Program-made: the position numbers and the translations under genes
Shown here: piece by piece, positions 1 through 64,000 of the stretch
How positions within the stretch are numbered: the stretch's first letter is position 1
How the letters are laid out: each line of letters opens with the position of its first letter
Assembly: GCA_014360645.1 (NCBI GenBank)
Contig: JACIXD010000018.1
Span: 8,638-72,637, forward strand
Length of the DNA: 64,000 bases
Source of the DNA: Actinomycetota bacterium
GTDB lineage: Bacteria; Actinomycetota; Geothermincolia; Geothermincolales; RBG-13-55-18
Reading direction: 5' to 3'
Notes under the pieces: generated by a model
Database searches by the model: none
Told to the model about the DNA's origin: nothing
What the model saw: only the letters and a program-made list of their open reading frames with translations

Positions 1-529
1 GCACGGGCCTCTTACCATCTTCTGACAGGCGGATGTTCACTTCCCGCGCCGCCCTCGAGGCGTAGGCGGCAAACAGTTCTGGGGCGCTCTCCTCCAGCCA
101 GAAGTCCGTGCCGCACCAGGCGGGGTGGGTGAAGTGGTGCAGGGTGACCACGGGCTCCATGTCCGCCTCCACCACCGTCCCGATGATCTGCGCATAGCGG
201 TCCAGGGCGGCCTCGTCCCAGGGAGGCGGGGAAGCCTTTCCCGACGAGGCGGCCGGCTGAAGCCGTGCCCACTCCAGGCTCATGCGGAAGGCATTGAGCC
301 CAAGGGACGACGCCAGCTCGACGTGCTCCGCGTAGCGGTCCCAGAAGCGGCAGGCCTCTCCCGCTTTTTCCACCTTGCCCCCGCGTTCCCACTCCGCCCA
401 GTTGTTGTGAGGGCCTCCCGGGCGGTTGTATCCTCCCTCCACCTGGAAGGCGGCGTTGCTCACCCCGAAGAGGAATCCCTCCGGCAAGCGGAAACCCGCC
501 CCGCTCCCCTGCCCTTTCTCTCTTTCCAT
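1..529 (-). CDS. Glycoside hydrolase family 1 (beta-glucosidase-like), N-terminal part; gene continues past the window edge
   Basis: Not in the ORF track because it runs off the edge. Own translation from ATG 529-527: MEREKGQGSGAGFRLPEGFLFGVSNAAFQVEGGYNRPGGPHNNWAEWE..LNAFRMSLEWARLQP..PVVTLHHFTHPAW, a GH1 N-terminal signature. AAGGAGG lies 5 nt upstream. Confidence 0.8.
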   Translation of the reverse strand, partial: MEREKGQGSGAGFRLPEGFLFGVSNAAFQVEGGYNRPGGPHNNWAEWERGGKVEKAGEACRFWDRYAEHVELASSLGLNAFRMSLEWARLQPAASSGKASPPPWDEAALDRYAQIIGTVVEADMEPVVTLHHFTHPAWCGTDFWLEESAPELFAAYASRAAREVNIRLSEDGKRPV

Positions 530-702
530 AACCCCTCCTTGTCAACGGAGAAAGAACGGCGACGTCTCTCCTGTGCCAACCCCGGCGCGGCTGCGGCCCC
601 GACCGCCGCGCCCCTCTCCCGGAGCCATTATGTAAATAGACGCGCTCCGCCCCGCGGCCCCATTTCATGTCTCACGACGGCCGGGAAGGGCGAGGCGGCT
701 GC

Positions 703-811
703 CTCTCAATCGATCATGATGCCGCCGTCGATGATAAGTACGGGGTCAATACGGCGGCGTGGCATACGGCCTTATCTCTCAATCGATCATGATGCCGCCG
801 TCGATGATAAG
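703..811. repeat. 36-bp perfect direct repeat pair (703-738 and 776-811, period 73)
   Basis: CTCTCAATCGATCATGATGCCGCCGTCGATGATAAG occurs twice. The second copy is the 3' end (LIIDGGIMID-stop) of the SDR gene; the first is an orphan copy 37 bp downstream. Confidence 0.95.
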
Positions 812-1522
812 GGTCTGGCCGGTCATGTAGGTGGCGTCCTCGATGAGAAAGGCCGCCGCCCTGGCCACTTCCTCGCCCGTCCCGAACCTCCGCATGGGGA
901 TGCGCGGAACGATCTTGGCCCGGTAGTCCTCGGGCATCCAGGATATGAGCTCGGTCTCGATGTACCCGGGGGCGATGGCGTTCACCCGGATGCCGTGCCT
1001 GGCGACCTCCCTGGCCAGGCAGACGGTGAAGGCGGTGATGCCGCCCTTAGAGGCGGCGTAGGCGGTCTGCCCCGGCCCCCCGATCATCCCCAGGATGGAG
1101 GAGATGTTCACCACGCAGCCCCCGCTGCCCCGCCTGATCATGTCCCCCACGGCGTGCTTGGCCATGTAGAAGTAGGAGAAGAGGTTGACGCGCAAGGTGC
1201 GTTCCAGGTCGGAGTCCTCGAGGTCCTGGATGGGCGAGAGCTGCCCCATGCCGGCGTTGTTCACCAGGATGTCCACCCCGCCGAACTCCTCAACGCACCG
1301 GCCCACCACCGCGGCGGCGCCCCCCTCGGTGGCCAGGTCCGCCTGGGCGATCACCGCCCGGCCCCCCCGTTCCTCGATGATCTCCCGCACCTCGCGCGCC
1401 GCGTCCAGCCGGCTCTGGCAACAGACCACCACGTTGGCCCCGCGCGCGGCCAGCTCCAGGGCTATGGATTTCCCTATCCCCCGCGAGGAACCGGTCACGA
1501 TGGCGTTGCTTCCCTCGATCAC
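779..1522 (-). CDS. Short-chain dehydrogenase/reductase, FabG-like 3-oxoacyl reductase family
   Basis: TGSSRGIG cofactor motif and a YAASK catalytic motif. GTG start at 1522 is preceded by AAGGAGG. The track ORF 779..1825 is trimmed accordingly. Confidence 0.9.
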   Translation of the reverse strand: MIEGSNAIVTGSSRGIGKSIALELAARGANVVVCCQSRLDAAREVREIIEERGGRAVIAQADLATEGGAAAVVGRCVEEFGGVDILVNNAGMGQLSPIQDLEDSDLERTLRVNLFSYFYMAKHAVGDMIRRGSGGCVVNISSILGMIGGPGQTAYAASKGGITAFTVCLAREVARHGIRVNAIAPGYIETELISWMPEDYRAKIVPRIPMRRFGTGEEVARAAAFLIEDATYMTGQTLIIDGGIMID

Positions 1523-1652
1523 CCTTACCTCCTTTTTCCAACCCCGTCCCTCTGTCTGCGCGCCCCTTCTCCCCCGGCCGGAGGACCGGCGCCGGCGAGG
1601 TCGGGCCTGGGGCCGTGACCCTCCCGCCCGCAGGGCCGGCGGACCGTGTTCT

Positions 1653-2603
1653 TCATTCCCTCGCCAACCTCTCGCGGAGGAAGCGGCCCGCCTTCTCGAG
1701 TGCCGCGTTGCTCTCCGGCACCAGGGGCGTGAAGAACTGCCAGACATGGAACATGCCCTCTCCGACATCCAGCTCCACCTCCACCCCCGCCTCTCCCGCC
1801 CTCTCCGCCAGCCTCCTGGCGTCATCGAGGAGGATCTCGCGGGTGCCTACCTGGATGAGCAGGGGCGGAAGGCCCGCAAGATCCGCGTGGATGGGGGAGG
1901 CCAGGGGGTTCCTGGGGTCCTCCCCCGCCAGGTACATGGCGGCCTCACGCCTGAGCGCGCGGGCGGAGAGCATGGGGTCTTTTCTCCCCACCGTTTCCAC
2001 GCTCCTCCCCCTGACCTCCAGGTCCGTCCACGGAGAAAAGAGGCATGCCGCCGCGGGCAGGGGAAACCCCCTGTCGCGCAGATAGACCATGGCCGCCACC
2101 GCCAGGCCTCCGCCCGCGGAATCCCCCGCCAGGGCGGTGCGCTCCGCCCCGCAGCCGGCGTCCAGGAGCCATTCGTACGCCCTCGCCGCGTCCTCGACCG
2201 CGGCGGGGAACGGGTTCTCGGGCGCCAGGCGGTACTCCAGGCTGAGGGCGTGGCAGCCCGCTTCCCTCGCCAGCCGGGATACCAGGGGGCGGTGGCTTCC
2301 GGCGGAGCCCACCACGTAAGCTCCCCCGTGCAGGTAGAGGATGACGGGCCCCTCTCCCGCCCCCTCCGGGACCGCCCACTCCGCCCGCAGACCCCGCACG
2401 TCCTCCGCGCGGTATCTCACCCCCTTTACGGGCGTGGCGAGGCGGGGCACCACCCCGTCGAACCACCAGCGCTGGTGGGCTACTGTGGAAAATGATTCCA
2501 TCTGGACCACGCGGCTCAACCTCACCAGAAGCTCCGCGAGGCGAAAGCGCAGGCTGGGCATGCTCTCGTCCCCCTCTCCCCGGTCTCCCGCCGCCCGCCT
2601 CAT
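1653..2603 (-). CDS. Alpha/beta hydrolase, hormone-sensitive-lipase-type esterase/lipase
   Basis: HGGAY oxyanion motif and GDSAGG nucleophile elbow. The ATG at 2603 overlaps the upstream gene's TGA (ATGA coupling). Confidence 0.85.
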   Translation of the reverse strand: MRRAAGDRGEGDESMPSLRFRLAELLVRLSRVVQMESFSTVAHQRWWFDGVVPRLATPVKGVRYRAEDVRGLRAEWAVPEGAGEGPVILYLHGGAYVVGSAGSHRPLVSRLAREAGCHALSLEYRLAPENPFPAAVEDAARAYEWLLDAGCGAERTALAGDSAGGGLAVAAMVYLRDRGFPLPAAACLFSPWTDLEVRGRSVETVGRKDPMLSARALRREAAMYLAGEDPRNPLASPIHADLAGLPPLLIQVGTREILLDDARRLAERAGEAGVEVELDVGEGMFHVWQFFTPLVPESNAALEKAGRFLRERLARE

Positions 2604-3457
2604 TGCCGCGTCCGCGACGGTCCCGGAGACCCCGGAGCCCCTTGCCTGCGCGCCTTTCTGATGGCGCGGTCCATGGCCAGCTCCACCACCCCGGGCAGGT
2701 AACGCTTCATGATGTAGAGCATGCGGGCGGAACCGGGGCCGATGAAGAACCTCCCCTTCTCCATGCCCTCCACCAACGCCCGCGCCACCTCCTCCGGCTG
2801 CATGAGGCCGCCGCCCTCGCTCACCGCCACCGTCTCCGGCGGCTTGTTGCGGTTCTCCACCTCGAAGCCGGGGGTGTCGGTGTCCGGGGGGCAGAGGACG
2901 GAGACTCGTACCCCGTGGGGCTTCAGCTCGCTCTTCAGCACCTCCGAAAGACCGAAGAGGGCGAACTTGGAGGCGGCGTAGTCCGCGTATCCGAAGACCC
3001 CCATGAAGCCCAGCACGCTGGAGACGTTGACGATATGCCCCCGGCGTTGCTTGAGGTAGGGGAGCAGGGCCTTGATGGTGCACCAGTTCCCGTAGAGGTG
3101 CAGCTTCATGGTCTCGTCAAGCTGGCGGTAGGAGATGTTTTCGAAGTAGTCGGGGAGCGCCCTGCCCGCGCAGTTGATGAGGATGTCGGGGGGACCGAAC
3201 TCCTCCACCGCCGCGCCCATGACCCGTTCCACCGCCTCCGGGTCGGTGATGTCCAGCTGCCTGCAGGCAAAGCGCTGCTCCCCGCCCGCCGCCCGTGCGG
3301 ACGCCCTCTTCACCGCCTCCTCGAGGCGCTCCCGGCCCCGGGCGAAGATGATGACGTTGCAGCCGTGCTCCGCGAGGAGCTCCGCCGTCGCGAGCCCGAT
3401 GCCGCTGGAGCCTCCCGTGATATAGACGTTCTTTCCCCTGAGATCGGATCTCTTCAT
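2600..3457 (-). CDS. Short-chain dehydrogenase/reductase
   Basis: ITGGSSGIG motif and YAASK motif. ATG at 3457 follows GGAGGTGA. Confidence 0.85.
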   Translation of the reverse strand: MKRSDLRGKNVYITGGSSGIGLATAELLAEHGCNVIIFARGRERLEEAVKRASARAAGGEQRFACRQLDITDPEAVERVMGAAVEEFGPPDILINCAGRALPDYFENISYRQLDETMKLHLYGNWCTIKALLPYLKQRRGHIVNVSSVLGFMGVFGYADYAASKFALFGLSEVLKSELKPHGVRVSVLCPPDTDTPGFEVENRNKPPETVAVSEGGGLMQPEEVARALVEGMEKGRFFIGPGSARMLYIMKRYLPGVVELAMDRAIRKARRQGAPGSPGPSRTRQ

Positions 3458-3870
3458 CCCCCTCACCTCCGGAGGTCACCCCCGTGCAGGCCGCGTCCGC
3501 TACCGCCGCGCGCCGCCCCCTTCCCCGCCGGGGGACGGCTTCCGCCGACCCGCGCGCGGGCGCGTCCCGGGCGCGCCCGGCACATGAGACAAGCAAAGGA
3601 TATAACGCTCGTTCCTCCCTGACAAACCGCCGCGGGAAAAGGTCGGCGCCCGAGCGGGCGGCCGCCTGAGGTACGTGGCCTTCTCCTTCGGGGGCGTCTC
3701 CACCGGCGATCGTCGAGGCGTCAACGGCATGTTTCGTTTGTCGGCGAAAAAGGCGACCGCGGCGCGGAGAGGGTCCGGGGACGGGTCCCGGGACATCGCC
3801 GTATGCCGGGAGTATGGGCGCTTTGTCCCGGAAAGCCTTGTCGTCGGGGCATATCAGCATCGGGGTGCTA

Positions 3871-3886
3871 TCATTATTAGAAATGA
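3871..3886. promoter_or_regulatory. AT-rich inverted repeat TCATTattagaAATGA upstream of pncB (candidate operator/promoter patch)
   Basis: It is the only AT-rich patch in the 560-bp gap before pncB. Arms are 5 bp. No known regulator motif was matched. Confidence 0.2.
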
Positions 3887-4023
3887 CCGGCACGCCAGGC
3901 TATCCCGTGGCGAAATCGCCTCGGCGGGAAGCGTTTACCCGCCGTTCTCGCCCGAAAGAGCAGCCATCGCGTTCAACGGGGCCGGCGAAGGGCCGGCGGT
4001 GGTGATGGCGAAAGGGGGGAAAG

Positions 4024-5205
4024 ATGATCGGCCCTCGGAGCATCCTGGACACGGACCTCTACAAGCTCACCATGCAGCAGGCGGTGTGCAAGCTCTACCC
4101 TTGGTTCAAAGCGCGTTACCGGTTCATCAACCGCGGCGGGACCCCCTTCCCGCCGGGTTTCGGCGCGGAGCTGGCCGCCCGCGTGGAGGAGATGAGCGCC
4201 CTGCGCCTGAGCGCGGAGGAGAAGTCGTGGCTGGCGGGGAAGTGCAGGTACTTCAGCCCCGTCTACCTCGATTTCCTGGAGGGATACCGCTTCGACCCCT
4301 CCGAGGTGGACATCCGCCAGGAGGGCGGGGAGCTCTCCATCACCATCGAGGGCTACTGGTACACCACCATCCTCTGGGAGGTGCCCCTCATGGCCCTCAT
4401 CAGCGAGCTCTATTTCGAGATGACGGGCGAGAAGGAGCGGGCATACCCGGAGGAGAGGATCCGCGCCCTCAACCGGGAGAAGGCGCGCTTCTTCCGGGAA
4501 CACGGCATCCGTTTCGTGGACTTCGGCACCCGCAGGCGCTTCTCCTACGAGAACCACCGCCGGCTCATCCCCGACCTCATGGAGGCGGGGGAGTTCCTCC
4601 TGGGCACCAGCAACGTGCACCTCGCCCACCTCTATGACCTCACGCCCGTGGGCACCCAGGCCCACGAATGGTTCCAGTTCCACTCCGCCAAGTACGGTTT
4701 CCGCATGGCCAACCAGATGGCCTTGCAGCGCTGGATAGACGTGTACAAGGGCGACCTGGGCATCGCCCTCACCGACACCTTCGGGACCGAGAACTTCTTC
4801 CACGCCTTCGACGGATATTTCTCGCGCATCTTCGACGGGGTGCGGCAGGACTCCGGAGACCCTTTCCATTTCCTGGAATGTGCCATCGCGCACTACCGCA
4901 GGCTGGGCATAGATCCCGCGACCAAGACGGTGGTGTTCTCCGACTCCCTCAACCTGGAGCTCTCCCGCGCCCTGCACGAAGCCTGCGCGGGGCGGGTCAG
5001 GGACCTCTACGGCATCGGAACCTTCCTCACCAACGACGTGGGGGTCAAGCCCCTGAACATGGTGATCAAGATGGTGGCCTGCCAGCCCTTCTACGGCTCC
5101 GAGCGCTGGGTGGACGCCATCAAGATCTCAGACGACGAGGGCAAGTACACCGGCGCCAGGGAGGTCATAGAGCTGGCCCGCAGGACCCTTTTCCTGGAGG
5201 AGTGA
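4024..5205 (+). CDS. pncB: Nicotinate phosphoribosyltransferase
   Basis: Full-length similarity pattern to PncB (DLYKLTM, FGTRRR, GTSN, DSGD motifs). GGGGGGAAAG SD-like stretch lies before the ATG. Confidence 0.9.
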   Translation: MIGPRSILDTDLYKLTMQQAVCKLYPWFKARYRFINRGGTPFPPGFGAELAARVEEMSALRLSAEEKSWLAGKCRYFSPVYLDFLEGYRFDPSEVDIRQEGGELSITIEGYWYTTILWEVPLMALISELYFEMTGEKERAYPEERIRALNREKARFFREHGIRFVDFGTRRRFSYENHRRLIPDLMEAGEFLLGTSNVHLAHLYDLTPVGTQAHEWFQFHSAKYGFRMANQMALQRWIDVYKGDLGIALTDTFGTENFFHAFDGYFSRIFDGVRQDSGDPFHFLECAIAHYRRLGIDPATKTVVFSDSLNLELSRALHEACAGRVRDLYGIGTFLTNDVGVKPLNMVIKMVACQPFYGSERWVDAIKISDDEGKYTGAREVIELARRTLFLEE

Positions 5206-5385
5206 CGCGGCCTCGGCACGGCACGGCGAGCCGGCATACGGCGATATGCTGCCCTCGCATCTCCGCGGCACCCCGCCCGCGCGACGGCGCCGCGGCCCGG
5301 AGCGGGTGATCTTTACCGACAGTGCCGGTAGCCCTGCGCTCCCGGATCTCCCGCCCGGAGAAAGCGAGAGCCGGCCGCGCGGCGC

Positions 5386-5835
5386 TCACCGCCGATCCGG
5401 GCCCCGGCCCGGGGATCCGCCGGGATAGATGCATACCCTGCAGGCGGGGGAGCCGGCGGGGATGCTCTCCTCGATGACCAGACGGGCGCCCACGTACGCG
5501 AGCATGGCCCGGTCCTGCTCCATGGCCGCGTCGCAGACCCCGACGTGCTCGGGTCGGTGGAAGCCGTAGGGACATCTGGCCAGCACCAAATCCAGCCTTT
5601 CTCCGCCCTCTTTCAACTCCAGAAAATCGATGTCCATCGCCACCAGCGCCTTTTCCAGGTCCCTGCGCAGGGCAGCGACGGAGCCTCCGTCTTTCATCCC
5701 GTAGGGGGAATGATGCCCGGCGAAGGCGATGAGCCGCCCCATGCCCCTAACCGCCCCGTCCCCGACGACCGGCAGGCGGTAGAGCATGCGGTAGAGGAGG
5801 CCTAACCCCCTGATGATGCCTTTGCGTAGACCCAT
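5386..5835 (-). CDS. Hypothetical Cys-containing protein, possibly ATC-hydrolase-like family
   Basis: The pattern CPY..x..CD..x..GARL..x..GSPACRV resembles the L-2-amino-thiazoline-4-carboxylate hydrolase family (from memory, unverified). ATG follows GGAGGTGA. Confidence 0.5.
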   Translation of the reverse strand: MGLRKGIIRGLGLLYRMLYRLPVVGDGAVRGMGRLIAFAGHHSPYGMKDGGSVAALRRDLEKALVAMDIDFLELKEGGERLDLVLARCPYGFHRPEHVGVCDAAMEQDRAMLAYVGARLVIEESIPAGSPACRVCIYPGGSPGRGPDRR

Positions 5836-5975
5836 TGCGTTCACCTCCACGTCTTATCGCCGCCCCGCCGCCCCGCCCCTCGTTCCGGACCCCCTTTTCG
5901 ACGTCTTTGCCCCGCGCCCGTGCCCCTCCGGCTCTTCCATCCGGACACGGGTTGCCGGCCGGGGCTGGGAAACCC

Positions 5976-6869
5976 TCACCGGAAATGGCACTCCTCGCCG
6001 GGAGGGCATGCCTCGATCTCCGGCTCCAGGGTGACGTGCACCACGTTGTGGTCGTGGCGCAGCATCTCCTTGAGCCCCCTTATGGTCTCCTGGAGCTCGC
6101 TCACGGACATATCCTCCACCACGACATGGGCGCTCAGGGAATAGAGCCGGGACCCGATCTCCCATATATGGAGGTCGTGGACCCCTCTCACGCCCGGCGC
6201 CGCGGAGAGGTCGGAGAGTATGTGCCGGTAGTCCACGCCCGAAGGGACGGATTCCATGAGGATATGCGTCGATTCGCGCAGGATCTGAAAGGCGCTCACC
6301 AGGATGAGCATGGCGATCCCCAGGGTGAGGGCGGGGTCCACGAAGGTCCAGCCGGTCAGCACCACCACCACCCCCGACACCACCACCCCCAGGGAGACCA
6401 GGGCGTCGGTGAGGAGGTGGAGGAAGGCGCTGCGCAGGTTCAGGTCCCCCCTGCCCCGCCGCAGCAGCAGGGCCACGCCGCCGTTGACCAGGAAGCCCGC
6501 CCCCGCCACGGCGACGACCATGCCCCCTTTTACCTCCACCGGGTGGATGAACCTGCGTATGGCCCCGTAAGCCAGCATGAAGCATATCCCCGTGATGAGC
6601 AGGGAGTTGACGAAGGCCACCACGATGCCCATGCGGTGGAAGCCGAAGGTCTTCCGCTCCGTGGCGGGCCTGGCCATGGTGCGCACGGCGATGAGGGAGA
6701 GGACGAGGGCGAAGGAGTCGGAGAAGTTGTGGCCCGCGTCCCCCAGCAGCGCCATGCTGCCCGCCAGGATCCCGAAGACCACCTCGAAGAAGAGAAAGGC
6801 GGTGTTGGCGGCCAGCGCCGCGGCCAGGCGCCGTGACGGATCGAAGGCGGGACCTCTTTCCCCGGTCAT
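5976..6869 (-). CDS. Cation diffusion facilitator (CDF) family metal efflux transporter
   Basis: Six TM segments. HNFSD and HLLTD metal-site motifs plus a C-terminal cytoplasmic domain. The ATG overlaps the upstream TGA (ATGA). Confidence 0.9.
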   Translation of the reverse strand: MTGERGPAFDPSRRLAAALAANTAFLFFEVVFGILAGSMALLGDAGHNFSDSFALVLSLIAVRTMARPATERKTFGFHRMGIVVAFVNSLLITGICFMLAYGAIRRFIHPVEVKGGMVVAVAGAGFLVNGGVALLLRRGRGDLNLRSAFLHLLTDALVSLGVVVSGVVVVLTGWTFVDPALTLGIAMLILVSAFQILRESTHILMESVPSGVDYRHILSDLSAAPGVRGVHDLHIWEIGSRLYSLSAHVVVEDMSVSELQETIRGLKEMLRHDHNVVHVTLEPEIEACPPGEECHFR

Positions 6870-7561
6870 GGCGCCTTCCTTCCCAGCACTATCTCGACCG
6901 GCAGCCGCCACATGGATACGGTCTCGTGCTCCTCGATGCGGAATCCCGCCTCCTCGACAAGGCGGCGCGCGAAGACGGGACGGCAGTCCACGAGCCGGGG
7001 AAACCTGCGGTGCGCACGGAGGTAGAGCCGCGCCATCATGCCCTGCCGCCCCTGGGTGGACATGCAGGCCACGCAGAGGCGCCCTCCCGGCATTAGGACC
7101 CTCAGGCACTCGGCCAGGACCTGCGGGATCTCGGGCGGGTCGAAGAGCTCCAGGGTGAAACTCATGAAAACGGCGTCGAAGCAGGCGCTCCCGAAGGGCA
7201 TGGCCGCGGCGTCGCCTCGGATCAGCTCCGTCCTTCCGGTAAGGCCCTCGCGCCGGAGGCGTTTCCTCGCCGCCTCCACCATGCCGCCGGAGAGATCTAT
7301 CCCGCAGACCACGCCTTCCTCTCCCACCATCCCGGATATCGCCGCCAGCGCACGCCCCGTGCCGAAGCCTACCTCCAGGATGCGCTCTCCCCGGCGCGGC
7401 TGGAGGTGGCGCTCGACGGCGGCACTCACGCAGCTCCACTCCCCACCCGATGAGAGCAGGTCGTAGATACGGCTGAGGCGGTCGTAGCGGCGGCGGGTGT
7501 CCTCCCGGAAGCACGAACGCGTCCGGCTCTCCGCCCGTTCCGCGCCGTTTTCCGCCGTCAT
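6866..7561 (-). CDS. Class I SAM-dependent methyltransferase
   Basis: ILEVGFGTG motif I and a Methyltransf_11-like core. Translationally coupled to the CDF gene. Confidence 0.85.
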   Translation of the reverse strand: MTAENGAERAESRTRSCFREDTRRRYDRLSRIYDLLSSGGEWSCVSAAVERHLQPRRGERILEVGFGTGRALAAISGMVGEEGVVCGIDLSGGMVEAARKRLRREGLTGRTELIRGDAAAMPFGSACFDAVFMSFTLELFDPPEIPQVLAECLRVLMPGGRLCVACMSTQGRQGMMARLYLRAHRRFPRLVDCRPVFARRLVEEAGFRIEEHETVSMWRLPVEIVLGRKAP

Positions 7562-7724
7562 CACGCATCCCCTTTCCATCTCTTTCCCATTCCATCATTA
7601 TTGGGTATTGAGAAGAGGGCGACAAAGGGCCCCGTCAAAGCCCGGGGGGGCAGGGGGGATGAGGCACCGGCCGGGACGATGCACATGGAGCCGGATGTCG
7701 CCGTCCGGGGTCGCCCCGTCGCCC

Positions 7725-9356
7725 TTACCGCCGCGTCTCCAGCAGCAGAGCCTCGTGCGGGGCCAGCTCCCACGCCCCGGCGCGCAGCTGCGAGCCTTCC
7801 TCGCGATGGGTGGAGAGAAGAACCTGGAAATGATTGCCATCCCATTCCCGTGGCCCCGCGGACAGCGGCAGGGCGCGCGGGGTGAAGTTGAGCAGCACCG
7901 CCACTTTCTCCTCCTCCAGCTCCCGCAGGTAGGCGAACACCCCCCGGGGCACGCCGTCGATGGCGCGGTAGCCGCCGGCGCGCAAGGAGGGCTTCTCCCC
8001 GCGTAGCCGGATCAGGCGACGGTACCAGTTGAGCAGACTGGCGGGGTCGGCGTCCTGGCGCTCCACGTTTCTCTCCACGTAGGAGGTGTCCACCGGCAGC
8101 CACGGCTCCGCCCGCGAGAACCCGGCGTGCTCGTCCGCGGACCACTGCATGGGAGTACGGCAGCCGTCCCGCCCCACCGGCAGGGGCCAGAACTTCTTCC
8201 CGATGGGGTCGTCCATGCTGCTCCGCGGGATGCGGCTCTGGGGCATGCCGATCTCCTCGCCATAGTAGATGATGGGGGTGCCGCGCAGGGTGAGCAGCAT
8301 GGCCGCCGCCATCCTGGCCCTGGCCTCCGCGTCTCCACCCCTTCCCAGACGGGTGTACGAACGAGGGAGGTCGTGGTTGTTGAGATAATAGCACGGCCAC
8401 CCCGCGGAAGGGATGTTCGCCTCCAGCCAGCCCACGGACTCCCGGAACGCCTCCGCGCTCCATCTGCGCCGCGCGAAATGCAGGTAGAAGGAGAGGTGGA
8501 GAGCGTCGGTACCCCCACCCAACAGGGCTACCGCGTCCTCGCGGGTGTCGGTGAAGACCTCGCCCATCATCATGCGTTCCGGGTAGGCATCCAGGATGCG
8601 GCGTAGCTCCCTCACCGTCTCCAGGCTCTCCGGGCGCGAGCGGTCGTAGACGTGCCTCTGCCAATCATAGGGGCGCAGCCCCAGCCTGCGGGGGTTGTCG
8701 CGCAGCAGCTCGTCCTCGTAGAGGAAGTTAATGAGGTCGAGGCGGAAGCCGTCCACGCCCTTCTCCAGCCAGGTCTTCACGATATCGAACATCTCCTCCT
8801 TGACCTCAGGGTTACGCCAGTTGAGGTCGGGCTGGAAGGGAAGGAAGGCATGGTAATAGTACTGCCGGGTGGCCGGGTCCCATTCCCAGGCGCTGCCCTC
8901 CACCACCGCCCTCCAGCGGTTGGGGGGCTTTCCGGGGGCCCTGCCGTCGCGCCAGATGTACCAGTCGCGCCTGGGGTTTTCGCGCGAGGACCGCGACTCC
9001 CGGAACCAGGGATGCTCGTCGGAGGTGTGGTTGAGCACCATGTCCATGATCACCCGCATGCCGCGGCGATGGCACTCGGAGAGCAGTTCCTCGTAGGTCG
9101 ACATGTCGCCGAAGAGGGGGTTGATGCCGCTATACGAGCTCACATCGTAGCCGAAATCCCGCATGGGGGAAGGGAATACGGGGGTGAGCCACAAGGCATC
9201 CACTCCCAGGGATCGCGGCGTGCCGTCGTTGAGATAATCGAGGCGCCGGAGGATGCCGCGCAGGTCGCCGTTTCCGTCGCCGTCGGAGTCCGAGAAACTG
9301 CGCACCGCTATCTGGTATATGACTCCCCTCTTCCACCAGGGCTCTTCCGCCTGCAT
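7725..9356 (-). CDS. GH13 alpha-glucosidase / oligo-1,6-glucosidase family
   Basis: GH13 conserved regions DMVLNHTS, GFRLDLINF, GEVF and YLNNHDLPR. The start at MQAEEPWWKRGVIYQI was computed from the track frame. Confidence 0.9.
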   Translation of the reverse strand: MQAEEPWWKRGVIYQIAVRSFSDSDGDGNGDLRGILRRLDYLNDGTPRSLGVDALWLTPVFPSPMRDFGYDVSSYSGINPLFGDMSTYEELLSECHRRGMRVIMDMVLNHTSDEHPWFRESRSSRENPRRDWYIWRDGRAPGKPPNRWRAVVEGSAWEWDPATRQYYYHAFLPFQPDLNWRNPEVKEEMFDIVKTWLEKGVDGFRLDLINFLYEDELLRDNPRRLGLRPYDWQRHVYDRSRPESLETVRELRRILDAYPERMMMGEVFTDTREDAVALLGGGTDALHLSFYLHFARRRWSAEAFRESVGWLEANIPSAGWPCYYLNNHDLPRSYTRLGRGGDAEARARMAAAMLLTLRGTPIIYYGEEIGMPQSRIPRSSMDDPIGKKFWPLPVGRDGCRTPMQWSADEHAGFSRAEPWLPVDTSYVERNVERQDADPASLLNWYRRLIRLRGEKPSLRAGGYRAIDGVPRGVFAYLRELEEEKVAVLLNFTPRALPLSAGPREWDGNHFQVLLSTHREEGSQLRAGAWELAPHEALLLETRR

Positions 9357-9384
9357 GCCGCTCTCCCGTCTCCACGCGCCGGTC

Positions 9385-9497
9385 CCCGCAAGATGATAAC
9401 ACGTCGCCCCGTTCCCCGCGGGGATGTCCGTCGCCATAACCGGAGCGTCCGTTCTTGGCCCGCAAGACGATAAAGCTTCGCCCCGTTCCCCGCGGGG
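9385..9497. repeat. About 38-bp imperfect direct repeat pair ending in the palindrome CCCCGCGGGG (period about 75)
   Basis: CCGCAAGA(T/C)GATAA..TCGCCCCGTTCCCCGCGGGG occurs twice in the divergent intergenic region between the GH13 and CoA-transferase genes. Coordinates of the first copy are +/-1. Confidence 0.8.
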
Positions 9498-9696
9498 CTG
9501 TTCCCTCCGGCCGCGCGGCGCGCGCCGGCCCCGCGGGACGGGAAAGGGCGCGCGGGAGGCAGCCCTCCGCCCCACCTGCACCTTTTCGCCGCCGCGGCGC
9601 GGGAGGATGCGGTCCCCACGTCCCGCCCTCATCCCGCGCCATCTGCTATATTGAGCTGAAAGGCGGCTTTCGACGCGGCAAGGGAGGGCGAGGCAC

Positions 9697-10854
9697 ATGG
9701 CCATGGCGCTGGAAGGCATCAAAGTCATCGACCTGAGCAGGCTTGCGCCCGGTCCGTACTGCGGCATGATCCTTGGGGATCTCGGCGCCGAGGTCATCCG
9801 CGTGGAGGCGATGGACCGGCGGGCGCGCGCCGAGGGGGTGCTGGGGCTGAGCGACGAGCTGGCGGAGATGCTGCGGGCCTTCAACCCCCAAGGGAGGAAC
9901 AAGCGGAGCATCGTGCTCGACCTGCGCAAGGAGGAGGGCAGGGAGGTATTCATGCGCCTGGCCCGGGAGGCGGACGTGATCATCGAGGAGTTCCGCCCCG
10001 GGGTGGTAAAGCGCCTGGGCATCGACTACCCGGCGGTGCGGGAGGTGAACCCCGGGGTGATCTACTGCTCCATCACCGGCTACGGACAGACGGGCCCCTA
10101 CGCGGGCCTGCCCGGCCACGACCTGAACTACCTCGCCATGGCCGGGGCGCTGGGGGTGATCAGGGACGAGCACGGCAAGCCCGTCTTCCCCTCCAACCTC
10201 CTCGCGGACATGGCCGCGGGCGGCATGCACGCCGCGCTGTGCGTCCTCGCCGCCCTGGTGGCGCGCTCCCTCCACGGCGTGGGACAGTACGTGGACTGCG
10301 CCATGACCGACGGGGTGGTGAGCCTGATGCACATGGAGCCCATCCTGCGCCACACCACCGGGCTGCGGGGCCTGCCCTATTACGGCGTGTACGAGACCGC
10401 GGACGGCAGGTGGTTCAGCGTGGGCAACGTAGAGCCCTGGCTGTGGGAGAACTTCTGCCGCGCCCTGGGGCGGGAGGACCTCATCCCCCTGCAGCGCGAC
10501 CCCGGCAGGCACGAGGAGCTCCGCGCGGAACTGCGCGAGATATTCCTGGGCAGGACGCGAGACGAGTGGTTCGCGTTCTTCAGGGACAAGGACGTCTGCG
10601 CCGCTCCCGTGCACGAGGTGGAGGAGGCGGAGAGGGATCCCCACCTGCGGGAGAGGGAGATGTTCGTGGAGTTCGACCATGAGAAATATGGCAAGATCAC
10701 CCAGGTGGGTATCTCCATGAAGCTCTCCGAGACCCCCGGCCGCGTGCGCTTCCTGGGATGTCCCCCGGGACTGCATACGGACGAGATCCTGGCGGAGCTG
10801 GGATACGGCGAGGAGGAGATAGGGCAGCTGCGCGAGAAGGGCACGGTGGCCTGA
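9697..10854 (+). CDS. Family III (CaiB/BaiF) CoA-transferase / alpha-methylacyl-CoA racemase-like
   Basis: N-terminal GIKVIDLSRLAPGPYCG and overall family III architecture. Confidence 0.9.
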   Translation: MAMALEGIKVIDLSRLAPGPYCGMILGDLGAEVIRVEAMDRRARAEGVLGLSDELAEMLRAFNPQGRNKRSIVLDLRKEEGREVFMRLAREADVIIEEFRPGVVKRLGIDYPAVREVNPGVIYCSITGYGQTGPYAGLPGHDLNYLAMAGALGVIRDEHGKPVFPSNLLADMAAGGMHAALCVLAALVARSLHGVGQYVDCAMTDGVVSLMHMEPILRHTTGLRGLPYYGVYETADGRWFSVGNVEPWLWENFCRALGREDLIPLQRDPGRHEELRAELREIFLGRTRDEWFAFFRDKDVCAAPVHEVEEAERDPHLREREMFVEFDHEKYGKITQVGISMKLSETPGRVRFLGCPPGLHTDEILAELGYGEEEIGQLREKGTVA

Positions 10855-10916
10855 GGCGAGTGCGGGACTCCCGGGAGCCTGGATCTAGCCGGGAGGAGAA
10901 AGAGAAGGGGGAAGGG

Positions 10917-11843
10917 ATGAAGAGGTTCGAGGGGATCTTCGCGGTCATGCTCACCGCCTACGACGACTACGGGAACATAGACCGCGAGGCGATGCGGGAG
11001 ATGACGGAGTACTTGGTGGAGTCCGGAGTGCACGGCCTGGTGGTGCTGGGGAGCAACGGCGAGAACCCCTACCTCACCCACCACCACCAGAAGGACGCCA
11101 TCGACACGGTGGTGAACGCATGCGAGGGGCGCGTGCCGGTGATCGTGGGCGTGAACAAGCGCGGCACCGAGCCCGCGGTGGACATGTCCACCTACGCGGA
11201 GGAGGCGGGGGCCGACGGCATCCTGCTGGCCCTGCACCGCTTCTACGATCTGGACGAGGACGCGGTCTTCTCCTTCTACGAGGAGGTATGCGGCAGTGTA
11301 GGCCTGCCGGTGCTCTTCTATAACTTCCCGTCCAACACCGGCCTCGCCCTTCCCCCCGAGAGCATCGCGCGCCTCGCGTTGATCGACAACCTGGTGGGGG
11401 CGAAGGAGACCGTCTTCGAGGTGGACGAGGTGAGGCGCCTGGTGGAGGCCACGGACGATGATTTCTGCGTCTTCACCGGCATGACCTTCAACCTGGCCGA
11501 GACCATGGCCGTGGGGGCGTGCGGAGCCATCTGTCCCCTCCCCAACTTCATCCCCCGCGTCACCCTGGACCTCTACGAGGCATGCAGGTCCGGGGACGGC
11601 GACAGGGTGGCCGAGCTGCAGAAGGCGGTCTACGCATTGGCTCCCCTGCTGGCGTCAACCCCCACTCCCCACGCCATGCAGAAGGAGGCCCTGCGCTTGC
11701 TCGGCCATCCCGTGAAGCCCCACGTCAAGGGGCCGCTGCCGCGCCTCACCTCCGATCAGGCCAGGCTGGTGCGGGAGACCCTGGAGAACGCAGGACTTAT
11801 GGGGTCAGCCCCGGACATGGGACATTCGAGGCGAGACCCCTAG
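10917..11843 (+). CDS. Dihydrodipicolinate synthase/N-acetylneuraminate lyase (DapA) family protein
   Basis: TIM-barrel DapA-family pattern (GLVVLGSNGE, FYNFP, K in GAKE). The last 15 codons are supplied by a dispersed 27-nt repeat. Confidence 0.85.
   Translation: MKRFEGIFAVMLTAYDDYGNIDREAMREMTEYLVESGVHGLVVLGSNGENPYLTHHHQKDAIDTVVNACEGRVPVIVGVNKRGTEPAVDMSTYAEEAGADGILLALHRFYDLDEDAVFSFYEEVCGSVGLPVLFYNFPSNTGLALPPESIARLALIDNLVGAKETVFEVDEVRRLVEATDDDFCVFTGMTFNLAETMAVGACGAICPLPNFIPRVTLDLYEACRSGDGDRVAELQKAVYALAPLLASTPTPHAMQKEALRLLGHPVKPHVKGPLPRLTSDQARLVRETLENAGLMGSAPDMGHSRRDP
11799..11825 (-). repeat. Copy of the 27-nt dispersed repeat ATGTCCCATGTCCGGGGCTGACCCCAT (reverse orientation)
   Basis: Exact reverse complement of the copies at 31994-32020 and 32059-32085. 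Confidence 0.95.
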
Positions 11844-11931
11844 GGCCTCTCCTTCGGGGAGAGCGAGCGCATGGAGCTCATGGAGGTCCTTCCGGCCGGG
11901 CGCCGGAGGGCATGAGGCAGGAGGATGGCAG

Positions 11932-12015
11932 GTGAAGACCTGGGGCCTCTCCTTCGGGGAGAGCGAGCGCATGGAGCTCATGGAGGTCCTTCCGGCCGGG
12001 CGCCGGAGGGCATGA
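11932..12015 (+). other. 27-codon decoy ORF created by the tandem unit (MKTWGLSFGESERMELMEVLPAGRRRA)
   Basis: GTG preceded by AGGAGGAtggcag. It shares its first 16 codons with ORF 12132 (one E-S/E-N difference). Confidence 0.3.
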
Positions 12016-12031
12016 GGCAGGAGGATGGCAG

Positions 12032-12115
12032 GTGAAGACCTGGGGCCTCTCCTTCGGGGAGAACGAGCGCATGGAGCTCATGGAGGTCCTTCCGGACGGA
12101 CGCCGGAGGGCATGA
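12032..12115 (+). other. Second 27-codon decoy ORF created by the tandem unit
   Basis: Same structure as 11932..12015, with PDGRRRA at the end. Confidence 0.3.
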
Positions 12116-12131
12116 GGCAGGAGGATGGCAG

Positions 12132-12356
12132 GTGAAGACCTGGGGCCTCTCCTTCGGGGAGAACGAGCGCATGGAGCTGGAGCGCATCGTGCTGGACGGG
12201 GACAGCGAGGCGGCGCTGCTCTTCCTGCGCAAGGTCATCTACCCGAAGGTGAAGGAGAGCGAGAAGCCGGGGAGTTGTTTCCACGATCCCTCGAAGCCGG
12301 TGGAGCAGCTTGAACGCCCGGTGGACAAGCATAAGAAACTGGGTGATTTCCGCTGA
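12132..12356 (+). CDS. Hypothetical small protein (74 aa)
   Basis: GTG start 6 nt after AGGAGGA. High-GC3 codons. No family recognised. Confidence 0.5.
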   Translation: MKTWGLSFGENERMELERIVLDGDSEAALLFLRKVIYPKVKESEKPGSCFHDPSKPVEQLERPVDKHKKLGDFR

Positions 12357-12549
12357 GGCGCACCTACTCCCATGGCCGGCCCACCTCCGCGCCCTGCGGA
12401 GCGGGACATCGCCTGGCGCCGCTCCACGGCGAGCCGGGTTCCCCGGAGCGGCCATGCCCCGAAGCCGGGCGTGCTCGCCCGCAGGGGCTCTCGGACTCTC
12501 GTCGGAGGCAACGAGCGTGAAGGGAAGGACGGGCTTGGGCGGCGACGGC

Positions 12550-13440
12550 ATGACCGGAAAGGGCGGCAAGACGTCCCCCGCGCTCCCCGCATCCCCCTCC
12601 CGCGGGAAACGGGGTCGGGAGGTCAGCGCCATCCGCCGCGGCCGGCGCCTGCCCCTCTTTCTGGCCCTCCTCCTCGCCGCCTCCCTCGCCGTTCCCGGCG
12701 GATGCTCCACGTCACCGGAACGGAGAGATGCCGAGACCACGGAGGTGCCCGTATATTCCTACGTGGTGGAGGCGGAATATCCCCATGACACCGGCGACTT
12801 CACCCAGGGGCTCTGCCTGGTGGACGGCGAGCTCTACGAGGGCACCGGGCTGTGGGGGAGGTCCCGCCTCACCAGGAGCGAGTTCCCGGGGGGAAGAGTC
12901 CTGGGCTCCGTCTCCCTCGCGCCAGAGTATTTCGGGGAGGGCGTAACGGTCATGGGGGACGAGGTGTTCCAGCTCACCTACACCTCTCACCTGTGCTTCG
13001 TGTACGACCGCGAGAGCCTGGAGCTCCGGCGCACCTTCTCCTATCCCACCGAGGGGTGGGGACTGACCCACGACGGGAAGTCGCTGATCATGAGCGACGG
13101 CAGCTCCACCCTCTATTACCTGGACCCGCGCAGCGGGGAGGAGCTGGACCGCGTCGAGGTCACTGACGCCGGCGGTCCGGTGGCGGACCTCAACGAGCTG
13201 GAATACGCCGCGGGCATGATATATGCCAATATATGGAAGACCGACCGCATCGCGGTGATCTCTCCCGAGAGCGGGGCGGTGAGGGCATGGATCGACCTCA
13301 CGGGCCTGAACCCGGAACCGGAGAGGCTCGTCTACCCCTACGTCCTCAACGGCATCGCCTACGACGAAGGGTCGGGCGGCCTGCTGGTGACCGGCAAATG
13401 CTGGCCGCGCCTCTACCTCGTATCCCTGCGCCGGGGATGA
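12550..13440 (+). CDS. Glutaminyl-peptide cyclotransferase (bacterial/plant beta-propeller type), secreted/lipoprotein
   Basis: Signal/lipobox-like LAVPGGCS. The motifs FTQGL..LYEGTG, YFGEG, EGWGLT, LNELE and IYANIW are typical of glutamine cyclotransferase. Confidence 0.85.
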   Translation: MTGKGGKTSPALPASPSRGKRGREVSAIRRGRRLPLFLALLLAASLAVPGGCSTSPERRDAETTEVPVYSYVVEAEYPHDTGDFTQGLCLVDGELYEGTGLWGRSRLTRSEFPGGRVLGSVSLAPEYFGEGVTVMGDEVFQLTYTSHLCFVYDRESLELRRTFSYPTEGWGLTHDGKSLIMSDGSSTLYYLDPRSGEELDRVEVTDAGGPVADLNELEYAAGMIYANIWKTDRIAVISPESGAVRAWIDLTGLNPEPERLVYPYVLNGIAYDEGSGGLLVTGKCWPRLYLVSLRRG

Positions 13441-13810
13441 CCCGCCATCCGCCGTCACATAGTATTGGCATATATTGCCTGATGTGGAAAGGACGGCACC
13501 CCCGCTCGATGTAGGGTGCTCTCAGTGGGCCCTTTGAAGTCCGACATGGACCGCGGGTCCTCCTCATCATCCCGGAACGAGACAGATGTCATGAGACCGG
13601 GGTTTTCCAGGTTCTTCTTCCCATCCGCCATCTTGCTCACCCCGGGCGGGCACGGGAAAGAGGGTGAGAGGTCGATAATGCCCGCGGCGGTTTTTGCGTT
13701 GTCCGCTTCTTTCCCTTACAATAAGCTGGATGCCCGCTTGAGGGGCATCTCCCCCGCGCCAGGGTGTCGTCACGCGGGGAAGGCCTTAGAAAGGAGCTGA
13801 AGGTCGCACG

Positions 13811-14083
13811 ATGAACATCTACGTAGGCAACCTGAGCTACGGTTCGACGGAGGAATCCCTGAGGAGCCTCTTCGAGTCGTACGGTACCGTCGACACGGTG
13901 AGCATCATCATGGACCGCAACACCGGACGTTCCCGCGGTTTCGGTTTCGTGGAGATGCCCAACGATGACGAGGCCAAGGCCGCGATAGCGGAATTGGACA
14001 ACCGGGAGTTCGAGGGCCGCCAGCTTAGGGTGAACGAAGCACGCCCCAAGCCGGAGCGCAGGTCTAACTACGAGAGCTGGTAG
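13811..14083 (+). CDS. RRM-type RNA-binding protein
   Basis: RNP-2 (IYVGNL) and RNP-1 (RGFGFVEM) motifs. AAAGGAG SD. TACAAT -10-like box about 90 nt upstream. Confidence 0.9.
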   Translation: MNIYVGNLSYGSTEESLRSLFESYGTVDTVSIIMDRNTGRSRGFGFVEMPNDDEAKAAIAELDNREFEGRQLRVNEARPKPERRSNYESW

Positions 14084-14289
14084 GATCAGTTCCGCAACCG
14101 AATAGGGGTTCCGGCCCCGCAGGCTCCGTGCCTTCTCCCGCTCAATCCTGAGCAAAGGATCGGAAGCGGCTTCATGCACGGGCCGCAAGCCTAAGCATAT
14201 CCAGGCAGGCGCCCGCGGTTTACGTTGCTCGCGCCATCAGGAAAGGCCATGCACGTATCACGCTTCGCGGTCAGCCCTTGGGCGCCCCT

Positions 14290-16893
14290 CTAGGGCGCGA
14301 ACCCCGCCACCACGTGCCCTCCGCTCACCCCGCCGCCGCAGTCGAAGTATATGGGGCGCTCGGCGAGGATGGGCCGGTCGGACACCACGCGGGCCGAGAG
14401 CTGGTAGCCTTCCCCGGCGTGCTCGTTGACGAATAACGTCTGCCTGGTGCCCGCCGGAAGGCGCAGGGTCCTATCCTCCAGCGGACCCTCCTCTTCCGTG
14501 AAGTAACGGATGAGCACCAGGGCCTCATCCACGCCCGGATTATAGATGCACAGCCAGGTGTGGAACGACTCCCCGGTGTACCCTTCCGCGAAAAACCATT
14601 CTCTTCCAGCTGCGGTGGCGCCCATCACGCAATCGCCGCCGTCCCAGTCGGCGCCGAAGCCGCGGTAGCGGAAGTACATGGGACGCTCGGCGAGGAAGAA
14701 GGAGGTGGAGACCAGTACCACGCTCACGTCCTTTTCCCGTCCCACCTCTCCCGGCACGAAAACGGTGAGGCGTTTGCCCGGCTGCACCACGTAGGATCTC
14801 TCTACGGGGTCGCCCTGGCCCTCCCCGAAGCGGAAGGACGCATATACGGTGATGATGCGGGGGTTGGGGTTCTGGAGGGTCAGCCATTCCTCGAAGCCCT
14901 CCCGCGTGGTGCCCTCGGCGAAATAATACAACTGCGCCAGCCGCGTGGCCCCCGGCACGCAGTGCCCGCCCTTCCACCCGTGGCCCGCGGTGCCGGCGTA
15001 ATCGAAATACACCGAGCGCTCCGCCACCACGGGGAGGTCCGAGGAGAGCTTCAGGGAGGCCTGGTAACCGCTTCCCAGGATGTCGTTGGCCTTGAAGCTG
15101 CGCCGCGAGCGAGGGGGCACGGAGAAGCCGTCCTTCACCACCTCGCCCTCCTCCTGGGTCTGGAAACGGAAGGTCAGGCCGGCCTCGCAGTCGCAGGGGT
15201 TGAGGACGCATATCCACTCCTCGAATCCGCTCCCCGTGTATCCCTCCGCGAAATACCACACCGTGGAGGGCGAGGGGACCCCCGCGGCGTCATGCCCCCC
15301 CGCGCGACCGCCCCCGTAACTGAAATACATGGGCCGTTCCCCCACCAGAAACCGGTCCGACTCGAGCACCGCGGAGACCTCGCGGTCCGTTCCCACATCG
15401 GCGTTGACGAAAAGGGTGACGCGGGACTCCGGCGGCACCGGCAGCAGCCTGGTGAGGCTGGAACCGTCGGGGAAGAGATAGGTGAGGGCGGCTCGCGCCG
15501 TCCGGGGGCCGGGGTTTCCCAGACAGAGGAACTCGCGGAAGCCCTCACCGGTATACCCCTCCGCGAAGTAAAGGACATGCGAGACACGCGCCCGCCACAC
15601 CTGGGCGCCCTGGAGATTGCTCGCCGCGGCCGTGAGCTCGCCCCCCTCTACCAGCAAAGCCTGCGCCGAGATGTTCCCTGCGTCCCCAAAGCCGCCGTCG
15701 CCCTCGAGATGCCAGGATGAGCCGTCGTAGCGCCACACCTCGCACCCCGACTCCTCGTTGTAGGTGCCAGCGAAGAGGTCCACGGCGCCGGCGGCCAGGG
15801 AGACGGCGGAGAGGTTCGCCCGGTCTCCGAATCCGTCCCCTCCCACCCTGGTCCAGTTGGCCCCGTCGAAGGACCACACCTGGCACCCGCTCCCCCCGGA
15901 GGAATCGTAGGTGCCCACGTACAGGCCCGCGTTGTAGACGGCCATGGAGGCCGCCCGGCGGTTATCCGGGTCCCCGAAGCCGGGCGCCGTGGGCGTGCCC
16001 GAGGGCCCGCCTCCCACCTCCTGGGTCCAGCGAGTCCCGTCGAAAGACCACACCTGACATCCCGAGGTGTAATCGTTGTTGTATGTCCCCGCGTAGAGGC
16101 TGCCGAAATAGACCGCCATGGCGGAGGCGCCCTGGTTGCCCGCATCACCGAACCCACCCTCCGCGACCCGCTTCCACTCCCTGCCGTCCCAGCTCCAGAC
16201 CTGGCAGCCCCCGGCGTTGAAGGTGCCGGCGTACAGCCGCCCCGAGAAGACGGCCAGGCTCGGCACGTCGGTGTTGCCGGGATCCCCGAAGCCGGGCGCG
16301 GTGGGCGTGCCCGGGGGCCCGCCTCCCACCTCCTGGGTCCAAGACCTTCCGTCCCAAGACCAGATGCGGCATCCGGTATCCGGGTTTCTCACTCCCAGGT
16401 AAAGACGCGAGGAGAAGACGGCCATGCTCGATACGTTGTTGTTCCGGGGGTCCCCGAAGCCGGGCGCGGTGGGCGTGCCCGATGACCCACCTCCCACCTC
16501 CTGAGTCCAGGAGAGGCCGTCCCATGACCATACCTGGCAGCCCGAAGGGTTATAGGTGCCGCCATAGAGGCGGCCTCGGAAGGATGCCAGGGCGTGGATC
16601 TCCGAGTTGCCCGGCACCCCGAAGCCGGAGGCAGCCTTGCGCTCCCAGGAAGAGGAACTCGCGGAGTGGGTCCCTCCCGCATACGCCCCGGGACCTGCAG
16701 GACCCGCCATGCGCTCCCGTGAACAAGGAGGGGCGGAGAGAGAGATGCCGGGCGAGGGCGGGCACCTGAAGGAGGCGAGAAGTAGCGCTCCCATGATTAC
16801 GATGGCCGCTCCGGACACACTTCCCCGGCGATACACGCCACCCCTCGGGCCTGCCTTTCCGGGATTCACCCCCCTAAGGGCACTCATGGCCAT
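14290..16893 (-). CDS. Large secreted/membrane-anchored repeat protein: about 7 Cys-containing propeller-like blades plus 4 C-terminal YFAEG(Y/T)TG..F.EW(L/I)..NP modules
   Basis: N-terminal TM/signal segment (AAIVIMGALLLASF). About 50-aa repeats GFGDxxN..SMAV(F/Y)..LY.GT.N..GCQVWS(W/F)DG..W. The four C-terminal modules resemble actinobacterial DUF5719-type repeats (from memory). GAAGGAG lies before the ATG at 16893. Confidence 0.8.
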   Translation of the reverse strand: MAMSALRGVNPGKAGPRGGVYRRGSVSGAAIVIMGALLLASFRCPPSPGISLSAPPCSRERMAGPAGPGAYAGGTHSASSSSWERKAASGFGVPGNSEIHALASFRGRLYGGTYNPSGCQVWSWDGLSWTQEVGGGSSGTPTAPGFGDPRNNNVSSMAVFSSRLYLGVRNPDTGCRIWSWDGRSWTQEVGGGPPGTPTAPGFGDPGNTDVPSLAVFSGRLYAGTFNAGGCQVWSWDGREWKRVAEGGFGDAGNQGASAMAVYFGSLYAGTYNNDYTSGCQVWSFDGTRWTQEVGGGPSGTPTAPGFGDPDNRRAASMAVYNAGLYVGTYDSSGGSGCQVWSFDGANWTRVGGDGFGDRANLSAVSLAAGAVDLFAGTYNEESGCEVWRYDGSSWHLEGDGGFGDAGNISAQALLVEGGELTAAASNLQGAQVWRARVSHVLYFAEGYTGEGFREFLCLGNPGPRTARAALTYLFPDGSSLTRLLPVPPESRVTLFVNADVGTDREVSAVLESDRFLVGERPMYFSYGGGRAGGHDAAGVPSPSTVWYFAEGYTGSGFEEWICVLNPCDCEAGLTFRFQTQEEGEVVKDGFSVPPRSRRSFKANDILGSGYQASLKLSSDLPVVAERSVYFDYAGTAGHGWKGGHCVPGATRLAQLYYFAEGTTREGFEEWLTLQNPNPRIITVYASFRFGEGQGDPVERSYVVQPGKRLTVFVPGEVGREKDVSVVLVSTSFFLAERPMYFRYRGFGADWDGGDCVMGATAAGREWFFAEGYTGESFHTWLCIYNPGVDEALVLIRYFTEEEGPLEDRTLRLPAGTRQTLFVNEHAGEGYQLSARVVSDRPILAERPIYFDCGGGVSGGHVVAGFAP

Positions 16894-17112
16894 TCCGCTC
16901 CTTCTCTCCCGGACGCGATCGCGGATATCCTCCCGCAGAGGAGCCCTTTTGCGGGTGCACCCCTCCGCGCGTGCCGTTTCGCCATCTTTACGACCATCTC
17001 CCTCCTCTTCCACCGGCGGCACTCGCTCCTGGTTTAAGTATTCCAGCCCCGCTTCCCCTGCACCTTCAGATACGGGCGCGTCTCCATGAGCCTCCGCCCA
17101 CGGTTTTTCCAT

Positions 17113-17160
17113 TAGCCTTTTATGAGCCTTCTGCGAGCCTTCCTTGAGCCTTCTGCGAGC
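17113..17160. repeat. Phased 11-nt repeat, about 4.5 copies of (G/T)AGCCTT + 4 nt
   Basis: TAGCCTTttatGAGCCTTctgcGAGCCTTccttGAGCCTTctgcGAGC, located 220-270 nt upstream of the large repeat-protein gene start. Confidence 0.85.
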
Positions 17161-17546
17161 ACCCGGCCTCCCCGGCGTCGAGACCGGAGAGGGAAATCCC
17201 CTGCCGCCCCCCGTGAAAGATCGGAACCGGCACGGGATACGGGCCGACAGGCGGATGGCGGGCACCCAGGGACGCAGGCAGGAACCTCAACGCGGCGGCG
17301 CGGGCGGGCAACGGGTACGTGGGGGGCGCATACGGGTTTGGGGGGATTGAAACCGAGCCGGGGCGGCGTAGCGGGTGGACAGGGAAATGGTCTCCGGTCT
17401 CCGGCAAACCGCGCCATGACCGCTTATCGGGCCGCGGAAGTTGCCCGCAAACCCCTCCCGGGGGTTACCATATAGAGCATGAGGCCGGTCCGTACCAAGC
17501 GCATCGGCCGAGGCGGCGCAGGATCTTCGTCGTGGGGGATGATGAA

Positions 17547-18314
17547 ATGCGCAAGGAAGAGCTCACGGAGATACTGGAGAGGGTGCGGCGCGGCGAGTTG
17601 GCTGTGGAGGAGGCGGTCTCGCGCATCGCCATGGAGCCGGTTACCGACCTGGGGTTCGCGGTGCTGGACCACCACCGCGAGCTGCGCAAGGGGCTTCCCG
17701 AGGTGGTCTACTGCGAGGGAAAGCCCCTGGACACCATCCGCCCCATCGTGGAGGCCCTGCTGGAGAAGAACCAGGGAAACATCCTGCTGACGCGCGCCTC
17801 GGAGGAGGTCTACGAGGAGGTGCTGCGTTCCTGCCCCCGGGCAGAATACCACCGCCAGGCCCGCTATGTGCTCATCCGCAGGGAGGAAAGGGAGCGGGTG
17901 GGAAAGATCGTGGTGGCCACGGGCGGCACGGCGGACATCCCCGTGGCCGAGGAGGCGAGCGTGGTGGCGGAGCTCACCGGGAACCGCGTGGAGAAGCTGT
18001 ACGACGTGGGCGTGGCGGGCATGCACCGCGTGCTGTCGCGCGCCGAGGTCTTCGCGGGGGCCAACGTGGCCGTGGTGGTGGCGGGCATGGAGGGTGCCCT
18101 GCCCAGCATCGTGGGGGGGATGGTGGACTACCCCGTGATCGCGGTGCCCACCTCGGTGGGGTACGGAGCCAGCATGGGGGGGCTGGCCGCCCTGCTCGGC
18201 ATGCTCAACTCCTGCGCCATGGGGGTGGCGGTGGTGAACATCGACAATGGCTTCGGCGCCGGCTACCTTGCCAACCTCATCAACCAGGCCGCCGTGAGGG
18301 GAAGCCGCAGCTGA
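17547..18314 (+). CDS. larB: LarB-type pyridinium-3,5-biscarboxylic acid mononucleotide synthase (PurE-like NCAIR mutase family)
   Basis: PurE-like core (VATGGTADIPVAEEA, VAGMEGALPSIVGG, AVPTSVGYG) with the LarB-specific N-terminal extension. Confidence 0.85.
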   Translation: MRKEELTEILERVRRGELAVEEAVSRIAMEPVTDLGFAVLDHHRELRKGLPEVVYCEGKPLDTIRPIVEALLEKNQGNILLTRASEEVYEEVLRSCPRAEYHRQARYVLIRREERERVGKIVVATGGTADIPVAEEASVVAELTGNRVEKLYDVGVAGMHRVLSRAEVFAGANVAVVVAGMEGALPSIVGGMVDYPVIAVPTSVGYGASMGGLAALLGMLNSCAMGVAVVNIDNGFGAGYLANLINQAAVRGSRS

Positions 18315-18456
18315 CCTCCGGTAAGGCGCCGCCCGGGGCGACCCTCGCGGCGGCGACGGGGAAGGAACCCTACTGAAAAGGACGGACCGGCAGGAGCTTT
18401 CTCGCTCCCCGAAAAGCCGCTCACCCCGGGCACAACCGCTCTGAGCTCTTGCCGAT

Positions 18457-19077
18457 TCAGGTAAGATAAAAGCGCATGATGGTCTGGTGCTCTCCAGACC
18501 TCGAAACCTCTCTGAAACCCGCGGCCAGGAAGACTGGCTTGAGCCCCATGAAGCCCGACGAGCCCGAGAGCCTTTCCGGAACGTCCACGGGATAGCCCTC
18601 CACCACTTCCGCTCCCATCTCGCGCGCGTATGCCACCGCCGCCTCGAGCAGGTGGCGCATGAGGCCTCGGCGGCGGTAATCCTTGGCCATGTAGAAACAT
18701 ACCACCGACCAGACTGGCCTCTCGTCCACGCGCTTCAATCTGGGTGATCTTTCCAGGGACGCGAATCTCTCGCGCGGCGCCACCGAGCACCACCCCACCG
18801 CCCTGCCGCGGTGGTAGGCGAGTATACCCGGCACCTCGCCGGAATCGACGATGGCTTTCATGGCCAGGCGGTTCCCCTCTCCTACCTGCTTTTGGAAGCG
18901 AGCGCGGCTGATCCTCCACCACATACACCAGCATCCGTTGTAAGCCCCGTGCTCGCCGAAGAGCTCCTCGAAGTCGTCCCACCGCTCGGGAGTGAGGGGG
19001 TGGTACTCGAGTTCCTCCGCGCGTAATCTCTCCCCGTCCATCTCATCACCCACCAGACGATCCACTACTCTGCCCAT
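18457..19077 (-). CDS. GNAT family N-acetyltransferase
   Basis: Acetyl-CoA binding region RRRGLMRHLLEAAVAYAREMG. An alternative start exists at 19041. Confidence 0.8.
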   Translation of the reverse strand: MGRVVDRLVGDEMDGERLRAEELEYHPLTPERWDDFEELFGEHGAYNGCWCMWWRISRARFQKQVGEGNRLAMKAIVDSGEVPGILAYHRGRAVGWCSVAPRERFASLERSPRLKRVDERPVWSVVCFYMAKDYRRRGLMRHLLEAAVAYAREMGAEVVEGYPVDVPERLSGSSGFMGLKPVFLAAGFREVSRSGEHQTIMRFYLT

Positions 19078-19339
19078 TCTACATCAAACCCTTGCTCGCC
19101 GTTCATGCACGGCGCTTACGCGGGAACGGCACGGGAAGGCCGTCCTGCCCTACCTCTTTCTCCCTTCCCCCAACCGCACCGTCCGTTCCCGCCACCGCGG
19201 AGGCAGTTGCACCGCCCGCCAAACCGATCGCGGCCTGACGTCATTTTCATGCCTGTGACGGCATGGCATGATATGTTGAAGTCACGTTCAAACCCGCCGG
19301 CCCCGGGGGAACGGCGTCGGAGCAGACTGGAGGGTGCCC

Positions 19340-20152
19340 ATGTCCAGCCCGTTATGGTTCGTGAAACTAGTGAGGAAGAGCTTCCCGCAGCGTTTCATCA
19401 TGGCCAGGCTCACCAGGCTGCCCCTCATCGGCAGGGGCATCGATCACCTCCTCTTCGACCGCGACGACATCGTCTACCTACCAAAGGACCGGGCCATCGC
19501 CGTGAACGAGCAGGTGGAGGCGGAGGGAGTGGTGCTCCCCTCGCGGGTCATCGAGGCCTTCATCGAAAAGGCCAACTACCTCTGGATCATGAACACCTGC
19601 ATCTGCCGCGAGGCTACGGGGTGCAGGGACTATCCCGTCGAACTGGGCTGCCTGTTCATGGGCGAGGCCGCCATGGACATCAATCCCAGGCTGGGACGCC
19701 GCGTCACCCGCGAGGAGGCCCGGGAGCACGTGCGCAGGTGCCGCGAGGCGGGGCTCTTCCAGCTCATCGGGAGGAACAAGCTCGACACCATGTGGCTCAA
19801 CGTCCGCCCCGGCACCAAGCTGTTGACGGTCTGCTTCTGCTGCCCCTGCTGCTGCTTATGGAAAATGCTGCCAGTACTTTCTCACCGCATCAGCGACAAG
19901 GTCCACCGCATGCCGGGGGTAAGGGTCACGGTGACCGACAGGTGCGCGGGATGCGGCAAGTGCGCCGAGGACGTGTGTATAGCCGGGGCCATCCGGCTGG
20001 CGGGCAAGCGAGCGGAGATAGGCGAGGAGTGCCGCGGCTGCGGGCACTGCGTGGAGGTATGTCCCCGGGGGGCCATCGAGCTCGCCATCGAGGATCCCGC
20101 ATTCATGGAGAGCCTCGTGGCCCGCATCTCCTCCCTGGTGGACGTGACCTGA
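19340..20152 (+). CDS. 4Fe-4S ferredoxin-domain protein with Cys-rich CFCCPCCC segment
   Basis: C-terminal CxxCxxCxxxC / CxxCxxCxxxCP dicluster motifs. ATG follows GGAGG. Confidence 0.75.
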   Translation: MSSPLWFVKLVRKSFPQRFIMARLTRLPLIGRGIDHLLFDRDDIVYLPKDRAIAVNEQVEAEGVVLPSRVIEAFIEKANYLWIMNTCICREATGCRDYPVELGCLFMGEAAMDINPRLGRRVTREEAREHVRRCREAGLFQLIGRNKLDTMWLNVRPGTKLLTVCFCCPCCCLWKMLPVLSHRISDKVHRMPGVRVTVTDRCAGCGKCAEDVCIAGAIRLAGKRAEIGEECRGCGHCVEVCPRGAIELAIEDPAFMESLVARISSLVDVT

Positions 20153-20160
20153 GGGGTGCC

Positions 20161-20796
20161 ATGGACTGGATAGATGTGACCGCCGCCATCTACAGCGGCA
20201 TGCCGCACTGGCCCGGAGACGAGGAGGTGGCGATCGAGAGGACGCAGGACCTGGAGCGAGGCGACCCATACAATCTCTCCCGCGCTTCCCTGGGACTGCA
20301 CGCCGGTACCCACGTGGATGCCCCTCTGCACTTCCTGCCCCGCGGGGCGGGGGTGGACGATATCGCCCTGCGGAACCTGGTGGGGCCCGCGCGCGTGCTG
20401 GAGATAATGGGTACCCGTGCCATCGGCCGCGCGGAGCTGGAAGCCCACCGCATCGAGGAGAGCGAGCGTATCCTGCTCAAGACCGACAACTCCACGCGAG
20501 CCTGGGAACGGGAGCCGTTCCGGGAGGATTATGCCTCCCTCACCCTGGAGGCCGCCCTTTTCCTGGCCGAGAGGAGGACGCTTCTGGCGGGTATCGATTA
20601 TCTTTCCATAGCCCCGCCGGGCAAGGAGGCGGCGGAGGTGCACCGTGTGCTCCTGGGCGCGGGGGTGGTGATATTGGAAGGGCTGGTACTCTCGGGGGTG
20701 GCGCCAGGCGTTTACGAGCTGGTCTGCCTGCCGCTCAGGGTCGCCAGGGGGGACGGCGCGCCGGCGCGCGCGATACTCAGGTCCCTGCATTCATAG
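20161..20796 (+). CDS. Cyclase / kynurenine formamidase (arylformamidase) family protein
   Basis: HAGTHVDAPLH metal-binding motif. Sits 8 nt after the preceding Fe-S gene, so probably the same operon. Confidence 0.85.
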   Translation: MDWIDVTAAIYSGMPHWPGDEEVAIERTQDLERGDPYNLSRASLGLHAGTHVDAPLHFLPRGAGVDDIALRNLVGPARVLEIMGTRAIGRAELEAHRIEESERILLKTDNSTRAWEREPFREDYASLTLEAALFLAERRTLLAGIDYLSIAPPGKEAAEVHRVLLGAGVVILEGLVLSGVAPGVYELVCLPLRVARGDGAPARAILRSLHS

Positions 20797-21236
20797 AGGG
20801 CGAGAAGGAGCCTGGGTCTCTTCCCCCTGCCGTCATCTTGTCTCCCGGTCCTCGCATCTTCGGAATCTTTCCTGGAGTTGTCGATCACGTGATTACCCGC
20901 CTTACCGCCGCTCGGGGCTTTCCCTCCCGGACCCGCTTGCGGCCTCCGTTCGCGGGCGCTCCGACCCGGCATGTCCGCCCGTGCCGCGCACCGGGATCGG
21001 CCTCCTGATCGGCGACTCGAGCCGGCGCGCCGCCCCGTCGCCTCCCCATCCTCTCTCTTGATCCCGTGCCACACGGCTTATTCATTCTTCTCTCCCCGAA
21101 GCAGATATCCTCCGATGTGTGCCGCGCCCGCTTCTCCCATCCGGCGCGCACTTCCTCCCCCGCGGGGGAATAATAGTCGCGTCGACGCCGGAGAGCGCGG
21201 GACCTCCGCGCATGTGCGGACCGGGGAGGTAGCGTC

Positions 21237-21755
21237 ATGGATCTCGAGGGAAAGCGGGTCGCGGTGATCATCGGCAGGGGCTTCCAGGACCAGGAAGCCA
21301 CGGTCCCCATCGCCTTCCTACGGGATGAGGGCGCCGAGGTGACAACGGTTGGGCCGGAGACCGGGGAGGTCAAGGGCATCCACGGCACGGTCATCGAGGT
21401 GGTAAAAACCTTCCGCGAACTGGACCCTGCCGCTTTCGACGCCATGGTGGTGCCCGGGGGGAGGGCTCCCGCCTACCTGCGAAAATTCGAGGAGGCGCGG
21501 GAGTTCGTGGCCGCCTTCGCGGCCACCGGGAAACCCCTGGCAGCCATCTGCCACGGAGGGCAGCTCCTTGCCTCAGCCGGGTTGGTGAAAGGCCTTACCA
21601 TGACCGGGTACCCCAAGATCAAGGAGGAGATGGAGGAGGCCGGAGCCGTCTTCGTGGACCGCGAGGTGGTCATCGACCACAACATCATAACCTCCCGGGT
21701 GCCGGACGACCTGCCAGCCTTCAACGCCGCCTTGAAAGAGGCGCTGCTGAGATAG
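21237..21755 (+). CDS. DJ-1/PfpI family intracellular protease/deglycase
   Basis: Nucleophile elbow AICHGG and PfpI-like length and layout. Confidence 0.9.
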   Translation: MDLEGKRVAVIIGRGFQDQEATVPIAFLRDEGAEVTTVGPETGEVKGIHGTVIEVVKTFRELDPAAFDAMVVPGGRAPAYLRKFEEAREFVAAFAATGKPLAAICHGGQLLASAGLVKGLTMTGYPKIKEEMEEAGAVFVDREVVIDHNIITSRVPDDLPAFNAALKEALLR

Positions 21756-21804
21756 GCCCTTGCCGCGGGTCGGCCCGGAACCCTGGAGACAGGGGCCTCT
21801 CCGG

Positions 21805-22473
21805 TCAGACCAGGCCGGAAAGGACCTCACGCGCCCGCGACAGCGCGTCCTCCTCCCAAGTTTCCAGCGTCCTTCCCTCCATGACCGCGATGAAAGCCCG
21901 CAGCTCCTCCCGGATCCCTCGCTCTCTCTCCGCGCGTATGGCATCGTCCAGGGGGCGCGTGGCCTGGAGCTTCATGTTGCCCTCCAGCCACCCCTCGGGG
22001 AAGTACCAGTCCTTGAACCAGCGCAGCCCGGCATTCCATAGATAACGCCCCAGGGGTGTGGCCGGGGGAGGAAATCCCCGCTTGAGGCCCCTCTCCGTCT
22101 CCCGGAAAAGGGGGTGCTCCTCGGCTCCGTAGATGGCCATCATGGACCCTCCGGGCGGGATCAGCTCTCCCAGGACGGAGAAGAGCGCGGCGGTCAGGCC
22201 CTCCCCCTCCAAGTCGGCGTGCGCGCCCCCCGAAAAAGCCACATCCGGCCGGTATCGGAATTCCAGCCAGGGCCTTATATAATCGCCCCTGCCGGCGAAA
22301 AAGAGCCCCTCCACCACGGGATTTGACGAAATCCCGCCGTCCCTCAACAGGAAGAGGTGGAAATAGGTCTCCCTGCCCGTCCTCCCGGGCTTGAGGTCTC
22401 GGGGCAACAGCGAGTACCCGCCGAGGCGCCTCCCCTCCAGGGCTCGCATCAGGACCTCCGCGGGGCTTTCCAT
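21805..22473 (-). CDS. Hypothetical protein (no confidently recognised family)
   Basis: Coherent high-GC3 ORF. The ATG at 22473 follows AGGAGGT. The track ORF is longer (to 22548). Confidence 0.6.
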   Translation of the reverse strand: MESPAEVLMRALEGRRLGGYSLLPRDLKPGRTGRETYFHLFLLRDGGISSNPVVEGLFFAGRGDYIRPWLEFRYRPDVAFSGGAHADLEGEGLTAALFSVLGELIPPGGSMMAIYGAEEHPLFRETERGLKRGFPPPATPLGRYLWNAGLRWFKDWYFPEGWLEGNMKLQATRPLDDAIRAERERGIREELRAFIAVMEGRTLETWEEDALSRAREVLSGLV

Positions 22474-22675
22474 CACCTTTACATACCTCCTGCCAAAACA
22501 CGCAAACGTCTCCGGTCCATATTGTTCCCCGCAAGGCCGTGCTGTCACCTCCCCTTACCCGCAACCCGGAACGGGTGAGTGCGGGGCGCAGGGAAAAGGG
22601 GTTATTCGCCCGGCACGGAGGGGAAAGATAACAGCGCAAGAGCAAGAGAAGGTAAGGGAAAGGAGGTTCGGAAAG

Positions 22676-23179
22676 ATGCGTGAGATGACGGAGAAGTTCC
22701 TAAACGAAGCCTTCGCCGGGGAGAGCATGGCGCACATGAAGTACCAGCACTTCGCGGACAAGGCGGAGGCGGAGGGGCTCACGGAGATGGCCAGGATGTT
22801 CCGCGCCATCGCCTACGCCGAGCGCGTGCACGCCGGCAACCACCTGGAGGTGCTGGGAGGCCTGAAGTCCACCTCAGACAACATACAAGCATGCATCAAC
22901 GGCGAGACCTTCGAGATCAACGAGATGTACCCCGCCTATAACGCCGTGGCCAAGTTGCAGGACGAGGACGGCGCAGTGCGCAGCACCTACTATGCCCTGG
23001 AGGCGGAGAAGATCCACGCCGACTGGTACAAAGCGGCCAAGGAGGCGGTGGACAAAGGCGAGGACGTGAAGGTGGGGACCATCCAGATCTGCAGCGTGTG
23101 CGGGCACACCCGCGAGGGAAACGCCCCGGACAAGTGCCCCATATGCGGGGCCTCGAAGGACAAGTTCGTGCAGTTCTGA
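22676..23179 (+). CDS. rbr: Rubrerythrin
   Basis: Diiron ExxH motifs (AYAERVH, EAEKIH) plus a C-terminal rubredoxin-like CSVCG..CPICG. Confidence 0.9.
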   Translation: MREMTEKFLNEAFAGESMAHMKYQHFADKAEAEGLTEMARMFRAIAYAERVHAGNHLEVLGGLKSTSDNIQACINGETFEINEMYPAYNAVAKLQDEDGAVRSTYYALEAEKIHADWYKAAKEAVDKGEDVKVGTIQICSVCGHTREGNAPDKCPICGASKDKFVQF

Positions 23180-23237
23180 TCGGCTGAACGAAGACGGCGG
23201 GCGTCCGCCGCGAAGGAACGATAAAGGAGGTATGGAC

Positions 23238-23615
23238 ATGGCGGAGAGGATGGAGATCTACAAGTGCGAGATATGCGGCAACATCGTGGAGGTCCTCCAC
23301 GGAGGCAAGGGCACCCTGGTCTGCTGCGGCGAGGAGATGGTGCTGCAGGTGGAAAACACCGTTGACGCCGCGGTGGAAAAGCACGTCCCGGTGGTCGAGG
23401 TGCTAGAGGACGGGGTGCTGGTGAAGGTGGGCGAGGTCGCCCATCCCATGCAGGACGACCACTACATCGAATGGGTGCAGATAATCGTGGGGGACAGGTG
23501 CTCTCGCATCTTCCTGAAGCCGGGAATGGCGCCGGAGGGGAAATTCACGCCTCCCAAGGAGGGGATCACCGCCCGCGAGTACTGCAACCTCCACGGGCTG
23601 TGGAAGTCGAGCTAG
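23238..23615 (+). CDS. dfx: Desulfoferrodoxin (2Fe superoxide reductase)
   Basis: N-terminal desulforedoxin CxxC..CC (YKCEICGN..LVCCG) and the SOR centre II region (KHVP, H..H, C..H). Confidence 0.9.
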   Translation: MAERMEIYKCEICGNIVEVLHGGKGTLVCCGEEMVLQVENTVDAAVEKHVPVVEVLEDGVLVKVGEVAHPMQDDHYIEWVQIIVGDRCSRIFLKPGMAPEGKFTPPKEGITAREYCNLHGLWKSS

Positions 23616-23672
23616 GGGCCGAGATCGCCCTGCCCGGGAAGTGGCGGACATGCGGGCGAGGAGGATAGGCAG

Positions 23673-23699
23673 AAAAGGGCGCCCGCGCGGGCGCCCTTT
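23673..23699. terminator. Bidirectional intrinsic terminator between dfx and the peroxiredoxin gene
   Basis: AAAA-GGGCGCCC-gcgc-GGGCGCCC-TTT: a perfect 8-bp GC stem flanked by an A-run and a T-run, between convergent genes. Confidence 0.8.
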
Positions 23700-23714
23700 G
23701 CCGTGCCGCAAAGC

Positions 23715-24440
23715 TCAGAACGCGTTCTCCGGTTTCCATACCTTCCAAACCTTGCCGGCCAGATCCGGCCCGGGCTTGAGGGTGGGCTTGCCGGGCTGCC
23801 AGCCCGAGGGCATGACCTCGCCGGTCTTCGCGGTGTGCTGGTAGGCCTTGACCTGCCTGATCAGCTCGCTCACGTTGCGCCCCACCGGAGGGGTCATCAC
23901 CTCCATGGCCTGGATTATCCCGTCCGGGTCGATGAGGAAGCGGCCCCGGATGTTCACGCCCGCGTCCTCGTCATACACGCCGTAGGCCCGCCCGATGCGC
24001 CCGCCGGCGTCGCTGAGCATGGGGAAGGGCACGCCTCCTTTCACCATCTTGGAGAGTTCCTCCTCCTGCCATATCTTGTGGGTGAACCTGCTGTCCACGC
24101 TCATGGAGAGGACCTCCACGCCCAGCTTCTTCAGCTCGTTGTACTTGACGGCGACCGCCGACAGCTCGGTCGGTCATACGAAGGTGAAGTCTCCGGGGTA
24201 GAAACAGAGCAACACCCACTTGCCCTTGTAATCCGACAGCTTCACGTTCCTGAAGCCGCCCTTAACGAATGCGCTGGCCTCGAAATCGGGCGCGGGCTTT
24301 CCGACTTGAGCGATCACATCTCCACCTCCCTGTGGCACCGCCGATCCGCTCTCCTTTGCCGCGGCAGCCCCAGGCTGTGAGATTATGCCCTTGGCCGGTT
24401 CCACGCATCTGTCTTTCGGTTCCGCCTTCGCCGCTGCCAT
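23715..24440 (-). CDS. Peroxiredoxin (AhpC/Prx1 type) with in-frame TGA (24174-24176) at the peroxidatic Cys position; candidate selenoprotein (PrxU-like), otherwise a pseudogene
   Basis: Track ORFs 24174..24440 and 23715..24119 are in the same frame. Read-through gives [45 protein letters not shown]. Strong SD GAGGAGGTGA precedes the ATG at 24440. An alternative internal GTG start exists at 24317. Confidence 0.7.
24153..24175 (-). other. Hairpin overlapping/following the UGA (candidate bacterial SECIS-like element)
   Basis: The mRNA GACCG-A-CCGA-GCUG-UCGG-CGGUC forms a 9-bp stem with one bulged A and a 4-nt loop, starting at the GA of UGA. Not validated against SECIS models. Confidence 0.35.
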
Positions 24441-24541
24441 AACATCACCTCCTCGCCGCTCGCGGGGGTCACGCCCTCCCGTCTTGCGTGTTCACGCCAT
24501 GTAGCGCCCTTGGCGGAGAAGACACCGGAAGAGCCGCTGCC

Positions 24542-24823
24542 CTAGCCCTTGAGCTCCTCGACCTCTTCCTTCCCTTCCTCCAGCTCCTTGACCTGCTCCT
24601 CGTCCTCCATGAGCAGGAGGGCCTGGAACTCGCCCATGTGGGTCTTCTCTTCCCGGGCGATGTCCAGGAGCACGTCCTTGATGAGCTTGTTGTCGGTCAT
24701 GGCCGCGAGCTGCTCGTAGAGGTTGACCGCGTCCAGCTCGGCGATCATGCCAACGCGGCATATCTCCCGGTCCAGCTCCTTCCGGCTCATCCTGGACAGG
24801 TCCTTGGGGATCTCGGAAAGCAT
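24542..24823 (-). CDS. Small ferritin-like/rubrerythrin-like protein resembling encapsulated-ferritin (EncFtn) family
   Basis: AELDAVNLYEQLA..x..DVLLDIAREEKTHMGEFQALL resembles the EncFtn E-x-x-H/Y metal-site pattern (from memory). SD is CAGGAGGTGA. Confidence 0.65.
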   Translation of the reverse strand: MLSEIPKDLSRMSRKELDREICRVGMIAELDAVNLYEQLAAMTDNKLIKDVLLDIAREEKTHMGEFQALLLMEDEEQVKELEEGKEEVEELKG

Positions 24824-25248
24824 CTCTCACCTCCTGATGGGTTCGCGCGCCCCTCCCGTGTCGCGTCGGGGCGCCCCTGCTCCTCCCTTGCGCGGCAGGG
24901 GGCAATCCCCATGCCTTGTGATAATTGTTCCCACCCCGTCGGGGACTTTAACGGGTTGGTGCAAAGATTTATATACTTATGCCCATTTCCTCTCATATAT
25001 CTCATACAGGCCTTTCCTCCCATAAGGGCCTTCACCTCCGCCCTGTACCATCGGGGTGCCTGAAATTGGGCCGCGAGGGTCCTTCCGGCATGCCTGCCGC
25101 GGTCTGCCGGGTGACCGCCATCACCCCCGCGCCTACGGGGATGGAGCCGGGTAGCGGAGAGAGCCGTCACCCTTGGCTGTCTCCATCGATCCGGGCCCGG
25201 GCGGCACGGGGAAGACCGATATGAGCGCTTGCGATACTTTCTTATTTA

Positions 25249-25268
25249 TAGTATTAAGGTACTAGAAT
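25249..25268 (+). promoter_or_regulatory. Candidate promoter/operator of the Rrf2 operon
   Basis: The inverted repeat TAGTAttaaggTACTA overlaps a TAGAAT -10 box (25263-25268) in the most AT-rich stretch of the window. AAGGAG and the GTG at 25296 follow. Confidence 0.5.
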
Positions 25269-25295
25269 ATTATATATAAAGGAGCGGAGGACGCG

Positions 25296-25766
25296 GTGCG
25301 CGGGGTCCTGAACATCTCCGAGGCCTTTTCCCTCGCCCTCCACGCAGCCGTCCTGGTCGCCGCATCGGACGGCAAAAGGGAGACGGCGAGGGATATGGCC
25401 ACGGCTCTGGGCGCCTCTGAAAACCATCTCTCCAAGGTGCTGCAGCGCATGGTCAGGGCCGGGATACTGGTCTCGACGAGGGGGCCGGGAGGGGGCTTCT
25501 CCTTAGGCAGGCCGGCCCGGGAGATCACCCTCATGCAGATATACGAATGCGTGGAGGGCCCCTTCCGCCCCGTGAGGTGCCTCGCCCCCTTGCCCGTCTG
25601 CGGAGGCGGAAGGTGTGTCTTCGGAGGCCTCCTGGAGAGGACCAGCGGCGAGTTCGGAAGATACCTTGAGGTCATGACCCTGGAGGACATCGGCGGGAGA
25701 CCGAAAAGAGGCGTCAGCAATGAAAATGAAAAGAAAGATCGTGGAGATCGACGAGGAAAAGTGTGA
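25296..25766 (+). CDS. Rrf2 family transcriptional regulator (Cys-containing, probably Fe-S sensing)
   Basis: N-terminal wHTH typical of Rrf2 (ALHAAVLVA..A..LG.SENHLSKVLQRM..AGIL.S.RG..GGF.L) and a C-terminal Cys cluster CLAPLPVCGGGRC. Confidence 0.85.
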   Translation: MRGVLNISEAFSLALHAAVLVAASDGKRETARDMATALGASENHLSKVLQRMVRAGILVSTRGPGGGFSLGRPAREITLMQIYECVEGPFRPVRCLAPLPVCGGGRCVFGGLLERTSGEFGRYLEVMTLEDIGGRPKRGVSNENEKKDRGDRRGKV

Positions 25767-26478
25767 TGGTTGCGGTCTCTGCGCCGAGGCGTGCGCGGAG
25801 GGCGCCATCAGCATCATCGACGGCAAGGCAAGGCTGGTGAGCGAGAGCTACTGCGACGGCCTCGGGGCTTGCATCGGGGAGTGCCCGCGCGACGCCATCA
25901 CCATCGTGGAGCGCGAGGCGGACCACTTCGACGAGGAAGCGGTGGCCCGACACCTGGCGGGCGGTCCGGAAAAGGAGGGGGGTAGCGGCGTCAAGGCGCA
26001 GAGCGATGAAGCGGGCCACCTCCCCTGCGGGTGCCCCGGATCCATGACCAGAGAACTGGAGGTCGAGGAATCGGCACTGCCCGCGGGGGACGAGATCCCA
26101 GCCGTCTCCCGCCTGCGCAACTGGCCGGTGCAGCTGAGGCTGGTCCCCGTCAACGCCCCTTATCTCAACGGCGCCGACCTCCTGCTGGCGGCGGACTGCA
26201 CCGGGTTCGCGTGCCCGGATCTTCACCGTTCCTTCCTGGCGGGGAAGGTGCTCCTGGTGGGATGCCCGAAACTGGACGACGCCGCCTTCTACCGCGAGAA
26301 GCTCGCCACCATCCTGCGAGAGAACGAGATCCGCAGCCTTACCGTGCTCATCATGGAGGTGCCCTGCTGCTCCGGCCTCGCGCACCTCGCGCGGCAGGCG
26401 GTTGCGGACTCCCGGCGGGACATACCCCTACGCACCGTGACCCTGAGTATCCGGGGTGAGATATTGGTGGGATCTTAG
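25720..26478 (+). CDS. 4Fe-4S dicluster domain protein
   Basis: CDGCGLCAEAC and CDGLGACIGECP ferredoxin motifs, with further Cys pairs C-terminally. Overlaps the end of the Rrf2 gene. Confidence 0.8.
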   Translation: MKMKRKIVEIDEEKCDGCGLCAEACAEGAISIIDGKARLVSESYCDGLGACIGECPRDAITIVEREADHFDEEAVARHLAGGPEKEGGSGVKAQSDEAGHLPCGCPGSMTRELEVEESALPAGDEIPAVSRLRNWPVQLRLVPVNAPYLNGADLLLAADCTGFACPDLHRSFLAGKVLLVGCPKLDDAAFYREKLATILRENEIRSLTVLIMEVPCCSGLAHLARQAVADSRRDIPLRTVTLSIRGEILVGS

Positions 26479-26480
26479 TC

Positions 26481-26589
26481 CCGGCCGGGGAAGCAGATCA
26501 TCCGGAAGGGTGTGACTGGAGAATTTTGACAAAGAGCGGCGTAGGGGGAGAAGCCGGCCGGGGAAGCAGATCATCCGGAAGGGTGTGAC
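26481..26589. repeat. 36-bp perfect direct repeat pair (26481-26516 and 26554-26589, period 73)
   Basis: CCGGCCGGGGAAGCAGATCATCCGGAAGGGTGTGAC occurs twice, starting 3 nt after the stop of the Fe-S gene and upstream of ftsH. Confidence 0.95.
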
Positions 26590-26661
26590 GGCTTCCGAAA
26601 GGAAGATCGCGGCGGAGACTGAGCCGGCGGCGCCTCGAAGATACCGCGAGGCCCATGCGGG

Positions 26662-26667
26662 TATAAT
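26662..26667 (+). promoter_or_regulatory. TATAAT -10 box placed 6 nt before the ftsH ATG (leaderless mRNA candidate)
   Basis: gggTATAATtaccctATG. No SD is possible in 6 nt. Confidence 0.55.
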
Positions 26668-26673
26668 TACCCT

Positions 26674-28527
26674 ATGGATGAAGGAAAGAAAAAGAAGTTC
26701 TGGCTGTACGCGGTCTACGGGGCCATCGCGCTGGCCATCATCCTCAGCATACAGTACGCCAATCCCTTCCATCCCCGGGAGATCGACTACAGCGAGTTCC
26801 TCTCCCGCCTCAATGCGGGAGAGGTGACCAGGGTGGTGATCACCGACACCCGCATCGAGGGCAAGTACCGCACCGAGGAGGGCGAGCGTGATTTCACCGC
26901 GGGGCGCATACCCGACGCCGACATCCAGGACCTCATAAAGACCATGGAGGACAAGGGGGTCTCCTTTTCCGGCAGGATCGAGAACACCTTCTGGCGCGAC
27001 TTCCTCTTCACCTGGATCCTTCCCATAGGCCTCATCGCCTTCATCTGGTTCTTCGTCTTCCGCCGCCTCTCGCGGCGCATCGGGGGCGCCAGCCCCATAT
27101 CCTTCGGGCAGTCCAAGGTTAAGCTCTACGACAGCAGTGTGGACCGGGTCACCTTCGACGACGTGGCGGGCCTGGACGAGGCCAAACAGGAGCTGCGCGA
27201 GATCATCGATTTCCTGCGCAACCCCCAGAAATACCGCAGAATCGGGGCGAGGATCCCCAAGGGCGTGCTCCTGGTGGGACCTCCGGGCACCGGCAAGACC
27301 CTCATGGCGCGCGCCGTGGCGGGAGAGGCCGGCGTGCCCTTCTTCTCCATCAGCGGCTCGCAGTTCATGGAGATGTTCGTGGGGGTGGGGGCGGCGCGGG
27401 TGCGCGACCTCTTCGAGCAGGCCAAGGCCAAGGCGCCCTGTATCGTGTTCATCGACGAGATCGAGACCATCGGCAAGGTGCGCGGCGGCATCATCGCCAG
27501 CGGAGGCACCGAGGAGCGGGAGCAGACCCTGAACCAGCTCCTCTCGGAGATGGACGGCTTCGACCCCCAGACGGGAGTGATCATCCTCGCCGCCACCAAC
27601 CGCCCCGAGGTGCTGGACAGCGCCATCCTAAGGCCGGGGCGTTTCGACCGCCAAATAATGATCGACCGCCCGGATATCAGGGGGCGGGAGGAGATCCTCA
27701 AGGTACACGTGCGCAAGGTGAAGCTCGCCGACGACGTGGACCTGCACAGGATCGCGGCCCGCACCCCCGGCTTCGCGGGCGCGGAGCTGGCCAACGTGGT
27801 CAACGAGGCCGCCCTGCTGGCGGCGCGCAAGAACAAGGAACAGGTGGAGGAGGAGGATTTTGAGCAGGCCATCGACCGCGTGGTGGGGGGCCTGGAGCTC
27901 AAGAGCAGGGTGATGAGCGAGAGGGAGAGGAGGGTGGTGGCCTTCCACGAGGTGGGCCATGCGCTGGCGGCCTCTCTACTGGAGCACGCCGATCCCGTGC
28001 ACCGCATCACCGTCATCCCCCGCGGTATCGGCGCCCTGGGGATGACCATGCAGCTCCCCGAGGAGGACCGCTACATCATGACCAAGCCCGAGCTCGAGGA
28101 CCGCCTCGCGGTGCTCCTGGGGGGCAGGATCGCCGAGGAGATCATCTTCGGCGAGATCTCCACCGGGGCCCAGAACGACCTGGAAAAAGCCACCATCCTG
28201 GCCCGCAAGATGGTGGAGGACTACGGCATGAGCGAGAGGATAGGTCCGGTGACCCTGGGGCTGGAGCGGGGCGCCCGTCTGCTCATGGGGGAGTTCTCCT
28301 ACGGCAAGGAGGCCAATTACAGCGAGGCCACCGCCGAGCTCATCGACCAGGAGGTCAAGGGGATTATCATGCGCAACTACGGGCGCGTGAAGGCCCTTCT
28401 GGAGGAAAGACGGGCGCTGCTGGAGGAGATCGCGGAGGTGCTCCTGGACAAGGAGACCCTGGAGGGGGACGAGTTCCGCGCCCTCCTCGAGGGAAGCGAA
28501 GAGGAGCGCAGAGCGGCCATCACCTGA
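26674..28527 (+). CDS. ftsH: ATP-dependent zinc metalloprotease FtsH
   Basis: Two N-terminal TM segments, Walker A GPPGTGKT, an SRH region and the HEVGHAL zinc motif. Confidence 0.95.
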
Positions 28528-28586
28528 CCGCGCCGGTATGAGACAGAGGCCGCGCCGGCCGGGTGCCGACCGCAGGGAGGCGCGAG

Positions 28587-29525
28587 ATGGAGCGCGTGAG
28601 GGATGTGATCATCATCGGGGCGGGTCCGGCGGGACTCTCGGCCGGGGTGTACTGCGCCCGCAAGATGCTGGACACCCTGGTGGTATCGCAGAACGTGGGA
28701 GGCCAGGCCACCTGGTCCTGGGAGGTCGAGAACTACCTCGGTTACCAGCTCATCAGCGGAGTGGAGCTCGCGGAGCGTTTCCGCGAGCACCTGGAGAACT
28801 TCCCCGTGGAGCTGCGCGAGGGGCGCACGGTCACCTCCCTCGCGGTCGCGCCTCCAGGCGAGGGGTTCGCGGTGACCACGGACCGGGACGGCGAGGCCAA
28901 GGGGCGGGCGGTGATCGTGGCCTCGGGCAAGGTGCCGCGCATGCTGGGGGTGCCGGGAGAAAAGGAATACCGCGGACGCGGCGTCGCCTACTGTTCCACC
29001 TGCGACGCGCCCCTGTTCCGGAACCGCAGGGTGGCGGTGGTGGGGGGCGGGAACTCCGCCCTCGATGCCGCACTGCAGCTGTCCGGCATCGCCGAGCGCG
29101 TCTTCGTAATCACCAACGAGCCCGCCCTGGGCGGTGACGAGATCCGGCGCCGTCAGGTGCTCGCCTCTCCCGTGGTGGAGGTCCTATATTCCACGCAGGT
29201 CAGCTCGATCACCGGCGAGAGGTTCGTGAAAGGCCTGACCTATCGCGGGGAGGGGGAAGAGGGGACCCTGGAGGTAGAAGGGGTTTTCATTGAGATCGGG
29301 AGCGTGCCCAGCACCTCCTTCCTGCCCCCGGAGGTCGCCCTCAACGAGCTGGACGAGGTGGTGGTGGACTCCAACAACCGCACCAGCGTCCCCGGCCTCT
29401 TCGCCGCCGGGGACGTCACCGACGTCATCGAGAAGCAGATCATCATCGCTGCCGGGGAAGGGGCCAAGGCGGCGCTGTCCGCCTACGCCTGGCTGGTGGA
29501 AAGTGGCCTCGTCAGGGACCGGTGA
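28587..29525 (+). CDS. Thioredoxin-reductase-like FAD-dependent pyridine nucleotide-disulfide oxidoreductase
   Basis: GAGPAG FAD motif, redox CSTC, GGGNSA NAD(P) motif and a GD motif. ATG follows GGGAGG. Confidence 0.85.
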   Translation: MERVRDVIIIGAGPAGLSAGVYCARKMLDTLVVSQNVGGQATWSWEVENYLGYQLISGVELAERFREHLENFPVELREGRTVTSLAVAPPGEGFAVTTDRDGEAKGRAVIVASGKVPRMLGVPGEKEYRGRGVAYCSTCDAPLFRNRRVAVVGGGNSALDAALQLSGIAERVFVITNEPALGGDEIRRRQVLASPVVEVLYSTQVSSITGERFVKGLTYRGEGEEGTLEVEGVFIEIGSVPSTSFLPPEVALNELDEVVVDSNNRTSVPGLFAAGDVTDVIEKQIIIAAGEGAKAALSAYAWLVESGLVRDR

Positions 29526-30174
29526 TAATCACGAAGGTGTGGGCGATCTTGTCGTGCCACGCCTGCTTGCGGTCGTCGAAACCCGCCCATATGTATCCCA
29601 GGGCGCACACCAGCCCCGAGAGGAACTTTCCCACGATCTCCCGGAGCGCGGCGGTACCGTAGGAGACCGGACCCATGTCCTCTCCCACCACCTTGAGTTT
29701 GAGGAGCATCTTGCCCAGCGTTGCGCCGTAGCGGCCCGTCATCACGGTGTAGTAAGCCCAGCCCACCCCGATACGGATCAGGTTGAAGAGGATCACCAGC
29801 CCCACGCTTACCCCTTCTCTCCAGTCCCAGGAGCCCCAGAAATTAAACCTGTCGCTCAGGGCAGAGAAGATGAGGTTGAGGGGCAAGAAGGCCGCGGAGA
29901 CGATGATGCCGTCGATGAAGGCGGCCACGAAGCGGATCCAGAAACCGGCATAGCGCGGATAGCCGGGCTGCGGGTACTGATGACCGGGCGGGTATGCCTG
30001 ACCTCCCGGAGGCGGTGGATAAGCCTGTCCGCCCGGCGGAGGCGGGTATGCCTGACCTCCCGGAGGCGGGTATGCCTGACCTCCCGGCGGAGGTGTTCCG
30101 AAGGAGTAGGCGCAGCCGGAACAGAAGGCTGCGTCATCGGGATTCTCCGCCCCGCAGCTCGGACACCTTTTCAT
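29512..30174 (-). CDS. RDD family membrane protein with N-terminal zinc ribbon and Pro/Gly/Gln-rich tandem repeat linker
   Basis: CPSCG..FCSGC ribbon, (PPGGQAY)x4 linker and an RDD-type 3-TM domain. Overlaps the end of the convergent neighbour by 14 nt. Confidence 0.8.
   Translation of the reverse strand: MKRCPSCGAENPDDAAFCSGCAYSFGTPPPGGQAYPPPGGQAYPPPPGGQAYPPPPGGQAYPPGHQYPQPGYPRYAGFWIRFVAAFIDGIIVSAAFLPLNLIFSALSDRFNFWGSWDWREGVSVGLVILFNLIRIGVGWAYYTVMTGRYGATLGKMLLKLKVVGEDMGPVSYGTAALREIVGKFLSGLVCALGYIWAGFDDRKQAWHDKIAHTFVIITGP
29985..30095 (-). repeat. Coding tandem repeat (about 24-30 nt units) encoding PPGGQAYP repeats
   Basis: GGGTATGCCTGACCTCCCGGAGGC recurs three times with one variant unit. 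Boundaries are approximate. Confidence 0.8.
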
Positions 30175-30573
30175 GCTCTCGCCCTTTCTCTCCATGGATC
30201 GACCCGACCGAGACCCTGATACATTTTATCCCATGCTCGCTATTCCATGCTCGCCCCGGTGATGAAGACGGGTTCGTTTGCGGCTTGCATGCAAAGATCA
30301 GGCGGCGTTGATCCTGCTGCACCCGGACCAGAGGTCCCGACCGCGTTTTTCTTAGGCCAACAAGCCACCTCCGTGTCGGTTCTCCCCCCTGAAGCCCGAG
30401 ATCCGGGCTGTGTTAATATATAAGAGGTGAACATGGCGATCCCGCGCCGGAGCCGGGAGTGCGGGCAAAACCCGCGCAGGGGAAGGCTCGGGCCGCACGG
30501 TTCGTGAACGGCACCTACACTGCTCGTGGCTCTTTCGTCCTGGGAGGGGTCCCATTATAAGGGGAGGGGGAGC

Positions 30574-31662
30574 ATGGGAGAGCGGATCGTAGTCGGCGCG
30601 GGACTGGCAGGCCTGTGCGCGGCCATCAACATCCGGCGCGATGGTCACGAGGTCAGGGTGCTCGAGAGGCGCGACGGCATCGGCGGCCCGGCGCGCGACA
30701 TGTCCACCGGGGAACTCACCTACGTCATGGCTGACGGCACTCCCATGGAGGTGGACAAGCTCTCGCGTTACATCGGTATCGATATCGGCCCAGCCTGCGA
30801 GCCCCTCCACTCCACGCGCATCTACAGCTTCGGGAAGCGTTTCGACCTGGCCTTCCCCGAGAACGTCCCGGCGGTGCTGGTCGAGAGGGGTTCGCGCAAG
30901 GACTCCCTGGACATGCACCTCTACCGCATCGCGGTGGATGAGGGGGTGGTCTTCGAGTTCAACCACCCCTTAAAGACGCGCCGGGACTTCGACGCCCTAC
31001 CCCCCGGGACCATCATCGCCGGCGGGCTCTTCGAGGACGCCTACGCGGCGCTGGGCATCCCCTACGTGCGCGTGGAGGGGCTCTTCGGGCAGGGCATGGT
31101 CGCCGAAGACTACACCGGGCCGAGCGTCATCCTCTACATGGACCGCTATACGTGGGATTACGCCTTCTTCTCCACCATCCACGGCGTGGCCGGAGCCCTG
31201 CTCTTCCAGCGCAAGAAGCCCCTCTCCGCCGAGGCCAAGGAATGGTTCCCCGCCCGCCTCGCAAGGGACGAGGGAATCGAGTTCCCGGAGTGGCACGAGC
31301 TGGATGTGGGAGTCCTGCCCATGGGGTCCATCAACAACCCGCGCCTCTTCCACGACAGGTTCATCCTGGCCGGGACCCTGGCCGGGGCGCAGGACCCCGT
31401 CCTCCTCTTCGGGGTACACGGGGCCCTGGTCACCGGCAGGATCGCGGCCATGGCCCTGAGCCGGCCCGAGGAGGCGCGGCGGGAGTTCCGCAAGATCAAC
31501 CTGCTGTGGAAGTTGAGCTACCTGAACCGGCTCGCCATCGAGCGCACCCATCCCTACGGGATCATGATCGCCAACCGGGCGGCCCTTCCTCTCTATCCGC
31601 TATATTCCCGGTTCCTGCTGCGCTACGCCTTCCTCTTCGTGCCGGGCTGGCTGAGGGTGTGA
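30574..31662 (+). CDS. NAD(P)/FAD-dependent oxidoreductase (geranylgeranyl-reductase-like)
   Basis: The N-terminal IVVGAGLAGLCAA..E dinucleotide-binding motif. ATG follows GGGGAGGGGGAG. Confidence 0.75.
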   Translation: MGERIVVGAGLAGLCAAINIRRDGHEVRVLERRDGIGGPARDMSTGELTYVMADGTPMEVDKLSRYIGIDIGPACEPLHSTRIYSFGKRFDLAFPENVPAVLVERGSRKDSLDMHLYRIAVDEGVVFEFNHPLKTRRDFDALPPGTIIAGGLFEDAYAALGIPYVRVEGLFGQGMVAEDYTGPSVILYMDRYTWDYAFFSTIHGVAGALLFQRKKPLSAEAKEWFPARLARDEGIEFPEWHELDVGVLPMGSINNPRLFHDRFILAGTLAGAQDPVLLFGVHGALVTGRIAAMALSRPEEARREFRKINLLWKLSYLNRLAIERTHPYGIMIANRAALPLYPLYSRFLLRYAFLFVPGWLRV

Positions 31663-31831
31663 GTGAGGACCTGGGTGGGGATACGCTACCGGTGTCCCAT
31701 GTCCGGGTCCGACCCCGCTGGCCCGGTTCCTGCTGCGCTACGCCTTCCTCTTCGTGCCGGGCTGGCTGAGGGTGTGAGTGAGGACCTGGGTGGGGATACG
31801 CTACCGGTGTCCCATGTCCGGGTCCGACCCC
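31607..31831 (+). repeat. 110-bp perfect direct duplication (31607-31716 and 31722-31831, period 115)
   Basis: Duplicates the last 18 codons + stop of the oxidoreductase gene plus 54 bp downstream, including one copy of the dispersed repeat. Confidence 0.95.
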
Positions 31832-32085
31832 ATTGGCGTTGCTCCGGTGTCCCATGTCCGGGTCCGACCCCATTGACGTTGGTTGTAGTAGACTGGAACC
31901 GAAATGTGGGGGCTGCGGAGGCGGGCCGGAGAAGGCGTGAGGTGGGATTATGCGTGGGGTCGAAGTGGGCTGGAGGGCAGGAGAGGATTTACGATGTCCC
32001 ATGTCCGGGGCTGACCCCATTGTGAGGTGGAGGCGCCGCCGGTCTGGATGGCGGTCAAATGTCCCATGTCCGGGGCTGACCCCAT
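31692..32085 (+). repeat. Cluster of five copies of the 25-27-nt dispersed repeat (two sequence variants)
   Basis: GTGTCCCATGTCCGGGTCCGACCCC(AT) at 31692, 31807 and 31847. ATGTCCCATGTCCGGGGCTGACCCCAT at 31994 and 32059. Confidence 0.95.
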
Positions 32086-33128
32086 TGGTGTTGATTTTGG
32101 TGGCGTGCTTTCTCGCAGGCTGCGGGGCGATAAGGGTGGGCGTGGATCCGGGCGGAAACCGAGAGGCGGAGAGTGCGGCAGACGAGCAGGCGATCCCGTC
32201 ACCGCCGTCGGAGCCGGATCATGCCACAGGCCGGGTGACAGGGCTGCGCCAGCTCACGACCCTCCATGTGGAAGCGGGCCCCAAATCGGTGGAGCTCATG
32301 CCGGGCGGAGAGCGCATCTTCGTAAACGACCTCTACGCCCACAAGGTCTTCATCTTCGACGCCGACACTTACGAGGTCCTGAAGCGGGTCCCCCTTCCGG
32401 ACGAGCCGGTGGAGGCGGGCTTCTCCCCCGACGGTCGCTACGCCTGGGTGTCCCTGTACAATTCCTCGAAGGTGGTGCTGGTGGACACAGAGGCGGGGAC
32501 GATGGTGGGCGAGGTGGCCACCGGCAGCATCCCCAAGGAGATCGCGGTGAGCCCGGACGGGAGGTGGGTCTACGTCGCCAACTGGGAGTCGAACAACGTC
32601 ACGGTGATCGACGCCGTGGCGCGGGCCCGGGTCAAGGAAATCCCCATGTACGGGACCCCGCGCGGCATGGTCTTCTCCCCCGACGGCAGCAAGGCCTACG
32701 TCTGCGTCATGGGCGGGAACACCCTGGCGGAGGTGGACGTGTCGGCGGGACATGCGGTGGCGCGGCAGATACCCTGCGGGGAGAACCCCCGCCACGCCGT
32801 GCTATCGCCCGATGGCGACACCATCTACGTCAGTAACAATCTCCCCGGCACCATAACCTACGTGGATCGTGCGGCCGGCGCTCCCTACGCCACGGTGAAG
32901 GTGGGAAACAAGGCCCGCACCATCGTCATCACCCCCGACGGCGGTTACCTCTTCGTGTGCAACTACGACGACAACACCGTGGGGTGCGTGGATATCGCGG
33001 CGCGCAAACAGCTCTTCACCGTCCCCGCCTCTAAGCCCATCGGCATGACCGTGGACACCCGGGGCGAGAGGCTCTTCGTCTCCAACTACGCGCCGCCACA
33101 GGTGACGGTATACGAGATCGCGCGCTAA
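32001..33128 (+). CDS. YVTN/YncE-like beta-propeller lipoprotein
   Basis: Lipobox LAGC after LVLILVACF. Repeated SPDG..(Y/A)V.N......V(I/V)D blades. The start is uncertain: the ATG at 32001 lies inside a repeat copy, and the track start is 31950. Confidence 0.8.
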   Translation: MSGADPIVRWRRRRSGWRSNVPCPGLTPLVLILVACFLAGCGAIRVGVDPGGNREAESAADEQAIPSPPSEPDHATGRVTGLRQLTTLHVEAGPKSVELMPGGERIFVNDLYAHKVFIFDADTYEVLKRVPLPDEPVEAGFSPDGRYAWVSLYNSSKVVLVDTEAGTMVGEVATGSIPKEIAVSPDGRWVYVANWESNNVTVIDAVARARVKEIPMYGTPRGMVFSPDGSKAYVCVMGGNTLAEVDVSAGHAVARQIPCGENPRHAVLSPDGDTIYVSNNLPGTITYVDRAAGAPYATVKVGNKARTIVITPDGGYLFVCNYDDNTVGCVDIAARKQLFTVPASKPIGMTVDTRGERLFVSNYAPPQVTVYEIAR

Positions 33129-33214
33129 AGGACTCGGTCGCTCCATGCGTGGTGCCGGACGTTGATCCGCGCACGGCGGCGAGGGATTCCCGGGTTAAAG
33201 CGCCGCGGCCGGTC

Positions 33215-33230
33215 CCGATAAGATTATCGG
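33215..33230. promoter_or_regulatory. Perfect palindrome CCGATAAgaTTATCGG upstream of the frameshifted lipoprotein gene
   Basis: 7-bp arms with a 2-nt spacer, 20 nt before the ATG at 33250. The loop is too short for a hairpin, so it is more likely a protein-binding site. Confidence 0.3.
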
Positions 33231-33249
33231 CGATGGAAGTCAGCCAGGC

Positions 33250-33673
33250 ATGAGAAGAGGGATGGAGGTGAAGAGGTTTCTGGCGGCCTCCTTGCTCGCC
33301 CCGTTGATCGTCTCGCTGATGGCGGCCGCCGCGGGGTGCGGCGGCTTGGGGAGAGAGAAAAAGGAGGGACCGACGGGGTGCCGAAAGAGGCGGCGAACGG
33401 AGGTTCCGAAAAGGGTAAGGGCGAGGAAGGGCTCTCGGCGGTGGGGACCTACGAGTCGGCCGAGGGCAAGATGATCAAACATGCCTCGGACGGGAGTTTC
33501 CAGACCGAAGCCTGGGGCAACAAGAAGGGCACTTACGTCTTCACCGACGACCAGATGGCAAATGGGTGGACCTCACCTTCGACGACGGCTCCAAGGTCAG
33601 GCTGAGCGTGATGATGGCCATGGACGAGGTGGCGGCGATCTTGGACGGGGAATCGGGCACTCGGTACAACTAG
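33250..33673 (+). pseudogene. Small lipoprotein gene interrupted by two -1 frame changes (pseudogene or homopolymer sequencing errors)
   Basis: Signal + lipobox (LMAAAAGCGG) in frame 1. The coherent continuation GTDGVPKEAANGG..GTYESAEGKMIKHASDGSFQTEAWGNKKGTYVFTDDQ is in frame 0, then KWVDLTFDDGSKVRLSVMMAMDEVAAILDGESGTRYN-stop in frame 2. The shifts fall at A5 and A3 runs. Confidence 0.5.
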
Positions 33674-33744
33674 ACTGGGAAACTTTGCAAGTCCTCGACC
33701 AAGCCCAAGCGATCTTGTACGGTAAGTCGGGCACTCGGTACACC
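33653..33744 (+). repeat. 16-18-bp direct repeat pair TCGGGCACTCGGTACA (period 74)
   Basis: The 3' end of the lipoprotein reading frame (ESGTRYN) is repeated 74 bp downstream (KSGTRYT). Confidence 0.7.
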
Positions 33745-34142
33745 AGGCAATAGGAAACGACTCGCTTCAGGGGATCACCCCGGGAGACCCGGACGCAGGT
33801 GAGCGATCCCCGCCCCCCTAACGCCGGTTCGCCCGGCTCCCATGGTACGGTGAGGCGCGACCAGGTTGGCGCCGGTGCCCCTTTGCCAGGAGAGCAGGCC
33901 CTTTGCTGCAAGAGCGCCGGGCTCTTCAGGCTCGCATGCCGGCGATCCCCTCATCCGCAACCATACAGAGCATGCGTCAGGCATCGTTCAGTCTTGCATA
34001 GCGAGCATCAGGCAGGAGGTGAGGTCGGGAAAGACCCCCTTCACCCTGGAACGCCGGCGCACCTCCCGAAAGAGTCTATCCGCAGGGCCCCGGAGCGGAT
34101 ACGGCGCCAGTGCTTGCGTGGAAAGGAGTATTAGGCGAGGGC

Positions 34143-35339
34143 CTACTCCAGGTAGTCGCGGAGCTTGGCGGAGCGGGTGGGATGGCGCAGCTTGGCCAGG
34201 GTCTTGGACTCGATCTGGCGTATCCTCTCCCGGGTTACCCCGAACTCCCGGCCCACCTCCTCCAGGGTGCGCGGGTGGCCGTCGGTGAGGCCGAAGCGCA
34301 GGCGGATGACCTCCTTCTCCCTCTCGTTGAGGGAGTTGAGCACGTCCTCCAGCTGCTCCTGTAGGAGGATGAAGGAGGCGGCGTCGATGGGCACCACGGC
34401 GTCCGCGTCCTCGATGAAGTCCCCCAGGTGGGAGTCCTCCTCCTCGCCGATGGGGGTCTCCAAGGACACCGGCTCCTGGGACACCTTGATGATCTCCCGC
34501 ACCTTCTCCGGGGTGAGCTCCATCTGCTCGGCGATCTCCTCCGGGGTGGGCTCCCGTCCCAGCTCCTGCAGGAGCTGCCGCTGCACGCGGATGAGCTTGT
34601 TGATGGTCTCCACCATGTGCACGGGGATGCGGATGGTGCGAGCTTGGTCGGCGATGGCGCGGGTGATGGCCTGCCTGATCCACCAGGTGGCGTAGGTGGA
34701 GAACTTGTAGCCCTTGCGGAAGTCGAACTTCTCCACCGCGCGGATAAGGCCCAGGTTCCCCTCCTGGATGAGGTCGAGGAAGAGCATGCCCCTGCCCACG
34801 TAGCGCTTGGCGATGGACACCACCAGGCGCAGGTTTGCCTCCACCAGCTTGCGCTTGGCCTCCTGGCCGACGCGCTCCTGGCGGCGCAGGGCCCTGAGCT
34901 CCTCGCGGGAGAGCTTGTCCCCCTTCTCGCGGAGGATGGCCGAAGCCTTCTCCCCGGCCTCGATCTTCTTGGCCAGGTCCACTTCCTCGGCGGCGGTGAG
35001 CAAGGGGACCTTTCCGATCTCCTTGAGATACATGCGCACGGGATCGTTGGTGGGCGTCTTCCCCGCCAGCTCCAGGTCCCGTTCCAGAAAGTCGTCCTTC
35101 TTGCCGCTTACCTCCTCTTCCTCCTCCTCCAGGTCGCGCAGGCTCTCCGCGGAGGGTCCGTCCACCACCTCCACGTTCATCTCCTCGAGCAGGGAATAGA
35201 GGTGGTCGATCTGCTCGGCGTTGAGGTGCAGGGACTGCAGGGATTCGTTGATCTCATCCTGGGTGAGTATGCCCCTGCCCTGCCCCTTGGAGAGCAGTTC
35301 CTTTATCTCGTCATAGTCGAGGTCTTTCCATTCGTCCAC
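34143..35339 (-). CDS. rpoD: Primary RNA polymerase sigma-70 factor
   Basis: Regions 1.2-4.2 are present, including [17 protein letters not shown] and the region 4 HTH. GTG start follows AGGTGG. Confidence 0.95.
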
Positions 35340-35397
35340 TTGAAACCACCTGAGAGAGGATTTCCAGATTGTTAATCGAGCGATATCCGCCTTCCCT

Positions 35398-37218
35398 TTA
35401 GCGCCTCAGCTCACGTTTCAGGCGCTCAAGAGAATAGATCTCCTCGCTTAGCGCCTGTTCCCGGTGATGGTCTCGGCGAGGAGCGTTGGATATCTCCTGC
35501 AGCTCCTTCTTCAGCCTGTTTATTTGACGCTCGTAATAGAACTCCTTCAGCGAGGCCAGGATATCCTCATATACGGCCGCCGCCTCGTCGCGGCCCATAT
35601 TATCTACATTCCCACTCGCGTCGAAAATTAACCTCGTGGCCGCGTTCCTCGCCTGCTCGGACTCGATCCGCTCCACCACCTCCGAGGCCAGGCGCTCCCG
35701 CGAGAGGCCTTCTCCCCCCTCCGCGCCGTAACCGTCCAGGAGGGCAGGGAGAATTATAAGGCAAGCCCGGTCCTCGAACAAGCCGGCGTCTAGGTCGTTT
35801 CTCGCCTCCGCCAGCAGAAATGGCTGATGCAGCAGGAGCCGCAGCATCTCCCTTTCCGCCCGCGCCTGAGGGGGCATGGCTATGAGCTCCTCGGAGGCGG
35901 CGCGCCTGCCTGGCACCCCCCCGCGCGCCGCGCGGTAGAGGTCATAGACCGCCTGGTAACCGGAGCCCGCCCAGTCAGCTATGGCCCGGATGTGGGAGTC
36001 ATCGCCCAGCTCGCGCCCCAGTCCGGCCAGCAGATGCACCGCCCGCCGCACCCCGCGCAACCGGGAATTGGTGTCCGCCGGATCGTGCTCCTCCAGCACC
36101 TTGCGGAGGCAGAAATCCACCATGGGCTCGCTCATCTCCACCCGCCTCAGGAACTCCTCGCGTCCGTGCCTGGCAACGAAATCCGCGGGGTCCATGCCCT
36201 CCTCCAGAGTGGCCACGCGGATGTCGAGGTCGAACTCCCTGTAGAGGCCAAGGCCCCTCTCGCTGGCGCTGACCCCCGCCGCATCCGCGTCGAAGGCGAG
36301 CACCACCCGGTCGGTGAGGCGCGCGAGCAACCTGAGGTGCTCGTCGCCCAGGGCGGTGCCCAAGGTGGCCGCCGCGTTGCGGATGCCGGCCTGCCACAGC
36401 CCGATGACGTCGGTGTATCCCTCCACCAGGAGCGCGAATCCCTCGCGCACGATCTCACGCCGCGCCAGGTCCAGGGCATAGAGATGGCGGCTCTTGGTGA
36501 AGACGGGGGTCTCGGGGGAGTTCAAGTACTTGGGTTGGCCTTCGCCCAATATCCTCCCCCCGAAGGCGATGACGCGTTCCTGGAGGTCGCGGATGGGGAA
36601 GATGATGCGGCCCCGGAAACGGTCATGGATACCTTTTTCACCCCGCAGACCGAGGCCCGAGGCCATGAAATCCTGCGCGGAGAAACCCTTGCGGGTAGCC
36701 TGGCGGTAAAGGAGGTCCCAGCGATTGGGGGCGAACCCGAGCTGGAAGGCCTTCACCGCCTCCTCCTCTATGCCCCGGGAGGCCAGGTACTCCCGCGCCA
36801 CCTTTCCCGCCTCGCGGGAGAGCAGTATCTGGTGGTAAGTCTCCGCCGCCCACTGGTTGATGCGGTACAGCCGTCCCCTGCGGTCCTCCTCGCCGCCCTC
36901 CTTTCCGCTCGCGCCCTGGTAGTGGAGGGTGAACCCGATACGCCTGGCCAGCCTCTCCGCCGCCTCGCGAAAATCGAGCCCCTCCTTTTTCTTGAGGAAA
37001 GTGAAGACGTTGCCGCCCTCGCCGCAACCGAAGCAGTGATAGAGCTGCTTGGAGGGATCCACCATGAAGGACGGCGTCTTCTCGTCGTGGAAGGGGCATA
37101 GGCCTTTGAAGTAGCGCCCGGCCTTTTTGAGCTGCACGTAATCCGAGATGACCTCGACGATGTCCACCCGCTCCCGCAGGGCGTCTATGTCCTCGTCCCT
37201 TATCCTTCCCCTGGCCAT
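35398..37218 (-). CDS. dnaG: DNA primase
   Basis: Zinc ribbon [16 protein letters not shown], an RNA polymerase core and a TOPRIM domain (EGYTD, DADAAG). Confidence 0.95.
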
Positions 37219-37305
37219 CCGATCTCGCGCCTCACGTCTCCCTGTTCTATCCGTTCACTGGTTTCCCGGCCGCGGAAGTCGAAGCCCCGGGCCGCCATGC
37301 GTGCC

Positions 37306-38310
37306 TCACAGCTCCCCCACCCATACGCGGGGAAGGAAATGCTCGTGGTACTTGCGCATGGCGTAGCGGTCGGTCATCCCCGCCACGTAATCGCATACCC
37401 TGACCCTCAGGTCCTCGTCTCCCCCACGGTACTCCTCGGGCAACTCCCCGGGGTGCTCGAGGTAGAAATCGAAGAGGGAGCGCAGAACGGTTATGGCCTT
37501 GTCCTCCTCCTGCTTTGCTACCGAGCCTATGTACACACGCCGGAAGAGGAATTCCCGCAACTCGTCCAGGGCGTCCGCCACCCCGGGGCTCAAGCGGATA
37601 TCGTCCCGGCCGCGGCTCTGCTCCACCATGTCCCTGACCAGGGTGTCTATGCGCTGGTTGTGACGGGTCCCCAGTACCTCGAGGGTGGACCGCGGCAGGT
37701 CCGACTCCACCAGGATCCCCGCCCGGATGGCGTCGTCAATGTCGTGGTTCACGTAGGCGATGCGGTCGGCGATGCGCACCACCCTCCCCTCCAGGGTCGC
37801 CGGAAGGGGGCTGTTTCCGGTGTGGTTGAGGATGCCGTCCCTCACCTCCCAGGTGAGGTTGAGGCCCTTGCCCCCGTATTCCAGCCTCTCAACCACCCTC
37901 AGGCTCTGCTCGTTGTGGCGGAAAGGGGTGGGCGTGAGGTCGTGGAAGGCCTCCTCCCCCATGTGTCCGAAGGGGGTGTGTCCGAGGTCATGGCCCAGGG
38001 CGATGGCCTCGGTGAGGTCCTCGTTGAGGCGCAGGGCGCGGGCGATGGTGCGGGAGATCTGGCTCACCTCAAGGGTATGGGTGAGGCGGGTGCGGTAGTG
38101 GTCGCCCTCCGGGGCTAGAAAGACCTGGGTCTTGTGCTTCAGGCGCCGAAAGGACTTGCTGTGGATGATGCGGTCACGGTCGCGCATGAAACAGGTGCGC
38201 AGGGGGTCCGGCCCCTCCTCGCGCTCGCGGCCGCGGCTGTTCCTGCTGCGCACCGCGTGAGGGGAGAGCCACGCCTCCTCCCGCTCTTCGATCTCCTCCC
38301 TGACCGTCAT
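37306..38310 (-). CDS. dgt: dGTPase-like deoxyribonucleoside triphosphate triphosphohydrolase (HD domain)
   Basis: RDRDRIIHSKSFRRLKHKTQVF and H..HD motifs. Conserved position upstream of dnaG. Confidence 0.9.
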   Translation of the reverse strand: MTVREEIEEREEAWLSPHAVRSRNSRGREREEGPDPLRTCFMRDRDRIIHSKSFRRLKHKTQVFLAPEGDHYRTRLTHTLEVSQISRTIARALRLNEDLTEAIALGHDLGHTPFGHMGEEAFHDLTPTPFRHNEQSLRVVERLEYGGKGLNLTWEVRDGILNHTGNSPLPATLEGRVVRIADRIAYVNHDIDDAIRAGILVESDLPRSTLEVLGTRHNQRIDTLVRDMVEQSRGRDDIRLSPGVADALDELREFLFRRVYIGSVAKQEEDKAITVLRSLFDFYLEHPGELPEEYRGGDEDLRVRVCDYVAGMTDRYAMRKYHEHFLPRVWVGEL

Positions 38311-38577
38311 CACCCTGGTCCTCCTCGATCCATGACATCCTCTCACGAGGCCGATCCGGGGCCGCCCGGGCCTCACTGCTCACGCCAGGCCGCCGCGCCC
38401 ACGCTCCGGACCCCGCCCTTCACCCCCTCATTCCCGGCCTCCCGAGGCCGAGGGCATCGGGTTTGTAGGTTTCGAAGCGCCGCCGCGGGCGCCATGCCCT
38501 CCTCGCCCCATGTGCCAGGCCTTGACGCGCGCGCCGCCCCGTCGGCGGAGACGATGCGCCCCTGCCCCGCCCTTCCT

Positions 38578-39171
38578 CTACGCTCCTCCCGACCTCTTGA
38601 CCTCCCGGGCCAGGCGGATGCCCAGGATGCGTGCCCTCTCCAGGGCGAAGGCGTCCTCCGCGGCGGGATTCTGGGCGCATACCCCCTGGTGCCCGGCGTC
38701 GGTGTCGTCCGTGCCCTCGCCCACGATGCTCATGCCCTGGACGAGCAGCATGTCGTGCAGGGCCTTGAGGGTGGTCTCCTGACCCCCGAAGCGCGCCGCT
38801 CCCACGCTCACCGCCCCCGCCGGCTTGCCCACCAGGGAACGCCGGGTCCTGATGGCCCGGGTCTTGTCCCACAGCGCCTTCAACTGGGCGGACACGGTGC
38901 CGAAATACACCGGGCTGCCCAGCACCACCGCCGCCGCCCCCTCCAAGGCCTCGCAGGCCTCCCTCAACCCCGCGTCCTTCTCGTGGCACGCCTCCTTGCA
39001 GGGGCTGGAGCAGGCCACGCAGAAGGGATTTTTTTGCCCCTTCACGGCATCCATGACGTGCAGCAGCCTCCCTTCCACCCCCTCCGACTGCGCCGCCTCC
39101 AGCACCTTGCCCAGGAGTAGTGCGGTATTGCCCTCGCGGCGAGGGCTGCCGTTGATGGCGAGGATGTACAT
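38578..39171 (-). CDS. Flavodoxin-like NADPH-dependent FMN reductase / iron-sulfur flavoprotein-like
   Basis: N-terminal ILAINGSPRREGNT and a compact Cys motif CVACSSPCKEAC. Confidence 0.8.
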   Translation of the reverse strand: MYILAINGSPRREGNTALLLGKVLEAAQSEGVEGRLLHVMDAVKGQKNPFCVACSSPCKEACHEKDAGLREACEALEGAAAVVLGSPVYFGTVSAQLKALWDKTRAIRTRRSLVGKPAGAVSVGAARFGGQETTLKALHDMLLVQGMSIVGEGTDDTDAGHQGVCAQNPAAEDAFALERARILGIRLAREVKRSGGA

Positions 39172-39347
39172 GCGCGATCACCTCTTTTCCGCTTTAAACG
39201 CGACCACTTGGATTCTACACCCGCGGTATGTCAATATCGGGCATCTTGCGGTGACCGAGGACGGGATGCGGCCCCCTCCGTATCCCGCGCGGAGGGGTTC
39301 CGGCCGGACGCGTGCCGGCGTGCCGCGCCCTCCCCGGCCCCTACGAT

Positions 39348-39361
39348 CCCCGCCGGCGGGG
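39348..39361. other. GC palindrome CCCCGCCGGCGGGG downstream of ppdK (possible tail-less terminator hairpin)
   Basis: Perfect 14-nt palindrome 20 nt after the ppdK stop. No U-tract. Confidence 0.3.
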
Positions 39362-39380
39362 GAGCGGACCTCGCCTCACT

Positions 39381-42038
39381 CTACCTGGTGGCGTCCTGCA
39401 CGTCGCCCAGGGCGGCGTGGGCCGCCGCAAGCCTGGCCACCGGCACCCGGAAGGGCGAGCAGCTCACGTAATCCAGGCCCACCTCGTGGCAGAACCTGAT
39501 GCTGCGCGGGTCGCCGCCATGCTCGCCGCAGATGCCCAGCTTTATGCCGGGATTCGCCCCGCGTCCCAGCTCGCAGGCCATGCGCACCAGCTTGCCCACC
39601 CCATCCACGTCCAGGGTCTGGAAGGGATTGTCGGTGAGGATGCCCTCCTCGATATACACGGGGAGGAACTTGGCCTCCGCGTCGTCGCGGCTGAACCCCA
39701 GGGTGGTCTGGGTGAGATCGTTGGTGCCGAAGGAGAAGAAGTCCGCCACCTCCCCTATCTGGTCGGCGGTGAGGGCGGCCCGCGGCAGCTCGACCATCGT
39801 CCCCACCAGGTAGTCGAGCTTAGTCTGCATGGCCTCGATGACGCCCTCCGCCACCGCCACCGCCTTCTGCCGCTCGATCTCCAGCTCCTTGCGGAAGGCC
39901 ACCAGGGGGATCATGATCTCCACCCGCGGGTCCTTGCCCTTCTTCTTGAGGTCGCAGGCGGCCTTGATGATCGCGCGCACCTGCATCTCGGTGACCCCGC
40001 CCATGGTGCAACCCACGCGGCAGCCCCTCAGGCCTAGCATGGGGTTGGCCTCCGACTCCGCGCGCACCCTGGCCAGAAGCTTCTCCTTTTCCTCGTACTC
40101 CTCCCGCTCGCCCGGCACGTGCTTGAGCCTCTCCAACTCCACGCGCAGGTCCACCAGGTTGGGCAGGAACTCGTGCAGGGGCGGGTCCAGCAGGCGGATG
40201 GTCACCGGGAGGCCGTCCATGATCTCCAGGATCTCCTCGAAATCCCGACGCAGCAGCGGCTCCAGCTCCATGAGCGCCTCTTCGCGCCCATCCTCGTCCT
40301 CGGCGAGGATCATGCGCCTGACGATGGGCAAGCGGTCCTCGCCGATGAGCATGTGCTCGATGCGGCAGAGCCCTATGCCCTCTGCCCCGAAGTCCCTGGC
40401 CCTCCGCGCGTCCTCGGGGGTGTCGGCGTTGGTGCGCACCCCCAGGCGCCTGATCTCGTCCGCCCAGGAGAGCACCTTCTCCAGGTTCTCGTCCACCTTG
40501 GGCTCGATGAGCTTCACCTCTCCCAGGATGACCTTGCCGGAGGTGCCGTCTATGGTGATGGTCTCCCCTTCCCTCACCACCAGGCCGTTGACCTCGAAGA
40601 TCCTCTCCGTTTGGTTGATCTTTATCGCCTCCGCGCCGCAGATGCACGGCTTGCCCATTCCCCGCGCCACCACCGCCGCGTGGCTGGTCATACCGCCGTG
40701 GCTGGTGAGCACGCCCTGGGCGGCGATGATGCCGTGGATGTCGTCCGGGGTGGTTTCCCAGCGCACCAGGATGACCTTCTCCCCGCGCGAGCCCCTCATC
40801 TCGGCGGTATCGGCGTCGAAGACCACCTCGCCCACGGCGGCGCCGGGGGAGGCGGGAAGCCCCTTGGCGATGACCTCGTACTTCGCCTCGGGGTCCAGGC
40901 GGGGGTGCAGGAGCTGGTCGAGCTGGTCGGGCTGGATGCGGCTCACCGCCTCTTTCCTGTCGATGAGGCCGGATTCCACCATGTCCACGGCGATCTTCAG
41001 GGCCGCGGCCGCGGTGCGCTTGCCCGTCCTGGTCTGGAGCATGAAGAGCTTGCCCTGCTCGATGGTGAACTCGATGTCCTGCATGTCGCGGTAATGCCTC
41101 TCCAGCTTGTCCATGACCTGGGTGAGCTGTTCGTACAGCTCCGGCATCTCCGTGGCCAGCTCGTCGAGGCCCTTGGGGGTGCGGATGCCCGCCACCACGT
41201 CCTCGCCCTGGGCGTTCACCAGGTATTCCCCGAAACGCTTCGCCTCCCCCGTGGAGGGATTGCGGGTGAAGCACACCCCGGTGGCGGAATCGTCGCCCTT
41301 GTTGCCGAAGACCATGGTCTGCACGTTCACCGCCGTGCCCAGGTCGTGGGGGATGTCGTACTGCTTGCGGTAGGTCACGGCGCGCGGGTTGCCCCAGCTC
41401 TTGAACACCGCCTGGATGGCCAGGTCCAGCTGCTCGCGGGGGTCGGAGGGGAAGTCGCGCCCCGCCCTCTCGCGCACGATGGCCTTGAACTTTTCTACCA
41501 GGTCCTTCCAGTCCTCGGCGGTGAGCTCCACGTCGAGCTTCACCCCCCGCTCCTCCTTCTTGCGGTTGAGCTCCTCCTCGAAGAACTCGCGGCTCACGCC
41601 CATGACGATGTCCGAGAACATCTGGATGAAACGCCGGTAGGCGTCGTAGGCGAAACGCTCGTCGCCGGTCTGGGCGGCGAGCCCCTTCACGGACTCGTCG
41701 TTCAAGCCCAGGTTGAGCACGGTGTCCATCATCCCCGGCATGGATATGGCGGCCCCCGAGCGCACCGAGACCAGCAGGGGGTCGTCCTTGTCCCCCAGCC
41801 TCTTCCCCATCCTCTTCTCCAGGCGCTCCAGGTGCTCGTCTATCTCCTCCGCCAGCCCCTCGGGGTATGCGCCCTCGCGGTAGTAATGGTTGCAGGCCTC
41901 GGTGGTTATGGTGAATCCGGGGGGCACCGGGAGCCCCAGCCTGGTCATCTCCGCCAGGTTGGACCCCTTCCCGCCGAGCAGCTTCTTCATGCCGGCGTCG
42001 CCCTCGTCGAAGTCGTAGACGTACTTGGTGGATGCCAT
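39381..42038 (-). CDS. ppdK: Pyruvate, phosphate dikinase
   Basis: Full-length PPDK, including the phospho-His motif GGMTSHAAVVARGMG and a C-terminal PEP-utilising TIM barrel. ATG follows GAGGAGGAAGG. Confidence 0.95.
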   Translation of the reverse strand: MASTKYVYDFDEGDAGMKKLLGGKGSNLAEMTRLGLPVPPGFTITTEACNHYYREGAYPEGLAEEIDEHLERLEKRMGKRLGDKDDPLLVSVRSGAAISMPGMMDTVLNLGLNDESVKGLAAQTGDERFAYDAYRRFIQMFSDIVMGVSREFFEEELNRKKEERGVKLDVELTAEDWKDLVEKFKAIVRERAGRDFPSDPREQLDLAIQAVFKSWGNPRAVTYRKQYDIPHDLGTAVNVQTMVFGNKGDDSATGVCFTRNPSTGEAKRFGEYLVNAQGEDVVAGIRTPKGLDELATEMPELYEQLTQVMDKLERHYRDMQDIEFTIEQGKLFMLQTRTGKRTAAAALKIAVDMVESGLIDRKEAVSRIQPDQLDQLLHPRLDPEAKYEVIAKGLPASPGAAVGEVVFDADTAEMRGSRGEKVILVRWETTPDDIHGIIAAQGVLTSHGGMTSHAAVVARGMGKPCICGAEAIKINQTERIFEVNGLVVREGETITIDGTSGKVILGEVKLIEPKVDENLEKVLSWADEIRRLGVRTNADTPEDARRARDFGAEGIGLCRIEHMLIGEDRLPIVRRMILAEDEDGREEALMELEPLLRRDFEEILEIMDGLPVTIRLLDPPLHEFLPNLVDLRVELERLKHVPGEREEYEEKEKLLARVRAESEANPMLGLRGCRVGCTMGGVTEMQVRAIIKAACDLKKKGKDPRVEIMIPLVAFRKELEIERQKAVAVAEGVIEAMQTKLDYLVGTMVELPRAALTADQIGEVADFFSFGTNDLTQTTLGFSRDDAEAKFLPVYIEEGILTDNPFQTLDVDGVGKLVRMACELGRGANPGIKLGICGEHGGDPRSIRFCHEVGLDYVSCSPFRVPVARLAAAHAALGDVQDATR

Positions 42039-42268
42039 CTCGCCTTCCTCCTCAAGTCCGATCCCGTGCCCGGGGCCCGGTGGCCCGGTCCTCTCCATCA
42101 TCGCAACGGCGCCCCTCTCCCCTGGGGATGACGCCGGTATTCCCCCGTTCCCGCCGCCCTGCGCCCGCGGCGCGTCCCCCGCCGCGAAGGGACGCGGTTT
42201 CCCGTGGAGGCGTGGGAGAAACGAAAAACAGTCAAATTATATAGGATTTCCGGCCCAAACTCACGCCT

Positions 42269-44341
42269 TCAATCGCCCTCGGTCACCACCTGGGAGAAGT
42301 CGGCGAACTCCAGGAAGAGGGAGGCCACCCCGTTAAGCAGGGCCAGGCGGTTCTCGCGCAGAGCCTCGTCCTCGCCCATGACGAAGATGTCCTCGAAGAA
42401 GCGGTCCACCGCCGGCGCCAGCTCCAGCAGCACCCCCAGCGCCTCGCCGTGCTCTCCCGCGTCAAGGTGTGACCGCAGCGGTTCCTGGGCCCACACCAGC
42501 CGGGAGTAGAGCTCCTTTTCCGCCTCCTCGCTCAACAGGGACTCCTCCAGCGCCGTTCCGCTCCACTTGCGCGAGAGGTTGTAGCAACGCTCGAACCCGG
42601 TGTAGGCACGCTGCAACGAGCCGCGCTCCCGCGCCGCCTGCAGGGTCTCCAAGCGCCGCCTGGCCTCCCAGGGGTCGTGGGGTGCCGTGGGCATCACCGC
42701 CGCCACCAGGTCGTAATGGAAGCCCTCGTTGACGAGCATCTGCCTCCAGCGCTGGCGGCAGAACTCGGCCACCTCCCCGGCCACGCCCCCGGGATCCGAG
42801 AGGCCCAGGCCCTCCGCCGCGCGCCGCACCACCGCGGCGAAGTCCAGGTGCAGGGAGGCGGAGGTGAGGATGTTCATCACCGCCTGGGCCTGGCGCCGCA
42901 GCGCGTAGGGGTCCTCGGAGCCGGTTGGGGCGAGCCCGCTCCCGAAGCAGGCCGCCAGGTTGTCCGCCTTGTCCGCCAGGGAGAGCACCGTGCCCGCGGG
43001 CGTGCGCGGCAGCAGGTCGCCCGCGAAACGCGGCCGGTAGTGCTCCTCGATGGCCCAGGCCACCTCCTCCTCCTCGCCCGTGCGCAACGCATATATCCTG
43101 CCCATGATCCCCTGCAGGGAGGTGAACTCGATGACCATGGAGGTCACCAGGTCCGCCTTGCACAGCACGGCGGCCCTCTTCGCCCTCTCCTCCACCTCCG
43201 CTCCCAGGTGCGCCCGCTCGCAGATATCCGAGCTGAGGGCGGCCAGGCGCATGCTCTTCTCGTAGAGGCTTCCCAGGCGGGCCTGCCACACCACCGCTTT
43301 GAGGTCTTCCAGGCGCTCCTCCAAGCCGCGCCGCAGGTCCTCCTGGAAGAAAAAGGCAGCATCCTCAAGGCGCGCCCTGAGCACCCTCTCGTTGCCGCGC
43401 CTGATCACCTCCTCCCTGGCGGGGTCGCCGTTGTGCACCACCAGGAAGGCGGCAGCGATGCTCCCCCTCCCGTCCTCCACCGGGAAATAACGCTGGTGCT
43501 CCTGCATGGCCGTCTCCAGCACCTCCCGGGGCAGGCCGAGGAAGCGCTCCTCGAAACGCCCCAGGATCACATGCGGGTACTCCACCAGGTCGACCACCTC
43601 GTCGAGGGTGTCCTGGGAAGGGACGGCCCGCATGCCCGTGCCCGCGAGGGCCATCTCGATCCCCTTCATCACCGCCGCCCTGCGTTCCGCCTCGTCCGCC
43701 AGTACGCACGCCCCGCGCAGTGCCTCCCGGTAGCCAGCGGCATCCCCTACCTCCACCCCACCGGGGGACAGAAAGCGGTGGCCCCTGGTGACGCGGCCCG
43801 CGCGCATGCCCTCGAAGGACAGGGGGACCACCTCGGTGCCGTAGAGGGCGAGGAGCCAGCGCACCGGGCGGGCGAACCGGAACTCCCCGTCCCCCCAGCG
43901 CATGGACTTGCGGAAAGCGAGGGACCTTATCAGGCCGTCGAGGATCCCGGGCAGCACCTCCAGGGCGGGCTTCCCCTCCTCCTTAACGATGGCGAAGACG
44001 AACTCTCCCTTCTCCGTGGGGCGTATCTCCAGGTCCTCCACCCGCAGGCCCCGCGAACGCGCGAAGCCCTCCGCGGCCTTCGTGGGCCTCCCGTCCGGGT
44101 CGAAGGCCGCCTCCCGCGACGGGCCCCGGACCTCGGCAACCGCGTCCTCCTGCCTTTCCTCGAGGCCCCTCACCAGCAGGGCCAGCCTCCTCGGGGTGGA
44201 GTAGACCACCAGCTCCTCGTAGGCCAGGCGCTCGCGTTCCAGGGCCGCGGCGGCGTTGGCCTCCAGCTGCCTCCTCCCGTCCTGCACCGCTCCCCAGGGA
44301 AGTTCCTCGGTCCCGATCTCCAGCAGCAGGTCCCCGGCCAT
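42269..44341 (-). CDS. glyS: Glycine--tRNA ligase beta subunit
   Basis: Full-length GlyS pattern (LLLEIGTEELP start). Immediately follows glyQ. Confidence 0.95.
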   Translation of the reverse strand: MAGDLLLEIGTEELPWGAVQDGRRQLEANAAAALERERLAYEELVVYSTPRRLALLVRGLEERQEDAVAEVRGPSREAAFDPDGRPTKAAEGFARSRGLRVEDLEIRPTEKGEFVFAIVKEEGKPALEVLPGILDGLIRSLAFRKSMRWGDGEFRFARPVRWLLALYGTEVVPLSFEGMRAGRVTRGHRFLSPGGVEVGDAAGYREALRGACVLADEAERRAAVMKGIEMALAGTGMRAVPSQDTLDEVVDLVEYPHVILGRFEERFLGLPREVLETAMQEHQRYFPVEDGRGSIAAAFLVVHNGDPAREEVIRRGNERVLRARLEDAAFFFQEDLRRGLEERLEDLKAVVWQARLGSLYEKSMRLAALSSDICERAHLGAEVEERAKRAAVLCKADLVTSMVIEFTSLQGIMGRIYALRTGEEEEVAWAIEEHYRPRFAGDLLPRTPAGTVLSLADKADNLAACFGSGLAPTGSEDPYALRRQAQAVMNILTSASLHLDFAAVVRRAAEGLGLSDPGGVAGEVAEFCRQRWRQMLVNEGFHYDLVAAVMPTAPHDPWEARRRLETLQAARERGSLQRAYTGFERCYNLSRKWSGTALEESLLSEEAEKELYSRLVWAQEPLRSHLDAGEHGEALGVLLELAPAVDRFFEDIFVMGEDEALRENRLALLNGVASLFLEFADFSQVVTEGD

Positions 44342-45217
44342 TCAGGAACCCCCCTCCAGCAGCGGAAAACCCAGCTCCTCCCTCTGCGCCAGGTAGGCTG
44401 ACGCCGCGCCCCGGGCGAGGTCCCGCACCCTGGCGATGTAGGAGGTGCGCTCGGTGACGCTGATCACCCCGCGGGCGTCGAGGATGTTGAAGAGGTGCGA
44501 ACACTTGAGCACGCAGTCATAGGCGGGGAGGACCAGCCCTTTCGCCATCAGCCTCTTGGCCTCCGCCTCGTAGCGGTCGAAGAGCTCGAAGGTCAGCCCG
44601 GTGTCCGCCTCCTCGAAGCAGTATGTGCTCCATTCCACCTCCGCGGTACGCTGCAGGTCTCCGTAGGTGATCTTCTCGTTCCAGCGCAGGTCGAAGACGT
44701 TGTCCACCTCCTGCACGTACATGGCCAGACGCTCCATGCCGTAGGTCAGCTCCACCGAAACGGGACGGCAGTCCAGGGAGCCCACCTGCTGGAAATAGGT
44801 GAACTGGGTGATCTCCATGCCGTCCAGCCAGACCTCCCATCCCAGCCCCCATGCCCCCAGGGTGGGGGATTCCCAATCGTCCTCGACGAAGCGCACGTCG
44901 TGCAGGGAGGGGTCTATCCCCAGGGCACGCAGGGAGTCCAGGTACACGTCCTGCACGTCATCGGGAGACGGCTTGAGGATGACCTGGAACTGGGTGTGCT
45001 GGTGCAGGCGGTTGGGGTTCTCCGCGTAGCGGCCGTCCGTGGGGCGGCGCGAGGGCTCAACGTACGCCACCCGCCAAGGCTCCGGCCCCAGGGCGCGCAG
45101 GAAGGTGGCGGGGTTGAAGGTGCCCGCCCCCACCTCCACGTCGTAGGGCTGGACCAAGACGCAGCCGCGCCGCGTCCAGTAGGCCTGCAGGGCCATGATC
45201 ATGTCCTGAAAATACAT
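44342..45217 (-). CDS. glyQ: Glycine--tRNA ligase alpha subunit
   Basis: [14 protein letters not shown].. highly conserved GlyQ sequence. ATG follows GGGAGGT. Confidence 0.95.
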
Positions 45218-45329
45218 GCGGTGACCTCCCGGTGCACGGATAGGCTCCCGGTGCACAGATAGGGCTATGATACCAGATAGCCGGCTCGGGTTGACAGCGT
45301 GAAAGCCTCGTGTCCCAATCCCTTGCGGA

Positions 45330-46154
45330 TCACAGTAGATCGCGGACGGATCTGGCGTCGGGAGGAACCTGGACGTTCACCTCCACGCCGAAGGCGGGGA
45401 AATCGGCGGTGATCTCCAGGCGCGCGCTCTCGGGCAGGAGGGGGATTCCCGCCACCTTGCCCAGGTCGGGGAGTTCGACATCCGCGGCGGCCGCCACCTG
45501 CCTGATGATCTCCGCGTCCTTCTGGACGCATACCTCTATGGCGACCCCCGCGCCCTCGAGATATTCAACCACCTCTTCCTCGCTCATGCCCAACGCGGCT
45601 CCCACCTCCCGCACGGCGGGAAGGGCGGCGATGGCCGGCAGGTCCGGCTTGACCGAGAAGACCTCGCAGAGGTCATCCCCCACCTTCCTCTCGCCCACCT
45701 TCTCCACCTCTTCCGCCGCGGAAACGATCTCGGGCGCGGCGCCAAGGAGGCCGGCCAGCGCGGTCACCGCCTCCTCGTCGACCCCCTGCGCTATCTCGCC
45801 TTCCAGAACATACCATTGGCCTCCGAAACGTACATATGCCCTGCCCTCCACATAACGCACCGCGACCTCCATGCCGAGGACGGTGAGCCTCGCCTCCATG
45901 TTCCCCGCCTCCATGTCCGCCCACACGTCGCCCTGCACGTTCATGCTCGTGCCCTTCTCGCCCTCCCGGGGGGATACGGACACGAAGAGCTGCGCGTGCG
46001 CGCTTCCCGCCTCCCTGGCCGCCTTCGCGGCCGCTTCCAACCTCTCCCGCGGCGGCTGCCCCTTCTTCCCGCACCCGCACAGCCATGCCGGGATCAGAAG
46101 CAGGGCGGCCAGACCGAGGGCGAGCGGGATGGCGGCGAGGGCTCTTCTCTTCAT
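45330..46154 (-). CDS. Putative lipoprotein
   Basis: Signal peptide with lipobox LCGCG. No enzymatic motifs. Confidence 0.7.
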
Positions 46155-46168
46155 CCCCGTGTCCTCCT

Positions 46169-47032
46169 TCAGCCCTTGTAGAGCATGGCCGGCTCGGGCC
46201 TGGTTATCTCCACTTCCTGATTATAGAGGGGGAAGGTGATCTCCATGATCATCTTCACCGTGTAGGAGGAGTCCTCCCCCTCCCCCTTCTCCACCATCTC
46301 GATGTTGTAAAGGGTGCGGCGCAGCACCAGGGTCTCCTTGTCGAACCAGTATTCGTAGTTGACGCTGGCGTCCTTCAGCTCCTGCTTGATCTCCTCGATC
46401 TTCTGCAAGGTCTCCTCGTCCAGCTGTTCCCTGTCCCCCCTGATCATGTCCAGGAACTGCTGGTTCTCCATGATGGCGTCGAAATTGGGCACCATGGCGA
46501 TATGATAGCAGTCGCGCCCGTCCACCACCTCGTCCTGGAGGCGGGTGATCTTCTGGAAGTTGTCCATGTATTCAGCGGTGTTGCGGGTGATCTCGGAGAT
46601 GCTGGGTATGCTCAGGGAGGAACCGGCTGGAAGCTCGTACCAGGTATCGCTTTCCTCCGTGCGGTAATACTGCACCCCCTCGTAGAGCACGTAATCGAAC
46701 TCCAGGTCGAAGGACGGCCACCTCACGCGGGCCTTCGCGTTGCCGCTTGCCGCGTGGTAATCTCCCTCGCCGTTGAGGGCGACCTCGCTGGTGTAGGCCT
46801 GTTTGCCGGTGGGCGGTATCACGAAGGAGTAGTCGAAGAGGTAATGGAGGGTCTTCGCCTCGTCGGTGGCGTTGAGCCCTTCCAGCATGATCTTCTCGGG
46901 AGTGGCGTTCTCGGGCAGCTCGCGCTTCAGGAGGCCTTCCCCGCTCTTCTCTCCACAGGCCGCCACCAGCAACGCGGTGGCCACCGCCAGGCAGGCCACC
47001 AGGAGGCATGCCCCCTTCCCTCTCTTGCGCAT
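46169..47032 (-). CDS. Putative lipoprotein (similar architecture to the neighbour)
   Basis: Signal peptide with lipobox VAACG. The start is taken at MRKRGKG. Confidence 0.7.
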   Translation of the reverse strand: MRKRGKGACLLVACLAVATALLVAACGEKSGEGLLKRELPENATPEKIMLEGLNATDEAKTLHYLFDYSFVIPPTGKQAYTSEVALNGEGDYHAASGNAKARVRWPSFDLEFDYVLYEGVQYYRTEESDTWYELPAGSSLSIPSISEITRNTAEYMDNFQKITRLQDEVVDGRDCYHIAMVPNFDAIMENQQFLDMIRGDREQLDEETLQKIEEIKQELKDASVNYEYWFDKETLVLRRTLYNIEMVEKGEGEDSSYTVKMIMEITFPLYNQEVEITRPEPAMLYKG

Positions 47033-47099
47033 ATCCCCTCGCTTTCTCCGCTCCCGTTCCGCCCGGCTCGCCCTAAAAATAGCATAAGGCGCGGGCAAG

Positions 47100-47127
47100 T
47101 AAAAAGGGCGGGCCCGGAGGCCCGCCC
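47100..47127 (-). terminator. Rho-independent terminator after the HD-GYP gene
   Basis: On the minus strand: GGGCGGGCC-tccg-GGCCCGCCC followed by TTTTT. Perfect 9-bp stem. Confidence 0.8.
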
Positions 47128-47141
47128 GTGGTCTCGGCCAG

Positions 47142-48197
47142 CTACAACAACTGCGGGTCCCTCCGTTCCAGGCCCTCGGCCTCCACGCCGTTTATCTCCC
47201 GCAGGAGCATGAGCCCGGCGTCCCGGTCGGCATCTCCGCTGATGCCGTAGATGCGGGGCGCCATGACCTGCATGAAGGCCTTCACGACCCTCGGGTCGTA
47301 TTGCACGCCGCTGTAGGCCTGTATCTCCTCCGCGGCCTCCCTGGCCTCCAGGAGCTGGCGGTAGGACCGCCAGGAGGTCATGGCCACGAAGGAGTCGGCC
47401 ACGCTCAGGATGCGCGCTCCCAGGGGGATGGACTCCCCCTTCAGGCCGTCGGGGTAGCCCATGCCGTTCCACCATTCGTGGTGCCCGCGCACCAGCGGGA
47501 TGAGCTCCCAGTTGGGGCGTATGGCGGCCAGCATGTCCGCCCCCACCACGGGATGCCTCTTGATCATCTCCCGGTCCGCTGCCGGGAGCTCCACGCCCTT
47601 GAAGGCCTGTTCCGAAAGGCTTCCCGCCACCTGCAGCATCCCGATGTCCATGAGGTTCGCGGCCTTTTCGATGAGACGGACGTAGTCGTCGTCCAGTTCC
47701 ATACTGCGGGCGATCTCCACGGCATAGAAAGATACTCTTTTCCAGTGCCCCTTCATATGGGGCATCTTGCTCTCCAAGCGGGCGTGCAGGTCGTCCACGA
47801 TGGCCACGAGCTTGGAGACCTCCAGCAGGTCGGTGAGGTCGGCGAGGCGCTCCTGCAGGTCCCTGGTGGTGGCGTTCAGCCGCCGGAATATCTCCTGGGT
47901 CTGGCGGCTGTAGGACTTCTCCCGCACGGCGAGATAAGCGATGAAGGCCAGGATGAGCAGTGCGAGGCTTATACGCACCATGTTGTTGAAGTAATCCGAC
48001 TTGAAGAGGCTGTTGAGGAGCTCGAAGTTGAAGGCGTAGACGATGATCCCTATGCCCAGCACCAGGATCAGGGTCATGGCGAGGTAGAGGACCTCTTTCC
48101 TCCCTCTCTCCGCCCGCTGCACGCTCTCCTCGCCTTCGAACGCGACCGGCTCCACGCAGGTCTCCGAGGGCTTCAAGGCATTCTTTTCCCCCATCAT
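47142..48197 (-). CDS. Membrane-anchored HD-GYP domain protein (putative c-di-GMP phosphodiesterase)
   Basis: Two TM segments, a coiled linker, then the HD..x..HHEWWNGMGYP motif. Confidence 0.85.
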   Translation of the reverse strand: MMGEKNALKPSETCVEPVAFEGEESVQRAERGRKEVLYLAMTLILVLGIGIIVYAFNFELLNSLFKSDYFNNMVRISLALLILAFIAYLAVREKSYSRQTQEIFRRLNATTRDLQERLADLTDLLEVSKLVAIVDDLHARLESKMPHMKGHWKRVSFYAVEIARSMELDDDYVRLIEKAANLMDIGMLQVAGSLSEQAFKGVELPAADREMIKRHPVVGADMLAAIRPNWELIPLVRGHHEWWNGMGYPDGLKGESIPLGARILSVADSFVAMTSWRSYRQLLEAREAAEEIQAYSGVQYDPRVVKAFMQVMAPRIYGISGDADRDAGLMLLREINGVEAEGLERRDPQLL

Positions 48198-48348
48198 CTC
48201 GCACCCCTTCTCGTGCCCGTCATACGTTTCGGGTATCGGCCCGGGAGCGCGTCATGACATCCCCCCCGGGGGTGAATATGCCCCGACCCGAGTACTACAG
48301 CCGTGGCAGTCCCGGCGGTCCAGCGAGGTCGGGGCGGGGGGCGCGGGC

Positions 48349-48777
48349 TCAGGATGGGACCCAGTCGCGGCGAGCGTCGATCACGTGCACCACCCTCCAG
48401 CCGCGTTCCTGGAGCGCGGCGGCGATATGCCGGCGGTGGCACTTCCAGGGCAGCAGCTCGGCGCATATCAGGGCGCAGGTCGCCCTCTGCGCGAGCTCCT
48501 CCAGCTCCTCCAGGCCGGAGAGGAACTCGGGGGTGCGCATGTGCGCTTCATAACCCCCTTTCCGGTATCCTCCCAGCCGGTCTCCGAGCCAGGAATAGGC
48601 GATGCCCGCCTCCTCCAGGGCCGAGGCAAGGGGCTGGCGCGAGAAATGTGGGTAGCGCCGGCTGACGGGGAAGGAGCGCACGTCGCAAACCCTGCTTATA
48701 CCCCGCGCGCGCAGGAGGTCGATGAACTCGTCGAGGCCGCGGGTGCTCGTGCCCAGGGTGAAGACGGTCTTCTCCAC
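48349..48777 (-). CDS. DUF488 family protein
   Basis: TLGTS..F...L....I..V.DVR..P.SR...F and a C-terminal LLCAE..CHR-like motif (ICAELLPWKCHRR). GTG at 48777 follows GGAGGGAAGAGAG. The track start is 48816. Confidence 0.8.
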   Translation of the reverse strand: MEKTVFTLGTSTRGLDEFIDLLRARGISRVCDVRSFPVSRRYPHFSRQPLASALEEAGIAYSWLGDRLGGYRKGGYEAHMRTPEFLSGLEELEELAQRATCALICAELLPWKCHRRHIAAALQERGWRVVHVIDARRDWVPS

Positions 48778-48825
48778 CTCTCTTCCCTCCGCCCCCTCCC
48801 GTCGGCGCGGCCGCATCTTCCGTCC

Positions 48826-49254
48826 CTAAAGGGAATAGAGCTCCTCGTCGCTCAGCAGCTCCAGGCCCCTGCCGCGCAGGATGTCCTCCGCCTCCGGCAG
48901 CCTGTCCACCTCCACCACCAGGATGGCGGTCCTGCGGTCCTGAAAGACGAACCCGTAGGCGTCCTCGATGTTCACGCCGCTCTCCCCCAGCACGCGGCAC
49001 ACGCGGTGCAGCCCCCCGGGGCGGTCGTCCATGATCACCGCGATGACCTCCTTGAGGTAGGCGGAGAAGCCCTCCCCCCGCAGGGCCTCGAAGGCCTTGC
49101 GGGGGTCGTCCACCAGGAGCTTGACCACCCCGTACTCCTCGGCGCCGGAGATGGTTATGGCGCGGATGTTGATGCCCTCCTCCAACAGCACCTCGGTGAG
49201 CCTCTCCAGCCTGCCCGGCTGGTTCTGGGCGAAGACGTTGATCTGTTTAGCCAT
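48826..49254 (-). CDS. ACT domain-containing protein
   Basis: Two ACT-like halves. Overlaps the end of the paaK-like gene by 8 nt, a pairing commonly seen. Confidence 0.8.
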   Translation of the reverse strand: MAKQINVFAQNQPGRLERLTEVLLEEGINIRAITISGAEEYGVVKLLVDDPRKAFEALRGEGFSAYLKEVIAVIMDDRPGGLHRVCRVLGESGVNIEDAYGFVFQDRRTAILVVEVDRLPEAEDILRGRGLELLSDEELYSL

Positions 49255-50602
49255 CCCCGGCCCCCTTCGCGTGTTCCCGTCTGTCCACCACCCGCACCGC
49301 CTTACCCTCGCCCGCCGGCAGCGAGCCTGGCTCCACCAGCTCCACCCGCGGCGTGACCAGGATCTCCTGCCGCAGCTCCTCCGTGATCCTGCGGCGCAGC
49401 TCATGGAGTTCCCTTACCTCGCCGTGCCAGAGCTCCCCCGCCACCTCCACCAGCACCCGCATCTCGTCCATGGACCTCACGGTGTCCAGCACTATCTGGT
49501 AATTGGAACCCACTCCCAGCACCCCCAACAGGACCTTCTCCACCTGCATGGGGAAGATGTTCACCCCCTTGACGATGAACATGTCGTCGCTGCGCCCCTT
49601 GATGCGCGAGATGCGGCGATGGACCCTGCCGCAGGCGCACTCCCCGGGGTTGACAGAGGCGAGGTCCCGGGTGCGGTAGCGCAGCAGGGGCATAGCCTCC
49701 CGGTTGAGGGAGGTGAAGACCAGCTCCCCCTCCTCGCCTTCCTGCACCGGCTCCAGGGTCTCGGGGTCCAGGACCTCGAGGTAGAAGCTGTCCTCCCAGA
49801 CGTGCATGCCCTGCTGGGCCGGGCACTCGAAAGCCACCCCGGGGCCGCACATCTCCGAGAGCCCGTAGGAGTTGTAGGCCCGCACCCCGTAGCCTTCCTC
49901 CACACGCCTCCTCAACCCCTCGGTATGGGGCTCGGCCCCGATGAAGGCGATGCGCAGGTCGGTATCGGCGCGGGGATCCAGGCCCAGCTCCGCGAAGACC
50001 TCGAGCAGGTAGAGGGCATAGCTGGGGATGACGTGGACCACGGTGGTATGGAAATCGCGCATGAGCTGGATCTGGCGCTTGCTGTTCCCGGCGCCGGCGG
50101 GTATGACCATGGCCCCGATCCTCTCCGCGGCGTAATGGAAGCCCAGGCCCCCGGTGAACAGCCCGTAGCCCATCATGTTCTGGAAGACGTCGGAGCGTCG
50201 CACCCCGGTCATGTACATGCAGCGCGCCACCAGGTCCGTCCAGGCGTCGATGTCCGCCGCGGTGTGGAAGACCACCGTGGCCTGGCCGGTGGTCCCGGAG
50301 GAAGAATGCATGCGCACCACGTCCTCCAGGGGGACGGTGAGGAAGCGCGTGGGGTCGCCGCCCCGCAGGGTGTCCTTGTCCATGCACGGGAGCGCGCGCA
50401 GGTCGCTCAGGGAGCGCACGCGCCCGGGGTCGAAGCCGGCGGCGGCGAACCACTGCCGGTAGAAAGGGCTTCTCGCGCAGCGTTCCAGGGTATCCCGCAG
50501 GCGACGCAGCTGCAGGGCTTCTATCTCCTCCCTGGAAAGGAGTTCCATCTCGGCGTTCCAGTATCCGTCTTTCAAGTCTTCCTCCCCACGGGGTCGGGTC
50601 AT
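49247..50602 (-). CDS. paaK: Phenylacetate--CoA ligase family adenylate-forming enzyme
   Basis: SSGTTG AMP-binding motif and PaaK-like N-terminus (YW..E.LSREE) and length. Confidence 0.9.
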   Translation of the reverse strand: MTRPRGEEDLKDGYWNAEMELLSREEIEALQLRRLRDTLERCARSPFYRQWFAAAGFDPGRVRSLSDLRALPCMDKDTLRGGDPTRFLTVPLEDVVRMHSSSGTTGQATVVFHTAADIDAWTDLVARCMYMTGVRRSDVFQNMMGYGLFTGGLGFHYAAERIGAMVIPAGAGNSKRQIQLMRDFHTTVVHVIPSYALYLLEVFAELGLDPRADTDLRIAFIGAEPHTEGLRRRVEEGYGVRAYNSYGLSEMCGPGVAFECPAQQGMHVWEDSFYLEVLDPETLEPVQEGEEGELVFTSLNREAMPLLRYRTRDLASVNPGECACGRVHRRISRIKGRSDDMFIVKGVNIFPMQVEKVLLGVLGVGSNYQIVLDTVRSMDEMRVLVEVAGELWHGEVRELHELRRRITEELRQEILVTPRVELVEPGSLPAGEGKAVRVVDRREHAKGAGDG

Positions 50603-50843
50603 CTATACCGGGTCTCCGGGTTCGCTACTCGATTATAGATCAAAAGGGTCGGCTCTTTGATCCCGTAGGCCCGCTTTCGTTCCGGATCGCGGACCGAAGG
50701 GATGGGATATGGCGGTATCCCTCATCACCGCGTTCCCCGCCGCGCGGCCCGGCGGCATGGGGGGTAGCTCCGGGTCGGCGGCATGGCCAGAATCGACAAG
50801 TCGGCCATACGCTGGCTCCGATGCGGGCCAGACCCCGGGTGCC

Positions 50844-51713
50844 TTACCCCCCAGCCTGGGCGAAGCGCACCGCCAGGTGCGGGCCGCGCACCGTGAACCC
50901 CAGCTTGCGGTAGAGGGCGATGGCCGCCTCGTTGTCGCGCTGCGTCTCCAGGCGCACGGCCCTGCCCTTCCCCAGCGAGGAAGAGCACACCAGGGCACAG
51001 GCCGAGAGCGCGAAGCCCCTGCGGCGGTACTCCGGCATGACGTAGACGCCGCCCAGCTCGTCCGCCCCGGGGGTCATGGCCTCCATCTCCGCCTTGGCCA
51101 CCGCCATCCCCTCGCTGCGCACCACCGCCGCCGCCCCCTCGTCCACCGCACGCAGCATCTGCGAGCGCAGCACCCACTCCTCCGCGCCGCTGCCGAGCAG
51201 CTCCCGGTGGAGCATGGACTCCAGGCGCACCAGGTCATCCAGGTCCTCCTCGCGTGCCGGAACCGCCGGCGCGTGGTCGGGCAACGCGGCGGGCGGATAG
51301 AGGGCCATGGTGACCTCCTCCTCGCGGTGCTCGACCCTGCGCCTCAGCTCCGGCAGAGCGTCGAGCAGACCTTCGACCTCCTCCTCGGGACCCACCAGCA
51401 GGTAAGGGGGACCCCACAGCTCCAGCGCCCTCTCCGCCAGCCCGCGCGCCACCGCTCGCGGCGCCGCCACCCTCCATACCCCCAGGTTGTTGTGGAACAG
51501 GACCCCCGCGAGCTCATCCCCCTCACGCGCTGCCAGGTATCTCCCCTGCTCCGCCAGGCCCATGTCGAAAAGGCCCCAGCGACGCAAGGCCCAGACCATG
51601 CGCAGGTTTTCGAAGGCGTCGCGCTCCAGGAACTCCAGCGCCTCCACCATCCGGCCCAGCTCGAGCTCCGCGATCCGCAAACCTTCTCCTCCCTCTCCTA
51701 CCCTCGCCGTCAT
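50844..51713 (-). CDS. GNAT family acetyltransferase with N-terminal extension domain
   Basis: C-terminal GNAT core (GGVYVMPEYRRRGFA, AIALYRKLGF). The start is uncertain. Confidence 0.7.
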   Translation of the reverse strand: MTARVGEGGEGLRIAELELGRMVEALEFLERDAFENLRMVWALRRWGLFDMGLAEQGRYLAAREGDELAGVLFHNNLGVWRVAAPRAVARGLAERALELWGPPYLLVGPEEEVEGLLDALPELRRRVEHREEEVTMALYPPAALPDHAPAVPAREEDLDDLVRLESMLHRELLGSGAEEWVLRSQMLRAVDEGAAAVVRSEGMAVAKAEMEAMTPGADELGGVYVMPEYRRRGFALSACALVCSSSLGKGRAVRLETQRDNEAAIALYRKLGFTVRGPHLAVRFAQAGG

Positions 51714-51767
51714 CCCCGCCCGCGCGTAACGCGCACGAGCCGGGAGACACGGAAGCTCCTTCACTGC

Positions 51768-51773
51768 TACAAT
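51768..51773 (+). promoter_or_regulatory. TACAAT -10 box 6 nt before the helicase GTG (leaderless candidate)
   Basis: ctgcTACAATggtagcGTG, the same geometry as ftsH. Confidence 0.5.
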
Positions 51774-51779
51774 GGTAGC

Positions 51780-54494
51780 GTGAACGGAGAGATAGAAAAA
51801 AGCGGGATCACGGATTTCGAGTCGCAATATCCCTTCCCACTGGACGGTTTTCAGCGCCAAGCCATCGAGGCCCTCTCACGGGACCGCTCCGTGCTGGTGG
51901 TGGCGCCGACCGGATCGGGGAAGACGGTGATCGCCGAATATGCGGTGTGGGCGGCGGAGAGGACCGGCCTCAAGACCTTCTACACCACCCCCTTGAAGGC
52001 CCTGAGCAACCAGAAATACCGCGATTTCTGCGCCGTGTACGGGAGCGATAACGTGGGGCTGCTCACCGGCGACAACAGCATCAACGGCGAGGCGCCGGTG
52101 GTGATCATGACCACCGAGGTACTTCGCAACATGATCTACGAGCGCTCGCCCACCCTCTACGGCCTGCGCTACGTGGTGCTCGACGAGTGCCACTATCTCA
52201 TGGACCCCTTCCGCGGCCCGGTCTGGGAGGAGATCATCATCCACCTGCCTGTGGAGGTGAAGATCGTGGGGCTGTCCGCAACCGTCTCCAATTACCGCGA
52301 GTTCGGTGCGTGGCTCAACGACCTGCGGGGCGACGTGGAGACCATCTATCACGACCACCGCCCGGTCCCCCTCCGCCATTACTACATGATCGGGGGCATC
52401 ATGGTGAACCTGCTCTCCTCGCGCTCGCCGCGGGTGGTGGAAGAATACGAGAAGTCGTTCAAGGGGAGGAGGGGGGCGGGGCGTCCCCGAACCAGGCACT
52501 TGGTGCCCCGCCGCGCGGACGTGGTGCGTAGGCTGCACAGGTCGGGCATGCTGCCGGCCATCTACTTCATCTTCAGCCGGGCGGGGTGCGACGCCGGGGT
52601 GGCGCACTGCATGGAAGCGGGCATAGACCTCACCGACGCCGGGGAGAAGGAACGGATCGAGGAGCTGGCGCTGGCGCGCGTCTCCTGGCTCCCCGAGGAA
52701 GACCTCAAGGTCTTCGGCTTCGAGCTGTGGCTGGAGGCCTTGAAACGCGGCCTCGCCTCCCACCACGCCGGCCATCTGCCCATCTTCAAGGAGGTGGTGG
52801 AGGACCTCTTCGCGCAGGGGCTGGTGAAGGTGGTCTTCGCCACCGAGACCCTCTCCCTGGGCATCAACATGCCCGCCAAGACGGTGGTGATCGAATCCCT
52901 CTACAAGTTCAGCGGCGAGAGCCATGACCTGCTCACCCCCACGGAATACACCCAGTTCACCGGCCGCGCGGGACGCCGGGGCATCGATAAGGTGGGAAAC
53001 GCCGTCACCCTCTACAACCCCATGGTCCCCTTCTCGCAGGTGCAGAAGCTGGCGGAGGCCGAGAGCCTGCCCATCCGCTCCAGCTTCAGCCTCTCCTACA
53101 ACATGGCCGTCAACCTCCTGCGCTATTACGACATGGAGAGGGCGGTACACCTGCTCAATTCCAGTTTCGCCCAGTTCCATGCCGACCGCGACGTGGTGCG
53201 CCTCGAGCGCACCAAGACCAGGATGGCGCGGCGCATGCGCGCGCACGAGGAGAAGATCGCCTGCGAGCGCGGCGACGCCCTCTCCTATTTCGACCTGCGC
53301 GTGCGGGTCTCGCGCATGGAAAAGGAGATCGCCGAGGAGCGCCGCCGCCGCAGGAAGGAACTGGTAAACCGTGAACTGGAGGAGCTGCTGGTCGGCGACG
53401 TCATCGTCCTCCACCGCAAGGGCGGCCGCAGGCCGGCGGCGGTGCTGGGGATAGCGGAGGACAAGTACGGCAACCCCCGCCTCACCACCATGGACGACCG
53501 CGGCCACTTCCTCAAGGTCTCCTACGGCCAGTTCCCCCTGCCGCCGCAGGTGATCGGCCACCTGGGAAGCCCCTTCCTGCCCGCCGACAGCAAGGCGAAG
53601 GAGAAGAAGCTCCGCCAGGCGCTCTCCAACTTCAAGCTCCCTCCCCCCCAGGCATGGGAGGAGGATTCCTTCATCCCCCAGCGGGAGGAGCTGGCGGCGG
53701 CCGTATCGGGGCTGGAGGCCATGGAGTGCCATTCCTGCGAGCGCCGCGAGGCGTGTGTGGACACCTGCCGCCAGATCGTGAACCTGCGGGAGGAGATCTC
53801 CCGCATCGACCGCCAGATGGAGGCGCGCAGCGACGTGTCCTCGCGAAAGCTGGCGGTCATCACGCGGGTGCTTGAGCGCCTCGGCTACCTGGAGGGAGGG
53901 AACCCCACCAGGAAAGGCCTCACCCTCAGCCGCATCTACAACGAGTGCGACCTGCTGCTGGTGGAATGCCTGGAGGAAGGGATCTTCCACGGCCTGGACG
54001 CGGCGGAGACGGCCGCCTTCGCCTCCATCTTCGTCTTCGAGTCGCGCGAGGGACCCGGGCCGCGCCGGCCCGGCATGCGCGGGCGCGGGCGCGAGGTGCC
54101 GCCCCCTTCCTCCATCCCCACCCCCGCTCTGGAGGAGGCCCTGGCCCATGCGCGCTCCCTGGAGGGGAGGATAAAGACGCTCGAGACGCGGGAAGGCCTG
54201 GACCTGCTGCGCGCCGCCGATCCCGGGTTCATGCGCGTGGTGCACGACTGGGCCTGCGGCGAGAGCCTGGAATATATATCCTCCACCTATCCCCAGTACT
54301 CCGCGGGGGATTTCGTGCGCTCCATGAAGCAGGTGCTCGACATCTTGCGCCAGATCAAGGAGGTGGCGGAAGACCCCGCCATCTCCAGGAAGGTCTCCGA
54401 GGCCATGGACCTCATCCATCGCAGCATCGTCGCCTACACCAGCGTGGTGGACGCGGTGGAGGAAGAGCTGGAGAGCGAGCCCCTGGCGCGGTGA
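51780..54494 (+). CDS. helY: Ski2-like DEAD/DEAH-box RNA helicase (HelY-like)
   Basis: Walker A APTGSGKT, DECH box, SAT, then arch and DSHCT-like C-terminal regions. About 904 aa. The in-frame GTG at 51780 is the first plausible start. Confidence 0.85.
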   Translation: MNGEIEKSGITDFESQYPFPLDGFQRQAIEALSRDRSVLVVAPTGSGKTVIAEYAVWAAERTGLKTFYTTPLKALSNQKYRDFCAVYGSDNVGLLTGDNSINGEAPVVIMTTEVLRNMIYERSPTLYGLRYVVLDECHYLMDPFRGPVWEEIIIHLPVEVKIVGLSATVSNYREFGAWLNDLRGDVETIYHDHRPVPLRHYYMIGGIMVNLLSSRSPRVVEEYEKSFKGRRGAGRPRTRHLVPRRADVVRRLHRSGMLPAIYFIFSRAGCDAGVAHCMEAGIDLTDAGEKERIEELALARVSWLPEEDLKVFGFELWLEALKRGLASHHAGHLPIFKEVVEDLFAQGLVKVVFATETLSLGINMPAKTVVIESLYKFSGESHDLLTPTEYTQFTGRAGRRGIDKVGNAVTLYNPMVPFSQVQKLAEAESLPIRSSFSLSYNMAVNLLRYYDMERAVHLLNSSFAQFHADRDVVRLERTKTRMARRMRAHEEKIACERGDALSYFDLRVRVSRMEKEIAEERRRRRKELVNRELEELLVGDVIVLHRKGGRRPAAVLGIAEDKYGNPRLTTMDDRGHFLKVSYGQFPLPPQVIGHLGSPFLPADSKAKEKKLRQALSNFKLPPPQAWEEDSFIPQREELAAAVSGLEAMECHSCERREACVDTCRQIVNLREEISRIDRQMEARSDVSSRKLAVITRVLERLGYLEGGNPTRKGLTLSRIYNECDLLLVECLEEGIFHGLDAAETAAFASIFVFESREGPGPRRPGMRGRGREVPPPSSIPTPALEEALAHARSLEGRIKTLETREGLDLLRAADPGFMRVVHDWACGESLEYISSTYPQYSAGDFVRSMKQVLDILRQIKEVAEDPAISRKVSEAMDLIHRSIVAYTSVVDAVEEELESEPLAR

Positions 54495-54683
54495 CGGACG
54501 CCTGGCGGTGGCGGCCCATTCCGGTGCCCGGAGGCGGAGAAATGGGACACTCGCCCGCAGCGCCTGCGGGAGCGAGGCCTCACAACATCCGGACAGACCC
54601 CGCGTGGACGGAAGAACGGCCGCCTCGCCGATCCGCTGACGCCGGAAAGCGGTTCAAGGGGTTACCCCGAAGTGCCGATATGT

Positions 54684-54689
54684 TAGAAT
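54684..54689 (+). promoter_or_regulatory. TAGAAT -10 box (extended TGtTAGAAT) upstream of 54750 gene
   Basis: An AT-rich patch 60 nt upstream of the ATG. An AAGGGGGA SD follows. Confidence 0.45.
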
Positions 54690-54749
54690 CGATATATAGT
54701 GTTTCCTTTTTAAGGTAAGAGTGGCGAAAGTAAACAAGGGGGACTGGCG

Positions 54750-55463
54750 ATGAAGAGGACAGCGCTTATCGGCCTCCTCTGTCTTCTCCTTTCCGGCCTG
54801 CTGGTCGGTTGGGCCTGGGCGCAGGGAGAGGGAGGTACCGCCGCGGAAGAGCAGGCCGTCGCGGAAAAGCCCGCGGAGGAGGCAACCTTCGAGGAACCGA
54901 CCATGCCCTACCGAGACTGGGGCGACTACCGCTACATCTTCACCGGCGTGGCGCCTTCCGCGGACCTCGACCCGCAGAGCGTGATCATGAACTGGTTCAC
55001 GCCCGATCTCTACAACGCCAACTGGAGCCATGCCAACTACGTGCACCTGCGCGTCACCGTGCAGTGGCACCGCAACGAACGTTCCCTCGATTACATGCCC
55101 CTGCAGCTCATCCTGCACAGCGGCGGGCGGTCCTTCATCCTCTTCGGGAAGTCCAACGCCGGCCAGTCCTACCTGTGGCGGCGCGGTAACCACTACGGCA
55201 ACGACGTGGGCGCGCGCTATCCCGACCACGTGGGCGACGATGCCAGGGTCATCTTCACCTTCGACACCAACGGAGCGGCCATAGACCCCTACAACTCCTA
55301 CATCGAGGTGAGGGGGATCCTGGAGGTGTGGGACTGGAACGCCCGCAGCAAGCTGTACGTGGACAAGGCCCTGGAGAGCCATTACTGGTACCGCTACGGC
55401 AGCTCCTACTTCACCTATACTCCCCTGGGCAGCATACCCCTGGCGGAACTGCTGCCCAAGTAA
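54750..55463 (+). CDS. Secreted hypothetical protein
   Basis: Clear signal peptide (LIGLLCLLLSGLLVGWAWA-QGE) and an aromatic-rich mature part. No family recognised. Confidence 0.7.
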   Translation: MKRTALIGLLCLLLSGLLVGWAWAQGEGGTAAEEQAVAEKPAEEATFEEPTMPYRDWGDYRYIFTGVAPSADLDPQSVIMNWFTPDLYNANWSHANYVHLRVTVQWHRNERSLDYMPLQLILHSGGRSFILFGKSNAGQSYLWRRGNHYGNDVGARYPDHVGDDARVIFTFDTNGAAIDPYNSYIEVRGILEVWDWNARSKLYVDKALESHYWYRYGSSYFTYTPLGSIPLAELLPK

Positions 55464-55486
55464 GCGGCCGGAACAGTTGCGGCACG

Positions 55487-55516
55487 GAGGCCGGGCGAGC
55501 GCCTGGCCTCTTTTCT
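55487..55516 (+). terminator. Rho-independent terminator
   Basis: GAGGCCGGGC-gagc-GCCTGGCCTC (10-bp stem including one GU pair) followed by TTTTCT, 24 nt after the stop. Confidence 0.8.
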
Positions 55517-55763
55517 ATCCCCCACCCGGCCAGGCCCCGGATGCCTGGAGCCGAGCGCCGGCCTCGGCATCGCGCTTGGGACGGCACGTCCGGAACCCGG
55601 GGCCCGTGGGCCTATCCCTTCATCCGCACCCCGGGTGAGGCGGTCCCCCCGTAAACGAAGGGGCGGCGCTGGTCGATTAGGGATAGGGACGAGGATAATA
55701 TAGGCAAGGCGTCATCGCGGTACGCCGCCCCGCGGCGGCCGCGCCGGGGTGGAGAGCGGAGCG

Positions 55764-57005
55764 ATGCAACTGGAACGCAGGCTTGCCTGGCTTCTGACGG
55801 TGGCGGCGGCCGTTGCCGTGCCCGTCCTGGCGGTGATCATCCATCTCCCCCACCGGGAGGAGATGGACCACTCAGTGCTCTATCTATGCCTGGCCGCCGT
55901 GGCCGTGCTGGTGACCGCGCAGAACCTGGTGCTGCTCTACCCCAGCAGGCAGGGCAAGCTCTTCCCGCGCCTGCCCGACCTCTTCGTGGGCCTGCTCTTC
56001 TACCACTTCATCATCTGCACGGCCGTGTATTTCAGCGGCGGGGTGGAGAGCCCTCTATTCCCCGCCGCGCTCATCGGCCCCATCGCCGCGGGTCTGGCCT
56101 TCGAGCTGTCGGCGGCGGGAGCGAGCACGGCCGCCCTGGCGGCGATGTACGCCGCGGTGGTCCTGGCCCGCTCCGGAGCCGAGAGCGCCGTCCTGCAGCC
56201 CCTGGCGCTGAACCTCTCCTTCCTCGCCCTGGCCTGCCTGATGTCGAACCGCCTCTCCCTGGAGCTGCGGCGGCAGGAGCAGTCGCGGGACGAGGTGGAG
56301 AGCCTGGGCGAGTTCATCCGGCGTCTGGAGAAGGCCAAGTCCGAATTCGTCTCCATGGTCTCCCACGAGCTGCGCACCCCCCTGACCTCCATACGGGGGT
56401 TCAGCGAGATCCTGGAGAGCAAGGACCTGGAGCCGGAGAAAAAACAGGAGTTCTACCGCATCATCCTTAACGAATCCGAACGCCTGTCCCGCCTCATCAA
56501 CAACCTGCTCAACCTCTCCAGGATCGAGGCGGGGATCGAGCTCAACCGCGATATGACCGACCTCGCCGAGCTGCTGCGCGAGGACATCGATCTCTTCCAG
56601 TCCCAGACGGATATCCACGAGCTGAGATATCTCGGTTCCCAACCGCTTCCCCCGGTCTACTGCGACCAGGACCGCATGCACCAGGTGATAAAGAACCTCC
56701 TCTCCAACGCCGTCAAGTACTCGCCCCAGGGCGGCCTCATCGAGGTGGATACCGGCGTGGAGGGTAAATACGTCACCGTGTCCGTGACCGACCACGGCAT
56801 CGGCATCCCCCCCGAGGACCTGCCGCACATCTTCGAGCGCTTCCGGCGCGCCGAGAACCAGGGGCAGTGGGGGATCACGGGGACGGGCCTGGGTCTGGCC
56901 ATCGTCAAGCACCTGGTGGAACTGCACGGGGGAAAGATCAGCGTGAGGAGCGAGCCGGGGAAGGGCAGCACCTTCACCGTGTACGTTCCCATAAGGGGGT
57001 TGTAG
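55764..57005 (+). CDS. Membrane sensor histidine kinase (HisKA + HATPase_c)
   Basis: Multi-TM N-terminus. H-box SHELRTPL (His codon 56364-56366), N-box NLLSNAVKY, G1 DHGIGI and G2 GTGLGL. Confidence 0.85.
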   Translation: MQLERRLAWLLTVAAAVAVPVLAVIIHLPHREEMDHSVLYLCLAAVAVLVTAQNLVLLYPSRQGKLFPRLPDLFVGLLFYHFIICTAVYFSGGVESPLFPAALIGPIAAGLAFELSAAGASTAALAAMYAAVVLARSGAESAVLQPLALNLSFLALACLMSNRLSLELRRQEQSRDEVESLGEFIRRLEKAKSEFVSMVSHELRTPLTSIRGFSEILESKDLEPEKKQEFYRIILNESERLSRLINNLLNLSRIEAGIELNRDMTDLAELLREDIDLFQSQTDIHELRYLGSQPLPPVYCDQDRMHQVIKNLLSNAVKYSPQGGLIEVDTGVEGKYVTVSVTDHGIGIPPEDLPHIFERFRRAENQGQWGITGTGLGLAIVKHLVELHGGKISVRSEPGKGSTFTVYVPIRGL

Positions 57006-57151
57006 GTGTACGCGTTGCCGCCGGCATCCGGAGCCGCGGGAACTTCGCCGCGCCGGCCCCGAGTCAGGGTCACGGCTCGGGCAGCGCCGGGCACGGCGCC
57101 CCCCTGCGGCTCTCCCCGCGGCGGAGAAAGCGGGCCAGGAGGTGGTTGAGT

Positions 57152-58435
57152 TTGTACCGCCATAACCTTCTCCGTATGCTCGGCGGCCTGTGGTGGGCCT
57201 CCATGGTGCCCGTCGCCGCGCTGCTCCTCCTCCCCCATACAACAGCGATCCGTTACGACATGGCGCTCCTCTCCCTCTTCGCCATGCTGGTCCTCAGCCT
57301 CTCCGCCGCCCTCCTCCCCTACCGCGAAACCCCCCGGGGGCGCGGGTTCGGGCTGCTGGTGTGGTGCTCCGTCCTGGCGCTGTCCCTGCTCGCCTGCGCG
57401 GCGGTCCATTACAGCGGTGGGGCCAGGAGCCCCCTCTTTCCTCTTCTCCTGCTGGTGACGGCCTTCGGCTCCGGCCTTTTCCCCTCCACCGGCGCCGCCG
57501 CCCTCCTCACCGGCCTCTCGGCCGCCGCATACCTGTTCACCGCGCTCCTCCTCTCCCGTCCCCAATCATCTGACGCGCAGCTCATCGCCGCGCAACTGTT
57601 CTTCCTCCTCCTGGTTTCCTTGCTGGTGAACCGCGCGGGGGCGGAGAGCAGGAGGCAGGCCATGGAGAGAGAGCGGGCTATGGAGGAGCTGCGCTCCCTC
57701 TCGCAGATGGACAGGGCGGCCTCCTCATTCGTTTCCGCGGTGAGCTTCGAGATGCGCACCCCCCTGACCTCCATCCTCGGGTTCAGCGAGATGCTGGTCT
57801 CGCGGAAGCTGGAGCCGGAAAAGGAGCGCGAATACGTGGAGATCATCGCCAGGGAAGCCCAGAACCTCTCCCGGCTGGTGGAAGACCTCCTCGACATATC
57901 GCGCCTGGAATCGGGCAAGCTGCAGCTCCAGAAGGAGGTGGTCGGCCTGCAGCGCCTCCTGGAGGCGAGCATGCCCCTGCTGGAATCCTCTCCGGAGCCC
58001 ATGCGGGTGGAGGTGAACGTCCCCTCCGACCTCTCCCCGCTCATGGTGGACGCCCAGCGCATGAAGAGGGTCTTCGACTCCCTCTTCGGCTACATAAGGA
58101 AGAAATCCGGGCCCGGTGCGGAGGTGAGGCTCTCGGCCAAGAGCGAGGAGGGGGAGGTGGTGCTCACGGTGAACATGAGGAACCGCGACGCCGGCGGCCG
58201 TCAGCCCGACGGCTCCAGGATCTTCCCTCCCCTGGGTGGTGTGGAGGAGGGAGACCTCGAGCTGGCTATCGCCAGGAGGATCGTCCAGGCCCACCAGGGC
58301 AGCCTCAGCCTCATCCCCACCTCCGGCGCCTGGTTCACCATCGTGCTGCGCCTTCCCGAGCTCACCGTGGGGGACTTCCTCCCCGCGCCCTCGCCCGCCC
58401 TCGACCGCGGAGCCGCCGGCAGCGGAGAACTTTGA
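57152..58435 (+). CDS. Degenerate histidine-kinase paralog (pseudo-kinase): phospho-acceptor His replaced by Phe, ATP-binding boxes lost
   Basis: Same architecture and membrane-domain motif (YSGG..SPLFP) as the upstream kinase. The H-box reads SFEMRTPL (TTC at 57746-57748). N, G1 and G2 boxes are unrecognisable. TTG at 57152 lies 9 nt after AGGAGG; an alternative ATG is at 57176. Confidence 0.75.
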   Translation: MYRHNLLRMLGGLWWASMVPVAALLLLPHTTAIRYDMALLSLFAMLVLSLSAALLPYRETPRGRGFGLLVWCSVLALSLLACAAVHYSGGARSPLFPLLLLVTAFGSGLFPSTGAAALLTGLSAAAYLFTALLLSRPQSSDAQLIAAQLFFLLLVSLLVNRAGAESRRQAMERERAMEELRSLSQMDRAASSFVSAVSFEMRTPLTSILGFSEMLVSRKLEPEKEREYVEIIAREAQNLSRLVEDLLDISRLESGKLQLQKEVVGLQRLLEASMPLLESSPEPMRVEVNVPSDLSPLMVDAQRMKRVFDSLFGYIRKKSGPGAEVRLSAKSEEGEVVLTVNMRNRDAGGRQPDGSRIFPPLGGVEEGDLELAIARRIVQAHQGSLSLIPTSGAWFTIVLRLPELTVGDFLPAPSPALDRGAAGSGEL

Positions 58436-58449
58436 GCACGGGCGTCTGC

Positions 58450-58455
58450 TATCCT
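58450..58455 (+). promoter_or_regulatory. TATCCT (TANNNT) -10-like box 6 nt before the ATG (leaderless candidate)
   Basis: ctgcTATCCTtagggcATG, the same spacing as the ftsH and helicase cases. A weaker match. Confidence 0.3.
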
Positions 58456-58461
58456 TAGGGC

Positions 58462-59418
58462 ATGATGGAGACGACATGCGAGCACGGCGTGGAGATGGTA
58501 GAGGGGCGATGCCGCATCTGCGGCGACCGCACCGAGATCCTGCGCCTGACGGAGTTCAACCTCAAGCTGTGCAAACACTGCTTCCTGAGGTTCTACGAGC
58601 GCCGCGTGCGCCGCGCCCTGGAAAAACATGCCATGGCGGGAGAGGGAGACCGCGTGGCGCTTGCGGTCTCCGGGGGCAAGGATTCCACCGCCCTGCTCTT
58701 CGCCCTCAAGCGCCTGGGCACGGTGATGGACTTCGAGCTCCGCGCCCTCCATTTCCACCTCAATATGGGAGAGTACTCGCGCCTCAACCTGGAGATGGTG
58801 GAGGCGCAGGCGGAGCTTGCCGGCGTCCCCCTGGAGGTGGTGCGCCTCGACGACCTGGGACTGCGCGTGCAGCGGGTGAAGGGTTGGAATGCCTGCGCGG
58901 TCTGCGGGGCCATCAAGCGCTCTCTGATGAACCGCGAGGCCAGGCGCATGGAGGCCACCGCGGTGGCCACCGCCCATACCCTGGAGGACGTGCTGCTCTT
59001 CACCTTCAAGAACCTGCTCTCGCGCAAGTACTACGTCCCGCAGCCCGTCCTTCCCCCCACCGGAGGCCTGCCGCGAAAAGTCAAGCCCCTCGTCTACACG
59101 CCGGAAAGGCTGAACCTGGCCTACTGCCGCCTGCGGGAGGTCCCCGTATTCGAGGACAAGTGCCCTGAATGGACGCCCCGCGGCCACGCCCTCAAGGGGG
59201 TTTTCGAGCACATGGAGGAGGTCATGCCCTCCGGCAAGCTCCAGCTCCTGCTCTCCCTCATGCAGGCGTTCCCTCCGCAGTGGGAGGAGGTGGAGAGTCC
59301 GCGCCGTCCCTGCGCGCGCTGCGGCGAGCCCTCCGCCCAGGGTTTATGCGCCCTCTGCCAGCTCGCTGAATGGTTCTCCCGCCGCCCCCGAGAGCGGGAT
59401 GGGGGAGAGCGCGGCTGA
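58462..59418 (+). CDS. PP-loop ATPase, TtuA/TtcA-like tRNA thiolation enzyme
   Basis: N-terminal CxxC..CxxC zinc finger, SGGKDS PP-loop, central Cys (CAVCG) and a C-terminal CxxC..CxxC. Confidence 0.8.
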   Translation: MMETTCEHGVEMVEGRCRICGDRTEILRLTEFNLKLCKHCFLRFYERRVRRALEKHAMAGEGDRVALAVSGGKDSTALLFALKRLGTVMDFELRALHFHLNMGEYSRLNLEMVEAQAELAGVPLEVVRLDDLGLRVQRVKGWNACAVCGAIKRSLMNREARRMEATAVATAHTLEDVLLFTFKNLLSRKYYVPQPVLPPTGGLPRKVKPLVYTPERLNLAYCRLREVPVFEDKCPEWTPRGHALKGVFEHMEEVMPSGKLQLLLSLMQAFPPQWEEVESPRRPCARCGEPSAQGLCALCQLAEWFSRRPRERDGGERG

Positions 59419-59533
59419 ACCGCGGCCTCCCCGAAAGGGGCGGGCGCGCCTCTCTATCTCATGGTCATGGAGCGGGCCGGGGGGACGGTCTATAATCTTA
59501 TCGGAGGCGCATACCGCGAGAGGGAGGTACCGC

Positions 59534-60355
59534 ATGCAGATCATCGACACCCACGCTCAGCTCTGGACGGAGGAAGCCATAATGTCGATGCCCGAATCCA
59601 TGCGCCAGGGCTACCTGCGCATCTTCGGGGAAAACCTGCCCAAGATCGGCGATACCCTCGAGGACATGGACGCCGCGGGGGTGGCGAAATCGGTGATCGT
59701 GGCCATCGACGCGGAGACGCGCTGGGGCTACAAGGTGAGCAACGAGCTGGTGGCGCAGACGGTGGCCGAGCACCCCGACCGCTTCATCGGCTTCGCCAGC
59801 GTGGATCCGCGCAAGGGCGTGCTGGCGGTGCGGGAGCTGCGGCGCGCCGTCGAGGAGCTTGGCCTGCGCGGCCTGAAGCTCCTCCCCCACCTCCTGGAGC
59901 TCAGGCCCAACGACCGCGAGATGTACCCCGTTTACGAGGCGGCGAGGGATCTCGGCATCCCCGTGCTCTTTCACGCCGGCACCCAGTTCCACACCGGCAC
60001 CAAGCTGAAGTACTGCATGCCCGTGGACATGGACGAGGTGGCGGTGGACTTCCCCGACCTCAAGATCATCATCGCCCACTTCGGATGGCCGTGGTACGAG
60101 GAGACCATGACCATCTGCCAGCGCAACCTTAACGTGTGGTTCAACATCGCGGGCTGGGCACCCCGCCACATCCCCGAATTCGTGGTCCGTTACATGGACC
60201 GCGTGCTCTCCCACAAGGCTCTCTTCGGCAGCGATTATCCCCTGGTCTCCCGCCGGAGGATAGTCGAGGAGCTGAAGGGGCTGGGGCTGAAGGAGGAGAC
60301 GCTGCGGCGTCTCCTGCACGACAACGCCGCGCAGCTTCTCGGCCTGCAGGAATGA
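59534..60355 (+). CDS. Amidohydrolase-2 (ACMSD-like) family metal-dependent hydrolase
   Basis: IDTHAQLW start (H.H-type motif), HAG and HFGWPW motifs, and a D in GSDYP. ATG follows GGGAGGT. Confidence 0.85.
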   Translation: MQIIDTHAQLWTEEAIMSMPESMRQGYLRIFGENLPKIGDTLEDMDAAGVAKSVIVAIDAETRWGYKVSNELVAQTVAEHPDRFIGFASVDPRKGVLAVRELRRAVEELGLRGLKLLPHLLELRPNDREMYPVYEAARDLGIPVLFHAGTQFHTGTKLKYCMPVDMDEVAVDFPDLKIIIAHFGWPWYEETMTICQRNLNVWFNIAGWAPRHIPEFVVRYMDRVLSHKALFGSDYPLVSRRRIVEELKGLGLKEETLRRLLHDNAAQLLGLQE

Positions 60356-60430
60356 CGCGGGGATGCCGATGATTTCCGTATGAGCCGCGGGACGTAAGGT
60401 CCCGCGCGTGAGACCGGGAAGGAGATGAAC

Positions 60431-61072
60431 ATGGCCTACTGCCAGAAATGCGGCAGGGAGATGTCGGAGGGCGCCGCCTTCTGTCCCGCGTGCGGGGCAC
60501 CCGCGGCCGCCGGCGCTCCGTCCGCGCCGCCGCCTTCCGCAGGCCCCGCATCCGCGCCCCCCCCACCGCCGGGGACGCAGCCGCCCCTTGGGCAGTACCC
60601 CGCGGGAGCGCCGCCCGCCCATGTACCCGGAGTGGTGCCGCCTCCGCCCGCGAGGAAGAGAATGGGTTCGGGCTGGAAGGCTGCGATCATCATCGTGGTC
60701 TCCATCGTCGTAGTGGTGGCGGTGGGAGCGGTCCTGCTGGGCGTCCTGGTCTTCAGGGCGGTCAAGGCTCCCGTGGACGTCACCAACCAATACATCGAGG
60801 CGGTGAACGACGGAGACGCGAGCGCGGCCTGGGAGCTCCTGCACCCGTCATCGCGTTTCAAGCGCGACTACACCTTGAGCACCTTCAAGTCCCAGGTCAT
60901 CGAGCCCACCACCAGGCTCAAGAGCTGGAACGCCAACGAGGTGGAGGTGAAGAACGAACGCGCCGAGGTCGGGGTGGACATGGAGGACGTGGAAGGAGAG
61001 AAATTCAGGGTGGTCTTCGACCTCCGGAAATACGGCTCCGAGTGGAAGGTGTTCGATTACTCCCTGGATTGA
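60431..61072 (+). CDS. Zinc-ribbon, Pro-rich, single-pass membrane protein with small extracytoplasmic domain
   Basis: CQKCG..FCPACG ribbon, Pro/Ala-rich linker, a TM segment (AAIIIVVSIVVVVAVGAVLLGVLVF) and a C-terminal about 100-aa domain. Confidence 0.7.
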   Translation: MAYCQKCGREMSEGAAFCPACGAPAAAGAPSAPPPSAGPASAPPPPPGTQPPLGQYPAGAPPAHVPGVVPPPPARKRMGSGWKAAIIIVVSIVVVVAVGAVLLGVLVFRAVKAPVDVTNQYIEAVNDGDASAAWELLHPSSRFKRDYTLSTFKSQVIEPTTRLKSWNANEVEVKNERAEVGVDMEDVEGEKFRVVFDLRKYGSEWKVFDYSLD

Positions 61073-61136
61073 GGGCCGCTCGCTCAGGCGGCGGGGCGCT
61101 TTGAGATCCGGGGTCGCCACCGGGAGTCCAGGGAGC

Positions 61137-61508
61137 TCAGGCCTCGAGAAAGGAGAGCACCTTCTCCACCAGTGCCTCTATGCCCGCGCTCTTGGGGACG
61201 AATTCGCTCGCACCCATCTTTTTCAACTGCTCGATGCTCTGGGTGCGCGTGAGCACGGAGTTGACGATGATGGGGGTGTCCATGGTCGCGCTGTCCTGCC
61301 GCAGCCTTTTCAACACCCACATGCCACTGCGCCGCGGCATGTGGATATCGAGGATGATGAGGTCGGGACCGAGGCGGCGCGCGATCTCCACGGCGTTGCC
61401 GGCGTCGAGACAAATGTAGGTCTTGAGCCCCCGGTTGTTCAGCACTATCTCGGCCAGCCTCGCTATGGAACGGTCGTCCTCGATAACCAGCACCGTTTTC
61501 TCGCCCAT
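61137..61508 (-). CDS. Stand-alone response regulator receiver (CheY-like)
   Basis: The motifs DD, D (ILDIHMP), T/S and K (VPKS). No output domain. Confidence 0.9.
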   Translation of the reverse strand: MGEKTVLVIEDDRSIARLAEIVLNNRGLKTYICLDAGNAVEIARRLGPDLIILDIHMPRRSGMWVLKRLRQDSATMDTPIIVNSVLTRTQSIEQLKKMGASEFVPKSAGIEALVEKVLSFLEA

Positions 61509-61515
61509 CCATACG

Positions 61516-61521
61516 AGTATA
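61516..61521 (-). promoter_or_regulatory. TATACT -10 box 7 nt before the response-regulator ATG (leaderless candidate)
   Basis: Minus strand: gcggaTATACTcgtatggATG. Confidence 0.4.
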
Positions 61522-62046
61522 TCCGCGCGCGGCCATCAAGGTCAAAGAGAGCGGCCGCGGGGAAAGCCGTCTTTCTTCATCTATCCGCCGTTCTTCCGGG
61601 AGGCGACCTCGCGCCCCCCGGACTCTCGCCAGCTAAAGGCGACGCGGCGGTCTCGGTAACCAGGCGGCACGGGCGCCGCCTCTTCGCAAGCATGGTCGAA
61701 AGGCTCAGGGGGGCACGCGACTCGCTTCCGTATCGACCGGTTCAGGGGGGAATCACCGCACAGGTCCCGGTCCCTGCTGAGCTCGAGCCTCCTCGGCGGA
61801 CTCCGGACGGCACGGGCGCATGTTCGCGGTGACGTCAGGAGGCATTCCTTCTTTCCCGCGCGGCCATTTCGGGCTCTGCGTCCGTGAACGATTCCCGTGA
61901 GAGGGGTATCCCGGCATGGAAACGACCGTTGGACGCAGCAAGGCCCTCCGCCGTCCTACCTTCCGCCCTCCCGGTCCGCGCACATTAACCGTGAGGGCGG
62001 ATCACGCGGAAGGCCCCTGCTGCCTTCTCTCTATCCGCTAACGCTG

Positions 62047-62307
62047 CTACTTCTTCGCCGGCTTCTTGGCGGCCGTCTTCTTGGCGGGCTTCTTGGCCGC
62101 TGCCTTCTTCGCCGGCTTCTTGGCGGCCGTCTTCTTGGCGGGCTTCTTGGCCGCTGCCTTCTTCGCCGGCTTCTTGGCGGCCGGCTTCTTGGCCGCCGGC
62201 TTCTTGGCGGCCGTCTTCTTGGCGGGCTTCTTGGCCGCTGCCTTCTTCGCCGGCTTCTTGGCGGCCGGCTTCTTGGCCGCCGGCTTCTTGGCGGGTTTCG
62301 TAGCCAT
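62047..62307 (-). CDS. Histone H1-like Lys/Ala/Pro repeat protein (86 aa)
   Basis: [36 protein letters not shown].. throughout. Strong SD AAAGGAGTGA before the ATG. The DNA is itself tandemly repetitive. Confidence 0.75.
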
Positions 62308-62729
62308 CTTTTCACTCCTTTCCTAGGATTTCTCTAATAGACTTCGCCCTTATCTCTTTTTTTCCTTCCGGGTAATCGTCACCGATAGAACAGTCGTCTC
62401 CACATGGTGATGGATGACGGAGGTGCTGCAGGAGTCCGTTATATCGTCAATATGGCAATATATGGCAGTATATCACTTCCATGTCCATGGGCGGATAGTG
62501 AGAGTATGGAACACAAGATCGACGACCGCTATGCGATATTCGCTCCAGAAATAGGAAGCATACTTCCGGGCAAGTCCACGCGGGCGATCGATGAGCCGGA
62601 CATCCGCCCTTATGAAATGGCCTGTCCTCTGGCGGCATCGATACCGGTCATCCGCACAAGGCGGGAAAGAGTCCGGGTTAGTGCGGAGAAATATCAGGAT
62701 GGCCGGCAAACGTCATCGCAGGCAGCCCT

Positions 62730-63443
62730 TCAGCAGGGGTCGTAATCGCTCTCCCTGCCCGCCTCGGCCAGGTAGGCGGCCAGGATCCCCTCCAGCTCGG
62801 CGCGGCCGAAGTCCGGCCAGAGCACGGGAGTCACCACCATGCGGGAACGCGCCAGCCTCCAGAGCATGAAATTGGAGATCCGCATCTCCCCCGCCGTCCT
62901 GATCAGCAGGTCGATATCCGGGAGCTCCGGCGCATAGAGGTGAAGAGATACCGCCGCCTCGTCGACGTCCGCGGCGTTCATCCTTCCCGTCTTCACCTCG
63001 GCCGCCAGCCTGCGCGCCGCGTCGAGTATCTCTCCCCTGCCCCCGTAGTTGAAATTGATGTTCAGGTTGAGGCCCCGGTTGGATCGCGTGACCTCGTACG
63101 CCATGTCGAACCAGGCCAGTATCTCCGGCGGGATGCGCTCGCGACTGCCGATGTGGCGTAGGCGCACGCCCAGGCGCATGAACTCCTCCATGCGCTTTCG
63201 CAGGACCTCCCGGCTCATGTTCACCAGGAAGCGGACCTCCTCCTCGGGGCGCTCCCAGTTCTCGGTGGAGAAGGCGAAGAGCGAGAGGACCTCCACCCCG
63301 CGCTCCGCGCAGACCCTCACCGCCTCCATGATCGACTCCTCGCCGCGGCGGTGGCCCTCTATCCTCGGAAGCCCGCGCATCTTCGCCCAGCGGCCGTTGC
63401 CGTCCATGATGATGCCGATATGGCGGGGGTACGCGCCGGACAA
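62730..63443 (-). CDS. uppS: Isoprenyl transferase (undecaprenyl diphosphate synthase family)
   Basis: DGNGRWA, FSTENW.RP and RTSGE-like (IRTAGEMRISNF) motifs. TTG at 63443 follows GGGAGGTGTGAC. The track start is 63470. Confidence 0.9.
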   Translation of the reverse strand: MSGAYPRHIGIIMDGNGRWAKMRGLPRIEGHRRGEESIMEAVRVCAERGVEVLSLFAFSTENWERPEEEVRFLVNMSREVLRKRMEEFMRLGVRLRHIGSRERIPPEILAWFDMAYEVTRSNRGLNLNINFNYGGRGEILDAARRLAAEVKTGRMNAADVDEAAVSLHLYAPELPDIDLLIRTAGEMRISNFMLWRLARSRMVVTPVLWPDFGRAELEGILAAYLAEAGRESDYDPC

Positions 63444-64000
63444 GTCACACCTCCCGGACGTCGAGGACACGCGAATCGATTATATCGGATAAAGGGGGAG
63501 CCGGGCACGGACCGCATGACGCGGGGCAGCAGAGGAAAGGGGTCAGGGGGGAAGACAGCCGCGGGGGCGCGGCGGGGCGGCGGACGTCGCAGTGCGCACA
63601 TCCCCGGCGCCCCGCGGAAACCACACGTTTCCAAACGCAAAGATGGCGCAGCGCGCCCTTGACCGATACCCGGAATCGGATCCTTTTCCCGGTCCCGGCC
63701 GCTGCGTTTCGGGTGCAGCTTCACGCGGTCCCTGTGATATGAGATCACGCGGTTGCCGCGCGTAAGGATCGCCCTCCGGAAAGCGGCCGGCCCCGGATGA
63801 GCGGTGGCCGTACGGGCAACTCGCGCTCAAGAAAGCGGCCTTCTTACCGATATAAAAGAACGACGTCCTGAAGGGAAGGCGAGATGTACCGGACCGGGAG
63901 ACCCAGCGAAGCAAGATGATGGAAGCGAACGAACCGGGTGGGGAAGCGCGCCAGACTCCCGCGAGGCGCAGGTTATTCCGCAGCTTTTTCACCAAGAAGC

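Follow-up and report, generated by a model that had tools for sequence, protein, structure and literature searches.

A 100-bp tandem array carrying the start of a conserved small gene beside a REP element in an Actinomycetota genome

Tandem amplifications in bacteria are reportedly seeded by short direct repeats and then expanded by unequal recombination or slippage, a scheme associated with Roth and colleagues. Regulatory leader peptides, upstream open reading frames (ORFs) and translational coupling are a second well-known class of arrangement in front of genes, with the trpL and ermC leaders as examples. A third is formed by the REP/REPIN-RAYT systems and their tandem clusters (Bertels & Rainey 2011, PMC3116915; Bertels et al. 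2017, PMC5581495), among which the tandem repeats of REPINs in Pseudomonas take in flanking sequence (PMC3116915).

We analyzed a 64-kb stretch of an Actinomycetota genome assembly (hereafter the window, to which all coordinates refer unless a contig is named), in which a 100-bp array precedes a gene for a 74-aa protein. The array resembles bacterial minisatellite (VNTR) loci in its head-to-tail units of constant length and near-identical sequence, in the presence of a pre-existing 36-38-nt direct repeat at the proper spacing, in a junction structure of the kind that unequal crossover predicts, and in a copy number that differs among close strains, the 3.4-unit state being known from one assembly. 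It differs from such loci in that its unit carries a full translation-initiation region and 16 codons, so that each copy yields a new small ORF, and in that the evidence for its copy-number variation comes from comparing assemblies and not from a single culture. Leader peptides share with it the short, SD-bearing ORFs upstream of a gene on the same presumed transcript and a short-ORF stop codon near the next SD and start; unlike them, the array has no conservation, regulatory codons or alternative RNA structures, and its ORFs are truncated copies of the gene's own N-terminus, born of duplication. As in REP/REPIN-RAYT systems, the 27-nt element beside the array is highly repeated, forms hairpin inverted doublets and brackets a Y1/HUH transposase gene, and a cluster at 31.6 kb matches the flank-including tandem repeats of Pseudomonas (PMC3116915). 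Here, however, the 100-bp array itself lacks a REP, the RAYT has a C-terminal DnaA-type HTH and scores under the NCBIfam RAYT cut-off, and the host belongs to an uncultured actinomycete clade, not to the Proteobacteria.

The array is an ordinary lineage-specific tandem amplification beside a REP and ahead of a conserved small gene. We consider it probable that the amplification was recent and strain-specific and that it has no dedicated function. Its interest lies in being a clean natural example of a short relic repeat that seeds tandem amplification and in showing that such amplifications create new small ORFs complete with ribosome-binding sites. As a discovery the array matters little, and the side results on the small-protein family and the REP/REPIN-RAYT system are perhaps more useful.

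The array and the genes on either side

Tandem Repeats Finder reported a single array at 11839-12178 (period 100, 3.4 copies, 98 % matches, score 645), with units starting at 11841, 11941 and 12041 and a partial fourth at 12141. Its longest exact internal repeat is 120 nt, which excludes a chance origin. The unit comprises the ribosome-binding site and the first 16 codons of the small conserved gene. Unit 1 (11841-11940, plus strand) consists of a 38-nt relic of the gene's 5′ end, a 53-nt leader with the SD, and then GTGAAGACC; it is the counterpart of the sole full unit in three relatives described below (L001, L155 and L152). Unit 2 (11941-12040, plus strand) is an extra unit, not found in these relatives, and reads as unit 1 with G for A at position 2, the single base (TAG/TGG) by which the two are distinguished. 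Unit 3 (12041-12140, plus strand) departs from unit 2 at three positions, 23, 56 and 60; since its A60 also occurs in L155, this base represents a natural allele and not an error. The partial unit 4 (12141-12178, plus strand) coincides with codons 4-16 of the real gene, and identity to the array ends there after 38 nt, at 12178.

A preceding examination of the same DNA (the sequence-only reading) had described a 100-bp array with one base between its first two copies and three further differences in the third, beginning on the stop codon of a DapA-family gene and abutting a dispersed 27-nt repeat. Tandem Repeats Finder and the comparison of units bore out this description. The array begins on the TAG (11841-11843) of a gene matching Pfam DHDPS at 1e-59, which forms the first triplet of unit 1, and the 27-nt repeat, whose 15-nt core has six exact copies in the window against 0.35 expected, sits 13-15 nt away.

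The DHDPS/DapA-family gene (10917-11843, plus strand) encodes 308 aa, with the Pfam match covering residues 4-291. Its last 14 codons (LMGSAPDMGHSRRDP, followed by the stop) derive from the REP element and the decayed relic, not from native DapA sequence, and in the relatives L004, L006 and L153 the protein ends directly in ..ENAGLI or ..EAAGMI. The REP singlet ATGGGGTCAGCCCCGGACATGGGACAT (11799-11825, plus strand) lies inserted at the ancestral DapA stop position. In the window's clade, the singlet took the place of the last DapA codon and the stop, which produced the tail MGSAPDMGHSRRDP. A short linker (11826-11843, plus strand) follows, with the present DapA stop as its last triplet, and may represent a decayed remnant of the relic's start-codon region. 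The present stop (TAG in the window, TGA in L152) aligns with the TGG codon for Trp4 of the small gene. An exact look-up of the tailed DapA protein returned no record.

Downstream of the array, the small gene (12132-12356, plus strand; GTG start, SD at 12119-12124) encodes the 74-aa protein that the sequence-only reading had placed at these positions. The same reading had called the gene an orphan, a label that proved wrong: we found 103 close homologues with 61-89 % identity, in uncultured Actinomycetota annotated as Candidatus Solincola, Geothermincola or Anoxymicrobiaceae, and an exhaustive profile search added about 115 more distant representatives, which are mostly stand-alone proteins of 50-75 aa sharing the N-terminal 45 residues. 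The N-terminus xxTWG[LIV]SFGExERMELERIV is conserved among the homologues, which confirms the GTG start and shows that what the array duplicates is true coding sequence. By sequence similarity, the protein is assigned to a widespread, unnamed family of small proteins. The small protein had no match in Pfam, NCBIfam, a PDB profile search or a Foldseek search against PDB, and the distant members likewise matched no Pfam family. It has an N-terminal helical hairpin and a Cys/His-containing tail, and its AlphaFold model is confident only at the hairpin, residues 10-43. Members P0106-P0221 of the family show a motif like (W/T)A(V/I)S..E.E..ELE.I(V/I).D.D...AL.FL followed by a Cys/His-containing tail, and one of them, P0108, is fused to a zinc ribbon and a membrane region.

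Unit number among relatives and the origin of the array

Unit number was compared across three independent assemblies of the window's clade: a Logan contig from SRR27800363 (L001, 99.3 % identical to the window), the NCBI MAG contig JASEGD010000017.1 (L155, 98-99 %) and FWPV01006967.1 (L152, 92-96 %). In L152 the gene order is that of the window, namely amylase, CoA-transferase, DHDPS, small gene, glutamine cyclotransferase and RRM protein. The polymorphism in unit number that the sequence-only reading had proposed to look for in related genomes was found, with 1.4 units in all three assemblies versus 3.4 in the window, and with 88-89 nt versus 288 nt from the DapA stop to the GTG. The three relatives share one layout, in which the 27-nt element is followed by a stop-bearing linker, by 36-38 nt copied from the gene's 5′ end, by the remaining 62 nt of the unit and finally by the gene; in each, the relic lies 100 nt upstream of the real copy. 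Relic and gene copy differ at 6 of 38 positions in L155 and at 3 in L152, and in the window the relic is the same as the gene copy or one base off. The relic is decaying in the relatives and homogenized in the window. Position 23 is G or A depending on the strain, and relic and gene agree at it in L001, L155 and L152, which hints at gene conversion, although no more than a hint can be drawn from three cases.

In 30 further species-level genomes that keep the small gene, neither an upstream tandem repeat nor a relic copy was present, and an independent recurrence of the relic in other lineages was ruled out since none of these species has one. The order DHDPS-small gene is kept in many of the 30, with spacers of 56 to 461 nt; where the spacer is short, DapA ends in ..ENAGLI and a -10-like box (GGTATCAT) follows. 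In L008 and L013 this DHDPS-small gene spacer is occupied, some 60-130 nt before the small gene, by a different inverted-repeat element with arms like GTGCCTGGACATGTTA and AACATGTCCAGGCCTGGCAC. It has a GGACATG core in common with the REP and could represent another REPIN family.

On the comparison of these loci, the clade's ancestral state has 1.4 units, to which the window adds two. The comparison shows a first step in which a REP landed on the DapA stop codon in the ancestor of the clade, and a 36-38-nt copy of the gene's 5′ end came to lie just past the new stop, separated by 62 nt from the real copy downstream, the outcome being the 1.4-unit state that persists and decays in the relatives. 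In a second step, the relic and the real 5′ end would have undergone unequal homologous recombination or replication slippage, and whole 100-bp units would later have done the same, adding two units in the window's strain. The gene-type TGG opens units 2 and 3, and the relic-type junction, GAGCT joined to CATGGAGG, closes them, which is the product expected of a relic-gene unequal crossover or slippage. The TAG/TGG base is the only difference between units 1 and 2, so the last addition must be very recent. Weak similarity runs past the 38-nt block on both sides, suggesting that an older, longer duplication may lie behind the relic. Near-perfect tandem duplications are otherwise common in these genomes. 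Of the three meanings that the sequence-only reading had offered, a very recent slippage amplification fits best, given the 1.4-unit relatives and the near-identity of units 1 and 2.

Another of these meanings, an assembly artefact, we regard as unlikely; on this view the true genome has 1.4 or 2.4 units and the assembler over-cycled its graph or threaded the G23 and A23 strain alleles serially. It is favored by the occurrence of 3.4 units in this one assembly alone: the leader and start sequence had 0 exact matches in public metagenome contigs, and a homology search with an antisense ORF that is possible only at 2.4 units or more returned no homologue and no second multi-unit assembly. With a longest exact repeat of 120 nt, short-read k-mers of up to 120 cannot count units 1 and 2, and 62 identical nt connect unit 2 to unit 3 across the allele switch. 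Both position-23 alleles are present in sister samples (G in L156 and L160, A in L157), making strain mixing plausible. Against this, De Bruijn assemblers tend to collapse tandem repeats, not to expand them, and any k above 38 demands real reads that join the TGG, the 5′ copy and the leader, a junction absent at 1.4 units, so that some strain probably does have 2.4 units or more. The other two tandem duplications of the window are, moreover, reproduced in an independent assembly (L163, see below).

Logan contigs assembled at k=31 from three samples (L156, L157 and L160, 99.9-100 % identical to the window) all start at 12149, exactly 30 nt (k-1) before the point where array and gene diverge, which indicates that the same 30-mer has two continuations in those samples. 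These breaks fit 3.4 units as well as any state in which two 5′ copies share at least 30 identical nt, such as 1.4 units with homogenized copies, and give no unit count. Of the artefact claim, then, one part stands, in that the exact unit number may be miscounted, and the other falls, the underlying 1.4-unit architecture being real in three other assemblies. For annotation, the case advises caution with unit numbers from metagenome assemblies, which are uncertain where exact repeats exceed 100 nt.

The REP element and neighboring duplications

The 27-nt repeat has as its consensus the self-contained 27-mer aATGGGGTCAGCCCCGGACATGGGACAt. Its 24-nt core found at least 120 matching stretches in public metagenome contigs and at least 186 exact copies in 765 kb. 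Among the matches listed, 16 were inverted pairs spaced 60-69 nt apart, and perfect direct arrays with periods of 32, 39, 47 or 48 nt were also seen. Four inverted doublets fold as long hairpins (z = -9 to -13). The only stem within a single REP is a 4-bp GGGG/CCCC pairing (-3.9 kcal/mol), a stability that shuffled sequences match. A 327-aa ORF is bracketed by inverted copies in L111 and L084 and by copies in direct orientation in L138. Two of the three RAYT-type proteins scanned match Pfam Y1_Tnp at 33-44 bits (cut-off 23). The RAYT-type ORF also carries a C-terminal DnaA-type HTH, and its best NCBIfam match is REP_Tyr_transpos (REP-associated tyrosine transposase) at 58 bits, under the cut-off of 80. 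Its 3′ REP copy encodes the last residues and the stop codon of the protein. Given the hairpin-forming inverted doublets and the copies flanking a Y1_Tnp ORF, the 27-nt element is identified, from sequence and predicted fold, as the REP of a RAYT-type (Y1/HUH) transposase, with the inverted doublets as its REPINs. A CRISPR was rejected for this repeat on account of its irregular spacing (115, 40, 147 and 65) and its nature as a RAYT-flanking REP. The element is abundant in uncultured Solincola/Geothermincola-like Actinomycetota (loci L111, L084, L138 and L007), and the abundant REP/REPIN-RAYT system of this clade rewrites the ends of genes, namely the DapA stop and the RAYT's own C-terminus.

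A five-REP cluster lies at 31692-32085 on the minus strand (31692-31718, 31807-31833, 31847-31873, 31994-32020 and 32059-32085). It overlaps two further tandem duplications, both on the plus strand: a 115-bp unit present twice at 31607-31836, made up of 56 nt from the 3′ end of an FAD-oxidoreductase-like gene, then a spacer and one REP copy, and a 40-bp unit present twice at 31804-31883, consisting of a REP copy with 13 nt of flank. Both are reproduced at 3534-3808 of L163, an independent JGI assembly with 99.4-99.8 % identity, where two SNPs distinguish the copies. Their presence in an independent assembly indicates that these duplications are real and stable.

The proximity of REPs to duplications raises the further explanation that the REP/RAYT system caused them, single-strand nicking or a hairpin at an adjacent REP leading to template switching, to the relic and to a duplication-prone site of the kind seen in REP clusters. 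Each of the three perfect long-period duplications of the window either includes a REP or has one no more than 15 nt away; a REP is found within 6 of 11 near-perfect duplications in REP-bearing metagenome loci, with periods of 32-48 nt among the matches listed, a count that is biased because these loci were chosen for carrying the REP. The adjacency of REP and relic is ancestral, and flank-including tandem repeats of REPINs have a precedent in Pseudomonas (PMC3116915). This adjacency is suggestive of a promotion of neighboring duplications by REP/RAYT. As the cause of the array, however, the system is a doubtful candidate, less credible than an assembly error: the 100-bp unit holds no REP, duplications of 54, 83, 128 and 138 bp are found without the element, homology alone suffices to go from 1.4 to 3.4 units, and a search of the 64-kb window for a RAYT gene found none.

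Three other repeats were noted in the window. At 29987-30093, just upstream of the FAD-oxidoreductase-like gene region, a repeat with a period of 24-27 nt, also readable as 54 bp x 2 (GGCGGGTATGCCTGACCTCCCGGAGG...), is present in about four copies; L163 has only two 24-nt copies there. A long repeat at 62050-62294, with periods of 15, 54 and 84 nt (GCCGGCTTCTTGGCG...), probably corresponds, on the minus strand, to coding sequence for a low-complexity segment rich in Lys and Ala. Identical 36-nt direct repeats (CCGGCCGGGGAAGCAGATCATCCGGAAGGGTGTGAC) occupy 26481-26516 and 26554-26589, 73 nt apart.

Short ORFs and the regulatory reading

The amplified units contain two complete short ORFs on the plus strand, at 11932-12015 (27 codons, MKTWGLSFGESERMEL followed by MEVLPAGRRRA and the stop; SD AGGAGG at 11919-11924) and at 12032-12115 (27 codons; SD AGGAGG at 12019-12024). 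Both, like the 74-aa ORF, start with GTG and have AGGAGG 7 nt upstream. Each ends at a TGA in the leader, 16 nt ahead of the next GTG, exactly as the sequence-only reading had it for two 27-codon ORFs with SDs of their own. Because the unit consists of an SD, a GTG and 16 codons and its length is not a multiple of 3, every extra unit automatically yields such a 27-codon ORF, and the short ORFs are automatic by-products of the duplication. Sharing the gene's SD and start context exactly, they are probably translated. They may mildly alter ribosome traffic into the real gene, and nothing indicates selection for such an effect.

The remaining meaning offered by the sequence-only reading was a copy-number-tunable translational decoy, in which the decoy cistrons would capture ribosomes or pass them on by termination-reinitiation and unit number would set the output of the small protein. 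Such a selected device is, in our assessment, highly improbable. It would accord with the gene's strong SD and start in each short ORF, with stops 16 nt before the next GTG and 3 nt before the next SD, with the difference in unit number between close strains, and with an independent 5′-end duplication that has a stop/start overlap (ATGA) and is kept at 89 % identity in L003. Yet no complete decoy ORF exists in L001, L155 or L152, the leader is unstructured, the stop/SD geometry simply comes with the leader that was already there, and 100-bp units are unlike known phase-variable repeats. The extra units recur in no relative, including the 30 species that keep the small gene with no repeat at all; the sequence-only reading had itself named relatives of this kind, conserving the gene and lacking the repeat, as speaking against a regulatory role.

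Scans for regulatory signals gave a similar picture. No sigma-70 promoter or intrinsic terminator was found between 10.5 and 13 kb, and Rfam returned no family over the whole window. Predicted folding of the window's units, leaders and whole array gave z-scores of +0.7 to -1.3, and the L152 leader gave -2.6. A riboswitch or attenuator was rejected because the folding of units, leaders and whole array is nothing unusual, and a phase-variable contingency repeat because the unit is 100 nt long and the frame, SD and start of the gene stay unchanged at any unit number.

A still bolder version, in which selection maintains the array as a rapidly reversible ladder of decoy cistrons that tunes ribosome supply to the small gene and the L003 duplication is a second instance of it, likewise stands at the far edge of plausibility; if true, it would represent a new kind of copy-number-based translational control in bacteria. 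The duplication in L003, which belongs to another species, lies at 4327-4574 of that contig as a 128-bp unit in 1.9 copies with 89 % identity. It copies the SD, the ATG and part of the lipoprotein signal peptide of the glutamine cyclotransferase gene that adjoins the small gene, and the upstream copy forms an out-of-frame ORF whose TGA overlaps the real ATG.

Follow-up and report, generated by a model that had tools for sequence, protein, structure and literature searches.

We identified an in-frame TGA in a peroxiredoxin gene on the minus strand of the 64-kb stretch of DNA analyzed here (the window), and this TGA is almost certainly a genuine selenocysteine (Sec) codon in a PrxU-family peroxiredoxin. 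In the reading that we favor, with a probability of roughly 0.88, the gene is an intact prxU in which Sec would be inserted by means of SelB and a hairpin, another conserved cysteine would act as the resolving residue, and a thioredoxin-type reductant would serve the enzyme. Within the PrxU family the gene is unexceptional; the family and its recoding were both known before, and a near-identical allele has already been annotated. The gene and its flanking signals comprise the following elements:

24448..24453, minus strand: Shine-Dalgarno (SD) sequence AGGAGG, 7 nt upstream of the ATG at 24440-24438
23715..24440, minus strand: prxU long form, 241 codons including Sec89, with a terminal TGA at 23717-23715
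24174..24176, minus strand: Sec89 codon UGA at the peroxidatic position, conserved as TGA in 79 of 80 relatives and shared by four independent assemblies of this species
23671..23696, minus strand: terminator-like hairpin GGGCGCCC-GCGC-GGGCGCCC followed by TTTTCT, 19 nt past the prxU stop, read directly

A preliminary description of this DNA had placed the open reading frames (ORFs) 24174..24440 and 23715..24119 in one frame with a TGA between them. The ORF list confirmed this arrangement, and the TGA at 24176-24174 is the single internal stop in 24440..23715 on the minus strand when the gene is read as 241 codons. The strong SD sequence claimed for the gene is the AGGAGG with its 7-nt spacing to the ATG, and an SD-like motif precedes the equivalent upstream start in 72 of 74 relatives. 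The GC-rich terminator-like hairpin was absent from the output of the consensus scan, though it is readable in the sequence.

We substituted Cys for Sec89 in the domain, structure-alignment and profile searches. The protein matched the Pfam domains AhpC-TSA (1.3e-39), Redoxin and 1-cysPrx_C, and it aligned with human Prx2 (5ijt/1qmv; E = 2.7e-56) with approximately 50% identity over the peroxiredoxin (Prx) domain. The proposal that the TGA occupies the position of the peroxidatic Cys was upheld by this alignment, in which it lies opposite Cys51 of the Prx2 motif FTFVCPTE; the PxxxTxxU motif of the family is present as P82-G-D-F-T86-F-V-U89. The loss of the usual resolving-Cys motif was also borne out, since GEVMPSGW is aligned opposite GEVCPAGW of Prx2, with a methionine at the canonical resolving position:

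23811..23813, minus strand: Met210 codon, at the canonical resolving Cys position (GEVCP changed to GEVMP)

Among relatives with a recognizable GEV-x-P motif, the x residue is usually T or M and occasionally A or L; a single locus (L017) retains Cys. The overall fold is of the Prx1 type, that of a thioredoxin-fold peroxiredoxin.

The NCBIfam equivalog NF040737 (peroxi_PrxU, thioredoxin-dependent peroxiredoxin) matched with 393.8 bits (cutoff 270), and the match extends from residue 10 to residue 238 (profile positions 2-232 of 233), with the N-terminal arm of the protein included. We considered two other identities and rejected both. A typical 2-Cys enzyme of the Prx1/AhpC type does not fit, given that Met210 replaces the resolving Cys of GEVCP and that the AhpC equivalog TIGR03137 scored 198.7 bits, below its cutoff of 272. 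A 1-Cys enzyme of the Prx6 type does not fit either, as the equivalogs NF009668, NF009669 and NF009670 scored 123-145 bits against cutoffs of 211-374, and the 1-cysPrx_C domain is also common to Prx1-type enzymes. Sec-peroxiredoxin is a listed selenoprotein family with the motif TxxU, founded on PrxU of Eubacterium acidaminophilum (PMC13188914), and that protein, from what is now Peptoclostridium, is credited to Sohling et al. 2001 where it is cited (PMC13188914, PMC8533274). The family numbered 12 genes in a count from 2006 (PMC1794560), and one from 2016 listed 91 in 78 organisms (PMC5029168). Sec-peroxiredoxins have thus been known since 2001, and a curated NCBI model exists for them.

We compared the gene with its 80 nearest relatives (68-87% identity), taking one genome per species (GTDB representatives). 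The relatives span Actinomycetota, Chloroflexota, Desulfobacterota, Zixiibacteriota, Ignavibacteria, Acidobacteriota, Planctomycetota and others, and the four closest are labelled Actinomycetota. The exact Sec89 codon is TGA in all of them except one Acidobacteriota locus (L033), which has TGC, and the frame is open to its normal end in all 80. The earlier argument that a random nonsense mutation was unlikely to hit this one codon is strengthened accordingly, the same TGA in so many relatives putting the placement of the stop far beyond chance. Over the 114 codons that follow the TGA, we obtained dN/dS values of 0.08-0.15 against the nearest relatives, with synonymous divergence ranging from 0.3 to above 1, indicating that the post-TGA segment is translated and under selection.

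These results bear on the possibility that the gene is a pseudogene, an ordinary peroxiredoxin inactivated by a TGC or TGT to TGA nonsense mutation. One base change is enough to turn TGC into TGA, TGC is what L033 carries at this codon, and a related locus without prxU (L084, described below) indicates that the gene is dispensable in some lineages. Decay would nevertheless have to be reconciled with the same TGA in 79 species-level relatives, with the low post-TGA dN/dS and with an RNA hairpin just downstream of the TGA that covaries. The preliminary description had pointed to relatives carrying the TGA together with further disabling mutations as the mark of a pseudogene, and we found no further lesions. 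We consider inactivation highly improbable, and retain the reading of an intact prxU.

The same TGA is present in the window and in three other assemblies of the same species, NCBI GCA_030018255.1, JGI 3300002733 and Logan SRR28285702, which share 98.6-99.9% DNA identity with the window; the prxU alleles of this species differ from that of the window by only one to three synonymous changes and one L77V. The recurrence of the TGA in these assemblies rules out an assembly error. The only support for a sequencing or assembly error is that the TGA differs by a single base from a Cys codon; the four independent assemblies come from different samples, agree at 98.6-100% DNA identity, and are joined by 79 other species with the same codon, so that the chance of such an error is negligible.

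A bacterial SECIS-like hairpin is located immediately downstream of the UGA, as is characteristic of PrxU genes:

24146..24163, minus strand: SECIS-like hairpin UGUCGGC-[GGUC]-GCCGUCA, starting 10 nt after the UGA, recognized by covariation

The apical loop of this hairpin (24163-24146) is at 24156-24153 (GGUC in the window, R-G-U-Y in the family), and the stem contains a U.U mismatch at 24161/24148. RNAalifold returned no consensus structure for the 80 sequences, which led us to count pairs in specified candidate structures instead. With the alignment columns numbered from the U of UGA, the hairpin occupies columns 14-31, and the addition of the flanking pair 13:32 gave nine pairs, six of which show compensatory changes among the 80 sequences. 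Within columns 13-32, 60 cells were changed on both sides compared to 15.8 expected, and none of 500 shuffles was as high. On four of five measures no shuffle out of 500 reached the observed value, while five did so for the number of pairs in which both sides had changed.

The conservation is sharpest around the loop, where G22 and U23 are invariant. The loop-closing pair 21:24 is AU in 56 sequences, GC in 23 and GU in one, and never a mismatch among the 80 (AU 56, GC 24 and GU 1 when the Cys form L033 is included). Both of its positions are synonymous third positions, in Ala GCR and Val GUY codons, and the pair has switched jointly between AU and GC approximately 16 independent times on a neighbor-joining tree of the rest of the protein. 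At pair 16:29, the residues Thr-Val are accompanied by A-U, Ala-Ala by G-C, and Ser-Val, the combination in the window, by U.U; this pair shows that the RNA constrains even the protein sequence. The covariation makes a strong case for a putative SECIS at this location. The hairpin taken alone is no more stable than shuffled sequence (z = -1.18), and Rfam yielded no match over the whole window at gathering thresholds, nor on 24080-24200 at E values up to 10.

The preliminary description had proposed a different hairpin, at 24175-24153. This structure is indeed the minimum-free-energy fold of the window sequence (-21.4 kcal/mol), but it is not the conserved element. Its stability is unexceptional (z = -1.4; 20 of 200 shuffles folded as well), and in the 80 sequences it showed no changes on both sides and paired no better than shuffled columns. 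We therefore rejected it as the SECIS.

The prxU gene itself points to a host with the Sec-decoding trait, and marks that host as a probable selenocysteine user. The tRNA search (ARAGORN) found no tRNA, and hence no tRNA-Sec, in the 64-kb window, and SelA, SelB and SelD were absent among the approximately 40 window ORFs annotated with Pfam. A six-frame scan for other TGA-interrupted coding regions revealed no second selenoprotein gene in the window; the candidates were limited to a glyQ-TGA-ATG-glyS junction and to antisense or spurious frames. At the junction, the glyQ stop TGA (44342-44344, minus strand) is followed by the in-frame ATG of glyS (42269-44341), and the apparent TGA-interrupted ORF of 1035 codons was rejected as a selenoprotein, consisting of two adjacent genes for the glycyl-tRNA synthetase subunits.

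We evaluated the possibility that the TGA is read through without Sec, either because the genetic code assigns an amino acid to TGA (table 4 or 25) or because a near-cognate tRNA inserts Trp or Cys. The lack of Sec machinery within the window would be in keeping with this, as would the tryptophan at the Sec position in many metagenome gene calls of relatives. A reassigned code is excluded by the use of TGA in the window, where it is the commonest ordinary stop, terminating 30 of 46 genes, among them glyQ and prxU itself; this usage argues for a genome code without TGA as a sense codon. The tryptophan calls are probably best explained by the use of table 4 by gene callers on short contigs of about 1 kb, and both the conserved G-U of the apical loop and the distance between hairpin and UGA agree with a SelB-dependent element. 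Readthrough of this kind is accordingly unlikely, and insertion of Sec remains the preferred reading. Among metagenome PrxU homologues, many have Trp at this position in the motif FTFVWPTE (P0001, P0005, P0007, P0009 and P0064); these entries look like mistranslated selenoproteins, produced by a TGA = Trp table on short contigs.

Gene callers differ in how they treat the locus. The gene call of the NCBI sister metagenome-assembled genome (MAG) runs across the TGA and gives 241 residues, whereas the JGI and Logan calls split the gene into 88 and 129 residues. An exact look-up of the 241-residue sequence, with X or C at the Sec position, found no entry in the protein collection searched. The split calls might be taken to describe a real split enzyme, made of an 88-residue N-terminal piece and a separately started C-terminal piece (from GTG 24119 or ATG 24107). 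No SD-like motif precedes these downstream start candidates, the catalytic residue would be lost from such an enzyme, and the conserved hairpin and UGA would be purposeless; we give this arrangement very little credence. For annotation, the locus illustrates that a true selenoprotein gene is split by ordinary callers (88/129) or mistranslated with Trp.

Two other ORFs of the window came to our attention. The first, at 14290-17265 on the minus strand, has 991 residues and no Pfam match; the sister contig shows internal repeats of approximately 120 bp with 84-88% identity at 16221-16545, and its counterpart of the ORF has only faint matches to ASRT and DUF5719. This ORF is a large repetitive protein. 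The second, at 62066-62326 on the plus strand, is composed of tandem hydrophobic repeats, and represents either low-complexity repeat sequence or a spurious gene.

With the canonical resolving Cys gone, the preliminary description had concluded that the chemistry would rest on the single residue at the TGA. This need not be so, as two other cysteines are kept, one near-invariant (Cys12) and one invariant (Cys79):

24381..24422, minus strand: N-terminal arm motif, residues 7-20, found in 77 of 81 sequences, with the Cys12 codon TGC at 24407-24405
24204..24206, minus strand: Cys79 codon TGT, ten residues N-terminal to Sec, invariant (81 of 81 sequences)

The arm motif reads E-x-K-D-x-C-V-x-P-A-K-G-P-I and usually begins seven codons after the start. 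In a broader alignment of 59 sequences, which includes a second subclade, conservation of Cys12 is 90% or higher. The identity of the motif is 0.655, 0.765 and 0.349 at the first, second and third codon positions, respectively, and its Cys codon is TGT in 39 sequences and TGC in 38, a pattern that shows conservation at the protein level. A hypervariable linker of roughly 20 residues joins the arm to the Prx domain. The AlphaFold2 model of a Cys-form homologue (P0026) fits a tethered arm, with pLDDT values above 90 for the domain, below 50 for the linker and approximately 64 for the arm motif. Two loci (L056 and L059) have no arm and retain the TGA. At the position of Cys79, Prx2 has Phe; a further homologue (P0029) has neither Cys12 nor Cys79, and carries Cys in place of Sec.

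In the mechanism that we infer for this organism, the hairpin that starts 10 nt past the UGA would be the binding site for SelB carrying Sec-tRNA(Sec). With the invariant G and U of the R-G-U-Y loop displayed to SelB, the UGA at 24176-24174 would be decoded as Sec89 instead of terminating translation. The Sec89 selenolate would then reduce H2O2 or an organic hydroperoxide and become a selenenic acid. Another conserved Cys would resolve the oxidized Sec to a selenenylsulfide, and this would in turn be reduced by a thioredoxin-type reductant. We propose another Cys for this step because Met occupies the canonical C-terminal resolving position. Cys12, on the flexible N-terminal arm, is the most likely candidate; Cys79, or Cys79 together with Cys12, is the alternative. 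Cys12 may be viewed as a candidate relocated resolving Cys by analogy with MsrB1, in which reduction by thioredoxin requires the N-terminal Cys4, the residue that resolves Sec95 (PMC1278935).

The gene also contains a second potential start within its reading frame:

24315..24330, minus strand: internal initiation site, GGGAGG at 24330-24325, a 7-nt spacer and GTG (Val42) at 24317-24315

The internal start lies in frame, 47 codons before Sec. Across the 80 loci, the corresponding codon is ATG in 56, GTG in 12 and TTG in two, and an SD-like motif is located upstream of it in 77 of the 80, compared to 15% at other codons of the same genes. Judged by these motifs, the two nested, SD-preceded starts suggest that one gene might produce a long isoform with the Cys arm and a short, arm-less isoform of about 200 residues.

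It is conceivable, although we hold this only tentatively and with less than even confidence, that in PrxU the Cys of the arm replaces the lost resolving Cys by forming an Se-S bond with Sec, possibly via Cys79, that the nested starts provide arm-bearing and arm-less subunits, and that such an arrangement is undescribed for peroxiredoxins. We found no description of an N-terminal resolving Cys or of nested starts for PrxU in the full-text literature searched. Of the leads from this locus, only the arm with its Cys and the pair of nested starts may be undescribed. Together with the covarying in-frame SECIS, the relocated Cys and the nested starts could offer modest leads on why the resolving residues of Sec enzymes have to be tailored.

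The preliminary description had assigned the gene to a cluster for defense against reactive oxygen in an anaerobe, and prxU does lie among oxidative-stress genes:

21237-21755: DJ-1/PfpI
21805-22548: DUF1122
about 22670-23179: rubrerythrin
23232-23615: desulfoferrodoxin
24823-24542, minus strand: EncFtn-like mini-rubrerythrin (half-rubrerythrin) of 93 residues, directly upstream of prxU with a gap of approximately 100 nt
26674-28527: FtsH, with Pfam domains taken from the gene call of the sister MAG
28563-29525: thioredoxin-reductase-like flavoprotein

Further neighbors are an Rrf2 regulator and a 4Fe-4S protein. The EncFtn-like gene may be co-transcribed with prxU, and nine contigs from different samples encode an identical product for it. 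Among the 80 relatives, the 3-kb flanks revealed no universal neighbor and no dedicated reductase partner; desulfoferrodoxin occurs in 12 of these loci and rubrerythrin in 10, and the closest relative (L001) has the same downstream desulfoferrodoxin and rubrerythrin. In one related locus (L084; GCA_015711825.1, JACVJD010000081.1, 9700-9790), prxU is missing between the EncFtn-like gene and desulfoferrodoxin. The flanks of this locus share 80-91% DNA identity with the window, and the terminator hairpin of prxU, GGGCGCCCGCGCGGGCGCCC, is kept there after the upstream gene. The retention of both flanks and hairpin in the absence of prxU indicates a clean presence/absence difference between related lineages.

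Several known systems can be set beside the window gene. The SECIS of E. coli fdhF has a GGUC apical loop in which G23 and U24 contact SelB, a bulged U, and a minimal hairpin approximately 11 nt after the UGA. Both that element and the one in the window are short hairpins within the coding sequence just after the UGA. In the window element, the loop is GGUC (R-G-U-Y in the family, where G22 and U23 never vary), the stem includes a U.U mismatch and the spacing is 10 nt; this stem differs in sequence and is shorter, and binding of the element by SelB is predicted. Typical 2-Cys peroxiredoxins, such as human Prx2 and bacterial AhpC, share with the window protein the FTFV-x-PTE site, the conserved Arg and the C-terminal subdomain. 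The window protein differs from them in having Sec for the peroxidatic Cys, Met for the resolving Cys of GEVCP, Cys rather than Phe ten residues before the peroxidatic position, and an additional N-terminal arm of approximately 40 residues with a conserved Cys.

The likeness to mammalian MsrB1, whose Sec and flexible N-terminal Cys4 form a selenenylsulfide, is a functional analogy only (PMC1278935). The fold and the reaction are unrelated, MsrB1 acting in methionine sulfoxide reduction, and for Cys12 of PrxU such a role is one that we infer. The closest counterpart is PrxU of E. acidaminophilum, which shares the fold, likewise carries a UGA in the peroxidatic place of PxxxTxxU, and also lacks the canonical resolving Cys of the C-terminal region. 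The 2001 paper on that enzyme reportedly described a protein of 203 residues with Sec47, which we take to be the short form made from the internal Met; the internal start of the window gene is GTG instead of ATG. In nothing essential does the window gene differ from this PrxU, and its host is probably a member of an uncultured Actinomycetota lineage rather than a relative of Clostridium.
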